A stretch of 64,000 bases of DNA from assembly GCA_964558645.1 (NCBI GenBank), contig CAZLEV010000006.1, forward strand, positions 124,263-188,262. Direction: 5' to 3'. The position numbers were made by a program, and so were the translations under genes. The notes under the pieces are model-generated. The model had not been told where the DNA came from, ran no database searches, and saw only the letters and a program-made list of their open reading frames with translations. Within the stretch, counting starts at the first letter, position 1. Each line of letters starts with the position of its first letter. The DNA is from an uncultured archaeon. Lineage in GTDB: Archaea; Asgardarchaeota; Thorarchaeia; Thorarchaeales; Thorarchaeaceae. Shown one piece after another: positions 1 through 64,000 of the stretch.

Positions 1-960
1 GGTGAGAAGTGAGACCATACTGAACAAGATACTCACCGTCGAAGTCTTCAGAAGAAGTGTTGACAGGGGCTGGATTGATTCACCATCGAGGGAGCGGTCT
101 TGCCAGCTCCAGTCCATGATTGCTCTCCAGCCTGCTGAGGCGATACCAAGCCAAAAGAGAGCTGTGAAGAGGGCCGTGTCGGGGAACTCTTGGAAAAGGC
201 AGTACGGACAGTGATGACTTGGGAGACCAAGAACCAACGGGGCGTAGGTATCATGGAGCACGAGGAGATAGACGAAACCTGCAGAGAGAGCCAGAAGAAG
301 AGTTGGACCTAACCGTATCTTGGGTCTGAGATGACTCCATTGAACAAGAATCAAGACGGTTGCCAAGGCAATAAGAAGTGCAAGGAGAAATATCCCGAAT
401 TCGGGGCCAAAGAGAGCGGAAGGGGAGAATGGTGGATCGACATCGTAGACGCTTCCACAGCACGGAGCAAAGACCGGCTTCACAGTCGCAACAAACAGGA
501 CGTCCACAGCAGCCTCGATGACAACCATGGGCAGGAGAATCAGAAGGAACGAACGGGCCAAGTGTGTCATGAGAGGGAGTTCGGGATGGGTACGGTTCGC
601 CAGTTCAAGCACAATCCAGGCACCGTAAGCAAAGGGTAGCACAATCTTCAGGGCCAAATCAATGAAAGAATACGGGTTGCCCACATTCATGACACCATAT
701 GCACACATCGCTCCGGGACAGAAGGGAACGATAGACTGAAGCATCCAGAAGAAGACAGGCACTATGAGAAGACGCCCGAGGAGAACAATGATGCCAATCA
801 TGGACAGGAGATAGTACTTCTGTTCAGAGGCCTCGTACTCCTCCAAGTCGTCCCGTGAGTCCTCCATCATGTCCGACGCCACAAGGCCGCCATAGAGAGC
901 CAATGCCAAGGAGAGAATGGCCACTACAAGGACTACGATTGTGGTAACGGTGAATATCAT
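1..960 (-). CDS. Multi-pass membrane protein with Cys/His clusters (3' end runs off window)
   Basis: Not in ORF track because there is no stop inside the window. Manual translation from ATG at 960: MIFTVTTIVVLVVAILSLALALYGG...; open to base 1, many hydrophobic segments, motifs FCPGAMC, PCCGS, HHCPYC. Confidence 0.8.
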   Translation of the reverse strand, partial: MIFTVTTIVVLVVAILSLALALYGGLVASDMMEDSRDDLEEYEASEQKYYLLSMIGIIVLLGRLLIVPVFFWMLQSIVPFCPGAMCAYGVMNVGNPYSFIDLALKIVLPFAYGAWIVLELANRTHPELPLMTHLARSFLLILLPMVVIEAAVDVLFVATVKPVFAPCCGSVYDVDPPFSPSALFGPEFGIFLLALLIALATVLILVQWSHLRPKIRLGPTLLLALSAGFVYLLVLHDTYAPLVLGLPSHHCPYCLFQEFPDTALFTALFWLGIASAGWRAIMDWSWQDRSLDGESIQPLSTLLLKTSTVSILFSMVSLLT

Positions 961-1094
961 GGACTATACCGGATTGTGAGGCAGAGAAAACGACCAATAA
1001 AGCGTTCCGCCTGTTCTAGCAGTCTTGAGAGCGGAGATCTGTACGAACGGTTAATCAGGATTCTCCTCGAATGAAGACATGGTGATATTATACT

Positions 1095-1331
1095 ATGGCC
1101 TTTGCTGTTGCTGCAGCGACACATACCAGCTCCTATCGTGTGAAGTTCAAAAGAGAGGAGTTTATCAGACTCATAGATCGTGCCGAGCCAGAGAGGATCT
1201 ACCAGACCGGGCGCATGCATTTCTTTGCATTCGATGGCTTTGTGATGTATACCTTCGAGTGTGAGGACGAGGACTTTCGGCAGGAAGTCTTCCACAGTAT
1301 CGAGTTCTCGAACACTCAATGGTCCGAATAG
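1095..1331 (+). CDS. Small hypothetical protein
   Basis: 78-aa ORF with GGTGA RBS-like motif upstream; protein-like composition. Confidence 0.65.
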   Translation: MAFAVAAATHTSSYRVKFKREEFIRLIDRAEPERIYQTGRMHFFAFDGFVMYTFECEDEDFRQEVFHSIEFSNTQWSE

Positions 1332-1391
1332 GCAGTCCTCTAACCGGGTATTATATCCGGAATGCGCTCATCATGTACTGGCGGGAATCCC

Positions 1392-1889
1392 ATGGCGGAT
1401 GCAAGTACATCTGACGATGAAGAAGACTTTGGCGAAGCAGACCTGTTTGAGGCCATCTCTCACGAAACCAGAATTCGTGCCCTCTTTGCACTTCGAGATG
1501 AACCCCTTGGCTTTGCAGATCTCAAAAGGAAACTGGGCATCTCAAGCAGCGGAAACCTGCAACACCACATCAGGAAGCTCGGAGGGGTCATTCATACAGA
1601 TGAGACAGGGATGTACGCACTCACAGATCAGGGACGGGAGGCAATAATCGCGATACATGCAGTCAGGACTCTCGAGAATCGCAGGAAGTCGATTCTGCGC
1701 AGTATGACCGTGGTTGCAGTCTTTGCGTACTATGTTGTACAGATGAACATACCATTTCTCTTCGGCACGGTGAACGCCATGACTCCTGTGCAAGCATTCT
1801 TGAGCTCTGCCGTCTTTGGGATCATATTCTATGTGCTATGGAGAGCTTCATTGAAGCTGAATCCAGACCGGATTCCACCACAGAACTGA
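1392..1889 (+). CDS. ArsR-family winged-HTH regulator with two C-terminal TM helices
   Basis: FEAISHETRIRALFAL...GFADLKRKLGISSSGNLQHHIRKL motif; hydrophobic C-terminus; start moved to ATG 1392. Confidence 0.85.
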   Translation: MADASTSDDEEDFGEADLFEAISHETRIRALFALRDEPLGFADLKRKLGISSSGNLQHHIRKLGGVIHTDETGMYALTDQGREAIIAIHAVRTLENRRKSILRSMTVVAVFAYYVVQMNIPFLFGTVNAMTPVQAFLSSAVFGIIFYVLWRASLKLNPDRIPPQN

Positions 1890-1903
1890 TGTGAGGCCAC
1901 GAG

Positions 1904-2332
1904 ATGTCCGATGAATTCAATATTTCAGAGGGGCTGACACACGAAGACTGGGAAAAAGTTCGAGCCCGCTTTGCAGCCTACAACGCCGAAAAGAGTGACG
2001 GACTATCAGGGGAGCCCGGCCTAGCTGTGCAGCTTGGCCTGAAGGATGAAGATGGAGAAATCAGAGGAGCGCTCGCAGGACGGGCGACGTACAGGAGTTT
2101 CTGGATTGACCTGCTCTGGATAGACGAGGGCTGCCGCGGAAGAGGGCATGGGACACGGCTTGTGCACGAGGCAGAGAAGATTGCCAAGGAACAGGGCTGT
2201 ATATCTGTTCAGACCTCCACCTACTCGTTTCAGGCTCCCAAGTTCTACCGAGCCCTTGGCTACGAGGTCTTTGGGGAGTTCGATGACTATCCAGATGGCA
2301 TCAGGAAGTACTTTCTCGGAAAGAAACTCTGA
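1904..2332 (+). CDS. GNAT-family N-acetyltransferase
   Basis: LWIDEGCRGRGHGTRL acetyl-CoA motif; FQAPKFYRALGY. Confidence 0.9.
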   Translation: MSDEFNISEGLTHEDWEKVRARFAAYNAEKSDGLSGEPGLAVQLGLKDEDGEIRGALAGRATYRSFWIDLLWIDEGCRGRGHGTRLVHEAEKIAKEQGCISVQTSTYSFQAPKFYRALGYEVFGEFDDYPDGIRKYFLGKKL

Positions 2333-2389
2333 TACACCAGGTCCCGCAGTTCTTAAATGGAGAAATGACTGAGTTGAATCGGTGGTAGA

Positions 2390-2641
2390 ATGGCTGGAAG
2401 ATGGTCTTTCGCAGTCAACGCACTTTCCTTTGCCATAGGATCTGCGCTTCTCATGATCTCTGTAGCAAGTGTCGTGCTTGGTGCTGCCTTCATAGTGGAC
2501 CCGCCAAGTCACTTCAACTATTATTCCTACATGTATTGGACCACGATAAGTAGCGGTCTGGGAGCATTCCTCGGCACGCTGTTGATGTTTGTCGGGTGGA
2601 AGAGAGAGAAGGCAGAAACATTTGTAGGCACGGCTCAGTAG
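2390..2641 (+). CDS. Small two-TM membrane protein
   Basis: 83-aa ORF with two hydrophobic helices, GGTGG RBS-like motif. Confidence 0.6.
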   Translation: MAGRWSFAVNALSFAIGSALLMISVASVVLGAAFIVDPPSHFNYYSYMYWTTISSGLGAFLGTLLMFVGWKREKAETFVGTAQ

Positions 2642-2663
2642 TGAATGACGAACTAAGATGAAT

Positions 2664-3521
2664 TCAGACCTCGGAGTCCGAAACCGTATATTCGACGTTA
2701 CCTTCTAAGGCGTATATCACTCCACAGTCCCACTGTCCGTAGGTCTCACCATTTCCCAAGGTCAGATTCCACGGCACATCGAACCACTCCCCTGTGTGGT
2801 TTGTGGCCGTCTGGAAGACACCGAGGGTGTAGTCCGTCCAATAGTAGCTGAACGATATCATGAAGTTGACCTCATGGCCCGCAATCATCAGAGCATCGCT
2901 TCGACTAATCGAGAGGGCAAGAAGAAGAGTAAACACAACACTGGAGTCCTCGGGACCCAACCTGGTCAGGTCGAATGCAAGCTCGATGGTACAGAGATGC
3001 GTGAGAGAGTTGTTGGATGGCTGGGGCACGTTGTCTTCCAAGACTATGCCACTCACCTTACCGACATCGCCCTGAGCATCCCAGGTGACAGAGCTCTCAA
3101 GACCCGCGTGATACTTCACACTGTTCTCCCCATACTCTCCAGAAGTGCTGTTGACTGCAGGGGTGTAAGATACGTGGACCGAGTCCCCATCCCCCAGCTG
3201 GGTGAGTGATACCGCATCCATCCACGTGAAATCCGTGCTGCTGTCAGTTGCATCCATTGCGAAGACGTCGATACGGGCCTTTGAGGGAAGTGACATGGTC
3301 AGGCCTCTGCGATAACCGGCCACTGCCCCCATGATGAACATCGGAAACACATGAGAGGTCTGGTCAACAGGATACCAGAACTCCTTCAGCGTCAGGAATG
3401 CCGCATCGCCGCTTCCGCCGTCGGGAAGCGGTGACAGTCGTGTCCCAAGCAGGACAAATGTGAAAAGAGGTGTGATCACAATCACGAGTAAGAGGACTGC
3501 CTTGATTTTGGTTCGTTGCAT
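2664..3521 (-). CDS. Secreted/membrane-anchored hypothetical protein
   Basis: Start reassigned to MQRTKIKAVLLLVIV (signal/anchor); Ser/Thr-rich, beta-like, several NxS/T sequons. Confidence 0.7.
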   Translation of the reverse strand: MQRTKIKAVLLLVIVITPLFTFVLLGTRLSPLPDGGSGDAAFLTLKEFWYPVDQTSHVFPMFIMGAVAGYRRGLTMSLPSKARIDVFAMDATDSSTDFTWMDAVSLTQLGDGDSVHVSYTPAVNSTSGEYGENSVKYHAGLESSVTWDAQGDVGKVSGIVLEDNVPQPSNNSLTHLCTIELAFDLTRLGPEDSSVVFTLLLALSISRSDALMIAGHEVNFMISFSYYWTDYTLGVFQTATNHTGEWFDVPWNLTLGNGETYGQWDCGVIYALEGNVEYTVSDSEV

Positions 3522-3720
3522 TGCCCTTCGTATGTCAATGTCCTCCTTCTGAATATCAGTCTTTCCAACGACTTGTCTTGATAGATGCGGATGATGAGCC
3601 AGAAGACCACAGTATAAGATGGTGGACTGAGAGGGGTTAGAAGAATCAATGTTCAACTCAGTACTATGAAACCATTGCCACGATAAACACCTGCACCCGT
3701 AGGTGAAGAGTATTCTTGTT

Positions 3721-4596
3721 TCATTCCAAGTTCTCGATGATCCTCTTGTACTTGGAGAAGGCTTCCTCTGCCTCGGCATCTCTTCCAAGGTGCGAGAGAG
3801 CTGCAGCAAGTAAGGCGTAGGCCATTGGATCCGCGTATCCCTCCTCGATGCTCGCCCTGAACGCTCTCGCACACTCCCCCCACTCCCTAAACATGAGGAA
3901 CAACTCTCCCCAATGGAACCAGGTCTTTCCGTATCGGACTTCTAGGGAGAGGGACTTGTTGAGGTTCTCCATTGCATCTCTTATGGTATCCCGTTCATCC
4001 ACCTCTGGGTCTTCCGTCTTGACTCGCTCAATCAGTGCTTCGGCCAGTCCTGTGTGGGCCTTGTAGTCGTACGGGTCGGTATCGATAGCCCGCCTCAGAT
4101 ACATCTCAGCATCCTCCGGCCTGTCCAGAGAGAGAAGATGCGCTCCATACTCCCGCAGAACCTCAGCGTCGTCAGGAGTCAGTTGTACAGCCCGATAGAA
4201 GGCACGCTCGGCCTTCTCCGGTCTCCCCAATCTGGTCAGGGTGAGAGCGAGATATAGATGCGATTGTGCATCATCTGGTATCAGTCCCGTTGCCGTCGCC
4301 AAGGCCTTCAAGGCAGGCTCGTAGCGCTCTTGGAGATAGAGGATTCTCCCAAGGCTCCACCAGGCAACACCGAGAGAACAGTCGATCTCCACCGCCTTCC
4401 GCGCCAGCTGTTCAGCCTCCTGATAGTCTCCCAGATCTGTAAATACCAGGGACATGTTGTGATATGCCTCGGTGGCGCCGGGGGCCAGCTCGATGGACCT
4501 ACGGAGAGCCTGGATGCAGCCATCGGTATCACCCAGAAGAAGGCAGCACTCAGCAATGTCGTTCCAGACCACCGGGTCAGGCTCTGTCAGGTCCAT
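3721..4596 (-). CDS. Tetratricopeptide-repeat protein
   Basis: Repeated TPR consensus (AWWSLGRILY...YEPALKAL; SHLYLALTL...AERAFYRAVQLTP). Confidence 0.9.
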   Translation of the reverse strand: MDLTEPDPVVWNDIAECCLLLGDTDGCIQALRRSIELAPGATEAYHNMSLVFTDLGDYQEAEQLARKAVEIDCSLGVAWWSLGRILYLQERYEPALKALATATGLIPDDAQSHLYLALTLTRLGRPEKAERAFYRAVQLTPDDAEVLREYGAHLLSLDRPEDAEMYLRRAIDTDPYDYKAHTGLAEALIERVKTEDPEVDERDTIRDAMENLNKSLSLEVRYGKTWFHWGELFLMFREWGECARAFRASIEEGYADPMAYALLAAALSHLGRDAEAEEAFSKYKRIIENLE

Positions 4597-4731
4597 GAGG
4601 GAACAGGGAGTCTAACTTCTTCCGAAGAATCTCGAAATGCTTCTGCTTGTAGTTGCTCGGATCTGTCAAGATACCCCTCAATTGTGAGTATCAACCGCGA
4701 ACTATCGTGATACTGCTATGGATTCTGAAAG

Positions 4732-4761
4732 AGAGTATTCCGAAACTTCTATAACCAGAAA
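4732..4761 (+). repeat. Left copy of 30-nt inverted repeat (BRE/TATA-like promoter)
   Basis: AGAGTATTCCGAAACTTCTATAACCAGAAA matches reverse complement of 12090-12119 at 27/30. Confidence 0.8.
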
Positions 4762-4778
4762 GCCAGCAGAAACGACCC

Positions 4779-4868
4779 AGTTGGCTAGGTGATGTAGAAG
4801 CGCTGTCTTGCCAAGTCGCCGGAAGTTGCGATGGTTTCTGCTTCTCAGATAGTTGTTTCAGTCAACTA
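4779..4868 (+). ncRNA. Candidate K-turn / C/D-like small RNA
   Basis: Starts ~25 nt after the TATA-like box; CUA-GGU-GA-UG / CA-GA-UAG K-turn, AGAAGC/GCUUCU stem, alternative terminal stem AGUUGGCU/AGUCAACU. Confidence 0.4.
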
Positions 4869-7800
4869 GTTTCCATTAAATCCCTCAGAAACGAGTAGGT
4901 CTACAAGCCGTCCAGTCCGGAGTGCTGCAGGCAGTCGTATATCCTCAATTGAACTCACATCAAGTCTAACTGAATGTATCAATCCACTCGATACATCTAT
5001 GAACTGTTCCACCTCTGCAAGCAAGGCCACATCATAAATGTTCATTCTTTCCTCCTCGAGCTTCTTCAGTTGTGAATTCTCGGACAAGCCATCTAACTTG
5101 ACAGTAAGCACAGGATGTCGGAGTCGGTGCATCGCCATGATTTTCTCATCATAACGAATATACATGGTCACCGGAGGGGACATTTGCGCAGAGAGAAGCT
5201 GTTCTACATTCTTCGGATAGACATAGCTCTCCAAGAAATGCCTGCGATGCACCAGCGGTTTTAGAAATGATAGGCTGAACCACTCCTCCTCTTTTCCGCC
5301 ATATCCATACTCAATATCAGTGAGATGATCCCACGTCAAGATTGCGCCCTCTTCAGTAGTGACACTGCGCCCATCGAGGGCAGTTGACCGAAGAAAGGCC
5401 ACAACCTCCGCGGTTCGGGGAGTTCGGAACTCGTACTGCGGCTCCCGCGATGACCTGCACGTGACAACGTAGGTTTCTTGACTCAAATCCACGGTCACCT
5501 CACATGTGACAGACATCACTCTATGCTGTTGTTCTGCAATCCTCTCCAGCACCGGATGAAATCTCTCAAGACTGTGTGTGGGTGCTCCAATGGGGCACTC
5601 TTCCAGATTGAGAGCCGTTTTCATAGAGAGAGGGGAGAGTCGAACCCACAAGAGAGAGGTGACCCCCTTTGAATCTTGGTGGCTTCCGTAGTCTAGTCTG
5701 CCAACGAGCCCCCATTCATCGTTATCATGACTCCATTCCCATAGAATCTCTTGGCCGCCTACATTGGTCACGGCCAGTGACTCTTCAATCCAAAGGCAAG
5801 ACGCATCAAGCAGCTCTTGTGCACCGTCACTGAGTTCTGCTGGATTGCTCGAACACCACTGGAATCCCAAACGTAGCCTCTCCTGTTTTTCTCTCATAAG
5901 ACCACAGACAGCTTGACCGTCTGGGCGTTCGAAGAGGAACCATAGATGGTATTCATCACCCACTAGAAGCCCTGGCCTATAAATGGCAGGCAGGGAAGAT
6001 ATCTCGCTAACACGGTCGTCCACTTCGGTTTCTCTGGTTGTGAGGTATTCTGCACGCGAGAGGAGATTTGCGAAGATTGTCTGAAAGTCGTACACTGACT
6101 GGATTCTCTCCTGAGATGCCTGAACCGGGGCGAATCCCATCTGATACGGTAGCCATTCAACCACAGATTCCCAGAGGGGAATCGCAGCCGAGTGCCCCTC
6201 ATCCCGAACCGTCTTGGCCAGTGCAGCCATGATTCCCAAGAGGAGATTATTCCCATAAAGAGCAAGGGCATCCGGATTCTCACGGCGAATATCGGCAAGG
6301 AGCAGACGATTCTCCGCACTGAGAGTCTCACCTACCAGCTCACGATACGGCTCAATCAGTTGCCAGGCTCGTGCACGACTGGGGTGACGGATGAGGAGGT
6401 CTCTGACTTGGAGAAGTACACCAACGTAATTACCGGGCTCATCGGAGTTGCTCAGGGCACCCTCGCACAGTGAATGCACCTGTCTACACAGAACATACAT
6501 GTCATCGTGTGCAGGGAACTGGCATTTCAGGAACCTTGCCGCATCTCGTAGCCGTCTAATCTCTCTCCTCCGTGCAGTCGGACTATCCAGAAAGATCAGC
6601 TCGGTCTTCCCGTAGAGGGGAGGTTTTCGCGTGTAGTGCTTCTCAGCTTCAGTTTCTCTCTGTGTCTTATGATGCCAGTGGCGTGGGATGCCCACAGGAC
6701 CTGCATACATCTTCGCTTCAGTTGCTCGTTTCGGAATTGGGGGAGGGTGAATGGGACAGAGATGAAGTCGTTCTCTTAGAGGAGGGCTCTCCGTCTTCCT
6801 TACCAAGTGGCTAGAGATGGAATACGGTGTGCTTTGCGGTTCAGCCACCGCTACACTCATTGATCCGTTCCTAGATCGAAGAAGAGTCGGCGAAACAGTC
6901 ATTGCCTCAGCCTGGAGATCTTGGACTGCGTGTTCAGTGAGGTAGGAGATTGTGCTCTGGATGTTTCCCAGTATCACATCTCGTCCGTGCATTGATTGCG
7001 AAGTGACCATCTCTTCCATGATATCTTCCTCGGCGACTATCTTATCGCGCTTCGAACCACCCCTAAACTTTCGCGCCCACTTCCTTAGGACGGGCACCTC
7101 AATCATAGTGCTCCAAGGAGGGGCGCTCGTCGGTGTGTCCTGTACGATTATTCGTTTCTCATCGGCATAGGGAGTCTGCCAGCCGAACACTCTGGGAGCA
7201 GTGGGTATATTCCAGATGACTTCATCCAGCTGGAAACGCCTGGGAGAGTCATGGGGCAGAACATCAAGACACGGTCGTTGGTACGTTTCATTCATTCTTG
7301 TGGCTTTCACGCCACTATCCACCCAGATGATATTGACGTTGTTGTCAGGGAGCGTGTCAAGAATGGAACATTCGAGCGCCAAGAGTCGTTCCTTCTGCGA
7401 GGTAGGAGTCATCTGATTCAGGTCCGCCCAGCCATCTACGATGATGACACGCTCCGTTTCTTCCAACCCAGAGATGGCAGTGAGGCTCTGAATTGTGTTT
7501 GATTCGCCTTTGAGAAACGACTCGATGTCACCGCTCAGGTCCATGAATATGATATTCTCAAGCAAATCCGAAGACTTGTCGTCCAGTCCCAAACGCCGGG
7601 TGCGCAGCCTCTCAGGAAGACTCCCCAATAGGTCAAGCCAATAGACTGAGGGAGACGACGAGGAGTGTCTCACGACTTCATCAATGTGATGTAAGAGGTG
7701 CCAGTTCTTGGCGTGCCATGCAGCAGCATTTCCTCCAGAGGTGGGCGAGGGCACAGAGATATACTGGGTGAGGATGCGTTCGTCAGCATTCCGATTCTCA

Positions 7801-9551
7801 AAGGGATTGTCTACCTTGATGTTGTCTGCTATGGCCGCCTCTCGCATCGCACCTACGGGTCCCGAACAGGGAGCCATGAGGAGAGCTATTCGGCCACCTC
7901 CTGTCGATCTATTGAACCTGTGGGAGGTCCATCCCTTTGTAGAAACGAAGTCTGCAGGATTTGCCTGTAGGCTGGAGAGCATTCCTTCAAGAGCATCTAA
8001 TATCGACTCGTAGCTCTCAGCCGTATCCAAAATGACGACGCCCTTCCATAGCTCGCGCGGAGCAAATGTGTCCTGAGGCACTAGTTGTCTGTACTCACGA
8101 ACCAGTGTCTTCTCATAGAGAGCTAGCTGGTCACGTGTCCGTTTGATGGGGAGAGAGGTCGATATGGTTGACCATTCCTGAGGCATCAGCCGCGTCTTCC
8201 AACAATGCAATACCGGGGCAGAGTGGTCTTTCTTCGTCCGTGGTCGCATCCAATAAAGATTGTAATCGAAGGCAGTCTTCGTCTTGAGTTCAAGGATCAT
8301 CACAGGAGTCCAAACAATACGCAGTCCAACACTCCGTCGAACAAAGAGCACCAGGTCCGCCTTGCCATGACCTCTGTTTGAACGGATGGGCACCTCAGCA
8401 AGGAACTGTCTGTCTGTGGGACACTCCAGCATCGAGTCCCCGGCAAACAGCACCGACTTCAGAGATCGTGGATGATGGAAGACCGAGAGGAGTACCCTGT
8501 GCCAGTCATTGCCCTCGCGCTGGCTGATGGCCGAAACCTGCTCTCGGAGTCTCATCAAGTCTGGCTCCGTGATGTACTCCGAGCCGATGTAAGCGAGGAT
8601 CCTGTCACAAGCATCCCGGACCTCTTTCGATGTCGAACTACTGCGAAGTGACTGTGTCTTAGACTTGAGGAACTCTACCGTAAGGGGGGCCGTGTCCTCC
8701 CACTCAAGTTGGTCAGAAAGACGCTCTCGTCTACCAGCGCGACGCCCATACACGGCCCGTATCTCCAGAACGATATCTCTCAGTTCTCTGTCCGCTTCGG
8801 GGTAGAAGTCCTTTCGTCCTGTCATTCCCTCAGAATAGAACCAGTCAAGGAATGGCTTGAGTCTGTGGATAAGGAGGCGGATGTATCGATGTGCCTCGTT
8901 TCGCGGAACGTTGTAGATGAAGAGCTGCCGACAGAGCTCCTGTACGTGTCCGCGGATCATGTCTACAAAATCGAGTTCTGGAAGTGTGGGGTGTGAGAGC
9001 AAGAAACGTGGGCTCTTGGAGTCACCAGGATAGCCTGCTCGCCAATACTCCCTCACGGCATCGTCAGGAGTGTCTTCTGATACAACTGAACGAGGAACGA
9101 ATGTCTTGCGCCCATCGGCATACTGCAAAAACAGGTAGTACTGCGGTTCGGGAAAGGGGTAGTGAGTTGTAGCGAGATCTCGGAGACGAGCTCCCGCATA
9201 GTTCAGTAGACTATTCAGCGGACCCACACTTCCCTCCCGCCAGCTGTATACCCGTTTGAACTCTCGATTGCCGTACCGTTTCGTGCTGTGCCAGATGATG
9301 TCCAGCCACCTCTGACGCAAGAGATGCTCGATATTCTGGACAGAAGAGAAGTCATGGGGGCTCAAGACCTGATTCTCTTTCAGCTCCTTCTTCGCACTAG
9401 TCCAGACCTTAGTCATGGAGTTGACATACTTCTGGGTCTGGGAGCTACCTCGGGCCTGCGCTAGTCTGACTAAGGCAGCAAGCCCGGTCATGACTGATTG
9501 GGCCAGAATCTGGCTTGGTTTCCCTGAACTCCCTAGACGCGACACTTCCAT
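4866..9551 (-). CDS. 1561-aa protein with PD-(D/E)XK nuclease-like domain
   Basis: LAEVPI...GKADLVLF...ILELKTK...QLALY motif set (RecB/Cas4-like spacing); remainder unrecognised. Confidence 0.75.
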   Translation of the reverse strand: MEVSRLGSSGKPSQILAQSVMTGLAALVRLAQARGSSQTQKYVNSMTKVWTSAKKELKENQVLSPHDFSSVQNIEHLLRQRWLDIIWHSTKRYGNREFKRVYSWREGSVGPLNSLLNYAGARLRDLATTHYPFPEPQYYLFLQYADGRKTFVPRSVVSEDTPDDAVREYWRAGYPGDSKSPRFLLSHPTLPELDFVDMIRGHVQELCRQLFIYNVPRNEAHRYIRLLIHRLKPFLDWFYSEGMTGRKDFYPEADRELRDIVLEIRAVYGRRAGRRERLSDQLEWEDTAPLTVEFLKSKTQSLRSSSTSKEVRDACDRILAYIGSEYITEPDLMRLREQVSAISQREGNDWHRVLLSVFHHPRSLKSVLFAGDSMLECPTDRQFLAEVPIRSNRGHGKADLVLFVRRSVGLRIVWTPVMILELKTKTAFDYNLYWMRPRTKKDHSAPVLHCWKTRLMPQEWSTISTSLPIKRTRDQLALYEKTLVREYRQLVPQDTFAPRELWKGVVILDTAESYESILDALEGMLSSLQANPADFVSTKGWTSHRFNRSTGGGRIALLMAPCSGPVGAMREAAIADNIKVDNPFENRNADERILTQYISVPSPTSGGNAAAWHAKNWHLLHHIDEVVRHSSSSPSVYWLDLLGSLPERLRTRRLGLDDKSSDLLENIIFMDLSGDIESFLKGESNTIQSLTAISGLEETERVIIVDGWADLNQMTPTSQKERLLALECSILDTLPDNNVNIIWVDSGVKATRMNETYQRPCLDVLPHDSPRRFQLDEVIWNIPTAPRVFGWQTPYADEKRIIVQDTPTSAPPWSTMIEVPVLRKWARKFRGGSKRDKIVAEEDIMEEMVTSQSMHGRDVILGNIQSTISYLTEHAVQDLQAEAMTVSPTLLRSRNGSMSVAVAEPQSTPYSISSHLVRKTESPPLRERLHLCPIHPPPIPKRATEAKMYAGPVGIPRHWHHKTQRETEAEKHYTRKPPLYGKTELIFLDSPTARRREIRRLRDAARFLKCQFPAHDDMYVLCRQVHSLCEGALSNSDEPGNYVGVLLQVRDLLIRHPSRARAWQLIEPYRELVGETLSAENRLLLADIRRENPDALALYGNNLLLGIMAALAKTVRDEGHSAAIPLWESVVEWLPYQMGFAPVQASQERIQSVYDFQTIFANLLSRAEYLTTRETEVDDRVSEISSLPAIYRPGLLVGDEYHLWFLFERPDGQAVCGLMREKQERLRLGFQWCSSNPAELSDGAQELLDASCLWIEESLAVTNVGGQEILWEWSHDNDEWGLVGRLDYGSHQDSKGVTSLLWVRLSPLSMKTALNLEECPIGAPTHSLERFHPVLERIAEQQHRVMSVTCEVTVDLSQETYVVTCRSSREPQYEFRTPRTAEVVAFLRSTALDGRSVTTEEGAILTWDHLTDIEYGYGGKEEEWFSLSFLKPLVHRRHFLESYVYPKNVEQLLSAQMSPPVTMYIRYDEKIMAMHRLRHPVLTVKLDGLSENSQLKKLEEERMNIYDVALLAEVEQFIDVSSGLIHSVRLDVSSIEDIRLPAALRTGRLVDLLVSEGFNGN

Positions 9552-9743
9552 CCATTGGTGATGATTATTTATATAGATATTCTAGACTATCTGTAAGAAA
9601 TTAAATTCTCTCATAATCCTTTATTCTGGGTAAAAACGCCTAATAATCCTTCTAGACCGATAAGAAGCAATCTTGCTTGGTAGCTTTATAACGGTTTATG
9701 AGATTATAACTTCTGAGCCACACAAGAGAGAGGTGTACTGTTG

Positions 9744-11897
9744 ATGACGAAAGAAGCCCGGCGTCGTCCCCGGGAGCATGCTGCGAGGGACCCCTCGGAG
9801 AAGCAACAGACAATGGATGACAGCTTTATATCGGTCACGTCAACAACGCACCACGGTACGGGTCTGAAGTATCTGACCACCGAGTTCTCCCTCTGCTCCG
9901 TTCATCGGGGGGTGAACAAGAGGGGGAAGGGAAGGGGACCAGACCCACGATTCCGAAGGGGTGAGCTTGCTGCACTCCAGGAGCGCCTCTCGGCGACCAC
10001 CGGGCGGAAGGTCAACGACATCGACCTCTCTCTACTTGGCTCATATTTCGAAACGTTTGTCTCACTGGTGAACCAGGTCCTTGAACGCGTGTATGCTGAC
10101 AAGGGACGGTTTGCGTTTCTCGGCGAGGAGCTGGCCGGTTATCCAAGGCAGGGCTATGCCCTTCTCAAGAGTGAGGATTCTGTGAGATACAGGAGTCATC
10201 CTGAGGTCCAGGAGCAGTGCTTCGAGCGGCTGTACCGCAACGCTCTGGAGCATGCTGCGCGTATCATCCAGTCCAACTGGTTGCGACGGCAGCTGATGAA
10301 GGCAGCTATCGAGTATCTCTGCGAGAACGAGAGCGACCTGACCCGGCTGCTGAAGAACCGGTATATCGCAAGCGACCTGACCAAGGCAGTTCGGGGAGCA
10401 TGTGAGTCCACGAAGAACAACGGGACCGGGTTCTACTACAGTCTCTCGGTCCTGAAGCAGCTCCGTCGAAGACTGGACCACTCGATCCTCGAGAAGCGAG
10501 GGGAACCGCTTAGCACTCGCCCCTATCAGCGGGGGAGGATTCGCAGGTATCTCAAGGAGAAACCGACAGCCAACAGCATCCTCAAGATTGCAAGAGGGAA
10601 ACTCCGTCAGTGGCACAAGAGGGGCTATCCCTTCGCCACTCCAAGGATGTACTCCCACACCGAAGACTTCTCGGCCAGCACGGAGAACTCTCCCAGTCAA
10701 GGATACTGGTACTCACAGGACTTGGAGAAGGAGAACGAGGTGCTGTTTTTCCTGAAGCTCCCTGAGCCCATGGAGGGAGAGGCACATGAAACCTCCCCCT
10801 ACAAGACCAGGACTCTTGCGTTTCGTTTCCTTGATTGGCTGCCCCGGGCCGCAAGAGAGGACAGAGCGAGGGCAGAGGAGGCCAAGGCTCAGGGCAAGCA
10901 CCTGAGAGCAAAGAAGCTTCGATTTCGAGCACGGAAATACGAGGACCAGCATGAGCAGTTGATCAACACCATCGAGCTTCAGCATGCCGTCTATCAGCTG
11001 AACAGATGGAAGAACCGCAAGAACGCCGACTCCGAGAAGCTAGCACAACTGAAGGAGAAAGTGCAGCGACTGAGAGAGTCCCGTACCTGCGGTCCACCCG
11101 CTCTCCTCTTGCGGGGTCATCGTGTCATTCTAGACATACCCTTTCTCCCACCCACTCAGGAGATGGTGGATGAAGTCCTTGGAACGCGGGAGTACACCCG
11201 CAAGGCTGGTGCTGATCGTGGCATCCGTGTACCCATCGTGCTCTCGGTGCGGAACGGTGAGGGCTACGTGGATGAGTTTCTCTCTCTGGAGGAACTGGTG
11301 AAGAAGCGCAATCTCCTCAGGCATCAGACCAAGGCACTCTCCTCACGGGTTGCTCTCATGCGCAACAACTGGGAACGTAAGCATGGCAAGGACTATTCGA
11401 GACCGGGCTCTCTCAGGAAGAAGGAGCGACATCTGGATGCTCTCTGGAAGAAGGTCCGCAGACTCGATCGCGAGATTGCCCGACAGATTGCCTCGAGGGC
11501 TGTGTGGTTCTGCGAGAGGTACGGTGTCAAGACGCTCTATTTCGAGAACCTGAAGAACTACCAGGCACCAAAGGGCTACGGGGATCTATCATGGCGGCTC
11601 TCATTCAATCTCTGGTCGCAGGTGCTTGAGGCCGTACGATATATGCGTCAGGTCCTGGGGCATCGTTTCGGTGGCGTCTGGACGGTGACTCCAGCGTGGA
11701 CCTCTCGAAAATGCCATGTCTGCGGGGAGACAGGTGTAAGGGTGGAGCGAGAGGGATCGAAAGAGGAGTACCGTGGGGGCGAATACTTCTACTGTGAGAA
11801 CTGCGCTGCATACTTCCATGCCGATGTCAATGCGGCAAGGAACATCATTGAAGTTGATATGAGACAACCCAGTGCCGTTGCTGGGAGGACGAGCTAG
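9744..11897 (+). CDS. tnpB: Large TnpB/Cas12f-like RNA-guided RuvC endonuclease (717 aa)
   Basis: RuvC-I GADRG, RuvC-II YFENL, TSRKCHVCG and FYCENC zinc ribbon, RuvC-III HADVNAARNI; GAGGTG RBS before ATG 9744. Confidence 0.9.
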   Translation: MTKEARRRPREHAARDPSEKQQTMDDSFISVTSTTHHGTGLKYLTTEFSLCSVHRGVNKRGKGRGPDPRFRRGELAALQERLSATTGRKVNDIDLSLLGSYFETFVSLVNQVLERVYADKGRFAFLGEELAGYPRQGYALLKSEDSVRYRSHPEVQEQCFERLYRNALEHAARIIQSNWLRRQLMKAAIEYLCENESDLTRLLKNRYIASDLTKAVRGACESTKNNGTGFYYSLSVLKQLRRRLDHSILEKRGEPLSTRPYQRGRIRRYLKEKPTANSILKIARGKLRQWHKRGYPFATPRMYSHTEDFSASTENSPSQGYWYSQDLEKENEVLFFLKLPEPMEGEAHETSPYKTRTLAFRFLDWLPRAAREDRARAEEAKAQGKHLRAKKLRFRARKYEDQHEQLINTIELQHAVYQLNRWKNRKNADSEKLAQLKEKVQRLRESRTCGPPALLLRGHRVILDIPFLPPTQEMVDEVLGTREYTRKAGADRGIRVPIVLSVRNGEGYVDEFLSLEELVKKRNLLRHQTKALSSRVALMRNNWERKHGKDYSRPGSLRKKERHLDALWKKVRRLDREIARQIASRAVWFCERYGVKTLYFENLKNYQAPKGYGDLSWRLSFNLWSQVLEAVRYMRQVLGHRFGGVWTVTPAWTSRKCHVCGETGVRVEREGSKEEYRGGEYFYCENCAAYFHADVNAARNIIEVDMRQPSAVAGRTS

Positions 11898-11993
11898 TCC
11901 AAGAAACAATCAGCGGCCGATTGCTCAGCCGGTATTGATCTGCATTAGATATGGAAGACGATTGGAATTGACCTATACCCATTAAGGAGTTGA

Positions 11994-12070
11994 TGGCGGG
12001 CCAGGAGGGATTTGAACCCTCGACCAACAAGTTAAGAGCCTGTCGCTCTGCCTAACTAAGCCACTGGCCC
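11994..12070 (-). tRNA. tRNA-Lys(CTT), CCA encoded, no intron
   Basis: GGGCCAG/CTGGCCC acceptor, anticodon arm ACAGG-CTCTTAA-CTTGT, T arm GAGGG-TTCAAAT-CCCTC. Confidence 0.97.
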
Positions 12071-12089
12071 ACTCGTCCGCTGTGCCTCT

Positions 12090-12119
12090 TTTTTGGTTAT
12101 AGAGGTTTCGGAATGCTCT
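12090..12119 (-). promoter_or_regulatory. tRNA-Lys promoter (BRE/TATA); right copy of 30-nt inverted repeat
   Basis: CGAAACCTCTATAA ends 26 nt upstream of tRNA 5' end; 27/30 identical to 4732-4761. Confidence 0.75.
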
Positions 12120-12180
12120 GGTTCATTGATCCGTAAGTCGGACTTACAGTTCGATGTTGAAAGGAAGTCCTCAGTCCACT

Positions 12181-13155
12181 CTACTCGAATCGACCATGCA
12201 ACCGCGAGATTATCTCCTCGGTTTCGCCCATTATCCTATCAAGTAAATCCTTGACGCTCGGGATGTCCCCGACCAGACCGACACCCTGACCGCAACTCAC
12301 GACCCCTAGGTCGGTATCTCCCTCATCGTACATCTTCTGTGCTTTGGTTCCAGCGGCAGCCTGCACGAGGGAGAATAACGATGCACCTTCAGCCTCTAGT
12401 TCGAGCACCTTCTGCGCAGCCTCATTGTTCCATATCCGGTGGGTATTCCCGATGGAACGCAAGGCTAGTACTGTATCGGTCTCCTTCGCCTCCACAAAGG
12501 CCTGTTTGAGATTGTCATGGATGGGGCACTCCTTTGTGGCCATCATCCGTGTACCCATGATTACCCCTTCAGCACCCAGTGCCAGCGCCGCCGCGACCCC
12601 TCTACCGTCTGCTATGCCACCCCCGGCAATGACAGGGATGTCCAGAGCATCAACTACTGATGGTGTCATCACCATGGTCCCTATATCCAGTTTCCCGGTC
12701 GCGCCTCCATTCTCGTATCCAACAACCGTGACTATGTCTGCGCCCAGAGAGGCCCCTTTCAACGCGTATCTCACTCCAGCACATTTGTGAATCCAGATAG
12801 CGCCACCATCCTTGAACTTGGGAACCAGGTCCTCTGGAGCCTTGTGGCCGCTTGTCTCGATGATTTCCACGCCCTCAGCCAGAGTCGCATCCACATAGTC
12901 CTCCAGCTTGTCCTGAGGCATCAGAGCAGGAAATAGGTTGATATTCACTGCAAATGGTTGGTCGGTGAGGGACTGGGTTGCTCTGATGGCATCGCGCAAT
13001 TTGTCAGGAGTGTCATAGTTTGCACTGGCTAGCACAGCGCAGGCACCAGCATTACTCGCGGCAGCTACAAACTCGGGATTGGTGATCCTTGCCATGGCCC
13101 CCACAATGATTGGATATTTGCATCGCAGCATTTCAGTTACTCTCGTCTTTATCAT
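12181..13155 (-). CDS. Nitronate monooxygenase / FabK-like flavoprotein
   Basis: YPIIVGAM, PFAVNI, IPVIAGGGIADGRG, GAEGVIMGTR motifs. Confidence 0.9.
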   Translation of the reverse strand: MIKTRVTEMLRCKYPIIVGAMARITNPEFVAAASNAGACAVLASANYDTPDKLRDAIRATQSLTDQPFAVNINLFPALMPQDKLEDYVDATLAEGVEIIETSGHKAPEDLVPKFKDGGAIWIHKCAGVRYALKGASLGADIVTVVGYENGGATGKLDIGTMVMTPSVVDALDIPVIAGGGIADGRGVAAALALGAEGVIMGTRMMATKECPIHDNLKQAFVEAKETDTVLALRSIGNTHRIWNNEAAQKVLELEAEGASLFSLVQAAAGTKAQKMYDEGDTDLGVVSCGQGVGLVGDIPSVKDLLDRIMGETEEIISRLHGRFE

Positions 13156-13377
13156 GCAGCTCACTCAACCTTTTCCTAGGGACTCTTGACAAGATTCCTA
13201 CAAATAAACTACGTCATCAGTTTGTCAGTTCAATGCGATGCAAATCTCCTGCTCGGAAGGACTGCAGAGGAGGGCTCTCTCATTCACTGGTTGCGAATCG
13301 GCTGTGTCGTAAGTCATATAACGAAGGCGAAACATGCGACATGTCGTACACAGACTCTACTGTTGGGAGTGTCCAAT

Positions 13378-14700
13378 GTGAGCAAGCACAAAAAGCGGTA
13401 TGATGAGATCTTCGATCTTTTGGAGAAGCATGACAACTGGATGAGCAATACAATCAATCTCATAGCCTCTGAGAACGTGAGTTCGCCAGCGGTGCGGTCG
13501 GCCATTGTGAGTGACTTTCGCGACCGGTATGCAGAGGGCTGGCCGGGTGAGCGAGTCTATGCAGGCTGTGTCTACATAGATGAGGTTGAGAAGCTCTGCA
13601 TCGAGATGGCAAAGGACCTGTACAATGCGGAATTTGCTGATGTACGGGCAATATCGGGTGTCGTTGCAAACCTCATGATGTATACTGCATTCATGGATCC
13701 GCTTGACCGGATGATGGCGCTCTCCATCGCTCATGGTGGGCACATCTCACATGCGCGTTCGAGTCTGGGGGGAACGGCGGGATCGATTCGTGGTCACAAG
13801 GTCAGGACGTGGGACTTCGATGAGGATGAGTTCAACATAGACGTTGATGCCAGCAAGAAACAGATCCGCGAGCTGTTCGACAGCGGCAATGAAGTGAAGT
13901 TTCTGCTGTTCGGCGGAAGCGTGTTCCTGTTTCCACATCCCGTCAAAGAGTTCCGAGAGATTGCTGACGAGTACGACATGAAGATCGGGTACGACTCGGC
14001 ACACGTTGCAGGGTTGATTGCAGGTGGGAAGTTCCAGCAACCGTTTGAGGAGGGGGTAGATGTGGTCACCGCGTCGACTCATAAGACGCTTCCCGGGCCA
14101 CAAAAGGGGTGCGTTTTGTCGCGTAAGGAATACGCCGATGCCATCAAACGCGCAGCTTTTCCAGGCCTAATGAGCAATCATCATCTCCACAACGTCGCTG
14201 GATTGGCCGTCGCCCTAGCTGAGATGGCTGAGTTCGGCGAGGATTATTCTACGCAAATCATCAAGAACGCGAAAGCCCTAGCCCAATCCCTGCATGACAG
14301 AGGATGGGAGGTCGTTGCAGAACACAAGGGTTTCACCGAGTCGCACATCGTTCTAGTAGAGGTGTCCGAGACCCCCATGAAGAACGGGCGAAAGGTGGAG
14401 GAGGAGCTCGAAAAGGCAAATATCATCATCAATCGGAATCTATTGCCCTGGGACAAGAAAGAGGGGCGGGACTACCGCAAGCCTGGCGGTATCAGGCTGG
14501 GCACAAGTGAGATGACCAGACTGGGGATGAAGGAGTCCGAGATGGATCACATAGCCGAGCTGATGACCCGAGTGGTCATGAAGGGTGAGGACGTCAAGAA
14601 GATCTCAGACGAGGTCGGCACATTCCGTGAGGACTTCCAGCATGTCCACTACGCCTTCGACACGGAGACCGAGGCCTACAAGCATCTCAGATTTAAGTAG
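13378..14700 (+). CDS. glyA: Serine hydroxymethyltransferase
   Basis: NLIASEN, RYAEG, GGHISH, STHKTLPGP, GIRLGT; start reassigned to GTG 13378. Confidence 0.97.
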   Translation: MSKHKKRYDEIFDLLEKHDNWMSNTINLIASENVSSPAVRSAIVSDFRDRYAEGWPGERVYAGCVYIDEVEKLCIEMAKDLYNAEFADVRAISGVVANLMMYTAFMDPLDRMMALSIAHGGHISHARSSLGGTAGSIRGHKVRTWDFDEDEFNIDVDASKKQIRELFDSGNEVKFLLFGGSVFLFPHPVKEFREIADEYDMKIGYDSAHVAGLIAGGKFQQPFEEGVDVVTASTHKTLPGPQKGCVLSRKEYADAIKRAAFPGLMSNHHLHNVAGLAVALAEMAEFGEDYSTQIIKNAKALAQSLHDRGWEVVAEHKGFTESHIVLVEVSETPMKNGRKVEEELEKANIIINRNLLPWDKKEGRDYRKPGGIRLGTSEMTRLGMKESEMDHIAELMTRVVMKGEDVKKISDEVGTFREDFQHVHYAFDTETEAYKHLRFK

Positions 14701-14731
14701 AGAGGTTATTAGTCCCTCCTGAGGACTCCTC

Positions 14732-15028
14732 ATGGAGATACGGGAAGCTCAGAAGATGATGCGCCGAATCTATCTTGAAAGAGATAGAGAGCGCGGTGTC
14801 GAACGGACAGTTCTACGAACGTATGAAGAACTTGCTGAGCTAAGTGAAACAATTCAGAGAGCCGGGACGCGGGATGAAATAGAGAGTGAATTTGGAGATG
14901 TGTTTGCCTGGCTCTGTTCCCTCGCGAATCTCTTGGATGTTGACCTTGAGAAGGCACTGTTGAACAAGTACAATCATGTCTGTTCTAGGTGTAGGAAGAC
15001 ACCGTGCGAGTGTATCGATACTCCGTAG
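14732..15028 (+). CDS. MazG-like nucleotide pyrophosphohydrolase
   Basis: EELAEL...EFGDVFAWLCSLANLLDVDLE and C-terminal CxxC-x3-CxC. Confidence 0.9.
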   Translation: MEIREAQKMMRRIYLERDRERGVERTVLRTYEELAELSETIQRAGTRDEIESEFGDVFAWLCSLANLLDVDLEKALLNKYNHVCSRCRKTPCECIDTP

Positions 15029-15148
15029 AATGGAGAGAGAGAACCAAACGAGTATCAATCCTCCGCGACAGCTTATCTCCAAGAGTGTAACAAAGGGTTT
15101 TTATCCACATCAGAGTCCGGAGAGGCAACGCTAGGAGACAGACAGGCA

Positions 15149-15340
15149 ATGCCAAAGACTGCCAAGAAACGTAAGAAGAAGAAAAAGGGCGAGACGCCAG
15201 TCACAGGTGGTGCCGGTCTAATCAGATTCTTCGAGGATGAAACACCCGGGATTAAGGTTGGGCCCACGTTAGTGGTAGTCTTCGCAGCAATCCTGCTCAT
15301 TGTCGTCATAATTGCACATCTGAACATCCTGTCGTTTTAG
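15149..15340 (+). CDS. secG: Protein translocase subunit Sec61beta
   Basis: Basic N-terminus, AGLIRFFEDETPGIKVGP followed by a single TM helix. Confidence 0.92.
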   Translation: MPKTAKKRKKKKKGETPVTGGAGLIRFFEDETPGIKVGPTLVVVFAAILLIVVIIAHLNILSF

Positions 15341-15413
15341 GCGGCTGGTGCTACTCCCTAACGGTTATAAAGCGCGGGAATGCCAAACGCAGACCAGAAT
15401 CTGGTGATTGGAA

Positions 15414-15695
15414 ATGAATATCAAGAGTGAGCTTCGAAAGCATTGTCCACGATGCAATACGCATACTATGCATAAGGTCAGCATATACAAGAAAGGACAG
15501 ACCAGACCTCTAGCTGAGGGTAGCCGACGAATGGACAGGAAGACTAAGGGCTACGGGTCATTTCCAAAACCAATCCAGAAGCGATTCGCCAAGACCACGA
15601 AGAAGACCATGCTTCAGTATGAATGCAAGGAGTGCGGGCATATGTTCCAGAGTGATGGAATACGCCTAAAGAAGGTCGAGATTCAACGCATCTAG
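15414..15695 (+). CDS. rpl44e: 50S ribosomal protein L44e (eL42)
   Basis: CPRCNTHT, GYGSFPKP, KTTKK, CKECG. Confidence 0.97.
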   Translation: MNIKSELRKHCPRCNTHTMHKVSIYKKGQTRPLAEGSRRMDRKTKGYGSFPKPIQKRFAKTTKKTMLQYECKECGHMFQSDGIRLKKVEIQRI

Positions 15696-16041
15696 ACCAA
15701 TCTTATTTCACGATGTCACCTCTGGCAGTTAGTTTACCGTGAATTACACAGAATGCAATCTCGATTACAAGAGATTCTTACGTCCATTAGAACGGCCAAG
15801 AGGGAAGCTCTGTCAGGGCTAGACGCTGAAATGCAGACTCTATTTCGAGTGATTGCAACCAGGCAAGAGAGATCTCGATAGTCCGCTGCCAAGGTAAGTT
15901 GATTGTGTTCGAATTTTGCCAAGCTGACTGTAACCTATGTCGATACAGTTATAATGAGAGTCATCGCCGACGATACGAAGTCCCTCCGGGATGCTCTTCT
16001 GCTATCCAAGCAGGTTTACAACGCTGTCTAATGCGGTGATG

Positions 16042-16245
16042 ATGTTGAGTAAGAAAGAAGTAGTCCAGCAACCAAGCTCGCGATTTATCCGAATCAAGTG
16101 CCTTGAATGCGAGCACGAGCAGATCATATTCGGGAGTGCCTCAACTGAGGTCAAGTGTGTTGAGTGTGAAAGAGTGCTCGCCAAGCCATCAGGCGGAAAG
16201 GCGAAGTTAGAACCGATTGCAAGAGAACTCGAGATTCTTTCGTAG
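16042..16245 (+). CDS. rps27e: 30S ribosomal protein S27e
   Basis: PSSRFIRIKCLECEHEQIIF...CVEC...PSGGKA; exact start uncertain (16039-16045). Confidence 0.96.
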   Translation: MLSKKEVVQQPSSRFIRIKCLECEHEQIIFGSASTEVKCVECERVLAKPSGGKAKLEPIARELEILS

Positions 16246-16283
16246 AATTCGGGGTCCAATTCATTGAAGGAGGATAGATTCTC

Positions 16284-17078
16284 ATGGTCTTGAAACGTAC
16301 TGAATGGCCCGAACCGGATGAGTATGTTGTGGCGGTGGCGTCCAAAGTTGCACCCTATGGCGCATATGTGACTCTCCCAGAATACGGGGACAAGGAGGGA
16401 TTCATACACATCTCAGAAGTTAGTAGTACGTGGGTCAGGAACATACGGAACCATATCCATGAGAACCAAAGGATAGTTGTGAAGGTACTTCAAGTTGACA
16501 GGTCAAAAGGCCACATTGATTGTTCGTTAAGAAGAGTATCCAGTGAGGCAAAACGAGCCAAGAATACGGAATGGAAACGTACTCAGAAGGCGGAGAAGTT
16601 CTTGGAACTGATTGCACATGAAAACAACACAGACCTCGACGATATCTATGAGAAGGTTGGTTGGCCTCTAGAGGAGCATTTTGGGGAGATCTACAAGGGT
16701 CTCGAAGCCGCAGCGGATTTGGGTTATGAGGCGCTCAAAGATGTGGATGCTCCAAAAGATCTACTGAAGCAGATTGCCGAAAATGCTGAAGCACGTATCG
16801 AGATTCCTTCTGTAGAAGTTGACGGTGAGTTGAAGATACAAGTGCCGGGGCCAGAAGGCGTCGAAGTAATCAAGTCGGCCCTGACGAAGGGACTTGATAT
16901 CGGGAAGGCTGATGAGAAATCTGAAGTAGAGATATACACTCTGGGTGCGCCAAGATACAAGCTCTCGATCATTAGTCCCGACTACAGAGAGGCGGAAGAG
17001 CTGCTTTCCGGCATTATTCAAAGTATCAGAGCTGCTATTGAGAAAGCTGAGGGTGTCTTTGAGTTCAAAAGAAAATAG
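16284..17078 (+). CDS. eif2a: Translation initiation factor 2 alpha
   Basis: S1 domain EGFIHISEVSSTWVRNIR, KGHIDCSLRRV, GAPRY. Confidence 0.97.
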   Translation: MVLKRTEWPEPDEYVVAVASKVAPYGAYVTLPEYGDKEGFIHISEVSSTWVRNIRNHIHENQRIVVKVLQVDRSKGHIDCSLRRVSSEAKRAKNTEWKRTQKAEKFLELIAHENNTDLDDIYEKVGWPLEEHFGEIYKGLEAAADLGYEALKDVDAPKDLLKQIAENAEARIEIPSVEVDGELKIQVPGPEGVEVIKSALTKGLDIGKADEKSEVEIYTLGAPRYKLSIISPDYREAEELLSGIIQSIRAAIEKAEGVFEFKRK

Positions 17079-17081
17079 GTT

Positions 17082-17258
17082 ATGAGTATGCCATATATTT
17101 TCAAATGTTCAGAGTGCGGTGAGTACACTCTCGAACGAAACAGATGCCCAAGATGCGATGGGCTCGTCAAGACCCCACATCCGCCGCGATTCAGCCCAGT
17201 GGACAAATATGGTGAATACCGAAGAAGGGCAAAGCGAAAGCAACGGGACGAAGAATAG
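17082..17258 (+). CDS. nop10: H/ACA RNP protein Nop10
   Basis: Not in ORF track (58 aa): MSMPYIFKCSECGEYTLERNRCPRCDG...PHPPRFSPVDKYGEYRR; conserved position after eIF2a. Confidence 0.95.
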   Translation: MSMPYIFKCSECGEYTLERNRCPRCDGLVKTPHPPRFSPVDKYGEYRRRAKRKQRDEE

Positions 17259-17297
17259 AAAGGGGGCGATTGGCGCTGCCAATCACCCAGAATGTTC

Positions 17298-20063
17298 TCA
17301 ATACAAGTCTACAGGCACCCATATGGTTGTCCATGGAGCTGCAAATGTCGGTTCGCCGGACTGTATGTTGTCCCAGAACAGAAAGCGAATCTGATAGTTC
17401 ATCCCTGGAATCATCCTTAGGTCTTGAGGGTCTGAGGAGTTCAGTGGCAACAGGAATTCCACAGTCCGATTACCGATGGCGTATTCTGACGGGTTGGAGC
17501 CAGACGAGTCTGGTACCCAATCGCCTTCGAAGTTCACGTATCCGTCAAAATAGTCATGGCCATCATAATTCAAGATGCGGATGTCGGGACTCGAGAGGGT
17601 TCCGAGCTCGGATAGCTGAATCCCGAAGGCATCATTTTCGACGTCGAGCTGGTCCATCTCGATTCCGAAGTATACATGTGTGCCGTTGGCACGTGTGTAC
17701 ACCGTCGCCTCATAGCCGCCCCCGAAGACGACCTCAAAGGTGGCGAAGTTCTGCTCGAACGCTGAAACATTACCATCCATATCCACGTTGAGAGTACCCT
17801 TCTCAATGGGCCAGTCTGAATCGAGCTTGTTCTGATACTGTTCTAGCATGGTGTAGTCGATTTCATAGATTTTCACGAGACCGTATTCACCACTGGTGAA
17901 GACCAGATCAAATGCACCATAGAGACTCTGAGGAACATTGTTCTTCCAGCGTGTATCGGGATTGTTCTGCTCACTCAGATATTGCATGTCGGCCTGCTGC
18001 CGCGATTGAGGCAGGTTCATCTGGCCGAGCTCCTCCTGACTGCGTGGTTCTCCATATAGCATCAGTTTGTAGAGCGTTGTTTCGAAGAACGCATTCAGAG
18101 TGTAGTCGGTCTCAGTCTGAGGCGTATCAGGATTGTCACCGAGATAGGTCTTGTCGTCAATCACGGAACTTCCGAGGCGATCCTCAGCAATGCGCACCAT
18201 CCAAGGCCATTTCCCCTCGTCTCCACCGAAGCCCGATACACGATGGCCCCAATACACTAGGACATGCGACGCATTCCACTTCTTGAACGTTTCCAAGGAT
18301 GCTGTTAGGTTTCGCGCCATCATTGCATAACCCATGAGAGCTATCTGTGTGCTATTATGTGTAGAGTTGTCCACTATCGTTTGGGCACCCCCGGCACTGT
18401 TGATCCAGTAACCGTAATCCCACCAGCTTGCAATAGTAGCACTTGGAGGGAGAACATTTCGGATGAAGTTCATTGCCGTTTGCCAGTCGGTATTACTTGC
18501 ACCGGTAGAAATTTGGCCAGATGCAAATTCGGGCCTTCCTGCTTGATTTGTAGAGTAGTTCACACCGCCGAATATTGTCATTGAGAGTAGCAGTCCGACG
18601 AAAACATAGGCAGCAAGAGCGTGTTCTGAGGTTAGAGATGAACTCATTCGTAGTCGTCGTCGTTCAAAAACAGACTGCTGAGTGAAGATTCTGGAGAATG
18701 GGGATAGTATCTGATTCACAGCAATGGCTGATAGCACTGCAACTCCAGGGGCGAGGATAAGACCAAGACGAATCATACTCCCTGCGAAATACACAGCAGT
18801 GACCCCGTACAGAACAATCAGCCAGTCCTCGTCCTTTCCTCTCTTGAAGGCGAAGTACATGCCCAATGGGAAGAAGAAGATGAGAACTAGGAGGGTGTTA
18901 TAGAAGCTGCTCCATGGAGTTGGCATATGTTCTGCCACTGATGCGAATATCCTCTGGTCAAGCCTGTAGAAGGGGTTGATGACTGTCAGGAACTTGCCGC
19001 CAATGGTTAGAATAGGGTTTGCATTGGCCGTGGAAATATCTAGCTCGGAACCACTGGCATAGATGAAGTACGATGCTGCTGCAATCACAGGAGCACCTAT
19101 CGCGAGAAGTATGGGTTTCATGTGGGGCGAGAGTGCTTCTGCAGTGGTTTCTCTGTAGCTCTCCACCCTCAACCATATCTCATATATTGCCAATAGAGCA
19201 GCAACGCCGATGGGCACCAATGTTGAGAATTGCGTCAGATTGTTGAAGCCATTCCTCGGAACTAACCCCCCAATGAACATTCCAATAGAAACTGTGGTCA
19301 GATATGATGAGAGTAATCTCTTGCTGTAGCGACCTGCGACCAACAACACAAATGCATAGAGGGCAAGCAGGTCAAGAAGAAAGTCAGCTGCACCCCATGA
19401 AGCTAGGAGATATGCCAGAGACAGACCCGACCCAACAGCAGAGGGAAGGGAATTCCTTTTGATACTTCGGGTAAAGAAGAACATGGTAAGAACGATAGCA
19501 AATACACCGATACATTCGTTGTCATAGAATCCTACTATTGTTCTCTGTAGAAATGCAGGCATGAATCCCATGAAGAGTGCACTTAGAAGACCAACTGAAT
19601 TGTTCGAGATCTCTCGTCCCAGAAAGAAAGCTGCAATGGTTGTGAGCGCGCCCAGTAATGCTGGCATCAAGACCGAAACGTAAGTCACACTAACGGGTAT
19701 ACCAAGTCCATTTGCAGTAAAGTATAGGAAGGCACTTGTGAAGGGCACTCCAACATAGGTAGTCCTACCTATCTCTCTGCCAAAGGGCACCCAGGTATAG
19801 GCGTCGTGCCAGCCAAAATACGCACCGTATCCGTTTTCGACTACATACTCGGTCGCCTTCAACTGAAACCATGGGTCAAATGCACGGACAATAGGTTGTG
19901 CATCAATAAGAGGAACAAGTCTCAATGCTAGAGAAGCTATGAAGATGATAGTCAGCGTAACGGCAATGATGATGGATCCTCGTGAAATCTTTGCTTTTGG
20001 CCTGTGGAATGCTCTTCTCAGAAACCTTCCAGTTGACCGCTTGTATTTGTTGAACTTAGACAT
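17298..20063 (-). CDS. aglB: Oligosaccharyltransferase catalytic subunit STT3/AglB with C-terminal extra beta domain
   Basis: FDPWF, DNE, SVAEH, WWDYG, DNSTHNSTQI, DEGKWPWMVRIA. Confidence 0.97.
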   Translation of the reverse strand: MSKFNKYKRSTGRFLRRAFHRPKAKISRGSIIIAVTLTIIFIASLALRLVPLIDAQPIVRAFDPWFQLKATEYVVENGYGAYFGWHDAYTWVPFGREIGRTTYVGVPFTSAFLYFTANGLGIPVSVTYVSVLMPALLGALTTIAAFFLGREISNNSVGLLSALFMGFMPAFLQRTIVGFYDNECIGVFAIVLTMFFFTRSIKRNSLPSAVGSGLSLAYLLASWGAADFLLDLLALYAFVLLVAGRYSKRLLSSYLTTVSIGMFIGGLVPRNGFNNLTQFSTLVPIGVAALLAIYEIWLRVESYRETTAEALSPHMKPILLAIGAPVIAAASYFIYASGSELDISTANANPILTIGGKFLTVINPFYRLDQRIFASVAEHMPTPWSSFYNTLLVLIFFFPLGMYFAFKRGKDEDWLIVLYGVTAVYFAGSMIRLGLILAPGVAVLSAIAVNQILSPFSRIFTQQSVFERRRLRMSSSLTSEHALAAYVFVGLLLSMTIFGGVNYSTNQAGRPEFASGQISTGASNTDWQTAMNFIRNVLPPSATIASWWDYGYWINSAGGAQTIVDNSTHNSTQIALMGYAMMARNLTASLETFKKWNASHVLVYWGHRVSGFGGDEGKWPWMVRIAEDRLGSSVIDDKTYLGDNPDTPQTETDYTLNAFFETTLYKLMLYGEPRSQEELGQMNLPQSRQQADMQYLSEQNNPDTRWKNNVPQSLYGAFDLVFTSGEYGLVKIYEIDYTMLEQYQNKLDSDWPIEKGTLNVDMDGNVSAFEQNFATFEVVFGGGYEATVYTRANGTHVYFGIEMDQLDVENDAFGIQLSELGTLSSPDIRILNYDGHDYFDGYVNFEGDWVPDSSGSNPSEYAIGNRTVEFLLPLNSSDPQDLRMIPGMNYQIRFLFWDNIQSGEPTFAAPWTTIWVPVDLY

Positions 20064-20246
20064 GCAGAGTGCTCTCTCCGTTCTGACTCGAATCCAACGG
20101 AGCAGATTTAGGACGTGCTAAAAAGGTTGTGTTTGGAGGTAGAGGTGTACTACCTAGTATGACCTATTGGCGGCAAAGAGATTGGATTATTGAAAAGAAG
20201 AGTGGTGATGGCCGACCACAGAAGGCCATCAGTTACTATCTGGAGA

Positions 20247-20633
20247 TTACTCCTCGATGAACTCGGCGTATGCTTTTGCGTCCATGAGTTTCTTCAGTTC
20301 CGCATCTAGGTTGGAGGGTTTAATCTTGAACATCCAGCCCTTACCATAAGGGTCTTCATTGACAATCTCTGGAGCATCCTCCAAATCGCGATTGACTTCA
20401 ACAATCTCACCGGAGAGTGGAGAGAATATGTCAGAAGAGGCTTTCATGGACTCTACCAGACCAATCTCATCACCCGCATCAACAGCAGTACCTTCTTCGG
20501 TTATCTCCACAAAGGTTATCTCGTGTAAAGAGTTCTGTGCGTGGTCTGTGATTCCAACCACGGCTATGTTGTCCTCAACTCTCACCCATTCGTGTTCTTC
20601 GCTGTATACTAAATCATCTGGAACTTTCGTCAT
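20247..20633 (-). CDS. gcvH: Glycine cleavage system H protein
   Basis: HEWVR, VGITDHAQ, VESMKASSD lipoyl-Lys, NEDPYGKGW. Confidence 0.97.
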   Translation of the reverse strand: MTKVPDDLVYSEEHEWVRVEDNIAVVGITDHAQNSLHEITFVEITEEGTAVDAGDEIGLVESMKASSDIFSPLSGEIVEVNRDLEDAPEIVNEDPYGKGWMFKIKPSNLDAELKKLMDAKAYAEFIEE

Positions 20634-20689
20634 ATGGCTCCACCAACTAAGCAAGTCTGAACTTCTGACTCATTTAAATGACTTCTCAT

Positions 20690-21835
20690 TCAGTCCTTTC
20701 GGCTCTCGCCGTATTCATCCTGGTCGTAGAATGGCCATTGAGTAACTCTGGCTTTCCTCATGCGGCCTTTGATATCAACTTCGATGGAATCGCCTTCTTC
20801 AACCAGATCTGGCTTTACGTATGCCATACCAATTCCATTTCTGAGCACTGGAGACATGGTACCACTGGTCACTTCTCCAATCTCCTCTCCATTCAGAACC
20901 ACGGGATAGTGCTGTCGAGGTATTCCTCGGTCAACCATGACTAGTCCAATGCGGGTCTTCTCAACACCTTCCTCCTTCTGTTTCCGCACGATATCATAGC
21001 CAATATAGTAAGGGTCAACCTTGAACTTAACTGCGTAAGGAATCCGGGCTTCGATGGGCGAAGTTTCTTCGTCTAGTTCATGTCCGTAGAGAACGAAACC
21101 TGCCTCTAGGCGAGCAGCATCGCGCGCGCCCAGACCACAGGGCTTGATACCAAATTCAGCCCCCAAGTCGAGAATCCCCTCCCAGAATGCAGTGGCCTTC
21201 TTCTTTCCGGCGTTGTCAAATGGTGTGTTTAGAAGAAGAATCTCACCACCTGCTTCGCCAGTATAACCTGTCCGACAGAGATAGCATTCTTCATTGAGCA
21301 GCTGAACCTTATGTGCACTGAACCGGGGCTGGTCTGAAACGTCATGTTCACCCATTCTTGAGAGGAGTTCCAAGGCCTCTGGCCCTTGGACAGCAATCAT
21401 CACTATCTCACGTGATTTGTCCTGAACCTCTACGTCAAATCTGCTCCGATGTTGAAGCATGTGTGCCCATATCTTGGGCCCATTAGCCGCATTAGTCACC
21501 CAGATGTATTGGTCCTCAGCAACCCTGTACAACATGAGATCGTCTTGAGTTCCACCATGCTCGTTGAGACAGGTCGAATAGTGACCATCATTTACATTCA
21601 GTTTCTTGACGTTGTTTGTTGTCAGATATTGAAGGAAATCTGCAGATTCAGGACCCTCAATCATAAAACGAAACATGTGACTGGTATCGAAGATGCCAAC
21701 CTGCTCGCGCACGGCCATCGTTTCTTCTCGGATGTCCGTGTATCTTACCGGCATCTCCCAGCCAGCGAATTCAACCACGTTCCCATTTGCTTTGTGCCAG
21801 TCATAGAGATGTGTTCGCTTTGGTTCCTTGGTCAT
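20690..21835 (-). CDS. gcvT: Glycine cleavage system aminomethyltransferase T
   Basis: FAGWEMPVRY, FDTSHM, RTGYTGE, GLGARDAARLEAG. Confidence 0.97.
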   Translation of the reverse strand: MTKEPKRTHLYDWHKANGNVVEFAGWEMPVRYTDIREETMAVREQVGIFDTSHMFRFMIEGPESADFLQYLTTNNVKKLNVNDGHYSTCLNEHGGTQDDLMLYRVAEDQYIWVTNAANGPKIWAHMLQHRSRFDVEVQDKSREIVMIAVQGPEALELLSRMGEHDVSDQPRFSAHKVQLLNEECYLCRTGYTGEAGGEILLLNTPFDNAGKKKATAFWEGILDLGAEFGIKPCGLGARDAARLEAGFVLYGHELDEETSPIEARIPYAVKFKVDPYYIGYDIVRKQKEEGVEKTRIGLVMVDRGIPRQHYPVVLNGEEIGEVTSGTMSPVLRNGIGMAYVKPDLVEEGDSIEVDIKGRMRKARVTQWPFYDQDEYGESRKD

Positions 21836-21922
21836 CTTGTTTCACCACGAGCTGTGTATGGGGGTCAAATCCGCTATGTTTTATCTTCTTCCATGTGTCA
21901 TCTATGATAGAGGTCTTCCGCA

Positions 21923-23143
21923 TTGCATGATAATACTGTCGATATCAGTGGGCTCTTGATAGGCAACAGATATCCAGCAAGAGTTATGGGCGTCATCAAT
22001 CTTTCCCCTGAATCGTTCTACAGGGGTTCTGTACAGCAGAGCGTTGAAGAGGTTGTTTCCACAGCAATTCAGATGGAGAAAAATGGGGCGGATATGATTG
22101 ACATCGGGGGCACATCTACCGCACCTAAGGAGATTTATGGAACGCAGGGAACCAGCATTGAAACAGAGCTAGAACGTGTCAAGGGGGCCTTGCAAGCCCT
22201 GGATGGAAATGTGAGCATCCCCATCTCGGTAGACACTACGTCCGCAAAGGTTGCAGAGATGGCATTGGAGCTTGGCGCAGATGTTGTGAATGACGTCACT
22301 GGATTTCAGAGAGATGCTGAGATGATTGACGTGATTCGTGAGTATTCGGTTCCTGCGATAGCTATGGCTCACTGTGAACCACACTGTCAAACATTGGCTG
22401 CCAGCATGGACGCTCTCAGGAAGAGCCTGGAGATTGCTGAACAGAGTAATGTCGAGGCCAGTCAGCTAATACTGGACCCTGGTGTTGGATTTGGAAAACC
22501 CACAGAGGCAGATCTTCGAATTATTAGATTCCTTAATCGATTCGTGATGCTTGGGAGACCCTTGCTTGTTGGTGTTTCACGAAAGGCCTTTGTTGGAGAG
22601 ATGCTAAATCAGGAACGTCCAGAGGACAGGCTTGTTGGTAGCCTTGCGGCCACAGCAATTGCTGTTTCAAAGGGTGCATCTGTCATCAGAACACATGATG
22701 TCAGAGAAACAGTCATGCTTCTCAGAGTGAGTAATGCAGTAAGAGGCAGAGAGGAGTTGCAGACAGAGAGGGCCATGTTGCTTGATGTGGAAGATGAGTC
22801 AGGTATCGAAGTGCTACTAGAACGAGTGGGAACACGAAGCGATATAAGAAACGCTCTTGCGAAGAAAGGAGTTATGCTGACGGCCCTGTTGAAAGACATC
22901 ACGGTGCCAGGGGCGCTGATACTGAAGCAGGAAATACTTGCACTGGGGGGTGATGCAGCCTATCATCATGACACCATCGACTTTGAGAGGAAGAAGACAG
23001 ATGTCTTGCTCATGGGTACTGTACTCCAGATCGGGCGACTCTCCTCGAAAATAAGGGGTATGGACTACTTCGGACTGCCAAGGATTGGGCAAGATTTACA
23101 GATGCTTCTGAAGCAGAGGATGAAAGAGATGTGTAGAGCATGA
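21923..23143 (+). CDS. folP: Dihydropteroate synthase with C-terminal accessory domain
   Basis: MGVINLSPESFY, ISVDT, DPGVGFGK, GVSRKAF, IRTHDV. Confidence 0.93.
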   Translation: MHDNTVDISGLLIGNRYPARVMGVINLSPESFYRGSVQQSVEEVVSTAIQMEKNGADMIDIGGTSTAPKEIYGTQGTSIETELERVKGALQALDGNVSIPISVDTTSAKVAEMALELGADVVNDVTGFQRDAEMIDVIREYSVPAIAMAHCEPHCQTLAASMDALRKSLEIAEQSNVEASQLILDPGVGFGKPTEADLRIIRFLNRFVMLGRPLLVGVSRKAFVGEMLNQERPEDRLVGSLAATAIAVSKGASVIRTHDVRETVMLLRVSNAVRGREELQTERAMLLDVEDESGIEVLLERVGTRSDIRNALAKKGVMLTALLKDITVPGALILKQEILALGGDAAYHHDTIDFERKKTDVLLMGTVLQIGRLSSKIRGMDYFGLPRIGQDLQMLLKQRMKEMCRA

Positions 23144-23853
23144 TGGACTGGTCCCAATGGAAACCGATCTATGGAACTATTGCTGAGAGGCTTGGGCTTG
23201 ATCCAGAAGAGGACAGGAAAGCGACTCAATTGCTGACACGCCTGCTCCGGGAAACAAGTCCAGACCTGCTGCTGCGCCGACTCCGAGGGCTGATCAAGGG
23301 GCAGAGCGTGATAGTATGTGGTGCAGGACCGTCGTTGGAGAAGCATCTTCTCCGAATCAGGAGTGACTTGGACTTGAAGAAAGCAGTACTTGTTGCTGCC
23401 GATGGTGCCGCAGAGGGGATGGTTTTTTTTGATATGAAACCAGATGTGGTTGTAACCGATCTTGACGGAGATCGTGGCACACTTCGGCAGTTAGCAGAAG
23501 ATGGAGCAGTTGTCATTGTCCATGCACATGGAGACAATATGGCCTTGGTCAGACGCATCACTCCTATTCTTCCTCCAGTGCTCGGAAGCACCCAAGTAGA
23601 GCCGACGGACAGAGCATTCCTCTGGGGCGGATTCACTGATGGAGATAGGGCATGCTATGTGGTGGCAGAGTATGAGCCTTCAATGATTGTTTTGGCTGGA
23701 ATGGACTTTGGCGATTACGTCGGAAAATGGTCAAAGCCTGATGGATTACAATCACAGCTGGCAACTGAAAATAAGAAGGAGAAGCTGAGAATAGGAAGGG
23801 AACTCCTGAAGCGACTCATTGCATCATCAGAAATCAAGTTCACCAAGTTGTGA
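23140..23853 (+). CDS. mptE: 6-hydroxymethyl-7,8-dihydropterin pyrophosphokinase (MptE-like)
   Basis: GAGPSL, AADGA, VTDLDG, HAHGDN, GGFTDGDRA, GMDF. Confidence 0.93.
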   Translation: MMDWSQWKPIYGTIAERLGLDPEEDRKATQLLTRLLRETSPDLLLRRLRGLIKGQSVIVCGAGPSLEKHLLRIRSDLDLKKAVLVAADGAAEGMVFFDMKPDVVVTDLDGDRGTLRQLAEDGAVVIVHAHGDNMALVRRITPILPPVLGSTQVEPTDRAFLWGGFTDGDRACYVVAEYEPSMIVLAGMDFGDYVGKWSKPDGLQSQLATENKKEKLRIGRELLKRLIASSEIKFTKL

Positions 23854-23877
23854 GAGTGCCCACTTGCGCCCTTCTCC

Positions 23878-24291
23878 TCAATACTTCATTCCAAAGAGGT
23901 ACGTGATGATAAGGAAAGCAGAACCTGCGAGTATCGCTCCCAGTATCATCAGTCGGGAAGCATAGCCAGGCTGAAGGACGTACTTGGATGAATAGTAGAC
24001 TAGTCCAAGACCTAGAGTGCCCATGAAGAACACTACTGAGGTAACGATCCCCTCCATACCAAGCTGAACTTCAGGAGTTGGAGCAATCAGGATGGGTGTA
24101 CCACCAGAACCAGTAGCAATAGGCGGCGGGGTCCTGACAAGTGTGTATATATTCCCCCCAAGCACAAAGAGGACTACTATAAACATAATGCCAAATATGA
24201 AAATGTCAGGTGGACGGGTCGGTGCAGTAAAACGCGGTCTCGTTAGTCTGACTCTTGGTTTGACAATGAGCCGTAGCCACCGTTGGGTCAC
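23878..24291 (-). CDS. OST3/OST6-family, OSTC/DC2-like oligosaccharyltransferase subunit
   Basis: Three TM helices; GGNIY..V..PP, Q..MEG..S..F.MG.LG and terminal MK pattern recall eukaryotic OSTC/DC2. Confidence 0.75.
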   Translation of the reverse strand: MTQRWLRLIVKPRVRLTRPRFTAPTRPPDIFIFGIMFIVVLFVLGGNIYTLVRTPPPIATGSGGTPILIAPTPEVQLGMEGIVTSVVFFMGTLGLGLVYYSSKYVLQPGYASRLMILGAILAGSAFLIITYLFGMKY

Positions 24292-24445
24292 TTCTTGTTA
24301 CCTCAGCGCATCTCTTTGGAGGTCCTCTTTTAAGACTATCGTGGTATGAACTGATGTACTAGAGCTGTCGGCTGCCAACAGATAAATTAAGCGAGTGCCA
24401 AGCGAAGAAACCTTACACTGAGAGTGAACCATACTGTCCAAGATA

Positions 24446-26536
24446 ATGGTGATATCAGAAAAACCAATGGCTGCCAAGAAGATAGCGGATGCCCTTGATG
24501 AATCCGGAGCGCCACAAGAGATCAAGAAAGGAAAGATTTCCTATTTTCAGTGCATAAGGGGCAATGATGTGCTACTTGTCGTCTATGCATTGGGTCATCT
24601 ATATGAACTCAAGCAGACCAAAAAAGGATGGAAATATCCGAGACTAGAAACTGAGTGGGTTCCCAAGTACGAAGTTGATAAGAAGGCTAAGAATGTCAAA
24701 CCCATCATCTCCCTCATCAAGAAGCTGTCAAAGGAGGTGGAGAGGTATGTTGTGGCAACCGACTATGACGTCGAGGGGAGCCTCATCGGTTATCTCACGC
24801 TCAGATACGCATGCAAGAGCGATGCTGCGAATGCGCAACGGATGCGATTCTCAACTCTCACCAAGAGGGACCTCCAGGTCTCCTACGATGAACAGCTGAG
24901 CAGCCTCGATCTCCCAATGATAGAATCAGGACATGTGAGGCATGAAATCGACTGGTTATATGGCATAAACCTGACCCGTGCTCTTACACTAGCAATCAAG
25001 AATGCATCGGGCTGGTTCAAGATAGTATCTACAGGCAGAGTACAAGGCCCGACACTTGCCTTTGTAGCTGAGCGGGACCAAGAAGTGAATGTCTTTGTGC
25101 CACTGCCCTACTGGATAATAGGGACCACCGGATTGTATGAAGGAACGGAACTAGAACTTGAATACTCGAGGAAGAGGATTGACCAGAAGACTGAGGCTGA
25201 GAAGATTGTTACAGCAGTCAAAGGAAGAACAGCAGTAGTTCAAGACATCAAGAAGAGAGAGATATCTCAGTCAGCCCCGCCCCCCTTCAACCTGAGTTCG
25301 CTTCAATCAGAGGCTTATCGACACTTTGGTTTTAAGCCAAGTCGCACACTCGCGATTGCTCAGAAGCTGTATCTTGATGCACTCATCTCCTATCCACGAA
25401 CAAGCAGTCAAAGAATACCAGAGAGTGTGGATGTCAAGACTATTCTCGAATTGCTCGAAAAAATGAGAAACTACAGGAGTATTGTGAAGACCATAGTGAC
25501 TGCCGGGAACTTGGTGCCACAGCAGGGGGAGAAGTCGGATCCAGCACATCCAGCCATTCATCCAACAGGGGAGAAGGCAACAAGAAAGCTCACTTCTGCC
25601 GAGAAGCAATTATACGATCTAGTGGTCAGAAGATTCTTGGCTGCATTTGGGGAGAACTCGGTAAGACAGTCCATTAGGGCCGATGTTCATTGTGAAGATC
25701 ATGTATTCTACTTGAGAGGAATAAAGACACTGATTGAAGGCTGGACGGAATTCTACGGTCAGTATGCCTCCCGGGAGGAGAGAGAATTACCACCATTGGC
25801 CGTAGGTAGCAAGATAGAGATTGCTTTTGTTCAGGACGAGGAGAAGAGGACTCCACCGCCATCACGATACAATCCCTCTAGCCTGCTCAAGACTCTCGAA
25901 AGAGAAAAGTTGGGTACAAAGGCCACTAGATCAGGAATAGTTGACTCGTTGAAATCACGCGGGTATGTTCTCAATGAGCGGTTTGAGATGTCAACCCTGG
26001 GATATGCCGCTTATGAAACCCTCCAGCGCTATATTCCGGAACTACTGTCAACGGACTTCACCCGAAGACTTGAACAGCAGATGGAAGAGATTCAAGAGGA
26101 GGGATGTAGCCGAGAACAGGTCTTAACCAATGCCAAGAAAGAGCTTGCCGGATTGCTGAAAACGTTCAGCGAGCAAGAGGAGAGAATTGGGCAAGATCTT
26201 GTTGCAGGGTTGAAACGCTACTGGAGAGAGAAGGAGGAGATTGGGGCATGTCCAAAGTGTGATGACGGAACACTCCTCATCATCCGCTCACCAAAGAGTG
26301 GAAAACGCTTTGTCGGTTGTTCGAATTACCGTAAAACAGGTTGTGATCAGACCTATCCGTTGCCTCAGAAAGGATTGATACAACCTCTTGAGGAGAAATG
26401 TGAGTACTGTGGTCATGCTATGCTCAAGGTGAGTTCAAGAAGACGCTCATGGGAAACCTGTGTGAACTGGGCAGACTGCCCGGGCAGACAGGAAGATCTT
26501 GAGGAACTAGAAAAGAGGAGGAAGGGTAGTGACTAG
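24446..26536 (+). CDS. topA: Type IA DNA topoisomerase
   Basis: ISEKP, ATDYDVEG, STGRVQGP, LISYPRT catalytic Tyr, GTKATR, C-terminal Zn ribbons. Confidence 0.97.
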   Translation: MVISEKPMAAKKIADALDESGAPQEIKKGKISYFQCIRGNDVLLVVYALGHLYELKQTKKGWKYPRLETEWVPKYEVDKKAKNVKPIISLIKKLSKEVERYVVATDYDVEGSLIGYLTLRYACKSDAANAQRMRFSTLTKRDLQVSYDEQLSSLDLPMIESGHVRHEIDWLYGINLTRALTLAIKNASGWFKIVSTGRVQGPTLAFVAERDQEVNVFVPLPYWIIGTTGLYEGTELELEYSRKRIDQKTEAEKIVTAVKGRTAVVQDIKKREISQSAPPPFNLSSLQSEAYRHFGFKPSRTLAIAQKLYLDALISYPRTSSQRIPESVDVKTILELLEKMRNYRSIVKTIVTAGNLVPQQGEKSDPAHPAIHPTGEKATRKLTSAEKQLYDLVVRRFLAAFGENSVRQSIRADVHCEDHVFYLRGIKTLIEGWTEFYGQYASREERELPPLAVGSKIEIAFVQDEEKRTPPPSRYNPSSLLKTLEREKLGTKATRSGIVDSLKSRGYVLNERFEMSTLGYAAYETLQRYIPELLSTDFTRRLEQQMEEIQEEGCSREQVLTNAKKELAGLLKTFSEQEERIGQDLVAGLKRYWREKEEIGACPKCDDGTLLIIRSPKSGKRFVGCSNYRKTGCDQTYPLPQKGLIQPLEEKCEYCGHAMLKVSSRRRSWETCVNWADCPGRQEDLEELEKRRKGSD

Positions 26537-26795
26537 TCAAGAGAAACCACCACAGGAACAGTGTTCCGTCTGCGGAAGACCAACGAAATCGTTCTTCTTC
26601 TGTGAGTATCATAAGACTGCACTTCATAACCTTAGAGACGCCTTCGCGACCTGGCAAAACGCCCTGTCTATCGATTGGGCAACATTCTTGAAAACAATAG
26701 AAGAGGCTGATGAAACAGGCGACTGGGTACTTGAGGTGATTGAATTCATCAGGTCAGAAGACGCTCCTTCAGACTTGATACAACCTCCATCATAG
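26529..26795 (+). CDS. Small Zn-finger hypothetical protein
   Basis: CSVCGR...FCEYH; overlaps topA stop, suggesting translational coupling. Confidence 0.7.
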   Translation: MTSQEKPPQEQCSVCGRPTKSFFFCEYHKTALHNLRDAFATWQNALSIDWATFLKTIEEADETGDWVLEVIEFIRSEDAPSDLIQPPS

Positions 26796-27105
26796 TAGTG
26801 CGGTCGAATTCACTTACGGCAACGATTGCCATACATGGCTGACCAGTCCACGCACTGATACGTTCCGCAATGGTCCGAACGAGAGTGGTATCGACACCCA
26901 TAGTGAACAGTCCGGTAGAAGTTGGCCCTGAGTGACCTGTGCCCGACGGGATAGCAACTGCAGAAGGGCCAATCTTGTATCTGTTTGAATCAGATATCAT
27001 GACCATCAAGCCGTTCTCCAGCTCCATCATGCGGAAAATGAGTTTCCCCTTGCTAGTTTCTGCTGTGAAATCACTGATGTTACTCGGCAATTCAGTCTCA
27101 CTCAT
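26749..27105 (-). CDS. Proteasome assembly chaperone PAC4/PAC3-like protein
   Basis: 118 aa; AVAIP...PTSTGL...IAERIS..TGQP pattern recalls PSMG4. Confidence 0.55.
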   Translation of the reverse strand: MSETELPSNISDFTAETSKGKLIFRMMELENGLMVMISDSNRYKIGPSAVAIPSGTGHSGPTSTGLFTMGVDTTLVRTIAERISAWTGQPCMAIVAVSEFDRTTMMEVVSSLKERLLT

Positions 27106-27298
27106 TCTGGATTCGCTCGCCGAGGAATATCAGAGAGATTGTAAATAAACTAGCGGGATATACGGCAGTCATGGTGGAACTAGACGGGTCTGATCGCCTA
27201 TCAGGAAGCTCAGATACCTGTCTAACTCACCGAATGGTATGGGCTGATAGAACAACAGTGTTATCAAGCTCGGTAATTCGATTAGCGCTGGAAAGAAG

Positions 27299-29242
27299 AT
27301 GAGTCAGCAGGAACTATCCTATGAAGATTTCTTCCCTTATTCCTCCAAGAGGGCTGGACAGGCAGACATGATGGATAGGATAGAGGACTGTGTACGTGCT
27401 GGAAGAAATATACTCTGCGAGGCGCCAAATGGATTCGGGAAGACATGCGCCACTTTGTGTGCTATTCTGCCGTGGACTCAGAAACATAGGGGGAAGATTC
27501 TCTATTGCGCACGAACACATAGACAACTGGACCGCGTTGTCGAAGAACTTGGGCAAATTGAGGAAATGAGAAATGTTTCGGGACTGTCATTCCGTGGACG
27601 AAGCCATATGTGCATCAACAAGTTCGTGCTTGATAATGCGGATATGGTGGTTTCGATCAGCGAGATGTGCCAACAACTGAAAGCAGATGGCAAATGTGCC
27701 TTCTATGAGAGAACCCGGAAACTTGGTGACCCGGAGAACCTTCTTGCAGAAATGCCGACGAAGATTCTGACTGCACCCGAAATAGCGAAGCTTGCAAGAA
27801 AACGAAGCTTATGTCCATACGAGCTGGCGAAAAGACTTGCAAGAGCTGTCGATGTGATAGCTCTTTCATACCTCTATGTATTTGATCCTTCCATTAGAGA
27901 AACCTTCATACCGGAGCTTGACTTTCCCATGTCTCGAGCAGTGCTTGTTCAAGATGAGGCTCACAATGTCCCATCCACTGCACTCGACTCAGCAAGTGAA
28001 AAGCTGACTCTGGGAACGATTCGCCAAGCAATGCGCGAAGGGCGCACCTACAACGATCAAGTTACCTATGACTTTTGCAGAGCTCTCGCGCAGTCTATCA
28101 TCGATATATCCGCGGGTATCTCGAATAACGATGAAATGATTGTGAACCCAGTTGGCATCTACGAGAAGGCAGTGGAGGAATCGGGAATTGGGGAAGCATC
28201 TCATCCGTTGACACATATGAACGAATTGGGCGCCAATATTAGGAAGAACCAACTTCGCCATAGTAAACCTCCAAAATCAGCAATATACCGTGTCGCTGAT
28301 TTCATGATAAACTGGCTGGACTATTCTGACAGAGATGACTATGCATTTGTTCTTTCATCTGAGCTTAGAAGAACTCAGAGTAGAAGAATTGCCCTAGAAA
28401 GAGTAGCACTTGACCCCACCGCGATTACTACTCCCCTGCTTCAATTCCTCCGTTGTTCTATTGCTGTATCGGGTACGGCATCTCCGCTCTCTGCTTACGC
28501 TGAAATGCTTGGATTTGGGAAAGCCTCTGCGCAGGTGTCCTTTCGTAGCCCATTTAGCGATCAAACGAGGGTTGGCGTCGTTGTCGAGGGGGTGGATACG
28601 TCCTATAACGCACGTTCTGATGAGATGTTCACAAGGATGGTTGAACATTGTGCTGTAGTAGTGGAAGCAACTCCCGGAAATACAGGGATTTTTACTACCA
28701 GTTACGGAATAGCTGCCGCCCTGCGGAAAGCAGGCCTGGAACGAAGAGTTTCAAAGAAGTTGTTCTTGGAAAAGCAGGGAGCTGCAGGAAAAGAGAATGA
28801 TAAGATGATTGAAGAATTCAAGCTCCAAGGACAGAGTGGTGGCGCCGTGCTTTTAGGAGTACAAGGGGGTAGGAACTCGGAGGGAGGAGACTTCCCCGGC
28901 CCCACAATGGAGAGTGTTGTGGTTGTGGGGGTTCCTTATGCTAGACCTACTCCACGTACTGAGGCTCTTATTTCCTACTATGACACACGTTTCAATGGCC
29001 GAGGGAGGGACTATGCATATGTTCTCCCTGCGATGACAAGAGCCATTCAGACTGCAGGGAGACCCGTTAGAAGACTTGACGATCGTGGAGTGATAGTCTT
29101 ACTGGATCAGAGGTTCAACACGCCCTATCTCAAGAGGTTCATGCCGCATTGGCTTGGAGAGATAGTTCATAGTATTCCGGATAGCCCAACAATGCTCTCT
29201 TCTGTAGTGACAGATTTCTTCAGAGGGGCACATGTGGAGTGA
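27299..29242 (+). CDS. xpd: XPD/Rad3-family Fe-S DNA helicase
   Basis: EAPNGFGKT, RTHRQ, four Cys incl. CPYE, DEAHN, GGRNSEG, QTAGRPVR. Confidence 0.95.
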   Translation: MSQQELSYEDFFPYSSKRAGQADMMDRIEDCVRAGRNILCEAPNGFGKTCATLCAILPWTQKHRGKILYCARTHRQLDRVVEELGQIEEMRNVSGLSFRGRSHMCINKFVLDNADMVVSISEMCQQLKADGKCAFYERTRKLGDPENLLAEMPTKILTAPEIAKLARKRSLCPYELAKRLARAVDVIALSYLYVFDPSIRETFIPELDFPMSRAVLVQDEAHNVPSTALDSASEKLTLGTIRQAMREGRTYNDQVTYDFCRALAQSIIDISAGISNNDEMIVNPVGIYEKAVEESGIGEASHPLTHMNELGANIRKNQLRHSKPPKSAIYRVADFMINWLDYSDRDDYAFVLSSELRRTQSRRIALERVALDPTAITTPLLQFLRCSIAVSGTASPLSAYAEMLGFGKASAQVSFRSPFSDQTRVGVVVEGVDTSYNARSDEMFTRMVEHCAVVVEATPGNTGIFTTSYGIAAALRKAGLERRVSKKLFLEKQGAAGKENDKMIEEFKLQGQSGGAVLLGVQGGRNSEGGDFPGPTMESVVVVGVPYARPTPRTEALISYYDTRFNGRGRDYAYVLPAMTRAIQTAGRPVRRLDDRGVIVLLDQRFNTPYLKRFMPHWLGEIVHSIPDSPTMLSSVVTDFFRGAHVE

Positions 29243-29996
29243 TAATCTCCTCTAGTGAGAGAGTGCCTGATAGCAGTTCTTCTGCTTCGCCCGTAGATAT
29301 CTCAACACATCCATTGGTTAGTCTGCTGACGAGCCGCTTGAGCGAACGGATATAGCCAGTTCTTGGTTCCAGCTGCAGACTCGCAGATGTAATCGACTCG
29401 CCAGGTCTAAGGGCGATGAGCATAGCCGATGATATATCCGCATCGGGGCCTTTGGTAATGGTGGTATGATGCTCGTCTACCAGTTCGATGTCAGTCGATG
29501 ATTTGGCAGCTAGTATCGGTCGAACAACAAGCACTCTATAGAGAGGGGATCCTGACCCTACTCGGACTAGAAAACGACACTCAGGATAGGTTTCCGAGAT
29601 GTAATTGTTCCAGCCAGATACGATATTTGCAGCCCTCAGAGGGGATCGAGTGACATGTGTCGATACCGCTATCTCATCCATATTCAGTGCAAGACCGTAT
29701 CTGAAACCGGGGTCAATGCCTGCAACGACCAACGATGGCGCGGAGATATCATTCAGACGCATAAGAATCTCGATTCGCACTTGTTCCTCATCTGGTATCT
29801 CTCCGAGTAGAACAAGACGCGGATCGGACAGATCTGGCGCTTCATCTTGAGTAGACAAGAGAACCTTGGTGAGAGTGCAGGCCTCATCATCCGGCGTACA
29901 GACTATGGAAGAGAGCTCAAGTTTCTTAAGAATCTCCAGAGTCAAATAGAGAGTCTTGGGTTTTTCCGTAGCAACAGCAATCTCTGGATGTGACAT
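29220..29996 (-). CDS. Hypothetical protein with RNase H-like (GIDPG) domain
   Basis: VAGIDPG..YGLA, VRVGSG, LVDEHHTT, DISSAMLIA. Confidence 0.75.
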   Translation of the reverse strand: MSHPEIAVATEKPKTLYLTLEILKKLELSSIVCTPDDEACTLTKVLLSTQDEAPDLSDPRLVLLGEIPDEEQVRIEILMRLNDISAPSLVVAGIDPGFRYGLALNMDEIAVSTHVTRSPLRAANIVSGWNNYISETYPECRFLVRVGSGSPLYRVLVVRPILAAKSSTDIELVDEHHTTITKGPDADISSAMLIALRPGESITSASLQLEPRTGYIRSLKRLVSRLTNGCVEISTGEAEELLSGTLSLEEIITPHVPL

Positions 29997-30042
29997 GCTC
30001 TATTTGTCCTCTCTTGAGCTAACCTTATCACTCTGATGATAT

Positions 30043-30756
30043 ATGCCGCTTGTGGTGATATTATCCTTGACTCTTCCGTCGAGAATCTCAAGACTTGATT
30101 TGATGCTCGGGGGTGGAATTCGTACAGGTGATATCACACATGTCTACGGAATGGCAGGTTCGGGAAAGACAACTCTAGCACTTGAATTCGTCATGTCAGC
30201 TGTTCGAATGGGCTATCACACAATATACGTGAACTCGGAGGGGTCTTCGCCAATTGAGAGAATAGAACAGATGTCTGGAAGTCCCTACCAGGAGCTTGTG
30301 GACTCCATCAACATCATTGTGCCCAAGAACTTCGGAGAACAAGGAGAAATCATCGAGGATCTCAATCTATATGCCCCAAAGACTACACGTCTTATCGTGG
30401 TTGATACTCTGACACGGTTGTACAGGGCCTCATTGGATGACAAAAAGACAAATTACGCCGCGCATAGAGAACTGAACAGACAGGCAGGTTTGCTGAAAGG
30501 GATTGCTAGGCAAAGGGATATTGCAGTCTTGGTTTTGAATCAAGTCAGAGCAAAACTAGATGGTTCTGATGATTTCGAGCCTGTGGCAAGAAATATCATG
30601 GAATACTGGTCAGACGTGACATTGAAAGTGTTGATTGGAAAAACAGACGCTGAGAGACTGATAAAGAGAACCGACTTCCCATCAGATAGACTCTGTATAA
30701 GAGTCACAATTCAAAATCAAGGATTGGTCGGCGAAGATAACACACAGCAAGAGTGA
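30043..30756 (+). CDS. radB: DNA repair protein RadB
   Basis: LDLMLGGG, GMAGSGKT, LIVVDT, VLNQV; lacks the RadA N-terminal domain; start may be TTG 30067. Confidence 0.88.
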   Translation: MPLVVILSLTLPSRISRLDLMLGGGIRTGDITHVYGMAGSGKTTLALEFVMSAVRMGYHTIYVNSEGSSPIERIEQMSGSPYQELVDSINIIVPKNFGEQGEIIEDLNLYAPKTTRLIVVDTLTRLYRASLDDKKTNYAAHRELNRQAGLLKGIARQRDIAVLVLNQVRAKLDGSDDFEPVARNIMEYWSDVTLKVLIGKTDAERLIKRTDFPSDRLCIRVTIQNQGLVGEDNTQQE

Positions 30757-30795
30757 AAAACACAGAATCAGGAAACGGAAAGGGAGCGCCACTAG

Positions 30796-31356
30796 ATGTA
30801 CGAGGAGATAGTAATCATCGAGCTAGCATTGTGGCTCGGCTTACCTGCTTGGATAGCCAATTCTACCCCCGTAGTCTTTGGGGGTGGTGCTCCCATTGAT
30901 AGAGGAAAGACACTCAGTGACGGAAGACGAATACTGGGGGATGGAAAGACCCTTCGCGGGTTCATCGCAGGGGTTCTGTGTGGAACTCTTACGGGGATAG
31001 TACAGATCTCCATCGCACCACTTCTCTTGCCGATACTTTCCAACTATGTGGTTGTCACGGTAGTCATGGAGGAGATTCTCCTCATGTCAGTGCCTGTTGT
31101 TATGTTACTCTCAGTGGGGGCCCTTCTTGGGGACATGATAGGGTCGTTTCTCAAGAGAAGAGTTGGACTTCAAAGCGGAGGCCCTGCACCTGTACTAGAT
31201 CAGCTTGGGTTTATCATTGCAGCACTTGCATTAGCCTCTCCACTCATACAACCTAGTGCCATTTACGTCATTGTACTCGTTTCCGTGACCCTACTAGCAC
31301 ACTGGATAACCAATGTACTGGGATACCTTTTGGGACTGAAAGAGAACCCTTGGTGA
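30796..31356 (+). CDS. carS: CDP-archaeol synthase
   Basis: PAWIANSTP, PID.GK, LGDGKTLRG, GDMIGSFLKRR, DQL, LKENPW. Confidence 0.95.
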   Translation: MYEEIVIIELALWLGLPAWIANSTPVVFGGGAPIDRGKTLSDGRRILGDGKTLRGFIAGVLCGTLTGIVQISIAPLLLPILSNYVVVTVVMEEILLMSVPVVMLLSVGALLGDMIGSFLKRRVGLQSGGPAPVLDQLGFIIAALALASPLIQPSAIYVIVLVSVTLLAHWITNVLGYLLGLKENPW

Positions 31357-31521
31357 GAAGAGCACCTGAAAGAAGCATACAGATGTGTAGGTAAGCCCAA
31401 GGATAGATTAAAAAGGTCGGCGAGTGTCCTTATCACATTCTGTTGTGTCGGCTAAGACCAAAGTATCCCAGCAGAGTCTAATCGACCCACTAAATTTCTC
31501 AGTACCGGAGTCGCTTCAACA

Positions 31522-32373
31522 ATGAAGGTATCAGATTGCATGCAGTCAGACATAGTCTATGTGTCCGTTCCTGGCACGAGAGAAGACGTTCTGCAGATTA
31601 TGGCAGAACAAGAAATCATGGGCTTGCCAGTAGTAAAGAAGGGAACCAAGAAACTCGTAGGAATTGTGACCAGGACTGACCTATTGAAGAAGGCAGATGA
31701 GAATCAACTGGCTATGTTGATGGTGCGAGACCCAAAGACCGTCACCCCAAGATCGGAAATCAAGACAGCCGCAAAGATAATGTTAGAGAACGACTTCCGC
31801 AGACTTCCAGTTGTTGACAATGACGAATTGGTTGGGCTCATCACTATAGCCGATATTTTGAGTGCGGTATTGGTAGGCAACGATAAATTTGAGCAGATGG
31901 ATGTACGCAATTTCGTGAAGAAACAAGTGAATGCGGTCTGGGAAGAAACCCCCCTGCCGCTTTCGTATCTCATTATGGAAATGGCAGATGTTACAAGTTT
32001 AGTGGTACTGAATGCTGCTGGCGGAATCACAGGGATGATTTCTGTTAGCGATTTCGTGCGGCTATCTGAAGTGACCATAGAAGACAATATCTCGAAGACC
32101 TATAGCGGCTCTGATAGCGCGGCGGACTGGGGTTGGACGTCAAAGGACTTCTTAGTTGTAACTAAGAAACTACTGAAACTGCCGAATGTGTCCATAGAAG
32201 CCATTATGACCAAGAACATAATAACAGTGAGTGAGGTCACAACTGTTTCGGAATGTGTTCAGATACTTAGAAAGAATAACATTGACCAAGCACCCGCTAT
32301 TTCAGCCACGGGTAACCTCATTGGTATGATTGAAGACAGAAGTCTGCTGCAGCTAGCGCTGGAGCATTCTTGA
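31522..32373 (+). CDS. CBS-domain protein (4 CBS)
   Basis: Repeated LPVV...LVGI[VI]T motifs. Confidence 0.9.
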   Translation: MKVSDCMQSDIVYVSVPGTREDVLQIMAEQEIMGLPVVKKGTKKLVGIVTRTDLLKKADENQLAMLMVRDPKTVTPRSEIKTAAKIMLENDFRRLPVVDNDELVGLITIADILSAVLVGNDKFEQMDVRNFVKKQVNAVWEETPLPLSYLIMEMADVTSLVVLNAAGGITGMISVSDFVRLSEVTIEDNISKTYSGSDSAADWGWTSKDFLVVTKKLLKLPNVSIEAIMTKNIITVSEVTTVSECVQILRKNNIDQAPAISATGNLIGMIEDRSLLQLALEHS

Positions 32374-35300
32374 TCAATTGAGGAAATCTTCAATGCATGT
32401 CTGTTCTGAAATGAAGAGAGAGTCCAAAGCTGACTGTATCAGGCGCAACCTCTGCCCAAGATAACCGCCAAGTCTATTATCAGCAATAATCTTCTTTGAT
32501 ATTTCAAGGTACTTCGAGATGTTCTTCTGACCAACCGTCAGAGAGAGTGGAGAGCCACATTCACAAACACCAGATAACGGAATTCTTCTGTATACACGAT
32601 TACACCTTCGGCATTGAATCTTCTGGGTAGAATATGCGCGAAGATTACCACGGATATCGCGAATGAAATGATGGGAGATGACTCGTTCGGCCACATCTTC
32701 TTCATCTACTGCAGCAATCAGCTTCGCAAGCTTCAGCTGTGCCTCAAGCTTCTCAATCATGCTACCCAGAGTCTTATAGCGCGAGTTCTTGGGTCCAAGG
32801 TCAAAGGAACTTGTTCCGTGGGTGAACTGAAAACCCTCATACTGTGCTTCTGAGTCCAAACGGTTGGCAACAATATCTACAAGCGATTCCACCTCTCGAG
32901 GATGCTTTGCCTTTGAAACATGCCGATAGAATTCTGCAGGATATCGGCTACAAACCTCCATGTTATGACTCTCATCATCGACTTCTTCCGGGTTCAGAAT
33001 CACAGACAACACTAGAGGGGCATCCATGAATCCTCCACGTCCAGCAGGGAGATATGCCTTTGAGAAGTTGATGAGGGCATCCATCACGAGTATCAAGGCG
33101 TCTTCATCACCATCACAGTTGCGTCTCTTTGCAGCATGCCAGTATGGGTGTGCGTAGCAAACACTAGCGTTGGTGAATCCAATAATCCGACCAATGATTC
33201 CTGCAGAAGTGTGTGGAGCAAGTCCAATGACCAGTGCACCAAGGATATCTTCTTGATTCTTGAACTCGTAGTACCGATCCAGTCCATAAATCTTCTCCAG
33301 ACAGTCATCTATGAAAAGAGCGACCCGTACCATGTAGTCTGCACACTTTTCGGGTACTATGAGATCTTGCACCTTCAGTTCGACTACTTGCTCCTCAGAG
33401 GTTAACTTTTCACCATTGATATCTATGCTGTATCCCAGATCACTCAGTTTGGAAACCGAAACACCAGTCTCCCTAGGTATGAAGTGAGTAAGGGGAGCGT
33501 CTGTTGCATCAAATCGAGCAGTACCGTCCCGGTAGCAGTACACGTCATGCTTCGCCCTTAAAATCCCCTTTCCTAAGTATTCTGGGATTTTGTAGTCATT
33601 GGTGAGCCCAAGCACACCCTTGACGCCGTATGTCTGGTGCTCTCCAAGGTCTTCTTTAACGCGTTCAATGAGTGAGCTAAGATATAGAGGTAATGGAGTC
33701 CACTTTGTTGCTCTTATTAGATTTATATCATGATTGCGGGAACAGCGACCTGTATTTTCGTCAATGGTTTCACCGCAGCCTTCATGGGAACACCATCTTC
33801 GGATTAGAGTATGGATTCCGCATCGATAGCATCTAGACTCGAAGGTTTCTTCCCCACAACTTGGGCAGACTCTAGAAACCAATTCAACATCAAAACCAGA
33901 TTTGCGATGCACCGGTGGATTCACTTCATAGAGAGTTGTCTGATTCCGGGAGGGGTCGTTCTCTCTTGCAACCTTCTCGATTTCCCGTTCAGTCCCCAAT
34001 GCACGACCAACGGGGAAAAGTGCTTGAACTGCCGGACGCATCTTTCGGGCTTCAGCTTTCTCAGGACGACCCATCCGGGCACCTATAGAGAACCCGAGTT
34101 TGTCACGGATCTCAACAGTGGAATGGGAATTGATGAATTCAACCACCGGTCTGTTCGAGGGAGGAGAGTTCCTATCACCTATCTGAGCTTGGACTGTAAC
34201 AGGATGATCGAGCAGTTCCATATGTCGTCCTCTATCCCGCAACGTATGAGAAACACCGAGGCGCTCTAAGTACTCTTTATGTTGAATACTGGCTGGCAAT
34301 ACTATCCGTTCCAGACCTTCAACCTTGACGGTGTTTCCCTCATCCAAGATCCAGTTACGGAGTTCTGCGGCCTCCTCTGTGGACAATACTCTCCATCTGT
34401 AAACATAGCGTGGATGAAGAGGCACTTCAAGGATATCAGAAGTAACAACGGCCTCCTCAGGAGATGGTATTTCACCGAGTGGAGATTGAATCCAAGACTC
34501 AAGTCGGTCATAGTCAATCCCTATCTCTTCCAGTGCCTTTTCAAGGGCCTTCTTTGTTTTCTTGCTGCAGGCCTCCTCCAAGTCATGAGACCACCACTCC
34601 TCGCAATACCCTGCGGGCACCAAAGGATGATTATTCTCCAGAAACTCTCCAAGGGCAACCAAGATGTCTCCCAGAAAGATAATTCGTTCGAGACTCTCGC
34701 CTATCGTTCTTGCCTCTTCAACATCACTAACTTGTTTGACTGTGCCATCTCTTAGAAGCACAACCGGGCCCTCAATAGTATCTACAGGTGCGACAATCGA
34801 TCCTTTTCCAGGGCGTTCTGTCCGAATGTGAGTTCCGGGTGCCAGAAACTCGTCAACCATATACATGGTCGCAGGGTGAATGCCTACTCCCGCCAATCCC
34901 GTGTTTCTGGATCGTCCATATCGTAGACGAAAACCCCCGTTTCGAGAGGGGTGGGAGAAGACAGGGCGACCACCAATGACGTCTGCTAAGTAATCCTCCT
35001 TGGGAGAGAGCGGACTCTTTTGTGACTTCTTCTTAGATGAGTCAGACTTAGACATCTTTCTTGCTATCTCTTGGAGCCAGTCCCAGCCCGGCATTTCTAG
35101 TCTATTGACAATCTTCGCAAGCTTGGCAGCCCTACCGACCACTCCATCATTCAACACAAGAACCGATCCACCTCTGACACGATTCGTCTCTATTCGTTCC
35201 AAATCCCGACTCCCTGATACCTCAAACTCTTCAGTGGGTTCGCCTGTTAGCATTATGGGTAGGTTAGAGGCAGCAAACCGTATCAATTCGGGGTGCACAG

Positions 35301-35916
35301 GATACTGAAGGTGCACATTTCGTGCATAGAGTTCCACCTCCTCGAGAGCACGTTCAACCTCGTCGTCGGTCGGTAAAAGAGGGGGTAGACCCAAAACTTG
35401 CCGAACGTAGTCAGCAACAAGGACTGTCACTGCAGCCTCCGTACCCCCGGCAGCTCTGATTGGTCCTGCGAGGTAGAGTGCAAGATACTTGGAATCGCCT
35501 GATCCACGGATTCGTACTTTGGAAATTCCCTCCAAGGGGGCAGCCGTTATGCTCTCAGTGAGTATTGCTAGAGCAACGCGGACGGCTTTGTCTGCTGCTT
35601 TCTCTGAATCTTCAAATTCGCCCAGTGACTTCTCAGCTATCTCTCGGGCGATTGTGAATGCAACTTCTTCCCTTGACATGGTCTTCTGGAGCTCACGAAT
35701 GCGCCTTGCCACCCCAACTGGCCCTTCAAGAGTTGCTTCTACCCTAGCAGCAACATCGTGTGCTGGGGGAATCTCCACCCTCAGTTCCGGATCGTAGCCC
35801 TTAGCTCTTGCTGTCTCTGCAACAGCATATATCGCCTCAACTTCCTCATTCAGTGTATCGAAGTATTTACCATAACCGATACTGTGCTTCGGTAGGGGGA
35901 GATCCTTTTCTGACAC
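32374..35916 (-). CDS. polC: DNA polymerase II (PolD) large subunit DP2
   Basis: AGPIRAAGGT, GGFRLRYGRSRNTG, RMGRPEK, AKRRNCDGDED, terminal PIP-like QTCIEDF; start probably GTG 35916. Confidence 0.97.
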   Translation of the reverse strand: MSEKDLPLPKHSIGYGKYFDTLNEEVEAIYAVAETARAKGYDPELRVEIPPAHDVAARVEATLEGPVGVARRIRELQKTMSREEVAFTIAREIAEKSLGEFEDSEKAADKAVRVALAILTESITAAPLEGISKVRIRGSGDSKYLALYLAGPIRAAGGTEAAVTVLVADYVRQVLGLPPLLPTDDEVERALEEVELYARNVHLQYPVHPELIRFAASNLPIMLTGEPTEEFEVSGSRDLERIETNRVRGGSVLVLNDGVVGRAAKLAKIVNRLEMPGWDWLQEIARKMSKSDSSKKKSQKSPLSPKEDYLADVIGGRPVFSHPSRNGGFRLRYGRSRNTGLAGVGIHPATMYMVDEFLAPGTHIRTERPGKGSIVAPVDTIEGPVVLLRDGTVKQVSDVEEARTIGESLERIIFLGDILVALGEFLENNHPLVPAGYCEEWWSHDLEEACSKKTKKALEKALEEIGIDYDRLESWIQSPLGEIPSPEEAVVTSDILEVPLHPRYVYRWRVLSTEEAAELRNWILDEGNTVKVEGLERIVLPASIQHKEYLERLGVSHTLRDRGRHMELLDHPVTVQAQIGDRNSPPSNRPVVEFINSHSTVEIRDKLGFSIGARMGRPEKAEARKMRPAVQALFPVGRALGTEREIEKVARENDPSRNQTTLYEVNPPVHRKSGFDVELVSRVCPSCGEETFESRCYRCGIHTLIRRWCSHEGCGETIDENTGRCSRNHDINLIRATKWTPLPLYLSSLIERVKEDLGEHQTYGVKGVLGLTNDYKIPEYLGKGILRAKHDVYCYRDGTARFDATDAPLTHFIPRETGVSVSKLSDLGYSIDINGEKLTSEEQVVELKVQDLIVPEKCADYMVRVALFIDDCLEKIYGLDRYYEFKNQEDILGALVIGLAPHTSAGIIGRIIGFTNASVCYAHPYWHAAKRRNCDGDEDALILVMDALINFSKAYLPAGRGGFMDAPLVLSVILNPEEVDDESHNMEVCSRYPAEFYRHVSKAKHPREVESLVDIVANRLDSEAQYEGFQFTHGTSSFDLGPKNSRYKTLGSMIEKLEAQLKLAKLIAAVDEEDVAERVISHHFIRDIRGNLRAYSTQKIQCRRCNRVYRRIPLSGVCECGSPLSLTVGQKNISKYLEISKKIIADNRLGGYLGQRLRLIQSALDSLFISEQTCIEDFLN

Positions 35917-36067
35917 CGTTAACCACTCAAATACCAGGAGGCTCTTTCTTTTGGTTTTGCTGAAACTCAACATTCGTCCCGGGAGCTCGGACATGACGAG
36001 CAGTGAGCTTTAAAGCCTAACTGAGAACACAACAAATTGAAACCACCATCACGAGGAAGATAGAGAG

Positions 36068-37840
36068 ATGCTAACATTAGAAGAAACGATTCAGCTCATT
36101 CTAGAGAACTCTCCTGAATATGAGAGAAAGGATATCATGAAGATGGTTGAAGAGAAGAGACAAGAGCTGGGTCCTGAGGTTGTCAACGAGGAGTCTGCCG
36201 CCATGATAGTAGCTCGCGAGCTTGGGGTTGACCTCCAACAGGTTTCTGCTAGGGCGCGGATGAAGATTGAGGACATAACCGAATCAACAAGAAGCGTAGC
36301 TTTGACTGCGAAAGTGGTTGGCGTAAGTGGTGTTCGAACTTTCTCAAGGTCTGATGGCGGAGAGGGCAAAGTGGCAAGCATTACGATTGCAGATAGTACC
36401 GGAAGGATGAGAGTGGCCCTGTGGGATGAAATGACCGGAGCTGTTTCTGATGAGGTTGTTTCGGTTGGGAGTGTTGTTCAGATTCGAAATGCATACGTCA
36501 AGAAGGGGCTGAGAGATTCGCTTGAACTTAACCTTGGAAGAATGGGCAATTTGCGAGTGTTGGAGGACTACGAGCTAGACGATCTGGACATAGAAATTTC
36601 TGAGGGAGAGATGACAAGCATCTCAGATCTTGAAGAGAATATGTATGATATCAGTATCAGGTTTCAGGTTCAACGAGCATTTCCACTCAGTACATTCACA
36701 CGGAAATCTGATGGTAGCGAAGGTAAAGTTCTGAGTGTGATTGGTGCTGACGAAACCGGGAGTACAAGAGTCACGTTTTGGGATGGCCATGCAGAACAGA
36801 TGAAAGACGTTAGAGAAGGGGAGGGCATTCATCTTTCCGGCGCCTACACAAGGGCTGGAAGGTATGGAGATGTTGAAGTTCATTCCGGTAGGTCGGCGAT
36901 AATCAAGAGAAACATCGATGAAGAGATTGATGCAGTTGAAGTTCAGGATTTCGGAGCGACAACCAGTGAGCCCTTGGGCCGAAAGAATATCGAGGATCTG
37001 ACGGTTGAAATGCGTGATGTCGATATTGAAGGGAAGATTATCAGAATCTTCCCGCCAAATGAATTCGAAAAGGATGGCAGCAAAGGACGCGTTCAAAATC
37101 TAATGGTTGCAGATAGCACTGGTACAACTAGGATGACTTTCTGGAATGAAGACGTTGATAAGATAACAGATCTGAAGGAGGGAGAGGTAGTCCGTGTTCG
37201 CCATGGTTATGTCCGAGAGGGTTACCGTGGAGGTGTTGAATTCCATGCCGGACGAAGAAGCGAGATAGAGGTGAATCCTAAAGATTCCACACTGCAAGAC
37301 CTCGATCTATCGGACGTTTCGGTCAGACCGACTACGAGGGCAAATCGAACCATGATCGGTAATATCGATGAAACCATGGTCCAGAAGAATGTCGAGATCT
37401 ATGGCAATATCGTAAAGGTCTTTGAGAGTCGACCCGTTTATCCTGCCTGTCCTGATTGTCGTAAGAAGGTCGAAGTAGTGGAGGGAGGGCATAGATGTGA
37501 TGTTCATGGTGACATTAAGGATGTGGAATATAGGACGTTGTTTAAAGTAGTTCTAGACGATGAAACCGGTTCAATTACTGTCACCCTCTTTGGAGAGGCA
37601 GGGGAGAAACTGCTTGATATGTCTGCAGACGAGGCCCAGAAGCTTATTGAGAAGACGGGTAATGTCAGCGAACCGATTGACTTAGCCTGGCCGAAGATTC
37701 AAGGACAGGACGTAGTAATCCAGGGGAGGGTATCGATGTTCCGAAAGTCCCTCGATATCACGGCGAGTTCTTTGGAGTTTCCAGATTATCTACAGGAGAT
37801 ATCTCGACAGAAAGACGAGATTGAGAAACTCATCAGCTAG
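36068..37840 (+). CDS. rpa: Replication protein A large subunit (multiple OB folds + Zn finger)
   Basis: Repeated F.R.DG.EGKV...D.TG..R..[LF]W OB motifs; YPACPDCRKK...CDVHG. Confidence 0.93.
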   Translation: MLTLEETIQLILENSPEYERKDIMKMVEEKRQELGPEVVNEESAAMIVARELGVDLQQVSARARMKIEDITESTRSVALTAKVVGVSGVRTFSRSDGGEGKVASITIADSTGRMRVALWDEMTGAVSDEVVSVGSVVQIRNAYVKKGLRDSLELNLGRMGNLRVLEDYELDDLDIEISEGEMTSISDLEENMYDISIRFQVQRAFPLSTFTRKSDGSEGKVLSVIGADETGSTRVTFWDGHAEQMKDVREGEGIHLSGAYTRAGRYGDVEVHSGRSAIIKRNIDEEIDAVEVQDFGATTSEPLGRKNIEDLTVEMRDVDIEGKIIRIFPPNEFEKDGSKGRVQNLMVADSTGTTRMTFWNEDVDKITDLKEGEVVRVRHGYVREGYRGGVEFHAGRRSEIEVNPKDSTLQDLDLSDVSVRPTTRANRTMIGNIDETMVQKNVEIYGNIVKVFESRPVYPACPDCRKKVEVVEGGHRCDVHGDIKDVEYRTLFKVVLDDETGSITVTLFGEAGEKLLDMSADEAQKLIEKTGNVSEPIDLAWPKIQGQDVVIQGRVSMFRKSLDITASSLEFPDYLQEISRQKDEIEKLIS

Positions 37841-38055
37841 AGAGGCACATATCAGGGTACACCAACATCTATAGCAAACTTGGATAGAGTTAGACATGTA
37901 GTAGATGAAAGTTTGCACAATGAGGGGCCTTCAGTGCGGAGGTCAAAAATTCTGTTCCTGAACGCTCATCCGGATGTCAAGGAGTTCAATCCACTGCCGT
38001 TTCTAGGAGGACAACTCTCCTGTGTCTAAGATTGTCCAACCTACAATTAACGGCT

Positions 38056-39297
38056 TCAGGAGCTCATATGTATCAGTTTGCTAAGACCGGTGAGGAAGCG
38101 GTCTACATCTTCTGTGTTATTGTAGATATAGAAGCTGGCGCGGACTGAACCATTCTTGGGGTTGATTCCCAGCTGATAATGAAATGGACCTGCACAGTGC
38201 CACCCGCTTCTCACCATCACACCGAACTCTGTGTCAAGGAAGGTAGCAACATCATGAGCAGACTCCACTGTATCCACTGTAAAGGTAACAAGACCGGTTC
38301 TGATGGTGATGTTACTGGTTCCGATTATGTGCACATTCTCCATACTCAGAAGCTTCTCAAGAGCACGAGACAGCAGGGTCTTTTCGCGTTTCTCAATTTC
38401 CTTCATTCCGATTGCTTGCAGATACTCAGCGGCGGTTCCCGCACCAATGGCACCAGCATAATTCTGAAGACCTGCCTCGAACTTCTCTGGAGGGGGCAAG
38501 TATTCTGGGATAATTTGACCATTCTCGAAGCGCACATCTGCAACGGTATCGCCTCCAGTTAGAAACATGTCCATCTCGTTGAGAAGACTTGACTTCGCGT
38601 ATAGAAGGCCCATACCCGATGGCCCACACATTTTGTGCACTGATATGGCGGAGAAATCAACATCGGAGGCTTGGACATCCATAGGATGATGGGGAGCGTA
38701 CTGTGCATCGTCAGAGAGAACAAGAGCCCCCCGATCATGGGCTAATTCGATGATTGCCTCCAAGGGAGCAACAGTTCCCGTGACATTGGAAGAGTGAACA
38801 ACTGATACCATACGCGTATCGTGGTCAATTGCCTCCTTCCATGCTTCGATATCGAACGTGCCATCTGAGTCCGCCTTGACAATCTCAACTCTCAGATCAT
38901 CTCGTTTGGCACGTTCCACAAAGGGCAGCGAACCGCTATGGTGCTCTAATGATGTTGTGACAATTTTCGAACCTGCAGGAAGTTTCACAGACTGAGCCAC
39001 TATGTTTATTGATTCGGTTGCATTCCGAGTCCAAATGCATTCATGAGGGCTGTCTGCGTTGATAAATTCCGCAAACTTCTCCCTTGCTCGATCATACGCT
39101 TCAGAAACTTCCCTTCCAAAGGTATGAATGCTTCGACCCCCACAGGCGGGATATCTTTCGTAGTATTCGTTCATGGCATCAATGACCTGCCGTGGCTTCA
39201 GTGCCATACAAGCACTGTCAAGGTAGACAGGACTGTGTCCGTCTATGGTTCTCTTCAATGCGGGGAAATCATTGCGGATTCTGTTCCAGTCGACCAC
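38056..39297 (-). CDS. sufS: Cysteine desulfurase (SufS-like, class V PLP)
   Basis: YLDSA, EHHS, SNVTG, DDAQ, HKMCGP, FEAG, RSGWHCA. Confidence 0.92.
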   Translation of the reverse strand: MVDWNRIRNDFPALKRTIDGHSPVYLDSACMALKPRQVIDAMNEYYERYPACGGRSIHTFGREVSEAYDRAREKFAEFINADSPHECIWTRNATESINIVAQSVKLPAGSKIVTTSLEHHSGSLPFVERAKRDDLRVEIVKADSDGTFDIEAWKEAIDHDTRMVSVVHSSNVTGTVAPLEAIIELAHDRGALVLSDDAQYAPHHPMDVQASDVDFSAISVHKMCGPSGMGLLYAKSSLLNEMDMFLTGGDTVADVRFENGQIIPEYLPPPEKFEAGLQNYAGAIGAGTAAEYLQAIGMKEIEKREKTLLSRALEKLLSMENVHIIGTSNITIRTGLVTFTVDTVESAHDVATFLDTEFGVMVRSGWHCAGPFHYQLGINPKNGSVRASFYIYNNTEDVDRFLTGLSKLIHMSS

Positions 39298-39299
39298 GG

Positions 39300-39533
39300 C
39301 TATTTCCTCTTCAGTTGCCAGCGATAGCCACCCTTGCCGAATTCTCTGGTTACAAGTCCTCTGTCGACTAGTTGGTTGGCAGCAGCCACAAAGGCATCAC
39401 CACCAGCACAGTCCGAACAAAATTCCTCATACTGAGCACTCTGTGCGTACTCGAGTATCTCTGAAGTTGTCAGAGGACCGGCATCTTCCAGTATCATGAG
39501 AACACATCTCGCGTTTGCTGTGAGGGTTGACAT
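39300..39533 (-). CDS. Small winged-helix protein
   Basis: GPLTTSEI...LVDRGLVTREFGKGGYRWQL; CSDC motif; abuts the desulfurase gene. Confidence 0.75.
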   Translation of the reverse strand: MSTLTANARCVLMILEDAGPLTTSEILEYAQSAQYEEFCSDCAGGDAFVAAANQLVDRGLVTREFGKGGYRWQLKRK

Positions 39534-39689
39534 CAGTTCCGGCTCGGCGAGAAGGACAATATGAAGGCTTCTATCGAGTATCTGGGCAATATTCTTAACA
39601 TAATGCTTAAAACGGCTCTACCATGGAGCAGCTTGTTCTATTTCTATCAGAGCTGGGCTCTGTTATGAGAAAAGACAAGGTGTTTCATT

Positions 39690-39941
39690 ATGGGACGAAG
39701 ACGCAGACAGAAGGTTAGTAGAAGGCCAAGGAAGAGGATTCCCGATGTCTATCCATGTCCAGACTGTGGAAACACAGCGATTAAGATAGAGCTCTATCGG
39801 AAGAATGCCATGGCCATGGTTAAATGCGGATCATGTGGCCTTGAGATGACCATAGAGGATGTAAATGAACTGACAGAACCCGTTGATATCTATGGTAACT
39901 TCATAGATGAGTTCTATGAACAAAGGAAGGCAGAGGCATAG
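39690..39941 (+). CDS. elf1: Transcription elongation factor Elf1
   Basis: MGRRRR, CPDCG, CGSCG, EPVDIYGNFID. Confidence 0.93.
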   Translation: MGRRRRQKVSRRPRKRIPDVYPCPDCGNTAIKIELYRKNAMAMVKCGSCGLEMTIEDVNELTEPVDIYGNFIDEFYEQRKAEA

Positions 39942-40003
39942 ATACGTTCATTGGTATTCAGGAACGATTATAAGCCAGATTCTTTGGAGGACACAAGATT
40001 CAC

Positions 40004-40120
40004 ATGCAAGCCAATTTATTCACTCAGATAATTGGACTCGTTCTGACAGGGTTCGGAATTCTTGCCCTATTACTAAGCCTGGTTTATACGGTGTATGGTG
40101 ACGACGAACCCGAAGAATAG
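40004..40120 (+). CDS. 38-aa single-TM microprotein
   Basis: Manual translation MQANLFTQIIGLVLTGFGILALLLSLVYTVYGDDEPEE; TTATAA box ~30 nt upstream. Confidence 0.55.
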   Translation: MQANLFTQIIGLVLTGFGILALLLSLVYTVYGDDEPEE

Positions 40121-40370
40121 CACGATGAGGGTCTCGTACAGATAACAGACTCGCACACTCGATCATTAGCGTTGTTTCTCAAAGACTTGTTCCTCACTGC
40201 TGGAGCTGACCAAAGAAATCAAAGGAATTCTTTCGTGTGTTTGTAAGAACCCGGAAGACAGCAGCAGGGATAAGCAAGAAACAATGAGCATGTAGAAACC
40301 ACTGTGAGAAGGGGTATCCGCATCTTGATTAAGAAGACTTGGCACATGATGATGATGGGGACAACTTGAT

Positions 40371-43208
40371 ATGAATGCCTTCGACTTGCTTGACAGAAGG
40401 ATAACAGACTTCCTGTCCAAAGATGGCATTACGACTCCCACCCCCATTCAGGAAGAGGCAATTCCACGGATTCTGAAGAGAGAGGAGAGCTTTCTGCTTC
40501 TGGCTCCAACAGGAAGTGGAAAGACGGAGGCCGCGGTGCTTCCTCTTTTGAACAGATTGAATGAGATGCGCCACAGAAAGGAGCTCTTCGGCTTCTATGT
40601 ACTCTATGTGACTCCTCTAAGAGCATTGAATAGAGACGTCTTCAAGCGAATTGAGGGCCTATGTGAGCACTTGGATCTATCAGTTCAGGTAAGGCACGGG
40701 GATACAACCTCGTATCGAAGGAGAAAGCAAGCTATATTCCCTCCGAATTTCCTCATCACCACTCCTGAGACACTTCAGGCCATTCTCCCGGGTAAGCGAC
40801 TCCGATATCATCTCAAGACTGTCTTTGCTGTAGTGGTGGACGAGATACACGAACTTGCTGATAGTAAGAGAGGGACACAGCTTAGCATAGGGCTTGACAG
40901 GTTAGAGAGGCTGGTTGGGAAAAGAATTCAAAGGATAGGGCTCTCAGCTACAGTGGGTAACCCTGACGACGTGGCTTCGCTCTTGTCAGGTCCTGAAAGG
41001 CGGGTCAGAAAGATATGGGCCGGTTATGATGCTCGCCAAATGCAACTGGATGTCGTAATGCCACAACCGACTGATGGCGATAGTGCTGTTGCACGACGGT
41101 TGCATTATCCCCCATATTCGACCGCTCGGCTTAGATACATAGTTGAGCAGATTGCCAATCATGAATCCACTATAGTGTTTACTAACACAAGGGCTTTTGC
41201 AGAGGTTCTCGGGTCAAAGATGAGAGGGCTGAGTCCGCCGTTTGAGTTTGATGTTCACCATGGATCGCTCTCAAAAGATGTGCGCCTCGCTGCAGAAGAC
41301 AGACTCAAGGACGGTACGTCGAAGGCTATTGTGGCAACATCGAGTCTTGAGCTTGGTATCGATATCGGGCAGGCCGATCTTGTTATTCAGTATAGCTCTC
41401 CAAGAGAAGTCAGGCGTGCACTACAGAGATCCGGACGCGCAGGACATGGAATAGGACGGGTAGCAAAGGGGCTGTTTGTTGCAACTGCTAACCTAGATGA
41501 TATTACTGAGTCTGCAGTCATAGTACGTAGAGCTCTCTCAAACAAAGTAGAAGAAGCAGCAATACCGGAGAAATCTTGGGATGTTCTATGTCATCAGATT
41601 GCTGGTGTGTTATTGGATGAAGACAGCTTGAGTCTTGACGAGTTGCACAGTCGCATTCAGATGTCTTATCCCTTCAGAAACACTACTCGTGAGGAACTAA
41701 AGCGATTGTTGGATTTCATGATAGACAGAAAGCTGATCAAGAGAGTAGGGACATCGATTGAACGTTGGGGAAAGACTCGCGTCTTCTATTATGAGAGGTT
41801 AAGTACAATTCCGGATGTCCATCAGGTGACTGCAATCGACATAAGCTCTAGAACGGGAATCGGAGTGCTTGATGAGGATTATGTGTCTGAGAACATAGAG
41901 CCTGGATCTCTATTTGTTATTCGGGGCAGACCGTATAGAGTCGTAAGCATAGAAGAAGATGAGGTTTTGTGTGCCCCTGCTGGAGAAGAGGACAGTGATG
42001 CTCCACGTTGGATTGGTGAGATGATACCCGTTCCGTTCGAAGTTGCTACTGAAGTGGCAGATGTCTGGACCAGAGTAGGACGAATGGAAAGAAAGCGCAT
42101 AGCTCCTTGGTTGACACGACAATACAGGATGTCGGATGCCGCTCAGAAGCACCTCATTGATATGGTAGACAAGAGCATAGAGGCGCTTGGAACACTCTCC
42201 TCTGTGGACAGGATTGTTATCGAGGATTTTGGAGAGGGAATAGTCATCCATGTACCATATGGAACGAAGACGAATGAAACACTTGGAATTGTAGTTGCAT
42301 CTCTCTTGACTACAAGGAGTGGGGTAGATGTGGCGGTTGAACAAGACCCATATCGAATCTTATTATCATCTTCAGGGAAGATAGATCCACAATACGTGGT
42401 GGACATATTCTCTGACTATACTCCGGTGCAGGTTTCTACAGTTCTCAGACTGGCAATGAAGAACACACAGACTTTCGCGTCCCGATTTGTTCATGTAGCA
42501 AGACGAATGGATGTGATCCGCAGAGATGCCAAACTTCGAGAGGTGCCCGTACGGCTTCTTATTGTTATTTATGAAGAAACTCCCGTATTCGAGGAGGCAA
42601 TGAGAGAGGTGATTGCTGATAAGATGGACGAGCAGCGTGCGATGGAGGTGTTCGATAAAGTACGGAATGGCAAAATCGGGTTGCATATAGTAAGAACAAC
42701 CGAACCTTCGCATCTAGCCCGTCTGATAATCGAAGAGAAGACCCGGTTTGAAGTAATGGGAGAGATAACAGAGGAAGACGAGGTGCTTCGAATGATGGAA
42801 GAGAGACTTCTGTCAAGCAAATTCAGATTGCTATGCATTAATCGGCACTGGAACTCGGTCCGAACCATTTCAACCCTTGAAGAGGTGGTCAGCTGCCCCG
42901 TCTGTGGGTCGAGAATGGTTTTGGCAGTTCATCCATCACAGAAGGATCTAGAGAGAGTATTGACGAAGCTTTCAAAGGGAGAGAAGCTTTCTGCAGATGA
43001 AGAGAAGAAATACAAAAGGGCGATGCTGTCAGCTTCCCTAGTTTCAGAGTACGGAAGGGCTGCGCTCATGGTGCTTGCGGGAAGAGGAATTGGGCCCAGT
43101 ACTGCTTCACGTATACTGCGGCCAAGCCGTCTAGCAAGAAGGAGTCTGTTACAGGAGATAGCAAAGGCGGAGAAGATGTATGCAAGAACACGGCAATTCT
43201 GGGACTAA
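40371..43208 (+). CDS. lhr: Lhr-family DEAD/H helicase
   Basis: APTGSGKT, RHGDT, DEIH, LSAT, HHGSLS, LELGID, QRSGRAGH. Confidence 0.95.
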   Translation: MNAFDLLDRRITDFLSKDGITTPTPIQEEAIPRILKREESFLLLAPTGSGKTEAAVLPLLNRLNEMRHRKELFGFYVLYVTPLRALNRDVFKRIEGLCEHLDLSVQVRHGDTTSYRRRKQAIFPPNFLITTPETLQAILPGKRLRYHLKTVFAVVVDEIHELADSKRGTQLSIGLDRLERLVGKRIQRIGLSATVGNPDDVASLLSGPERRVRKIWAGYDARQMQLDVVMPQPTDGDSAVARRLHYPPYSTARLRYIVEQIANHESTIVFTNTRAFAEVLGSKMRGLSPPFEFDVHHGSLSKDVRLAAEDRLKDGTSKAIVATSSLELGIDIGQADLVIQYSSPREVRRALQRSGRAGHGIGRVAKGLFVATANLDDITESAVIVRRALSNKVEEAAIPEKSWDVLCHQIAGVLLDEDSLSLDELHSRIQMSYPFRNTTREELKRLLDFMIDRKLIKRVGTSIERWGKTRVFYYERLSTIPDVHQVTAIDISSRTGIGVLDEDYVSENIEPGSLFVIRGRPYRVVSIEEDEVLCAPAGEEDSDAPRWIGEMIPVPFEVATEVADVWTRVGRMERKRIAPWLTRQYRMSDAAQKHLIDMVDKSIEALGTLSSVDRIVIEDFGEGIVIHVPYGTKTNETLGIVVASLLTTRSGVDVAVEQDPYRILLSSSGKIDPQYVVDIFSDYTPVQVSTVLRLAMKNTQTFASRFVHVARRMDVIRRDAKLREVPVRLLIVIYEETPVFEEAMREVIADKMDEQRAMEVFDKVRNGKIGLHIVRTTEPSHLARLIIEEKTRFEVMGEITEEDEVLRMMEERLLSSKFRLLCINRHWNSVRTISTLEEVVSCPVCGSRMVLAVHPSQKDLERVLTKLSKGEKLSADEEKKYKRAMLSASLVSEYGRAALMVLAGRGIGPSTASRILRPSRLARRSLLQEIAKAEKMYARTRQFWD

Positions 43209-43794
43209 GAAGCCTCTTGTGGTATTTGCAGGCAGAAGCAACGTCGGAAAGAGTAGCACGATAAGAGCTCTCACGGGGGTCAAACTGCGTGTAGGCAAGA
43301 AACCCGGCAGTACAAAGAGAGAAAGGAAGGTGGATCTTGGATCCGTAATGCTTGTTGATATACCTGGATTTGGTTACATGAGTGGGACTAGCAAGACTGA
43401 CATAGAGAATATGAAGGTAGATGTGGTTCAACAGCTGGAAGAGTGGAGTGATGATATACTACTGGGCGTGTTGGTACTGGACATCTCGATATTTAGAGAG
43501 ATTGCCCAGAGATGGGAGAGTCGAGGTGAGATTCCCATCGATGTAGAATTCTATACGTTTCTTAACGAAATAGCGGACAGTGTTTTGGTCATTGCAAACA
43601 AAATAGACAAGGTGAAGAAAAGGAATCGCCATGATGAACTCGAGTTCCTTAGATACAAACTCATAGCATCTCTTCCTACAGTTGAACCATTGATTATGCC
43701 TATATCAGCCTCAAGAGAGCAGGGAATCGGACAATTGAGAAACGCCATGACAGAGATGATACAGGCAGCAGGGCTTGGCAATCCACAATGGTAG
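43180..43794 (+). CDS. engB: EngB/YihA-family GTPase
   Basis: GRSNVGKS, PGST, DIPGFG, NKID. Confidence 0.93.
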   Translation: MQEHGNSGTKKPLVVFAGRSNVGKSSTIRALTGVKLRVGKKPGSTKRERKVDLGSVMLVDIPGFGYMSGTSKTDIENMKVDVVQQLEEWSDDILLGVLVLDISIFREIAQRWESRGEIPIDVEFYTFLNEIADSVLVIANKIDKVKKRNRHDELEFLRYKLIASLPTVEPLIMPISASREQGIGQLRNAMTEMIQAAGLGNPQW

Positions 43795-43801
43795 GTGCCT
43801 G

Positions 43802-44908
43802 TTATCGTTTCTTCCTCAAAACGTAGTAGGCTACACCGACGAGGAAGACTGCAGTCGAGATTACAATCAAGGGTTCTACCGCACTAGGTGGCTCCACAAA
43901 GCCTTCCGATAGCCAATCGAGCATATTCATGAATAGGTGGGAATTGTCAGCTGAATAGAACCACTGCTGCTCAGTTCTGGAATCGGAGTCGGGGAGATCC
44001 AAGGTACGACCGGAAAACATTATGGTAGAACCTGAAACAACCACCCTGCTATTTCCATATTCAAAGGCGCTCAACCATGGAGGATATGTTCCGTTGATAG
44101 CGGAATAAGACCGAGGGCGTTCCTCAAATTCAGCTAAGGACATGTTGGGAAAAGAGAAGTTGGCAAATGTGTTGGGCCCACGTCTATACTGAGCGAAAGA
44201 TGATTCGGAACCAGTAGCAACAACTCCAACTGCATCAAGCGGTTTCAGAGTGGCAGTCATAAGAACAAGTTCGTTTATGTCACGGAAGATGGGATGCTCT
44301 GGGTTCCAGTTGTTTGTGTCCATTCGCAGAACCCAGGGATGGGTCCCATTCAGGGCCAATTCATAGTCGAACATTGCATCTTGCCAGTATCTATCAGCAC
44401 CAGTTTCGTTGATACTGAAACGTACTCCCGTGACATTCAGTGCGTCAAGGAACCGGTTTACTGCAATGTTATCACCTAAGTCTTGAAATGGCTGCTCACT
44501 CCAATAGGTGGAATTCTGACTGATTGCAGGATCGCCTAGAACTAGGAGCGAACTCCCGTTATTCAGCATCTCTTTGATGGCAGATACTTCTTCTATCTCA
44601 AACTCAGAGCTTCTGTCAGGCGATGCAACTATCAAGATATCGACACCTTCGAGGATTGTATCGTTGATAGGAGAGCCCTGATGTACTTTCAAAAGGTACC
44701 TAGTTGATGCATTTACCATGTCAAGCATGAGTTTCAGACCCCTCTCTTCGTTATCTGCAGAGAATTGAGGCGCATGGCTTGCATCATAGAGGACCACAAC
44801 AGGATCAAGTTCTCTCTGTGCCCGGACCTCCACCTGAATACTTGTGAATATGATCATGAAAGCGATGACGGCTACACAGACCTTAGTGAGTTTCCCGAGC
44901 TTCACCAT
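43802..44908 (-). CDS. Type I membrane protein with GATase-like/GIFT extracellular domain
   Basis: Signal peptide, VLYDASH, DILIVASP, GSSLLVLGD, NMLDWL, C-terminal TM helix + RKKR. Confidence 0.75.
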   Translation of the reverse strand: MVKLGKLTKVCVAVIAFMIIFTSIQVEVRAQRELDPVVVLYDASHAPQFSADNEERGLKLMLDMVNASTRYLLKVHQGSPINDTILEGVDILIVASPDRSSEFEIEEVSAIKEMLNNGSSLLVLGDPAISQNSTYWSEQPFQDLGDNIAVNRFLDALNVTGVRFSINETGADRYWQDAMFDYELALNGTHPWVLRMDTNNWNPEHPIFRDINELVLMTATLKPLDAVGVVATGSESSFAQYRRGPNTFANFSFPNMSLAEFEERPRSYSAINGTYPPWLSAFEYGNSRVVVSGSTIMFSGRTLDLPDSDSRTEQQWFYSADNSHLFMNMLDWLSEGFVEPPSAVEPLIVISTAVFLVGVAYYVLRKKR

Positions 44909-44998
44909 ATGCTCCTTCCGACTTTTCTTGCTCTGTCAGCGTGGTCGAATCGGGGCGGTGTTAAAAACTTATCTTCAGACATGTTGCAGTGACGCCCT

Positions 44999-45385
44999 TC
45001 AGTCGGTCCTGCGCCACTTATTATAGAGCCTTCTTCTTTCAGAGTCGCTGGTTTCGGCATTCTCATATAATTCGCGAACCTCCGCTATTCGCTGGGCAAG
45101 CATATGATAACACATCTCAAACTCGTGTGCAATAACCACAGATTGGTAGAAACTTCTGCAGCTGCAGTAGACATCCGGAATCACCAAATACTCGCGCTTT
45201 CCGCCCTCTACAGTCCATGTAGTTGTATCACTTGGCAAGAAGTGATAGCGAATGACACGCCTCTCTTCTACCGCTCGTAATGCTCTGATGAATCGATTGT
45301 TATACTTGTTGCGAAAATACTGGATAGTGTCCTGAGTCAGCTCATCCTCTGACAGTAGACGAATCTCATAGGGATTGAGCGGCAT
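44999..45385 (-). CDS. SWIM zinc-finger protein
   Basis: YCSCRSF...MCYHMLA. Confidence 0.85.
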   Translation of the reverse strand: MPLNPYEIRLLSEDELTQDTIQYFRNKYNNRFIRALRAVEERRVIRYHFLPSDTTTWTVEGGKREYLVIPDVYCSCRSFYQSVVIAHEFEMCYHMLAQRIAEVRELYENAETSDSERRRLYNKWRRTD

Positions 45386-45446
45386 TTTCCTCATAGCTCT
45401 GTTCACAAGACCATGTTAAAATGATATAGCTTTCTCAAAGCATCAT

Positions 45447-46274
45447 ATGGAAACCATCTTCGATGACAGGGCACTCGTTCTTCGGTTGGATGGTGTATGT
45501 ATTCTGCTTGTAGCAGATCTACATCTTGGTCTTCACGAAGCTTTGTATCAGGAGAAGGGAGTTGCTTTTCCACCGCAAGACCAGCCTATGCTTCAACGCA
45601 TCAAATCGCTCACTCACAAACACGAGGTAGAGAAACTTTACATTCTAGGTGATGTCAAGCACGAGATCCTTGTGGATCATGCATACAACTGGGATAAGAT
45701 CCCGCATTTCATGGAGAGTCTTACAAGAGTGGCAGAAGTCAGTGTCGTACCAGGAAACCATGATGGCAATCTATCTGCGCTTCTTCCGAGGGATATAGAA
45801 ATACTGGATGTGAGAGGGCATACGATAGCCGACGGAAAAATAGGTCTGATCCACGGTCATGCTTGGCCAAATCCTAGCATTCTTTACGCATCACTTATTG
45901 TGTGTGGTCACAGCCATCCTGGTGTAAGACGGTTTCGAAGAGCTGACGTGCCTGATATTCATCATCCAAGACGAGTGAGATATGCAGGTACATTACCGGT
46001 CTTTCTTCGTTCCAGCTTGAACAATAACTGTGTCAGAGAGAATCTCGGAGTGTCACCTCTTGTAGACACGAGTCATGCGACCCTTCTCACAATGCCGAGC
46101 TTCAACAAACTTGTTTCGGGTGGAGGGATTCACAACAAAGGTACGGGATTGCGGGGGCCACTGTTTAGAAGCGGCTGTGTTGATGTGGCACACTCAGAGG
46201 TATACAGTATTGATGGACTGTTCTTAGGTACAGTAGCATCCATCACAAAGCAGCTCAACGAAACGATTAAATGA
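45447..46274 (+). CDS. Metallophosphoesterase
   Basis: ADLHLG, GDVKH, GNHD, HGH, GHSHP, PSFN. Confidence 0.92.
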   Translation: METIFDDRALVLRLDGVCILLVADLHLGLHEALYQEKGVAFPPQDQPMLQRIKSLTHKHEVEKLYILGDVKHEILVDHAYNWDKIPHFMESLTRVAEVSVVPGNHDGNLSALLPRDIEILDVRGHTIADGKIGLIHGHAWPNPSILYASLIVCGHSHPGVRRFRRADVPDIHHPRRVRYAGTLPVFLRSSLNNNCVRENLGVSPLVDTSHATLLTMPSFNKLVSGGGIHNKGTGLRGPLFRSGCVDVAHSEVYSIDGLFLGTVASITKQLNETIK

Positions 46275-46300
46275 CTGCCGAGAGGGGGGTTTCTTGTCAT

Positions 46301-46377
46301 GGGTCGGTGGTCTAGCTTGGTATGATTCTTGGTTCGGATCCAAGAGGCCGCGAGTTCAAATCTCGTCCGGCCCACCA
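46301..46377 (+). tRNA. tRNA-Pro(CGG), CCA encoded
   Basis: GGGTCGG/CCGGCCC acceptor, CTTGG-TTCGGAT-CCAAG anticodon arm, GCGAG-TTCAAAT-CTCGT T arm. Confidence 0.95.
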
Positions 46378-46469
46378 TCTACTTTCTCTCCCGTGTTTGT
46401 ACGCTACATAGAAACGGAAACCTCCACCATGCTTTTCTTATGGCACATGCTAGATAGTATTCGATTGAT

Positions 46470-47753
46470 ATGTCGCGTGTCGGGATTGTTGATATTGGCA
46501 ATAGCATTGATGTAGCCGTGAAGACCATATTTGATGAAACGGCACCTGGAGAGGAGCTTCTAGGAGAATCCGGCAAAGTCTATCTGAAACCAAATGGGAT
46601 TGATTTCAAGCCCTATGCTTTCACAGACAAACACGTACTCAAGGCTGTGATAGAGTACTTCTACGATTGTGGAGCCTCTGAAGTCTTTGTGATAGAGAAT
46701 TCAACCCAGGCCAATATGACACGCATTGTATTCAGATTCACGGGTTATGGCGATGTCTGTAAGGAAACGGGTGCGAAACCTGCCTATCTTGACGAGGAGA
46801 ACCTACTCAAGGTCAAACTGCCTCATTTTGAAGAAACTGTATCATTTCCAAGGCTGGTCGTGGAGGAACTGATAGAACGCCGCAAGGAGAACACCTACGT
46901 TTCGTTGCCCAAACTCAAGACACATTCTATGAGCACCGTTACCTTGGGGGTCAAGAATCAGATGGCCTTTCCATCCCATAAGGACAGAGGTTATTCACAC
47001 AACTACAATCTTCATAGGTATCTGGCTGACCTTTACAACGTGGTGAAACCGGACTATACTCTCATTGATGGGACTCATGCAGTGTTCAATGGGCACTATC
47101 CCCTTGAGGCATTTCTGAGCGAGTCACTTGACAGATTGGATGTACTCATCGGTGGCAGGGACACACTGGCAGTTGATGTTGTTGGTGCAAAGGTTCTGGG
47201 CTATCGAGTGGATGAGGTAAAGCACCTAGCCATAGTCAAAGCAGATGGTCTAGGAGAAGGAAACATCGAGAATATAGACGTTCTGGGGGACCTCTCTCGT
47301 TTCAAGAAACGATATCCATGTGATATCCCGAACGGAATGCCCGATGACGTTCGGATTATCAGAGGGACCGAGATGCTCTGTCCCGAGGGCTGTGATCTCA
47401 ATGTCAGAATGGTCCTACAATTGTTGTATTTCGATTATGGGGGAAAGGGAGATTTCACTATTCTAATGGGCAAGGGATTCGACAGAGAAGTCCTCGAGTC
47501 CATCGAAGGACGAGTCTTCGTTGCCGGGGACTGCGCCATAACTGAAGCAAAAGAGATTCTTGAGAACAGACTGGGGAAGAGAAATGTCTATGTTTCGCCG
47601 ACCTGCAACAGGCTTGCAGACACGACATCTGCACTCTGTGAACTAATGGGAGTTAGCCCATTGAAATTACTGCCATCGCGATTGGCAGGTGCAAGGGCTC
47701 TGATAATGGGCAGGTTGAAGGGCTCCAATGCACTGACTCCAAAAATAATGTAG
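46470..47753 (+). CDS. DUF362-family protein
   Basis: VYLKPN, SLPKLKTH, TLGVKN, LIDG, D.LAVD motifs. Confidence 0.85.
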   Translation: MSRVGIVDIGNSIDVAVKTIFDETAPGEELLGESGKVYLKPNGIDFKPYAFTDKHVLKAVIEYFYDCGASEVFVIENSTQANMTRIVFRFTGYGDVCKETGAKPAYLDEENLLKVKLPHFEETVSFPRLVVEELIERRKENTYVSLPKLKTHSMSTVTLGVKNQMAFPSHKDRGYSHNYNLHRYLADLYNVVKPDYTLIDGTHAVFNGHYPLEAFLSESLDRLDVLIGGRDTLAVDVVGAKVLGYRVDEVKHLAIVKADGLGEGNIENIDVLGDLSRFKKRYPCDIPNGMPDDVRIIRGTEMLCPEGCDLNVRMVLQLLYFDYGGKGDFTILMGKGFDREVLESIEGRVFVAGDCAITEAKEILENRLGKRNVYVSPTCNRLADTTSALCELMGVSPLKLLPSRLAGARALIMGRLKGSNALTPKIM

Positions 47754-47947
47754 GATGCCCGAAGATGGCTGTCAGACCTCTCTTGAGTATATGCTTTCTC
47801 AGACAGAAGACGGTTCTTGGTGTGAATCATGGGGCACAAACAGCCACTGAGGATAATAGTTGTAGAATCAGCTAGTTGTCGAAGGAAGAGTTCAAAAGCA
47901 GCGATTATCTACCGCGGATTACAGCTTCAATCTACGAGAGTGAGAGA

Positions 47948-48889
47948 ATGGGCAAAGGTTCCGGAAAGGGAAAAACCATACTCTTCGGCGAGCACTTTGT
48001 TGTTTACGGGCTTCCTGCCATAGCCGCAGGAATCTCGTCTGAAACTACTGCCGAAGTTACGAGAACAAGTCAGCCGGGTTGGACGCTGGTTGATAATAGA
48101 CCTGCGATGCCGGGTTACAAGGATGAAAAGGCAGACGAACAAGAAGTATCCATCAGAAACGTCATCGATTTCACCGGAGTAGATATCTCTGAGAAAGGAA
48201 TCCATATCAGGTTTGGTGGAAACCTTGTCTGTGCCTCTGGGATTGGAGCGAGTGCAGCAAGTTGTGTTGCTCTTGCGAGAGCACTCAATGAGGAGTTTGA
48301 CCTTGGCTATGACGACGAAAGGATCAATGAAGCTGCATACGAGGGAGAGAAGGGTTATCATGGTACACCCTCGGGAATAGACAACACAGCATCTACCTTT
48401 GGAGGACTTGTGTGGTACATTCGCAATCTCAAGGGAGGAGCGCCCTTATTCGAGAGGATGAGGCTGGAGGAGCCGGTTCATCTAGTGATTGCATCAACAG
48501 GATTAACAGCAAGTACCAAAGAAGTGGTGGGAGATGTGAGGACCAAGAAGGATCAGAATCCTGAATGGTTTGAGAAGATAGAAGACGAGTACAATAATGT
48601 TGTACATGAGGGACGAGAGGCACTGCTCAGCATGAACCTGAAGAAGGTTGGAGGGCTCATGGACAGAAATCATGAACTTCTGCGCCAACTGACAGTTTCT
48701 TGCCAAGAGCTTGACAGCTTAGTCGATGCAGCACGAAAGAGTGGTGCACTCGGCGCCAAGATGACAGGGACAGGGCGAGGGGGCAACATGATAGCTATCG
48801 TACAGAACGAAGAGGCAATGAAGATAGTTGCATCGGCTCTTGAAGATGCGGGAGCTGCAGGTGTCTGGACAACCTCATTTGGTATCTGA
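47948..48889 (+). CDS. mvk: Mevalonate kinase
   Basis: GKTILFGEHFVVYG, SGIGASAA, HGTPSGID, GAKMTGTGRGG. Confidence 0.95.
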   Translation: MGKGSGKGKTILFGEHFVVYGLPAIAAGISSETTAEVTRTSQPGWTLVDNRPAMPGYKDEKADEQEVSIRNVIDFTGVDISEKGIHIRFGGNLVCASGIGASAASCVALARALNEEFDLGYDDERINEAAYEGEKGYHGTPSGIDNTASTFGGLVWYIRNLKGGAPLFERMRLEEPVHLVIASTGLTASTKEVVGDVRTKKDQNPEWFEKIEDEYNNVVHEGREALLSMNLKKVGGLMDRNHELLRQLTVSCQELDSLVDAARKSGALGAKMTGTGRGGNMIAIVQNEEAMKIVASALEDAGAAGVWTTSFGI

Positions 48890-48902
48890 GAGGTGGAGAA
48901 TA

Positions 48903-50207
48903 ATGATTCTTGAAAATCATGTAAACCAACTAAGGGAAATGGGAGAAATACATGTTGTGGACAAACCGATTTCGAAGCATTTGGAGATTGCTGCTGTCCT
49001 CAACCAAGTGCAGCCTCAACCGGTACTCTTTGAGAATGTTAAGGAGTCTGGCTTTCGGGTAGTGGGGAATCTTTTTTGTACCAAACAGCAGATTGCATCG
49101 TATTTTGGCATAGGTGTTCAGGACATCATCCCGACTTTGACGGAGGCGATTGTGAAACGATCCCGACCAGAAGAGGTCACCAACGCGGCATGTCAGGAAG
49201 TTGTTGAGGAGAAGGTTGACCTGACCAGGTTGCCGATTCTTCTACATAATGAGGTGGATGGAGGACCGTATATATCCTCAGGAGTTGTGGTGGCATCTCA
49301 TCCGGATTACGGACAAAACTTGGATTTTCACCGAGCAATGCAGATAGATAGCGACAGAATGGTCACTCGTGTTGTAAAGGGACGGGATTTCCATGGCTTT
49401 CTTGAGAAGAAAGGCGAACTTGATGTTGCGTTTTGCATCGGAAATACGCCTGAAATCCTGATTGCGGCCGCTACATCAGTGGAGACCGGTATTAATGAAC
49501 TAGAGATTGCAAATGCTTTGCGAAAAACAAGGGTGACCAAGGCCAAGACTGTAGACTTGTTAATTCCGGCAGACTGTGAGTTCGTCTTGGAGGGGACTGT
49601 GTATTTGGAAGAGAAACATGACGAGGGACCCTTCATCGATTTGACTGAAACAGTAGATGTCGTGCGTCAAGAACCCATTTTTGAAGTCAAGAAGATCACA
49701 CACAGAAAGGCAGCAATTTGGCAAGCACTTCTGCCAGGCAAACTTGAACACAAACTTTTGATGGGTATGCCCAGAGAGCCTACAGTGTTTCGTAAAGTTA
49801 AGGAACGAGGAGTTGACGTTCTTGATGTCTATATCACACCTGGTGGGGCAAGCTGGCTACACATTGCTGTCAAGATAGACAAGAAGCATGATGATGACGG
49901 ACTGAGAGCAATCGAAGCAGCATTCGAGGGGCATACTAGCGGCAAACATGTATGGGTATACGACAAGGATATCGACATCTATAACGAGCGAGAGAGAGAA
50001 TGGGCCATGGCAACAAGGTTTCAAGCTGATGAGGATCTTCTCGTAAAAGATAGAGAGGCGGGTAGTTCGCTGGATCCCAGCGCAGAGCCGGGTACTAAGA
50101 TGACCACAAAGGTGGGATTTGACTGCACTAAGAGCATGGAAGCAAGAGGCAAGAGCTTCGCCAAGGCAGAATTCCCGGGTGTGGATTTGGCGAAATTCAT
50201 GGGGTGA
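48903..50207 (+). CDS. UbiD-family decarboxylase (probable anhydromevalonate phosphate decarboxylase)
   Basis: DGGPYI, EGPFID, WAMATRFQ, SSLDPS; operon context. Confidence 0.88.
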   Translation: MILENHVNQLREMGEIHVVDKPISKHLEIAAVLNQVQPQPVLFENVKESGFRVVGNLFCTKQQIASYFGIGVQDIIPTLTEAIVKRSRPEEVTNAACQEVVEEKVDLTRLPILLHNEVDGGPYISSGVVVASHPDYGQNLDFHRAMQIDSDRMVTRVVKGRDFHGFLEKKGELDVAFCIGNTPEILIAAATSVETGINELEIANALRKTRVTKAKTVDLLIPADCEFVLEGTVYLEEKHDEGPFIDLTETVDVVRQEPIFEVKKITHRKAAIWQALLPGKLEHKLLMGMPREPTVFRKVKERGVDVLDVYITPGGASWLHIAVKIDKKHDDDGLRAIEAAFEGHTSGKHVWVYDKDIDIYNEREREWAMATRFQADEDLLVKDREAGSSLDPSAEPGTKMTTKVGFDCTKSMEARGKSFAKAEFPGVDLAKFMG

Positions 50208-51400
50208 ATATTGTGGGACTAAGACTCACTGCTGAAGAAAAGGAGATGCTTAGTGGAAAACACGGAAATGCGGCAGCAAAAGCTATGGAAATCATCACCA
50301 CCCTAGGTGAGATATATGGGGCTGAACGTCTGATTCCGGTGTCTAGTGTCCAGATAGCGGGAGTTTCATACCATAACTTGGGTGAAGCAGGGCTTGAATA
50401 TCTGGCAGAGATGGCAGAAGATGGGCAGACAAGGGTTCTCACTACGCTAAACCCGGCTGGTATGGATCTAGAAGAATGGAAGAAACATGGGATATCTCCA
50501 GATTTTGCAGCTAACCAGCAGCGAGTAGTTGAGGCCTTCGCTAAGATGGGAGTAATAACTACCTGTACCTGTACGCCCTATCTTGTTGGGAACCTACCAC
50601 ACTATGGGGAGCATATTGCCTGGGCCGAGTCTTCTGCGGTCTGTTTCGCAAATTCGGTCATTGGCGCACGAACAAATCGAGAAGGAGGACCTAGTGCACT
50701 TGCTGCAGCCCTTACGGGTCGAACGGCTGAGTATGGACTCCATCTTGATGAGAACCGAGTTGCCGAAGTCAAGTATGAAATAGAAGCCGAGCTGCGAAAT
50801 ACAGATGATTTCGGTCTCTTGGGGCAAGTGATAGGACTACGGACCAAGAATGCCATTCCATACATCGTAGGTATTCCTCATGCAACCACGGAAGAACTCA
50901 AGTCGTTTAGCGCATCTGTTGCAACATACGGAGGGGTAGCATTGTTCCATATGGAGGAAATGACTCCCAACCGAACGCCTATTCCCGATAGGACTGAAAC
51001 TGTCACCAATAACGACATAGATGCAGCACGCCAAGAACTGGACGACAAAGGGGCAATGATTGATTTCATCAGTATCGGGTGCCCGCACGCAAGCATTGGC
51101 GAGATTGCAAGGATTGCGAAGATGTTAGATGGAAAGAAGGTATCCGAGAAGAAGACGGTCTGGATAACAACTGCAAAGCCAACAAAGGATCTTGCAATGA
51201 AGATGGGATACTACAACATAATTGAAGCAGCAGGAGCATATCTTGTAAGTGATGCCTGTTGTGCAGTCGCGCCCTTGAAGGGGAGATTCAAAGGCCTTAT
51301 GACCGATTCTGCAAAGGCATGCTTCTATGCTCGCGGCAAGAACAATTTCAAGACTGAGATAAGGACTATTGAAGAATGTATAGAGGAGGCGATATCATGA
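50204..51400 (+). CDS. Aconitase X large subunit (probable phosphomevalonate dehydratase)
   Basis: TTLNP, CTCTPY, AWAESSA, GARTNREGG, GCPH, TDSAK. Confidence 0.92.
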   Translation: MNIVGLRLTAEEKEMLSGKHGNAAAKAMEIITTLGEIYGAERLIPVSSVQIAGVSYHNLGEAGLEYLAEMAEDGQTRVLTTLNPAGMDLEEWKKHGISPDFAANQQRVVEAFAKMGVITTCTCTPYLVGNLPHYGEHIAWAESSAVCFANSVIGARTNREGGPSALAAALTGRTAEYGLHLDENRVAEVKYEIEAELRNTDDFGLLGQVIGLRTKNAIPYIVGIPHATTEELKSFSASVATYGGVALFHMEEMTPNRTPIPDRTETVTNNDIDAARQELDDKGAMIDFISIGCPHASIGEIARIAKMLDGKKVSEKKTVWITTAKPTKDLAMKMGYYNIIEAAGAYLVSDACCAVAPLKGRFKGLMTDSAKACFYARGKNNFKTEIRTIEECIEEAIS

Positions 51401-51789
51401 AGCTGGAGGGGCGAAAGATTTTCGGAGGAAAGACAACCGGTGAGGTCCTGTTCAGTTCGGAAGATATCTCGTTCTACGGAGGATGTGACCCAGAAACCGG
51501 CGAGATTGTGGAAAAAAACCACCCTCTTGAGGGAAGATCTGTTTCGGGGAAAATCCTTGTCTTTCCCACTGGAAAGGGAAGCACAGTTGGGTCTTATGTT
51601 CTCTACGCGCTCAGCAAAGCCGGGATGGGGCCTTTGGCAATCATCAACGAAACAACGGATCCAGTGGTTGCTGTAGGCTGTATAATCGCAGAGATACCTG
51701 CTATAGATCAAGTAGATATCAACAAGTTGGAGAACGGACAAAAAGTGGAGGTTGACGCCGACGCTGGCGTCGTTTCAATACTGAAGTAG
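51397..51789 (+). CDS. Aconitase X swivel (small) subunit, DUF126
   Basis: ISFYGG.DP.TG, GKGSTVGSYVL. Confidence 0.92.
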   Translation: MKLEGRKIFGGKTTGEVLFSSEDISFYGGCDPETGEIVEKNHPLEGRSVSGKILVFPTGKGSTVGSYVLYALSKAGMGPLAIINETTDPVVAVGCIIAEIPAIDQVDINKLENGQKVEVDADAGVVSILK

Positions 51790-51792
51790 TGA

Positions 51793-52428
51793 TCAAAGCC
51801 TTTGTAACTGTGGCTCAAAGTCCTCAGGTGTGAAAGCGACCTCCTCATCCATTGGGATATCCCCTCTCTCGCGAAGTACCTGTCGTGTCAGTAGGAAGTA
51901 AATCAGCGCCAATGCCTTTCGACCTCTGTTATTTGTGGGAATCACAAAGTCGACATTGGTAATCACATTATCTGTATCACATAGTGCAGCCACTGGCACA
52001 CCAATTCTAGCGGCCTCGGAGAGTGCCTGTTGATCAGTCCTTGGGTCAGTTAGAATCACAAGTTCGGGCTCGATGTATGTCCTTGGTCCCGCTATGTTGG
52101 CGTTTGTCAGAGTGCCTGGAACGAAACGTTCTGTGAATGCATTTGCCCCGATATAGTAGGCAAAGGTTTCGACAGGCCGTTTCCCATAGACACGTCCCGA
52201 TATGACTGCAATCTTGTCCGGTTTGAACCTAGCAATGAACTTGCCGGCTGTTCGGATTCGTTCATCTGTTTTCCGCACATCGAGTACGTAGAGACCTATG
52301 GGGCGTTGGCGATAGACAAAGGGTTCCATATCTTGTGTCTTGACCTGAGTACCAATATGGCAACCAGCTGCAAGGTATTTGTCCATCGCTGTCAGCAGGT
52401 CAGCATCTGAGATTTCCATTTCGCTCAT
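51793..52428 (-). CDS. rps2: 30S ribosomal protein S2
   Basis: YLAAGCHIG, RFVPGTLTN, IPTNNRG. Confidence 0.97.
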   Translation of the reverse strand: MSEMEISDADLLTAMDKYLAAGCHIGTQVKTQDMEPFVYRQRPIGLYVLDVRKTDERIRTAGKFIARFKPDKIAVISGRVYGKRPVETFAYYIGANAFTERFVPGTLTNANIAGPRTYIEPELVILTDPRTDQQALSEAARIGVPVAALCDTDNVITNVDFVIPTNNRGRKALALIYFLLTRQVLRERGDIPMDEEVAFTPEDFEPQLQRL

Positions 52429-52429
52429 T

Positions 52430-52645
52430 CTAGTTCTCCTCCACTATTTCAGATGTGGCGAATGCCATAAAGCTGTCAATGATGTCGATGTGGGACAGCA
52501 ACATACGCCGACAGCAGTATCGATGTAGACCAAGGCGATCAAGAACAACAGCTGGGTCTTCACCTTGCCGCACTTCACGCCTGAATTCCTCAAACTTGTC
52601 CGCGACTACTTTTCCGCATGTGAAACAACGTACTGGAATTATCAT
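52430..52645 (-). CDS. rpoN: RNA polymerase subunit Rpo10 (N)
   Basis: [12 protein letters not shown]...RYCCRRM. Confidence 0.97.
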
Positions 52646-52658
52646 ATCTCTGGCCACC

Positions 52659-53057
52659 TCATCTGTACGACTTCTGAAAGCGTGAACGTGCTGAAGGTCC
52701 ACCGAACTTCTTGGGTTCTGTTCGTCGGGGATCCCCAACAAGCATGGTTCGGTCATGATCCAACATCTTGGACCGAGCCTCGAAATTCTGACTCATTCTT
52801 ATTAGACCTGTTGCTACTGCCATTCGGATTGCATCGGCTTGGCCCATGAATCCTCCACCTTGTACTCTGACTCTTACGTCGTATCGTTTCCAATCATCTC
52901 CAAACAGCACCAGTGGTTCCATAATCCTAAAACGAGCAAGCTCTGGCTGATATATCTCAAGTGGTTGCCCATTTATTCTGATTCTGCCGGAACCGTCTTT
53001 GATGGTAGCCTTAGCCAATGAAGTCTTTCTCTTTCCTGTGGTAACTACTACTCGCAT
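52659..53057 (-). CDS. rps9: 30S ribosomal protein S9
   Basis: [30 protein letters not shown]. Confidence 0.98.
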
Positions 53058-53058
53058 T

Positions 53059-53511
53059 CTATGCTACCCCCTTTCTCTTCCAACCAAGCTCACGACTGAG
53101 TTCCTCGACCGTGATGTGTTTTCCTGTTAGACTGGTATACCGGGAACCCTCTAGAACTATCATTTCTTTCTCCAAATACTGTTCTGGTATGCCTATGAAG
53201 ACATGGATGCGTTTGTAGGCTTCTTTTCCACGAGGGCTGGGCCAAGGGAGCATTCCACGAATCATCTTTCGGACCATCTTGTCGGGCCGTCTCTCATGGA
53301 ATGGGCCTTTACGCGGGTTGTACGAGGTTCGGATGTCACGTTTCTCCTTGTGTGCCTTGATGACCGTTCTTCTGTCACCTGTTAGTATCGCCTTCTCGGC
53401 ATTCACGATGACGACCTTGCTTCCTAGAATCGCGGCTTTTGCAGCCTTAGACGCAAGCCTGCCTACGACCATGTTTTCAGCATCGAATATCTTTACTGGT
53501 TGTTCGCTCAT
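53059..53511 (-). CDS. rpl13: 50S ribosomal protein L13
   Basis: DA...GRLAS, NAEK, IRGMLP. Confidence 0.97.
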   Translation of the reverse strand: MSEQPVKIFDAENMVVGRLASKAAKAAILGSKVVIVNAEKAILTGDRRTVIKAHKEKRDIRTSYNPRKGPFHERRPDKMVRKMIRGMLPWPSPRGKEAYKRIHVFIGIPEQYLEKEMIVLEGSRYTSLTGKHITVEELSRELGWKRKGVA

Positions 53512-53520
53512 CAAAACCAC

Positions 53521-53883
53521 CTATGCAATTATCCTCACACCAGTTCCACTGGGAATCTGCGAGATTAGCTCATCAATCGTGATTAGAGAGCCTCCCGCTG
53601 TTATTATCATTGACCGAGCTGTTGTGGATGCGTTCAGTGCTGCGACCGTCACCTTATGAGTGAGTGTTCCGGAACCGAGTACCTTCCCCGGTACCACAAC
53701 AATATCACCATCCTTTGTATGCCGCTCTATCTTTCCGATATTGACTGTGGCACGCTTCCTTGATGGTCTTGCAACAAGCTCGGCAACGCGTTTCCATATT
53801 CTGACATCGTTCTTTGAGGAGACCCTTGTGAGTGTGTTGATTAGAGCGCGTGTGTTTGGATCAGATGCTCGTGTTTCAATCAT
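53521..53883 (-). CDS. rpl18e: 50S ribosomal protein L18e
   Basis: IWKRVAE, VNIGKI, VPGKVLGSG. Confidence 0.97.
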   Translation of the reverse strand: MIETRASDPNTRALINTLTRVSSKNDVRIWKRVAELVARPSRKRATVNIGKIERHTKDGDIVVVPGKVLGSGTLTHKVTVAALNASTTARSMIITAGGSLITIDELISQIPSGTGVRIIA

Positions 53884-53897
53884 TTGTTTCTAAGCTC

Positions 53898-54698
53898 CTA
53901 CAGTGAGTTTGCAAAGTCCAGAGCCTCACCGATTCTCTCTTTGAGAAGCTCGGTGGCCCTCTCCACAATTTCCTCCGGCGGAAGAGCTCCCGTGGATTCC
54001 ACCTTGAACAGAAAACTGTCCTCTTTGGAATCAATAGTTATGGCACCGGGCTCACATACACGAACACAAGCCTCGCAGAGACTGCATTCGAGTGTGTTTT
54101 GTGTGGATAATACGTCATCCTCAAGCAACAGAATGCCCTTCGGGCAAACCTCAACACAGTCGCCGCATTGGTTACATTTTGACCTATCAATGCTGACCAA
54201 GGGAACATTCTTGTATGCCACTGTGGCTACCGGTTGGAATTTCGCATTCTCGAGGCCTGTGCCTAGTCGAGCATATGCTTCAAGTATCAGAGTCTGGCGT
54301 GGAGCAAGCTTGACAAGAGGTATACCTTCCGTGGCAGGCACGACCTCGGGGTCTTGTGATGACAGGTCACCAGAGTAGACCATCATGTCTTGAGCCCCAG
54401 CTTCCTTCTCGAGTGTAAGTGTGCATTGACAGAGGCTACATCCTTTGCCTTCGCAATCACACTCTTCTGGGAGATTGTAATCGTCCAGTTTTGTGACGAG
54501 AGGCACAAGTCCCAAGCGGTGGGCGAGAATCTCATCGTACATGACGCTAGTATTCTCAAGTATTAGAACCTCATCGATTGACATCGAGGGGACTCTGGTC
54601 AACATTGTTCTGCGAAGTGCATTCGCAAACCCTACATGTGCGCCCTCGAGGAGAAAATGGATTGTATCATCTTGTTTCCGAATGATTGTGATTTCCAT
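53898..54698 (-). CDS. rpoD: RNA polymerase subunit Rpo3 (D) with ferredoxin-like insert
   Basis: ANALRR, NTSVMYDEILAHRLGLVP, CxxCxxCxxxCP twice, ESTGALPP. Confidence 0.96.
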   Translation of the reverse strand: MEITIIRKQDDTIHFLLEGAHVGFANALRRTMLTRVPSMSIDEVLILENTSVMYDEILAHRLGLVPLVTKLDDYNLPEECDCEGKGCSLCQCTLTLEKEAGAQDMMVYSGDLSSQDPEVVPATEGIPLVKLAPRQTLILEAYARLGTGLENAKFQPVATVAYKNVPLVSIDRSKCNQCGDCVEVCPKGILLLEDDVLSTQNTLECSLCEACVRVCEPGAITIDSKEDSFLFKVESTGALPPEEIVERATELLKERIGEALDFANSL

Positions 54699-54872
54699 TC
54701 TAGCACCTGACCTCGGAGGTATTTGATTACCCAAAAGACACTATTCCCGGACGGACTCGCTAAGGCCTGTACTTTTGGTTAGCTCACTCGCCCGTGTCCT
54801 GGGCTAGCCTGCCTCGCTTTACAAGGCATAAAAGGATTGTCCTAGAACGAACGCAGGCCTTCGGCTTGTTGT

Positions 54873-55370
54873 TCAGGCAGCAACTTGGACCATATCCTTG
54901 AGTCCATTGACGATGAGTCTGTATCCCTTCAGGCGCTGCTTAGGGTCAATAGCAACCATTCCATAGGTAGGAATGCCGAGTAGATCCTGAACTGACTCGG
55001 GCTTCATTGAACCTGGAAGGTCCTGCTTGTTCGCAATAGCAATGACTTGTGCACCAGCAAACCGATGCCTGTGTCTTTCCAGCAACTGCCGCGTCTTCAG
55101 TACTGCTTTGGGTGTACTCTCTGTCACAACTACAACCATGCGGCTTCCTTGCAACATATCGGGCCACATGAACTCAAAATGCGATTGACCACCCATCTCA
55201 ACCAGAGATACCTTGGTTTCTTCGTCAAGAGTGATTGTTCCACAGTCCATGCCGACAGTTGGCTGATAATTGCACTCTAATTTGGATTTGCTGTCAGTTA
55301 ACAGCTTAATCAGAGTAGACTTCCCAGCGTATCCTGATCCCATAAGGGCAACCTTGACATATTGGGTCAT
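54873..55370 (-). CDS. Small Ras/Arf-like GTPase
   Basis: G1 GSGYAGKS, G2 PTVG, G3 EMGGQ, G4 NKQD. Confidence 0.9.
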   Translation of the reverse strand: MTQYVKVALMGSGYAGKSTLIKLLTDSKSKLECNYQPTVGMDCGTITLDEETKVSLVEMGGQSHFEFMWPDMLQGSRMVVVVTESTPKAVLKTRQLLERHRHRFAGAQVIAIANKQDLPGSMKPESVQDLLGIPTYGMVAIDPKQRLKGYRLIVNGLKDMVQVAA

Positions 55371-55557
55371 TCCTATAGACTCCAAGTGGTCGTCACACTA
55401 CGCGAAACAGCCTGGACATATCAGGTGTCGTGTTACCAAGATAACACTGGGTAAGACTCTCTTGAATGAGATGGAAGAAGAGCATTAGAGAATGGGTTTC
55501 GCACCAGATAGAAGCTCTTAACAGTGGATGATAAGTGCATTGACCTGAGCTGATTCG

Positions 55558-56550
55558 ATGTCCAAGGTGTGCCCCAATACCATTATTGTTGAGGAGAATG
55601 CACTTCGGAAACTTGGGAATCTTCTAAAGGGTTATGAGAGAATCATATGTGTTTCCGATGAAACAATAATTGGGCGATACAGCGCACAGCTCGAAGGTAT
55701 TCTTGATCACGAGCCACACTGGTTATTAGCAGAAAACGCTAGGAGCGATCGAGATGAAGCTCTTTCCGAGGGAAGTATAATCATAGGATTTGGAGGAGGA
55801 AGAAGCCTTGATGCAGCCAAAATACTTGCAGCAAAGACAGACTTAGATTGGATTTCGATTCCAACCGCCGCATCCCATGATGGCATAGCAAGCGAAGTAG
55901 CATCGGTGAGTCACGACGGGTATAGGTATTCCAAGAGATGCAGGTTGCCAATTGCCATTGTGGCAGATTTGACCATTATGTCGAAGGCACCAGAACACCT
56001 ACAGCGTGCAGGGATGGGCGACATACTCTGTAAAGCATCTAGTCTCAGCGAGTGGAGACTCGCTCACGAAAAGGAGGGAGAACCGCTTAATGAAGACGCG
56101 TTCAGCATGGTGCAGAGGGCTTTGGAGAACGTCTTGAGAAGTGAAGACCTGAAAACGCTTGTCCGTGCCGAGATTGATGCAGGTACCGCCATGTGCATGA
56201 ATGGCAGCTCGAGACCATGTTCCGGTTCCGAACATGCAATATCTCATGCTATGGACAGAAACCAACACAGTCTGCACGGACTCCAAGTTATTTTTGCTAC
56301 TCCCTTGTGTCTGTACTTCCTAGAAAGGGCTGAATGTGCATTATATTCACAGGAGTACATCAGCGAGGTCATTAAGGAGAGGAACCTGCCTACAAAGTGT
56401 AGAGACATGAACATTTCCAGAGAGATGTATTTGGATTATATCAGACATGCCATCCGTATTATGAGAAAGCGCGGACGATACTCTGTTCTGGAGAACTTGG
56501 ACAGGAAGATTCTGGCTGAAGTGATCGGCCACCTATACGATTGTGAGTGA
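55558..56550 (+). CDS. egsA: sn-glycerol-1-phosphate dehydrogenase
   Basis: GFGGGRSLDAAK, PTAASHDGIAS, SRPCSGSEH, HGLQV. Confidence 0.93.
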   Translation: MSKVCPNTIIVEENALRKLGNLLKGYERIICVSDETIIGRYSAQLEGILDHEPHWLLAENARSDRDEALSEGSIIIGFGGGRSLDAAKILAAKTDLDWISIPTAASHDGIASEVASVSHDGYRYSKRCRLPIAIVADLTIMSKAPEHLQRAGMGDILCKASSLSEWRLAHEKEGEPLNEDAFSMVQRALENVLRSEDLKTLVRAEIDAGTAMCMNGSSRPCSGSEHAISHAMDRNQHSLHGLQVIFATPLCLYFLERAECALYSQEYISEVIKERNLPTKCRDMNISREMYLDYIRHAIRIMRKRGRYSVLENLDRKILAEVIGHLYDCE

Positions 56551-56663
56551 TACTTCGACAGTTTTAAAAGATGACTGAACCTCGAGCCCGAGAGCACATG
56601 ACGACCATGTCGTGTACTTTTCACGCTTGATACCAATGAAGTGCGAACAGAGGTAGATAACAG

Positions 56664-57035
56664 ATGCCAAAACCAAGTTTTGTAGAATGGGAGCCGACTG
56701 AAGAGCTCCAGAAGAAAGCTCTAGAATCCTTAGAAACAGCCCGTGATACCGGCAGGATTAAGAAAGGAATCAATGAGGCAACGAAAGCAGTTGAACGAGG
56801 TAATGCTCGGCTGGTGCTGATTGCGGAGGATGTTGATCCACCAGAGATTATCATGTTCCTACCCGGCCTCTGCGATGACAAGAAGGCCCCCTATATCTTT
56901 GTCAACAATAAGGATAGTCTAGGTGAAGCTGCAGGGATTGACCGACCGACCGCTGCTGCTGCAATCGTGGTCGAAGGCAAGGCAAAGGATTTAGTTGCTG
57001 ATGTCATTGAGAAGATTGCGGGGATTCGGAAGTAA
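56664..57035 (+). CDS. rpl7ae: 50S ribosomal protein L7Ae
   Basis: IKKGINEATKAVERG, IAEDVDPPEI. Confidence 0.98.
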   Translation: MPKPSFVEWEPTEELQKKALESLETARDTGRIKKGINEATKAVERGNARLVLIAEDVDPPEIIMFLPGLCDDKKAPYIFVNNKDSLGEAAGIDRPTAAAAIVVEGKAKDLVADVIEKIAGIRK

Positions 57036-57057
57036 AACCACCAGGTGATGACTCTTA

Positions 57058-57279
57058 ATGAGTAGTGATGATAAAGAACCCTCCATACCTGCTGAGGTAA
57101 TCCAGTTACTCGGGAGAACTGGGGTCACTGGTGAGATTACACAGGTTCGAGTGAAGGTACTTGAGGGAAGAGACAAAGGACGCGTCTTGACTAGAAATGT
57201 TAAGGGCCCCATAAGGATGGGTGATATTCTCATCCTTCGAGAGACTGAGCGCGAGGCCCGAAAGATGAGGAGGCGCTAG
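57058..57279 (+). CDS. rps28e: 30S ribosomal protein S28e
   Basis: GRTGVTG, RNVKGP, ETEREAR. Confidence 0.98.
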
Positions 57280-57281
57280 AG

Positions 57282-57479
57282 TTGGTAGGTACACAGCGCT
57301 GTCAATTCTGTGGTCAAGACATCGAACCGGGAACAGGGACAGCTTTTGTGAGAACGAAGGATGGGTCTATTCATTGGTTCTGTTCAAAGAAGTGCAAGGT
57401 GAAGAGCCTCAAACAGGGCTTCAAGCCAAGAGAAACAAAATGGACTACAGCCTATGAAAAGGGTGGTAAAGAGAAGTAG
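57282..57479 (+). CDS. rpl24e: 50S ribosomal protein L24e
   Basis: CQFCG.DIEPGTG, FCSKKC, KWT. Confidence 0.97.
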   Translation: MVGTQRCQFCGQDIEPGTGTAFVRTKDGSIHWFCSKKCKVKSLKQGFKPRETKWTTAYEKGGKEK

Positions 57480-57511
57480 AGGAAGAGGTGGCTTTGCGCC
57501 GCCAATTCCTT

Positions 57512-58177
57512 CTAATCTGATTTTTCAATCTGCTCTTTTATTGTTGCATGGATTGCTGACGCAAGGGCTTTGATTTCTTGTTCCTTGATACCCTCTGCAT
57601 CCTTGCTGAGAAGCGTTTCTAGTGACTCGATTACTTCAGACCCCGTTGCTTGTCTTTCAATGGCCTCATTTATGACGTTTCGAATCTCCTCAGTATAGTC
57701 AGCATCCGAATCAAGGTACTTCTGGACATACTCACGCGCTTGCTGTTCCGCATTTTCAGAACGTTCCAGTCCTCCGACTTCCGTCCACAGTTGGATCTCT
57801 TTTTCTGCAGTTTCTGGAGCATCAGATGCATGAGCAATATTGATTCCGGCAATCAGGCCGTACTTACCTCTGAGTGAGTCAGGTGATGCCTTTTCAACGA
57901 ACGTTGCGCCAAGAGCATCACGAACTCCCTGAATCACATCCTCGCCTTCAAGAATCATGACAAGCACTCGGCCAGATGTAATGAATTGAACCAGCCATGG
58001 AAAGAACGGTCGTTCTTTGTGCACATCATAGTGTTTCTTTGCCAGGTTCTCAGAAACTGTCATCTCCTTGAAAGCTTGGATTTTGTACCCCTTCTCAAGG
58101 AGAGTCTTGATAACTAGCGCGCCAACACTTCTCCGTAGAGTTCCATCAGGCTTGACTATAACAAGTGATTCTTCCAT
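57512..58177 (-). CDS. ndk: Nucleoside diphosphate kinase with C-terminal extension
   Basis: VKPDG, HY.VH...PFF, SLRG, NIAHASD. Confidence 0.93.
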   Translation of the reverse strand: MEESLVIVKPDGTLRRSVGALVIKTLLEKGYKIQAFKEMTVSENLAKKHYDVHKERPFFPWLVQFITSGRVLVMILEGEDVIQGVRDALGATFVEKASPDSLRGKYGLIAGINIAHASDAPETAEKEIQLWTEVGGLERSENAEQQAREYVQKYLDSDADYTEEIRNVINEAIERQATGSEVIESLETLLSKDAEGIKEQEIKALASAIHATIKEQIEKSD

Positions 58178-58352
58178 TGTTGTCACCGGAGTTTATCCGC
58201 CACCAATCGGTCTATCGAATATTGGTTATGGTGCCAGAATGCAGATTCTATTTTAGCGTTATGACAGCACTGTATCGAGATAGTAGCAATCTTAAAGCAA
58301 ACGACAGTTTCATAAACGTGCAGTTGGTGGCCGCAGGTAATCTTCTCATTAG

Positions 58353-60158
58353 GTGGTGACGGTGTCACACTCTCATTCAGGAAAGAACAGAAAACTACGT
58401 TCCCCTATTGTTACCGTTCTTGGTCACATAGACCATGGCAAGACATCATTACTTGACAAGATGCGGGGTACAGCTGTTCAAAGTAGAGAGGCGGCGGGGA
58501 TAACTCAACATATTGGAGCCTCATTCTTTCCAACTGCAACTATTGAATCAGTGTGCGGTGATTTGCTGAAGAGCATGACGACCGAGCTCAATATAGACGG
58601 CCTCCTCTTCATCGATACTCCTGGTCATGAGGCATACCTCAATTTAAGACGACGCGGTGGGTCAATTGCGGACATTGCCGTTCTTGTTGTTGACATTACC
58701 GAGGGGCCATTGACTCAGACCTATGAATCACTGAAGATTCTTCGTTCGGGCAAGACACCGTTTGTCGTAGCTGCGAACAAGCTCGATAAGATACCAGGTT
58801 GGCAGTCCAAACCTGACAAGAACTTGATTCCATCCATCAAAGCACAGTCTAAAGCAGTGCAGATGGAGATTGACAGAAGAATCTATGAGATAGTGGGCGC
58901 GCTTTCGGCAAATGAAATCATGTCTGAACGATTTGATCGAGTGAAAGACTTCAAGAGAAATGTGGCCATTGTTCCAACTAGCGCCATGACCGGAGAGGGT
59001 GTTCCCGAACTGCTGGTTGTTTTGTCCGGTCTAACTCAGCAGTATCTGAAAGAACGTCTGACGTATACTGAGGGGCCCGCAAGGGGAGCCATCTTGGAAG
59101 TACGTGAGGAAACGGGACTGGGAGTGACCCTTGATACCATCATCTATGATGGTGTATTGAAGAAGACCGATACGGTTGTGGTGGGCGGTCTAGAGGGGGT
59201 CATTGTGGCCAAGATAAGAGCGCTTCTTCAGCCAAAAGAACTCGATGAGATTCGCGACCCAAGAGAACGATTTGTCCCCGTCGATGAAGTCCATGCTGCA
59301 GCAGGTGTGAAGATCGTGTCTCCAGACATCGAAAAGGCTGTGGCAGGAGCTCCTGTCTATGCAGTGGATAACCCTGAGAATCTAGACGAGATTATTGAAA
59401 GAGTAAGAAAGGAAGTTGCAGCGATTCGAATTAAGAAAGACTCGTCCGGAGTCGTTCTCAAGACAGACACACTAGGCTCATTGGAAGCAGTGGCGCAATT
59501 CTTGCAGGAAAGAAAGGTACCTGTGCGTATCGCTGATGTCGGACCCATTGTGAAACGAGATATTGTTGAAGCGGCAGCTGCAGGAGACACAGACCCTCTC
59601 AATGCAGTGGTACTCGGTTTCAATGTTAAAGCATCCTCGGAGATGGAGGAACTTGCTGCAGAGTATGGTGTTGAGATATTCCTGAGCGACGTCATATATC
59701 GGCTATATGATGAATACAATGCATGGCTTATTGTTAAGAGAGAGCAAGCAAAGGCAGAATCACTGAGCAGCATCGTTCGCCCCGCCAAGATAGAGCTGAT
59801 TCCGGATTATATCTTCAGACAGAGTGGACCAGCAATCGTTGGTGTGAGGGTTCATGGCGTACTTCGACCGAAGGTCGGTCTCATCAATGAGGAGGGAAAA
59901 CGGGTGGGACGAGTACAGCAGATTCAAGATCGCAGTGTCACGATTGATGAGGCGACCAATGAGATGGAAGTAGCAGTTTCGATTCGTGGCCCGACAATAG
60001 GACGACAGGTGAAAAAGGATGAAACTCTGTACGTCGATGTGCCTGACAAGCACATATTGGCGATTAGAAAGAAGTTCAAAGAAGACTTGACACAGCCCGA
60101 ACTAGAGGTGTTAGAGGAGATTACCCAGATCAAACGGGCATCTGGAGCCTTCATCTAG
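58353..60158 (+). CDS. infB: Translation initiation factor aIF5B (IF-2)
   Basis: LRSPIVTVLGHIDHGKT, GITQHIGA, DTPGHE, NKLD, DTLGSLEA. Confidence 0.98.
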   Translation: MVTVSHSHSGKNRKLRSPIVTVLGHIDHGKTSLLDKMRGTAVQSREAAGITQHIGASFFPTATIESVCGDLLKSMTTELNIDGLLFIDTPGHEAYLNLRRRGGSIADIAVLVVDITEGPLTQTYESLKILRSGKTPFVVAANKLDKIPGWQSKPDKNLIPSIKAQSKAVQMEIDRRIYEIVGALSANEIMSERFDRVKDFKRNVAIVPTSAMTGEGVPELLVVLSGLTQQYLKERLTYTEGPARGAILEVREETGLGVTLDTIIYDGVLKKTDTVVVGGLEGVIVAKIRALLQPKELDEIRDPRERFVPVDEVHAAAGVKIVSPDIEKAVAGAPVYAVDNPENLDEIIERVRKEVAAIRIKKDSSGVVLKTDTLGSLEAVAQFLQERKVPVRIADVGPIVKRDIVEAAAAGDTDPLNAVVLGFNVKASSEMEELAAEYGVEIFLSDVIYRLYDEYNAWLIVKREQAKAESLSSIVRPAKIELIPDYIFRQSGPAIVGVRVHGVLRPKVGLINEEGKRVGRVQQIQDRSVTIDEATNEMEVAVSIRGPTIGRQVKKDETLYVDVPDKHILAIRKKFKEDLTQPELEVLEEITQIKRASGAFI

Positions 60159-60232
60159 TCGTGTTCTTCAGGACCTTGCGAGAAATATCATACGACGGAA
60201 TCCTTTTAGGCGAACCTAGCAAGTCTAGCAAT

Positions 60233-60545
60233 TGCAGCGGGCAGGGTGGGCCGTTTGCCGCGGCTGAAACCATAATGGCAATAATGGCACCAGTAACACC
60301 GCAGAGGCTGAACCCAGACTCTGGTGGTTTTCGCTGCGTGACGTTGATGGGCGGTCTCTGGAGTCCGTCACGGCCGAAGCAGCATTCGTAGGTCTGCTGT
60401 GATTGGCTTAGACGTCCGAACCGTGTCAGGCCCTGGCGGGAACAGCACTTAGGATGGGTGGTGGAGCCCCAGAGGTAGCCGCTCTGAGAAGCGCATCGAG
60501 TTCGCCATCAGCGAATGGACAGTCGAAGCTGTGTGAGCCGCTGCA
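60233..60545 (+). ncRNA. ffs: Signal recognition particle (7S) RNA
   Basis: ~313 nt bounded by TGCAGCGG/CCGCTGCA terminal helix; helix-8-like GTCAGG-CCC-TGGC-GGG-AACAGC. Confidence 0.85.
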
Positions 60546-60843
60546 CCTTATCTCGTCTGTTCTCAGGTTCTAGGAATCTTGAAAACGCCTTGATTTCCTT
60601 GTCATTTTGTCAGAAAAGAGTGTCAGATATATGTAAGATTTCCTCCTTGCTGACATGTAGTCTTGAACACTCTCAGGGGAGGGATGGAACGCAGAAGTCT
60701 CTTGCAGGTGACGTTCACTCACCAAACTGTAAGAAACAGATTATCTTCCTGATCTACTGCATTGGGCTGGCTCCCAGATGCATTCTAGGGGCATTCTTCT
60801 CACACAAACCTTTAAGAGAAAACCGGAGCCACGACAGATTCGA

Positions 60844-60990
60844 GCTGAGGTTTCCTAGCCTGGACTTTCATCTCTTTGAGATGGAAGGGGCAACAAGGAG
60901 CTGGCCTGCTATTCGTCTATGCATGAGGCAGGCGAGCTGTCAGTCAGTGCGGTTATCCGCGCGAGGGTTCGAATCCCTCCCTCAGCGCCA
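60844..60990 (+). tRNA. tRNA-Ser(GCT) with two 30-nt BHB introns (60864-60893 in D-loop; 60912-60941 at 37/38)
   Basis: GCTGAGG/CCTCAGC acceptor, G73+CCA, long variable arm GCGG-TTAT-CCGC, T arm; removing both inserts gives a normal cloverleaf. Confidence 0.93.
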
Positions 60991-61048
60991 TCTTTCCTAT
61001 TACGCTGCGAAGCATCTGTTCACCCCTTTTCTCCCCTTATAGGATAAC

Positions 61049-61462
61049 TTATCCTATGATGAGGCGGGCGTTGCATATTGGACACAGAACCACCTTGTCT
61101 AAAATAGGAGTCGCGTTTGCCAGTTCGAACGACATGCCGCAATCGGGGCAGCGATATTTTTCAAGCCCTTCGACATGTTCAGCCGGCAAGGCGTGATGAC
61201 GCATAGGTTCAAAGATCACCTCGTCTTCTGATGTATCACTAGAGATGGAATGACCTTGTGCCCACCTGAGTGCCATGTAAAGGAAGAGAACCACAGCTGG
61301 GACAAGGAGTATCGTGTAGAAGACCACGTCTTCGTACAGAACTGTGAGAGCTGTTACTAGAATCAGGATGGCCCCGAGTGTTAGCAAGAGGAAGAATACT
61401 ATCCAGCGAAGGGGAGATATCTTGTTGTGTCGTATGTCCTTGCGATAGTCGTCGTCCATCAT
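61049..61462 (-). CDS. Two-TM protein with C-terminal Zn ribbon
   Basis: Two hydrophobic helices; CPDCG...CPIC. Confidence 0.75.
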   Translation of the reverse strand: MMDDDYRKDIRHNKISPLRWIVFFLLLTLGAILILVTALTVLYEDVVFYTILLVPAVVLFLYMALRWAQGHSISSDTSEDEVIFEPMRHHALPAEHVEGLEKYRCPDCGMSFELANATPILDKVVLCPICNARLIIG

Positions 61463-61494
61463 GATGAGCACTGTAGAGATAAGTGGATTTCAGC

Positions 61495-61746
61495 CTACCG
61501 CATCGAAGAACCGAACCACTGGTCTTGATGGCTATCGACTCTGTTTCGAAGTAGTCGTGCAACTAGAAATACGGAGATAGCAAAAGCTCCTGCAAGGAGC
61601 AACAGAAGGACTGCGTTCAATCGCTGGTCAGGGATGAACAGAATAATGAAACCTGGAGAAACAAGTAGTGCGATGATCAGGAGTGTGAACACCAGCCGCA
61701 TGGGCTCTATGTTCTGTTCCTTATTGTTCCAAGCCTCTTCGCTCAT
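61495..61746 (-). CDS. Small two-TM membrane protein
   Basis: MSEEAWNN start; two hydrophobic helices. Confidence 0.6.
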   Translation of the reverse strand: MSEEAWNNKEQNIEPMRLVFTLLIIALLVSPGFIILFIPDQRLNAVLLLLLAGAFAISVFLVARLLRNRVDSHQDQWFGSSMR

Positions 61747-62022
61747 AATGCGATACCGGGTGAAGTTTGTTTGTGGCCGAATAAGACTGCTTCGAAGTGG
61801 TAAAGATATCTCAAAGAATCTGTGAAAGTGATATGTTTCTCGCCTCTCGTCACTTAGTGCGCCACGAAGACTCAATTGTCGGACTTGCCATTGCTCTCAG
61901 GAGGCTTGAATGGGCGTCAGAAGTCGTAGGAGTCCTGTGTGTATCTTCTGTCTATATCGAATATGAACCCAAAAAATGAAGGAACACGGGCCGAGCGGCC
62001 CGGTTCGGTGAACTATCTGCGT

Positions 62023-63378
62023 CTATTTCTTCTTGGCTGCGCCCATGTCTCTGGGAGTGACGTCAAGCACTACGCCCACAGCAACAGTCATACCCATGTC
62101 TCGCACTGCGAAACGTCCGAGCTGTGGAAGTTCCTTGTATTTCTCAATCACCATCGGCTTGAGTGGCACAAGTACCGCGTGCATCGACTCTCCCTTCTTG
62201 ATGAAATCGGGATTCTCCTCGATGACTTGGCCTGAGCGCTGGTCGAGTTTCTTGAGGAGCTTGTCGAATCGACATGCAATCTGTGCAGTATGCGCATGTA
62301 TGACTGGGGTGTAGCCCACAGTGATTGCAGTTGGATGCTGGATGACCATTACTTGACCTGTGTAGTCTGCAGCCACAGTCGGGGGTGCATCAACAGGACC
62401 AGCAACGTCGCCACGACCGAGGTCCTTTCGTTCAACACCACGGACGTTGAAACCGATGTTGTCACCGGGGACTGCTTCGGACATTTCCTCATGATGCATC
62501 TCGATGGTCTTGACCTCACCAGTCTTGTTTGGCGGCATGAACGTAATCTTTGAGCCTACTTTCAGGACACCGGTTTCAACACGACCAACTGGAACAGTAC
62601 CGACACCCTTGATAGAGTAGACGTCGTTGATTGGTACACGTAGGGGTTTGTCTATTGGCTTGGGAGGAAGTTCAACAGTGTCAAGTGCCTCCAGCAGGCT
62701 TGGGCCCTCGTACCATGGGGTCAGATCCGGCGTTTTCTCCTTCAGGTTGCATGCTGATAGCGCAGAAGTTGGGATGAAGTCCATCTGATCTGTCTTGTAG
62801 CCGATACTCTTCAGGAACCCACCGACCTCTTCTTTGACTTCATTGTACCTGTCCTGGCTGTATTCGACGCTATCATCGTCCATCTTGTTGATGCACACAA
62901 TGATGCTGGGGACACCAAGAGTCATGGCAAGGTATGCATGTTCCTTGGTCTGACCACCAGGCCCAACCCCGGCCTCAAATTCACCCTTCTTGGCTGAAAC
63001 AACCAAGAGAGCAACGTCTGCCTGAGATGCGCCCGTAATCATGTTCTTGATGAAGTCCTTGTGTCCGGGAGCGTCGATGATTGTGTAATTGTACCATGGC
63101 ATGTAAGCCAAGCCATGTTAGTACTTATCGGTCAGGAACTTGAAGAAGGCGATATCAATGGTGAGACCGCGCTCTCTCTCTTCCTTCAACCGATCCAATG
63201 CGAACGCCCACGCCCAAGATGGCCGACCGAGCTTTTCGGCTTCAGCCTTGTGCTGCTGGAATGTTCTCTCGTCTACGGCACCTGTTTCATAGAGTAACCG
63301 GCCTGTCATGGTGCTCTTCCCATGATCTACATGGCCGATTACCACCAGATTTAGGTGCTCCTTATCCTTTTTTGACAT
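62023..63378 (-). CDS. tuf: Translation elongation factor EF-1alpha, spliced: join(63378..63119, 63088..62023), 441 aa
   Basis: Exon 1 [19 protein letters not shown]; exon 2 [39 protein letters not shown]; same frame, separated by a 30-nt insert containing TAA. Confidence 0.93.
63089..63118 (-). other. Putative BHB-type mRNA intron in EF-1alpha
   Basis: GUAC-UA^A-CAUGGC-(11 nt)-GCCAUG-GUAC-AA^U: 4-bp central helix, 3-nt bulges, 6-bp intron stem. Confidence 0.88.
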
Positions 63379-63479
63379 TTTATTAAACACCACGTCATGT
63401 AGCATTTGTATTACTTGATGACCCACTTGGCCATCGGACTAACGAGGCCGCATAGGTACGGCAAACGGTCAGTAGTTAG

Positions 63480-63495
63480 GGTTTAAAGCTTTTGG
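63480..63495 (-). promoter_or_regulatory. BRE/TATA promoter of EF-1alpha gene
   Basis: CCAAAAGCTTTAAACC ~105 nt upstream of ATG; GTGGTG RBS-like motif before the start. Confidence 0.6.
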
Positions 63496-63550
63496 CATGA
63501 CTTGTGGTGGCGACTCTACTCAAGCCCATACACCTCTCTTATCCTGAAGA

Positions 63551-64000
63551 TTATGAATGCCCATTCCTAAGGGCACTCGCCTGCCTTCGTTTGTGGGGAA
63601 ACAAGCTGACAAAATGCAACCTAGACGAACTCCTTGGATAACTGAGTATCCGGTGCTCAGCAATCTGTCCCAGAGCCAAGTATATCTCCGTGGGACGGAC
63701 TGCGGAGAAGTTGGCATAGACACCGGGGAGATGCACAATGATCACATTCCTGAAGCCTGCGGTCACCGCCAGTTCACCCTCCTTAATGTGAAACAGTTTC
63801 TCGCACTTCATGCAGACCCATTCGTACCAGTGTTTCATGGAGTCAATGACCTTTCCTGGCGGAGCAAGGTTCTCTCTACTCTTGGGGTCCATATCGTGGC
63901 TGAGGTTGATGAAGACCCTCCGGGGGTCGTCTGGACTGACTGAGAACCATTTGTCCCTGTGCTGTGCGATAACGTGTTCCTGGCAGAGAAAAACGGGCAA
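63551..64000 (-). CDS. Hypothetical protein, 3' part (5' end outside window)
   Basis: Open frame from window edge with CQEH and CMKC motifs; no family recognised. Confidence 0.45.
   Translation of the reverse strand: MPVFLCQEHVIAQHRDKWFSVSPDDPRRVFINLSHDMDPKSRENLAPPGKVIDSMKHWYEWVCMKCEKLFHIKEGELAVTAGFRNVIIVHLPGVYANFSAVRPTEIYLALGQIAEHRILSYPRSSSRLHFVSLFPHKRRQASALRNGHS

Follow-up and report, generated by a model that had tools for sequence, protein, structure and literature searches.

An IS607-type TnpB paired with a Cas1 fusion beside tRNA-Lys in a Thorarchaeota genome, with a putative guide to tRNA genes

Features and proteins of the locus

The window, that is the whole stretch of DNA analyzed here (64,000 nucleotides), comes from an Asgard archaeon of the Thorarchaeota, a host of the type anticipated by an earlier note made from the sequence alone. 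The following features were identified.

4739–4755, plus strand: promoter-like motif of tRNA-Lys, second copy, located at the left junction
4782–4791, plus strand: decayed 5′ fragment of tRNA-Lys (scar), at the expected spacing from the promoter and homologous to a clearer scar in genome G001; no IS607 left end follows
4866–9551, minus strand: aCas1 fusion of 1561 aa, head-to-head with tnpB, recognized by fold search and residue conservation
9552–9743, no strand: AT-rich (34% GC) divergent intergenic region common to aCas1 and tnpB
9744–11897, plus strand: tnpB, 717 aa, with WED-REC-WED order, a helical insert (366–445), RuvC residues D491/E601/D694 and a Zn ribbon (C657/C660/C684/C687)
11868–11916, plus strand: putative omega-RNA scaffold and IS607-type right end, with a hairpin and pseudoknot, ending in the GG core (11915–11916)
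11917–11932, plus strand: putative 16-nt guide, CCGATTGCTCAGCCGG, with a 14-nt identity to the tRNA-Lys(CTT) of genome G031
11994–12070, minus strand: intact tRNA-Lys(CTT), convergent to tnpB, a guide-mismatched allele and putative resistant or rescue copy
12096–12112, minus strand: conserved promoter-like motif upstream of tRNA-Lys(CTT)
37855–38053, plus strand: non-coding IS607-type miniature element of ~200 bp, with the same left-end and right-end/scaffold motifs

The tnpB ORF, preceded by an RBS-like GAGGTG (9730–9735), is real and intact, as first read. D491, E601, D694 and the four Zn-ribbon cysteines are invariant in 101/101 aligned homologues (687–732 aa), the D/E/D residues are kept in all 16 full-length tRNA-linked TnpB copies tested, and 490 aa precede RuvC-I. 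Profile searches place the C-terminal part in TnpB/Cas12f, with scores below those required by the NCBIfam guided_TnpB profile (58 vs a cut-off of 100 bits) and by the Cas12f profile NF049972 (52 vs 450 bits), and no relatives outside its own family were detectable for the N-terminal 480 aa. The predicted structure (pLDDT 80.6) has the WED-REC architecture that, with the RuvC D-E-D and the Zn ribbon, is a feature of the TnpB/Cas12f superfamily. It matches Cas12f and TnpB structures over residues 44–708, the best matches being Cas12f (AsCas12f, Z 18.0, rmsd 4.2, 374 residues aligned; ISFba1 TnpB, Z 14.7). The size expansion is real, and stems from a disordered N-terminus, a REC region of ~220 aa (75–293) and a three-helix insert (366–445). 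This insert is the long helical segment described in the earlier note, but by secondary-structure order it lies between WED strands 357–363 and 453–457 and not in REC, which is enlarged separately.

Identity as Cas12f (type V-F CRISPR) was rejected on the NF049972 score and on the lack of a linked array, no CRISPR array being found in the window. Identity as Fanzor was rejected because the RuvC-II glutamate, E601, stands 56 residues before C657 of the Zn finger, the canonical TnpB position, and not 6 residues before it, as is the criterion for Fanzor (PMC13565253). Identity as an IS200/IS605 element was rejected because no Y1 transposase (PF01797) was matched in this 93% complete genome, and the ends are of IS607 type. 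An ordinary CRISPR array with cas1 and cas4 is found at L035 (G000 C4:107677-111516), unlinked to the window element.

For the 1561-aa protein encoded on the opposite strand, Pfam, PDB-sequence and Atlas searches returned no identity, and comparing its profile with that of a single Cas1 gave a non-significant E of 0.12; its identity came from the fold search alone, with a model spanning residues 55–900. The N-terminal portion is a Cas1 catalytic helical domain with the triad E75, H187 and D197, conserved among aCas1 homologues, and matches three Cas1 structures with the moderate scores of Z 9.3, 8.9 and 8.6 over 128–133 residues. It is followed by a PD-(D/E)xK/Cas4-like nuclease domain (E386, D399, E421, K423; Z 8.1), a RecA-fold domain (Z 11.7) and a C-terminal part outside the model. 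The statement that no cas gene is present therefore does not hold, as ORF 4866–9551 encodes a Cas1-fold fusion. aCas1 adjoins tnpB in 46 of the 67 loci with enough upstream sequence. At six loci (L057, L084, L102, L110, L113, L117) it is in tandem with tnpB and not head-to-head, which indicates that its orientation within the transposon has flipped more than once.

A pairing of aCas1 with TnpB in Asgard archaea has been described computationally before (Altae-Tran et al., 2023, PMC10691335), and the present family is very likely one of the two groups reported there, Cas1H-Asgard-1 or -2, with which it shares a large TnpB, a diverged Cas1 fusion, an Asgard host and multiple copies. Altae-Tran et al. 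suggest that aCas1 acts as the transposase, and report a GTTCACTCA motif after the hypervariable region; their main text makes no mention of tRNA and does not name the group carrying the motif. Relative to what is described there, the 717-aa type differs in its IS607 ends, in its serine transposase and in lacking GTTCACTCA.

The transposon family and its ends

Among the 221 TnpB homologues retrieved, all those listed with an organism name are from Thorarchaeota, and a tnpB-family match was obtained in 25 of the 36 genomes sampled from the same family. This genome alone has three full-length and up to seven partial tnpB copies at 64–74% identity, the partial ones mostly cut by contig ends. A complete element, L094, consists of a left end, the serine transposase gene tnpA, aCas1, tnpB and a right end, its TnpA being an intact 211-aa ORF for a MerR-HTH serine transposase upstream of aCas1/tnpB. 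The IS607 transposase model NF033518 scores above cut-off in 18/86 family genomes, and in six of these (G022, G036, G009, G033, G034, G005) full-length transposases are matched on the strand of tnpB, ~5–6 kb upstream of it. In this genome the IS607-specific model matches a broken tnpA only, and a Pfam Resolvase search across the genome gave no match. Since left end, TnpA and right end are all present in L094, and IS607 transposases lie 5–6 kb upstream elsewhere, the likely transposase is the serine recombinase; with complete relatives of this type, that role probably does not belong to aCas1.

In nearly all relatives a right-end motif, ACAAT(G/C)AACG(G/A), lies within ~40 nt of the tnpB stop and is followed by variable sequence. 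The same right end occurs at 48 sites in this genome, and miniature elements of 176–210 bp with a matching left end at a minimum of 24 sites. The site orthologous to the miniature element at 37855–38053 is without the element in G002. For one miniature element, two sister genomes have the empty site, with the sequence AGGG|TCAC, corresponding to a crossover at GG with no target duplication; the evidence for this crossover is that empty site plus the NGGG left flanks, and full-size elements, which share these ends, would probably behave alike. As regards family identity alone, I am highly confident that this is an IS607-group transposon of Thorarchaeota. Its complete IS607-type form and miniature derivatives were not found described in the literature searched.

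The gene is thus not stand-alone, as the earlier note had it: it belongs to a multicopy family, lies head-to-head with aCas1 and has an IS607-type right end after its stop codon. It groups with equally long relatives, present in multiple copies and with recognizable IS ends, and this is largely the outcome that the note had set against its own reading, with IS607 in place of IS200/IS605. The note's observation that the window holds neither a CRISPR array nor a serine or Y1 transposase was borne out; the family's serine transposase had no match in the 64,000 nt, and neither had the left-end motif near 4600–4866. On its sequence, the window copy is best described as a truncated derivative of an IS607-type element, which has lost its left end and transposase.

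Several features are shared with previously described IS607 elements, such as that of the CboIStron TnpB (bioRxiv 10.1101/2023.11.20.567912): a MerR-HTH serine transposase, the GG core, a G-rich target without duplication, a scaffold ending in CGG, a guide in the right flank and, putatively here, homing by cutting of empty sites. For IS607 TnpB, a G-rich TAM and the cutting of empty alleles are established. This family differs in the size of TnpB (about 710 vs about 400 aa), in a scaffold conserved over only about 45–70 nt, in a 1550–1900-aa aCas1 passenger and in immobilized copies with conserved tRNA guides.

Further copies were noted along the way. The miniature elements retain the omega-RNA scaffold and might act as a source of guides in trans; two of them are 99.5% identical, suggesting recent movement, although the only assembled tnpA is broken. 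An IS607 element at G000 C5:222120-227012 combines a broken tnpA, a cargo of membrane or secreted proteins (795 aa, 233 aa) and a 3′ fragment of tnpB. A second TnpB type, 560–590 aa in its full-length copies, likewise pairs with aCas1, and GTTCACTCA was found after four copies of this type and after 0/102 of the 717-aa type. The four copies lie in G000, each with a short variable segment between the conserved scaffold and the motif:

C2:431076-432761: second-type tnpB copy
C10:75040-76815: second-type tnpB copy
C26:35666-37342: second-type tnpB copy
C28:45-1448: second-type tnpB copy

The C2 copy, paired with aCas1, adjoins tRNA-Gly(TCC), and a duplicate scaffold and tRNA 3′ half are found beyond its aCas1.

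Scaffold, guide and tRNA alleles

In the predicted scaffold fold, the loop of the 5′ hairpin (CCGTT) pairs with the terminal AGCGG to form a pseudoknot. Across 88 sequences the pseudoknot pairs covary (C-G 56, T-A 12, T-G 12, C-A 6), as does a swapped stem pair (G-C 75, C-G 8), with a Fisher p of 1e-4 for sequences that are not independent. Nucleotide conservation starts about 45–70 nt ahead of the right end, and the putative omega-RNA may reach further upstream than 11868. Rfam has no model for this scaffold.

Directly behind the scaffold, CCGATTGCTCAGCCGG equals the 5′ end of the G031 tRNA-Lys(CTT) over 14 nt, immediately following the opening GGG of that gene, and departs from the tRNA-Lys(CTT) of this genome at 4 of 12 nt. 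A search of the assembly for sites matching at least 13/16 behind GG found none besides the guide's own template. Among 90 distinct guides, 6 agree at 12/14 or more positions with a tRNA site behind GG, vs 17/3000 random sites; tRNA-like guides beside other copies also match Leu(CAG) (at the anticodon), His and Ile genes, and the guides behind miniature elements are not tRNA-like. A relaxed ARAGORN run for tRNAs returned noise. In an incomplete literature search, no paper was found on tRNA-directed TnpB guides or on TnpB in Thorarchaeota.

I collected 16 tRNA-Lys loci, part of which were recovered with a guide-shaped pattern, from at least three separate TnpB clades. Likeness of the guides to tRNA-Lys extends over positions 1–16 and collapses at 17. 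At 16/16 loci the guide has 2–5 mismatches in 12 nt to the adjacent tRNA, exceeding shuffled pairings (49 vs 40.6, p 0.006, a value overstated by the relatedness of the genomes, as are the other p-values), and 7/16 guides perfectly match the tRNA-Lys allele of another genome over 12 nt. All 14 element-free genomes read CCAG at tRNA-Lys positions 4–7, vs 4 of the 16 element loci; in those four, it is the guide that departs from the allele there. The tRNA changes at element loci are compensated in the acceptor stem. In G001, G029 and G071 every mismatch in the first 12 nt is a G-U wobble, so that self-immunity is uncertain at those three loci.

The Lys-linked TnpBs fall into three clades among mobile copies with variable guides, and do not form a single one (monophyly rejected, p-AU 2.6e-7); this polyphyly could also have arisen if genes were replaced at one old insertion. 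The Lys loci of G029, G071, G100 and G108 have a tnpB fragment only, or none. At L177 (G108) and L197 (G100) the right end and tRNA-Lys guide are kept with no tnpB detectable nearby, and these are possible solo guide RNAs. At L124, the guide after the tnpB stop matches the anticodon arm of tRNA-His, and the tRNA-His gene next to it is interrupted by an intron within this target, so that introns may act as escape devices. Across L182–L207, the tRNA-Lys(CTT) genes of Thorarchaeota have zero to several introns at varying positions.

The organization around the tRNA differs between genomes with and without the element. Element-free genomes show the promoter, tRNA-Lys and an NMO gene, beside SHMT. 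At element loci, the left junction has the same promoter and a tRNA fragment ending 6–10 nt past GG(G), no IS607 left end was found, and an inverted intact tRNA with its promoter comes after the guide. In the window, the tnpB stop and the 3′ end of tRNA-Lys(CTT) are 96 nt apart, as reported in the earlier note. Left scars were seen in G005, G031, G001 (7 kb further out) and L070, and a tRNA-Leu scar in L128, where the 5′ half of tRNA-Leu(CAG), to 8 nt past GG, is followed by aCas1, tnpB, the guide, an inverted tRNA-Leu and, further on, a 3′ remnant. No 3′ remnant was seen in the window, and those found elsewhere may be att sites of unrelated islands; the tRNA-Lys locus does gather the repeated 3′-end duplicates typical of integrated islands. 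In G001 the block is oriented opposite to that of the window. The left scar was also considered as a general Cas1-type target duplication, and this was rejected because at non-tRNA loci the observed value equals the null.

Relative to the G001 orthologues, dN/dS is 0.11 for tnpB and 0.20 for aCas1, both at dS 0.45, with host genes at dS about 0.5; these values indicate that both genes have been retained by purifying selection from the time this genome and G001 diverged. In clades B and C, selection on intact genes is seen over divergences of dS above 1. The earlier suggestion of a domesticated gene thus stands insofar as the element has lost its left end and transposase and is maintained at tRNA-Lys, but the sense differs from that intended. 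The tRNA-Lys gene, mere context in the note, is the apparent target.

A possible homing mechanism

The best explanation, to which I give somewhat better than even chances, is an immobilized cassette that spreads by homing into tRNA genes and brings a resistant copy of the tRNA with it. An ancestor of the window copy would have gained a guide to the 5′ end of tRNA-Lys(CTT), most simply by insertion at the GGG that opens the tRNA, and would then have lost the left end and transposase; the loss is observed, its place in the order of events presumed. As other IS607 elements do, this one would form its omega-RNA from the right end and the next ~16 nt of flank, with a TAM of NGGG judging from the insertion sites. 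TnpB would cut guide-matching tRNA-Lys alleles of other strains, met through DNA exchange, and repair would copy the cassette or protect it, the left scars representing repaired cuts. The adjacent inverted tRNA-Lys, whose seed is unlike the guide, would act as a rescue copy that keeps the host alive, and the cassette could persist because its conserved target is always available. The nuclease and RecA-like domains of aCas1 may aid repair, or aCas1 may renew the guide. Against tRNA homing, the inverted tRNA copy and the scar are unexplained by a simple IS607 insertion, whose junction would be at GG.

A bolder version, which I regard as unlikely, is a cleave-and-rescue drive in which the Cas1 fusion renews the single guide from the tRNA alleles of the population, giving array-free adaptive targeting and an arms race that reshapes host tRNA sequences. 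A hint of guide renewal is that the window guide equals a natural allele over 14 nt and differs from the G001 guide at 5/16 positions; the neighboring spacer diverges as fast, and drift plus selection is another account of the difference.

In its mode of action, the proposed homing system would most resemble a free-standing homing endonuclease such as T4 SegB, but guided by RNA. T4 SegB promotes inheritance of the T4 tRNA region (PMC13565253), and SegB and SegF cut a related allele of a nearby conserved gene and spare their own through sequence differences, as is putatively the case here. The sequence pattern of guide and tRNA alleles is the one expected under intronless homing, in which non-self would be cut, self spared and inheritance biased. 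The system differs in that recognition would be RNA-guided, chromosomal and archaeal, and in that the native tRNA gene appears broken and replaced.

Type V-K CASTs are known to home to tRNA genes by a Cas12-family guide. A comparable RNA-guided integration, with TnpB binding the tRNA gene and aCas1 integrating the cassette in or beside it, is improbable in my judgment, even though aCas1 retains the Cas1 triad, lies upstream in 46/67 loci and is kept at tRNA loci without TnpA, and the scars are confined to the 6–10 nt zone. The distance from the tRNA 5′ end to the right end ranges from 119 to 240 nt across loci, where a CAST-like mechanism would give a fixed distance; non-tRNA loci show neither target duplication nor scar beyond the null; the mobile ends are IS607-type with a serine transposase encoded; and, unlike in Cas12k, the catalytic residues of TnpB are intact, and there is no TnsBC. 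Casposases, which prefer tRNA gene ends (PMC5137440), offer a further parallel in that a Cas1-family protein is tied to tRNA loci, but PolB, terminal inverted repeats and the 15-bp duplication of casposons are absent here: a test for these found no general duplication, and no PolB-sized ORF between the junctions.

Retention by the host for defense or regulation, whether the guide destroys islands or viruses that enter with tRNA-Lys or its att site, or mismatched binding modulates tRNA transcription with no cutting, seems to me a poor prospect. Vertical retention with host-like dS under purifying selection, the standing of tRNA-Lys as an island hot spot with repeated 3′-end duplicates, a target overlapping the transcription start and the three loci with wobble-only mismatches are in its favor. 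Yet the guide matches the tRNA 5′ end and the island duplicates are 3′-end pieces, different tRNAs and positions are targeted (Leu anticodon, His, Ile), and changes in the host tRNA seed are confined to loci beside the element, as would be expected if the host were under pressure rather than benefiting. Passive decay of IS607 copies that had inserted at the GGG of redundant tRNA copies, with the guide likeness as leftover flank, is already disfavored and less probable still. In its favor are the GGG at the start of tRNA genes, which is the IS607 target, the fragmentary or missing tnpB at some loci and the broken state of the only tnpA in this genome; it would not account for a likeness in which exactly 16 nt remain tRNA-like and the next bases are lost, for intact genes under selection at dS above 1 (clades B, C), or for at least three origins with allele-specific avoidance. 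Least credible of all, and very improbable, is the idea of the earlier note that this is a lone enzyme at an intermediate stage between TnpB and Cas12 or Fanzor. Cas12 evolution does offer a parallel to the combination of a short scaffold with an enlarged REC and an insert in WED, and the best structural matches are Cas12f (Z 18.0), but the gene is a member of a multicopy transposon family, its RuvC-II glutamate is canonical, the CRISPR-cas1 locus of the genome lies elsewhere with no array linked to tnpB, and the N-terminal 480 aa are without detectable relatives outside the family; nothing points to such an intermediate.

The family poses the puzzle of an IS607 transposon with a Cas1 fusion, its catalytic residues conserved, beside an RNA-guided nuclease. 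The published suggestion that aCas1 is the transposase would be revised, and the pairing bears on how Cas1 and TnpB met at the origin of type V CRISPR. The enlarged TnpB, with its scaffold of roughly 50 nt, is a candidate editing enzyme. If the tRNA-homing explanation is true, TnpB no longer serves here to restore its own transposon but homes persistently at a conserved housekeeping gene and has a resistant copy of that gene built in, as a natural counterpart of engineered home-and-rescue drives, and the evolution of tRNAs in Asgard archaea would bear a visible trace of this.

What the first reader, a model, noticed from the sequence alone, without database searches (positions are those of the whole stretch)
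63089..63118. tRNA-type bulge-helix-bulge intron inside the EF-1alpha mRNA
Seen in sequence: the minus strand reads AAG TAC TAA CATGGC TTGGCTTACAT GCCATG GTAC AAT TAC ACA ATC ATC GAC GCT CCC GGA CAC, a 30-nt in-frame insert whose TAA would truncate EF-1alpha at 86 aa. It folds as GUAC/GUAC (4-bp central helix), a UAA bulge, a perfect CAUGGC/GCCAUG intron stem and an AAU bulge. The exon-side helix is weak, so the motif is relaxed (BHL-like). Established: archaeal splicing endonuclease EndA cuts after the second nucleotide of each bulge and RtcB ligates. Applying that rule gives AAG TAC TA+T TAC ACA = [12 protein letters not shown], matching the EF-1alpha consensus KYY(F/V)TIIDAPGH. The stop codon is itself the cleaved bulge and becomes a Tyr codon, whereas simple deletion between the GTAC repeats would give KYNY. 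Both halves, the promoter and the RBS are intact. The established precedent for BHB mRNA introns is cbf5 of Crenarchaeota; I do not know of one in EF-1alpha or in Asgard archaea. Inference: an essential translation factor depends on non-spliceosomal mRNA splicing, analogous to RtcB/Trl1-ligated XBP1/HAC1 splicing. Automatic annotation would call it a pseudogene.
Basis: partly seen in the sequence, partly recalled or inferred. Interest (0 to 1): 0.97.

Follow-up and report, generated by a model that had tools for sequence, protein, structure and literature searches.

The report
tRNA-type intron in Thorarchaeota EF-1alpha
The only gene for the essential translation factor EF-1alpha in this Asgard archaeon is broken by a 30-base hairpin of the same family as the introns in its relatives' tRNAs and rRNA, so the message very probably has to be cut and rejoined by the tRNA-splicing enzymes, something published for only one other archaeal coding sequence (cbf5); spliced RNA was not seen here.

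Summary
Confirmed. A 30-nt insert (63089-63118, minus) stops the genome's single EF-1alpha after 86 codons; an independent assembly carries it base for base. Cutting by the bulge-helix-bulge rule gives [12 protein letters not shown], and Tyr87 is invariant in 68/68 family relatives (repeat deletion would give Asn). A different Thorarchaeia species has a homologous insert at the same nucleotide, with compensatory stem changes that break the GTAC repeat but keep pairing. Other relatives have such inserts at codons 55 and 100. A covariance model built only from the EF-1alpha inserts retrieves tRNA and 16S introns (9 of the top 13 new hits), so they are one intron family. The genome encodes a two-subunit EndA with the broad-specificity loop, plus RtcB. 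New here: the intron sits at the 3' edge of a foreign 5' block of the gene (break at about codon 92), and so do two codon-100 introns, which points to horizontal spread by homologous replacement. Splicing is inferred; no RNA reads could be checked. In print only cbf5 is known; this scan noted EF-1alpha BHB introns earlier in other archaea, including a Thorarchaeota genome. A regulatory XBP1-like role is unsupported.

The parts
63119..63378 (-). EF-1alpha exon 1 (codons 1-86 plus the first two bases of Tyr87)
   Evidence: TIGR00483 positions 3-85; 0 nonsynonymous and 52 synonymous codon differences versus congener G001
63089..63118 (-). 30-nt intron by the BHB cut rule: 1 bulge base + 9-bp stem + 5-nt loop + central-helix strand + 2 bulge bases
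   Evidence: (only clean insert of this kind in about 70 kb of synteny with G001)
62023..63088 (-). EF-1alpha exon 2 (third base of Tyr87 to the stop codon)
   Evidence: TIGR00483 positions 88-426
63121..63124 (-). exon strand of the 4-bp central helix (GUAC)
63118..63120 (-). 5' bulge UAA (the in-frame stop); predicted cut after its second base
   Evidence: cut rule from PMC2738675
63095..63117 (-). intron hairpin: 9-bp stem and pentaloop, a diverged member of the family whose loop is usually AUUUC
63091..63094 (-). intron strand of the central helix (GUAC here, GUGC in the same-site homologue)
63088..63090 (-). 3' bulge AAU; predicted cut after its second base; exon-side helix reduced to one pair
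63067..63078 (-). recombination breakpoint (before codon 92, approximate interval 91-94) between a foreign 5' block that carries the intron and the native 3' part
63481..63496 (-). BRE/TATA-like promoter of a type shared with G009, G012 and G016 but not with congener G001
63388..63393 (-). GGUG-type ribosome-binding site, conserved in relatives
   Evidence: 16S 3' end seen
60844..60990 (+). neighbouring tRNA-Ser(GCT) with two 30-nt introns (60864-60893, 60912-60941), showing that the cell must remove relaxed introns of the same size
   Evidence: ARAGORN finds an 87-nt tRNA-Ser only after both are removed; missed

Best explanation
The insert is a protein-spliced (EndA/RtcB) intron in the coding sequence of the cell's only EF-1alpha mRNA. 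The pre-mRNA folds a 4-bp central helix, a 3-nt bulge and a 9-bp intron hairpin (relaxed HBh' motif). The two-subunit splicing endonuclease cuts after the second base of each bulge and RtcB joins the exons, turning the UAA bulge into a UAU Tyr87 codon and restoring a 441-aa protein. The intron belongs to the roughly 30-nt family found in Thorarchaeia tRNA and 16S genes, which has landed in EF-1alpha at three or more sites (codons 55, 87, 100). This lineage most likely acquired it sideways, on a swapped 5' block (promoter to about codon 91) recombined into the conserved [12 protein letters not shown] stretch. Shown: geometry, register, conservation, kinship, enzymes, mosaic. Inferred: cleavage, ligation, direction of transfer.
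For: Register: Tyr at codon 87 in 68/68 family relatives, congeners 98% identical and reading KYYY. Single copy in a 93%-complete genome. No decay: 55 codon differences specific to this genome versus both congeners, all synonymous. Reproduced by another assembler. Same-site homologue in another species from two JGI samples, L111/L112: 4/4 central pairs kept with U-A changed to U-G, two stem pairs changed on both sides. Codon-100 inserts in 4 genomes and 2 further alleles: 91% of cells paired, 5 double changes, 2/500 shuffles as high. Codon-55 insert in G016: 31 nt, frameshifting, with one possible register that equals the BHB cut. A model of these 9 inserts finds tRNA-Met, -Lys, -Phe, -Ala, -Trp and 16S introns as 9 of the top 13 new hits in 86 genomes. 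EndA alpha aligns to Aeropyrum pernix EndA (E 1e-42) and keeps Tyr125/His133/Lys164 and the CSL lysine 44 that PMC3241643 ties to broad specificity; a beta subunit and an intact RtcB are present. Mosaic: 62% of codons differ from G001 before codon 92 and 17% after, 0/300 permutations; monophyly of the genus rejected for codons 5-90 (p-AU 0.017); G023 and L108 break at codons 100-101, at their own introns.
Against: The exon-side helix is missing, so the 3' cut is at a relaxed site whose efficiency is unknown. The same-site covariation rests on only two distinct sequences and does not beat shuffles alone (111/500). The Logan run may come from the same sample as the genome. The assembly is a MAG (6% contamination, 93% complete), so a second intact copy is not strictly excluded. 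5' breakpoints also occur in many intronless pairs, so the mosaic is family background and does not prove that the intron drives its own spread.
Confidence: 0.88

Rival explanations
1. Recoding without splicing: the ribosome reads through the UAA or hops from the UAC before the stop to the matching UAC 30 nt downstream (T4 gene 60-like bypass).
For: The insert is in frame, a stop follows the take-off codon, a hairpin follows, and a matching TAC landing codon exists in this allele.
Against: A hop gives Asn at a column that is Tyr in 68/68 relatives. The same-site homologue has TGC, not TAC, at the landing place. The codon-55 insert is 31 nt and shifts frame. Readthrough would add 10 variable residues just before the DxxG motif, and the family shows no such insertions.
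Confidence: 0.03
2. A miniature DNA element (MITE-like hairpin with a GTAC target-site duplication) recently inactivated the gene, or is excised at DNA level; the real EF-1alpha lies in an unassembled part.
For: GTAC flanks the insert on both sides in this allele; the genome is a MAG, 93% complete.
Against: The duplication model implies an Asn87 pre-insertion allele never seen; the homologue has GTAC/GTGC, paired but not repeated; no second copy of the insert or of the gene; both halves show only synonymous lineage-specific change; independent inserts recur at three sites, each in BHB register.
Confidence: 0.05
3. Assembly or sequencing artefact, including a chimeric join of two species at the conserved stretch.
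For: MAG with 6% contamination; the contig ends 620 nt upstream in a dispersed repeat; the 5' block differs from congeners.
Against: An independent Logan contig is identical across insert and junction; homologous inserts occur in unrelated samples; the upstream repeat has paralogues on three other contigs of this genome.
Confidence: 0.02
4. The intron is spliced and also serves as a regulatory switch that ties EF-1alpha supply to splicing capacity (XBP1/HAC1-like).
For: Unspliced mRNA yields an 86-aa fragment; the same enzymes mature tRNA and rRNA; the motif is relaxed and could be rate-limiting.
Against: 63 of 68 family genomes with a scored EF-1alpha 5' region lack any intron; site and presence vary among close relatives, which fits a tolerated mobile passenger.
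Confidence: 0.1

Closest known systems
cbf5 pre-mRNA intron of Desulfurococcales and Sulfolobales (Watanabe 2002; Yokobori 2009, PMC2738675)
   Same: Short intron inside a coding sequence, within a codon of a conserved motif; relaxed BHB; cut between the second and third bulge bases; host has a hetero-oligomeric EndA.
   Different: Different gene (essential EF-1alpha) and lineage (Asgard, Thorarchaeia). Patchy, at three or more sites, and apparently moved between genera, whereas the cbf5 intron sits at one site. cbf5 splicing was shown by cDNA and in vitro; this one was not.
Non-canonical BHB/HBh' introns of archaeal tRNA and rRNA genes, including Asgard tRNA introns (bioRxiv 10.64898/2026.10.13.758758) and intron transposition in Thermoproteales (Fujishima 2010, as reviewed in PMC4090602)
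   Same: Same size, layout and, by covariance model, the same sequence family as Thorarchaeia tRNA and 16S introns; repeated gains at different sites.
   Different: Those papers cover tRNA genes only; the Asgard preprint does not mention mRNA or cbf5 and found no general arrival route.
Haloferax volcanii HVO_1309 5' UTR BHB intron (PMC7714728, PMC10485636)
   Same: mRNA processed by the archaeal splicing endonuclease.
   Different: That intron is in the untranslated leader and does not break the reading frame.
XBP1/HAC1 unconventional splicing
   Same: Endonuclease cut plus tRNA-ligase joining of an mRNA (own knowledge).
   Different: Cut by Ire1 at twin stem-loops, stress-regulated; no Ire1-like step or regulation is indicated here.

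Membership tests
Archaeal EndA-spliced BHB-type intron | 4-bp central helix made of exon and intron strands, each followed by a 3-nt bulge | tested here: met
   4/4 pairs in this allele and in the same-site homologue
Archaeal EndA-spliced BHB-type intron | Intron-side helix next to the 5' bulge | tested here: met
   9-bp stem with changes on both sides of pairs
Archaeal EndA-spliced BHB-type intron (strict hBHBh') | Exon-side helix closing the 3' bulge | tested here: not met
   one pair only; fits the relaxed HBh' class described in PMC4090602 and the 'unconventional' cbf5 motifs in PMC2738675
Archaeal EndA-spliced BHB-type intron | Cut after the second base of each bulge restores the conserved host sequence | tested here: met
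   also at codons 55 and 100 in relatives
Archaeal EndA-spliced BHB-type intron | Host encodes a broad-specificity (alpha-beta)2 EndA and RtcB | tested here: met
   (sequence features only; activity not tested)
Archaeal EndA-spliced BHB-type intron | Spliced RNA or excised circular intron detected; EndA cleaves in vitro | not testable with these tools
Thorarchaeia ~30-nt tRNA/rRNA intron family | Sequence and structure kinship with tRNA and rRNA introns | tested here: met
   this allele's loop (GCUUA) is a diverged member
Homing-endonuclease-carrying mobile intron | Endonuclease gene in or beside the intron | tested here: not met
   no such family in the neighbouring ORFs tested; LAGLIDADG_3 hits lie on other contigs
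MITE or IS with target-site duplication | Direct repeat that restores the ancestral allele; multiple genomic copies | tested here: not met
Programmed translational bypass (T4 gene 60 type) | Matched take-off and landing codons that restore the conserved protein | tested here: not met

The most novel reading that the evidence does not exclude
Thorarchaeia carry one mobile family of about 30-nt protein-spliced introns that moves between tRNA, rRNA and mRNA genes, has invaded the essential EF-1alpha gene at several sites, and spreads between genera on swapped 5' gene blocks, so spliced, intron-bearing mRNAs are a live and transferable trait in the archaeal lineage closest to eukaryotes.
Probability: 0.6. 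Interest if true: 0.88.

Novelty: new member of a known kind. Interest (0 to 1): 0.78.

Why it matters
Reviews up to 2023 list only cbf5 (coding) and one Haloferax leader as spliced archaeal mRNAs and expect more (PMC10485636); my paper searches found no report for EF-1alpha or Asgard archaea. An intron in an essential single-copy gene makes mRNA splicing obligatory in an Asgard cell. Kinship with tRNA and 16S introns, and near-identical cores at codons 87 and 100, make the open question of how BHB introns arrive testable in a protein gene, where synonymous sites record recombination. In practice, annotation splits these genes (86- and 103-aa fragments are in public protein sets), and the 5' mosaic cautions against EF-1alpha as a marker in Thorarchaeia.

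Tried and rejected
The first related-loci run failed on frame. Pattern scans for a same-site insert or the exact insert found nothing in genome contigs or metagenome contigs; the same-site homologue came from the protein-cluster route instead. Rfam has no family for the insert. De novo scans for other frame-breaking BHB introns in this genome ranked the EF-1alpha insert third of 11 by coding score (the only roughly 30-nt candidate with a strong hairpin) and first of 93; the remaining candidates were not checked against homologues and look like background, so other mRNA introns here are neither shown nor excluded. cbf5, aEF-2 and RtcB are uninterrupted here. No donor for the insert was found in this genome (best ungapped match 21/30). 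A family-like hairpin on contig C7 lies in an open coding frame and was rejected as chance. The split EF-1alpha of G068 is due to small deletions, the third break in G016 is an assembly gap, and L113-L116 are chimeric or truncated contigs, not introns. The upstream 149-aa ORF is a dispersed repeat with no family hit; Atlas hits were under 0.85 and not used.

Full report
Observation. The minus strand holds an EF-1alpha gene from ATG 63378 to the stop at 62023, with an in-frame TAA at codon 87 inside a 30-nt excess. The halves match TIGR00483 positions 3-85 and 88-426. The nearest named homologues are Candidatus Thorarchaeota proteins. It is the only EF-1alpha in the 3.63-Mb, 93%-complete genome. 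A Logan contig from SRR2187629 is identical over 3,259 nt, so the insert is not the error of one assembler, though that run may be the same sample.

Register. Of all 30-nt deletions, two registers give KYYY and five give KYNY. Two congeners with 98% identical protein read [12 protein letters not shown] without any insert, and Tyr87 is present in 68 of 68 family relatives. The BHB rule (cut after the second base of each bulge, PMC2738675) picks a KYYY register. Shuffled inserts reach this geometry in 2 of 2,000,000 trials. The shape by itself is common (117 half-motifs genome-wide); the coincidence with the true ends is what counts. Among frame-breaking candidates the insert ranked first of 93 in a relaxed genome-wide scan. 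The exon-side helix has one pair, so the motif is the relaxed HBh' type (PMC4090602).

The gene is alive. Against both congeners, the 55 codon differences specific to this genome are all synonymous. A BRE/TATA-like promoter and a GGUG site lie upstream. In about 70 kb of synteny with G001 this is the only clean 30-nt insert.

Relatives. Protein clusters of truncated EF-1alpha led to two JGI contigs of another species with a 30-nt insert at the same nucleotide. Its central helix reads GUAC/GUGC: pairing is kept and the direct repeat is lost, which defeats both the target-site-duplication and the ribosome-hop readings. Two stem pairs change on both sides (two distinct sequences, so not significant alone). 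Four genomes of four genera and two more metagenome alleles have a 30-nt insert at codon 100/101 with the same layout; 91% of cells pair, with five double changes. G016 also has a 31-nt frameshifting insert at codon 55 whose only possible register is the BHB cut. The same-site homologue shares a 14-nt core with the codon-100 intron of G023, and a 15-nt version of that core occurs in 86 genomes only inside those EF-1alpha introns.

Kinship with RNA-gene introns. A covariance model built from nine EF-1alpha inserts was run over 86 genomes. Nine of the 13 best new hits are introns in tRNA-Met, -Lys, -Phe, -Ala, -Trp, one tRNA-like 3' end and 16S rRNA. This genome's own 16S has 29- and 30-nt inserts with the same kind of loop, and the tRNA-Ser 2.2 kb away has two 30-nt introns. 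The mRNA inserts are therefore members of the family that the cell must already splice out of its tRNAs and rRNA.

Machinery. Two EndA-family genes and an intact RtcB are present. One EndA aligns to the Aeropyrum pernix catalytic subunit (E 1e-42) with Tyr125, His133, Lys164 and the CSL Lys44 conserved; PMC3241643 shows that this loop gives activity on relaxed motifs. The other appears to lack the catalytic His, as expected of a structural subunit.

How it arrived. Codons 1-91 differ from G001 at 62% of codons and the rest at 17% (0/300 permutations), while G001 and G002 stay 93% alike in the 5' part. The three congeners form a clade downstream but are rejected as a clade for codons 5-90 (p-AU 0.017). 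The promoter is also of another type. G023 and L108 break from their nearest intronless relatives at codons 100-101, at their introns. The simplest reading is replacement of the 5' block, with variable upstream cargo genes, by recombination in the most conserved stretch, the intron riding along. Many intronless pairs also break between codons 38 and 107, so this is a family-wide habit and not proof of homing. No homing endonuclease was found beside the gene. The direction (gain in this lineage) is inferred by parsimony.

Comparison and novelty. It works like, and on every testable feature except the strict exon-side helix belongs with, the cbf5-type relaxed BHB mRNA intron. In print the known cases are cbf5 and a Haloferax leader; a 2026 preprint on Asgard introns covers tRNA only. 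Earlier notes of this scan report BHB inserts in EF-1alpha and other genes of other archaea, including a Thorarchaeota genome; these are unchecked AI notes and were not counted as evidence.

Verdict. Very probably a real EndA/RtcB-spliced intron in an essential mRNA (0.88); a new member of a known but scarcely documented kind; interest 0.78.

Noticed in passing
window 63076-63500 and family EF-1alpha loci L001-L091: The 5' quarter of EF-1alpha (promoter to codons 40-105) is a recombination mosaic across Thorarchaeia, with at least two promoter types and variable genes between rps7 and EF-1alpha; exon-1 and exon-2 trees disagree.
   Followed up: partly
window 60844-60990 (+): tRNA-Ser(GCT) with two 30-nt introns, missed by ARAGORN; congener G001 has both with altered hairpin sequences.
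   Followed up: yes
window 60233-60545 (+): Archaeal SRP RNA (RF01857, 102.5 bits) just downstream of aIF-2.
   Followed up: no
window 63551-64000 (-); L097:2568-3053; L098:2416-2751: A dispersed repeat of about 0.5-1 kb (70-77% identical copies on C1, C8, C9) with a decayed-looking ORF and no family hit; it probably causes the contig break and links C6 to the start of C26.
   Followed up: partly
L117 (G000 C10:126529-126557 and 126673-126702; LAGLIDADG at C10:125726-125965): 16S rRNA carries several short BHB inserts near its 3' end and a LAGLIDADG reading frame within the rRNA region.
   Followed up: partly
L034:654-691 and 821-857 (G016): One EF-1alpha gene with two introns (codons 55 and 100).
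   Followed up: yes
L104 (G003:C2:45160-45555) and L105 (G018:C30:10766-11164): A second, 3'-only piece of EF-1alpha (about codons 313-445 of the query) lies 3-5 kb downstream of the full gene in genus g2, as if duplicated by an integrating element.
   Followed up: no
L147 (G022:C92:3085-3122), L133, L130, L136: Weaker hits of the intron model outside tRNA/rRNA; removal of the 31-nt hit in L147 joins 35 and 262 open codons, a candidate further mRNA intron not checked against homologues.
   Followed up: no
G000 C4:168976-169066: ARAGORN reports a tRNA-Sec (TCA); relevant only as a rival for TGA-containing codon-100 inserts, not for this TAA.
   Followed up: no
G000 C5:234784-236931 and C5:181286-183319: Two EF-2 paralogues, both uninterrupted.
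   Followed up: no
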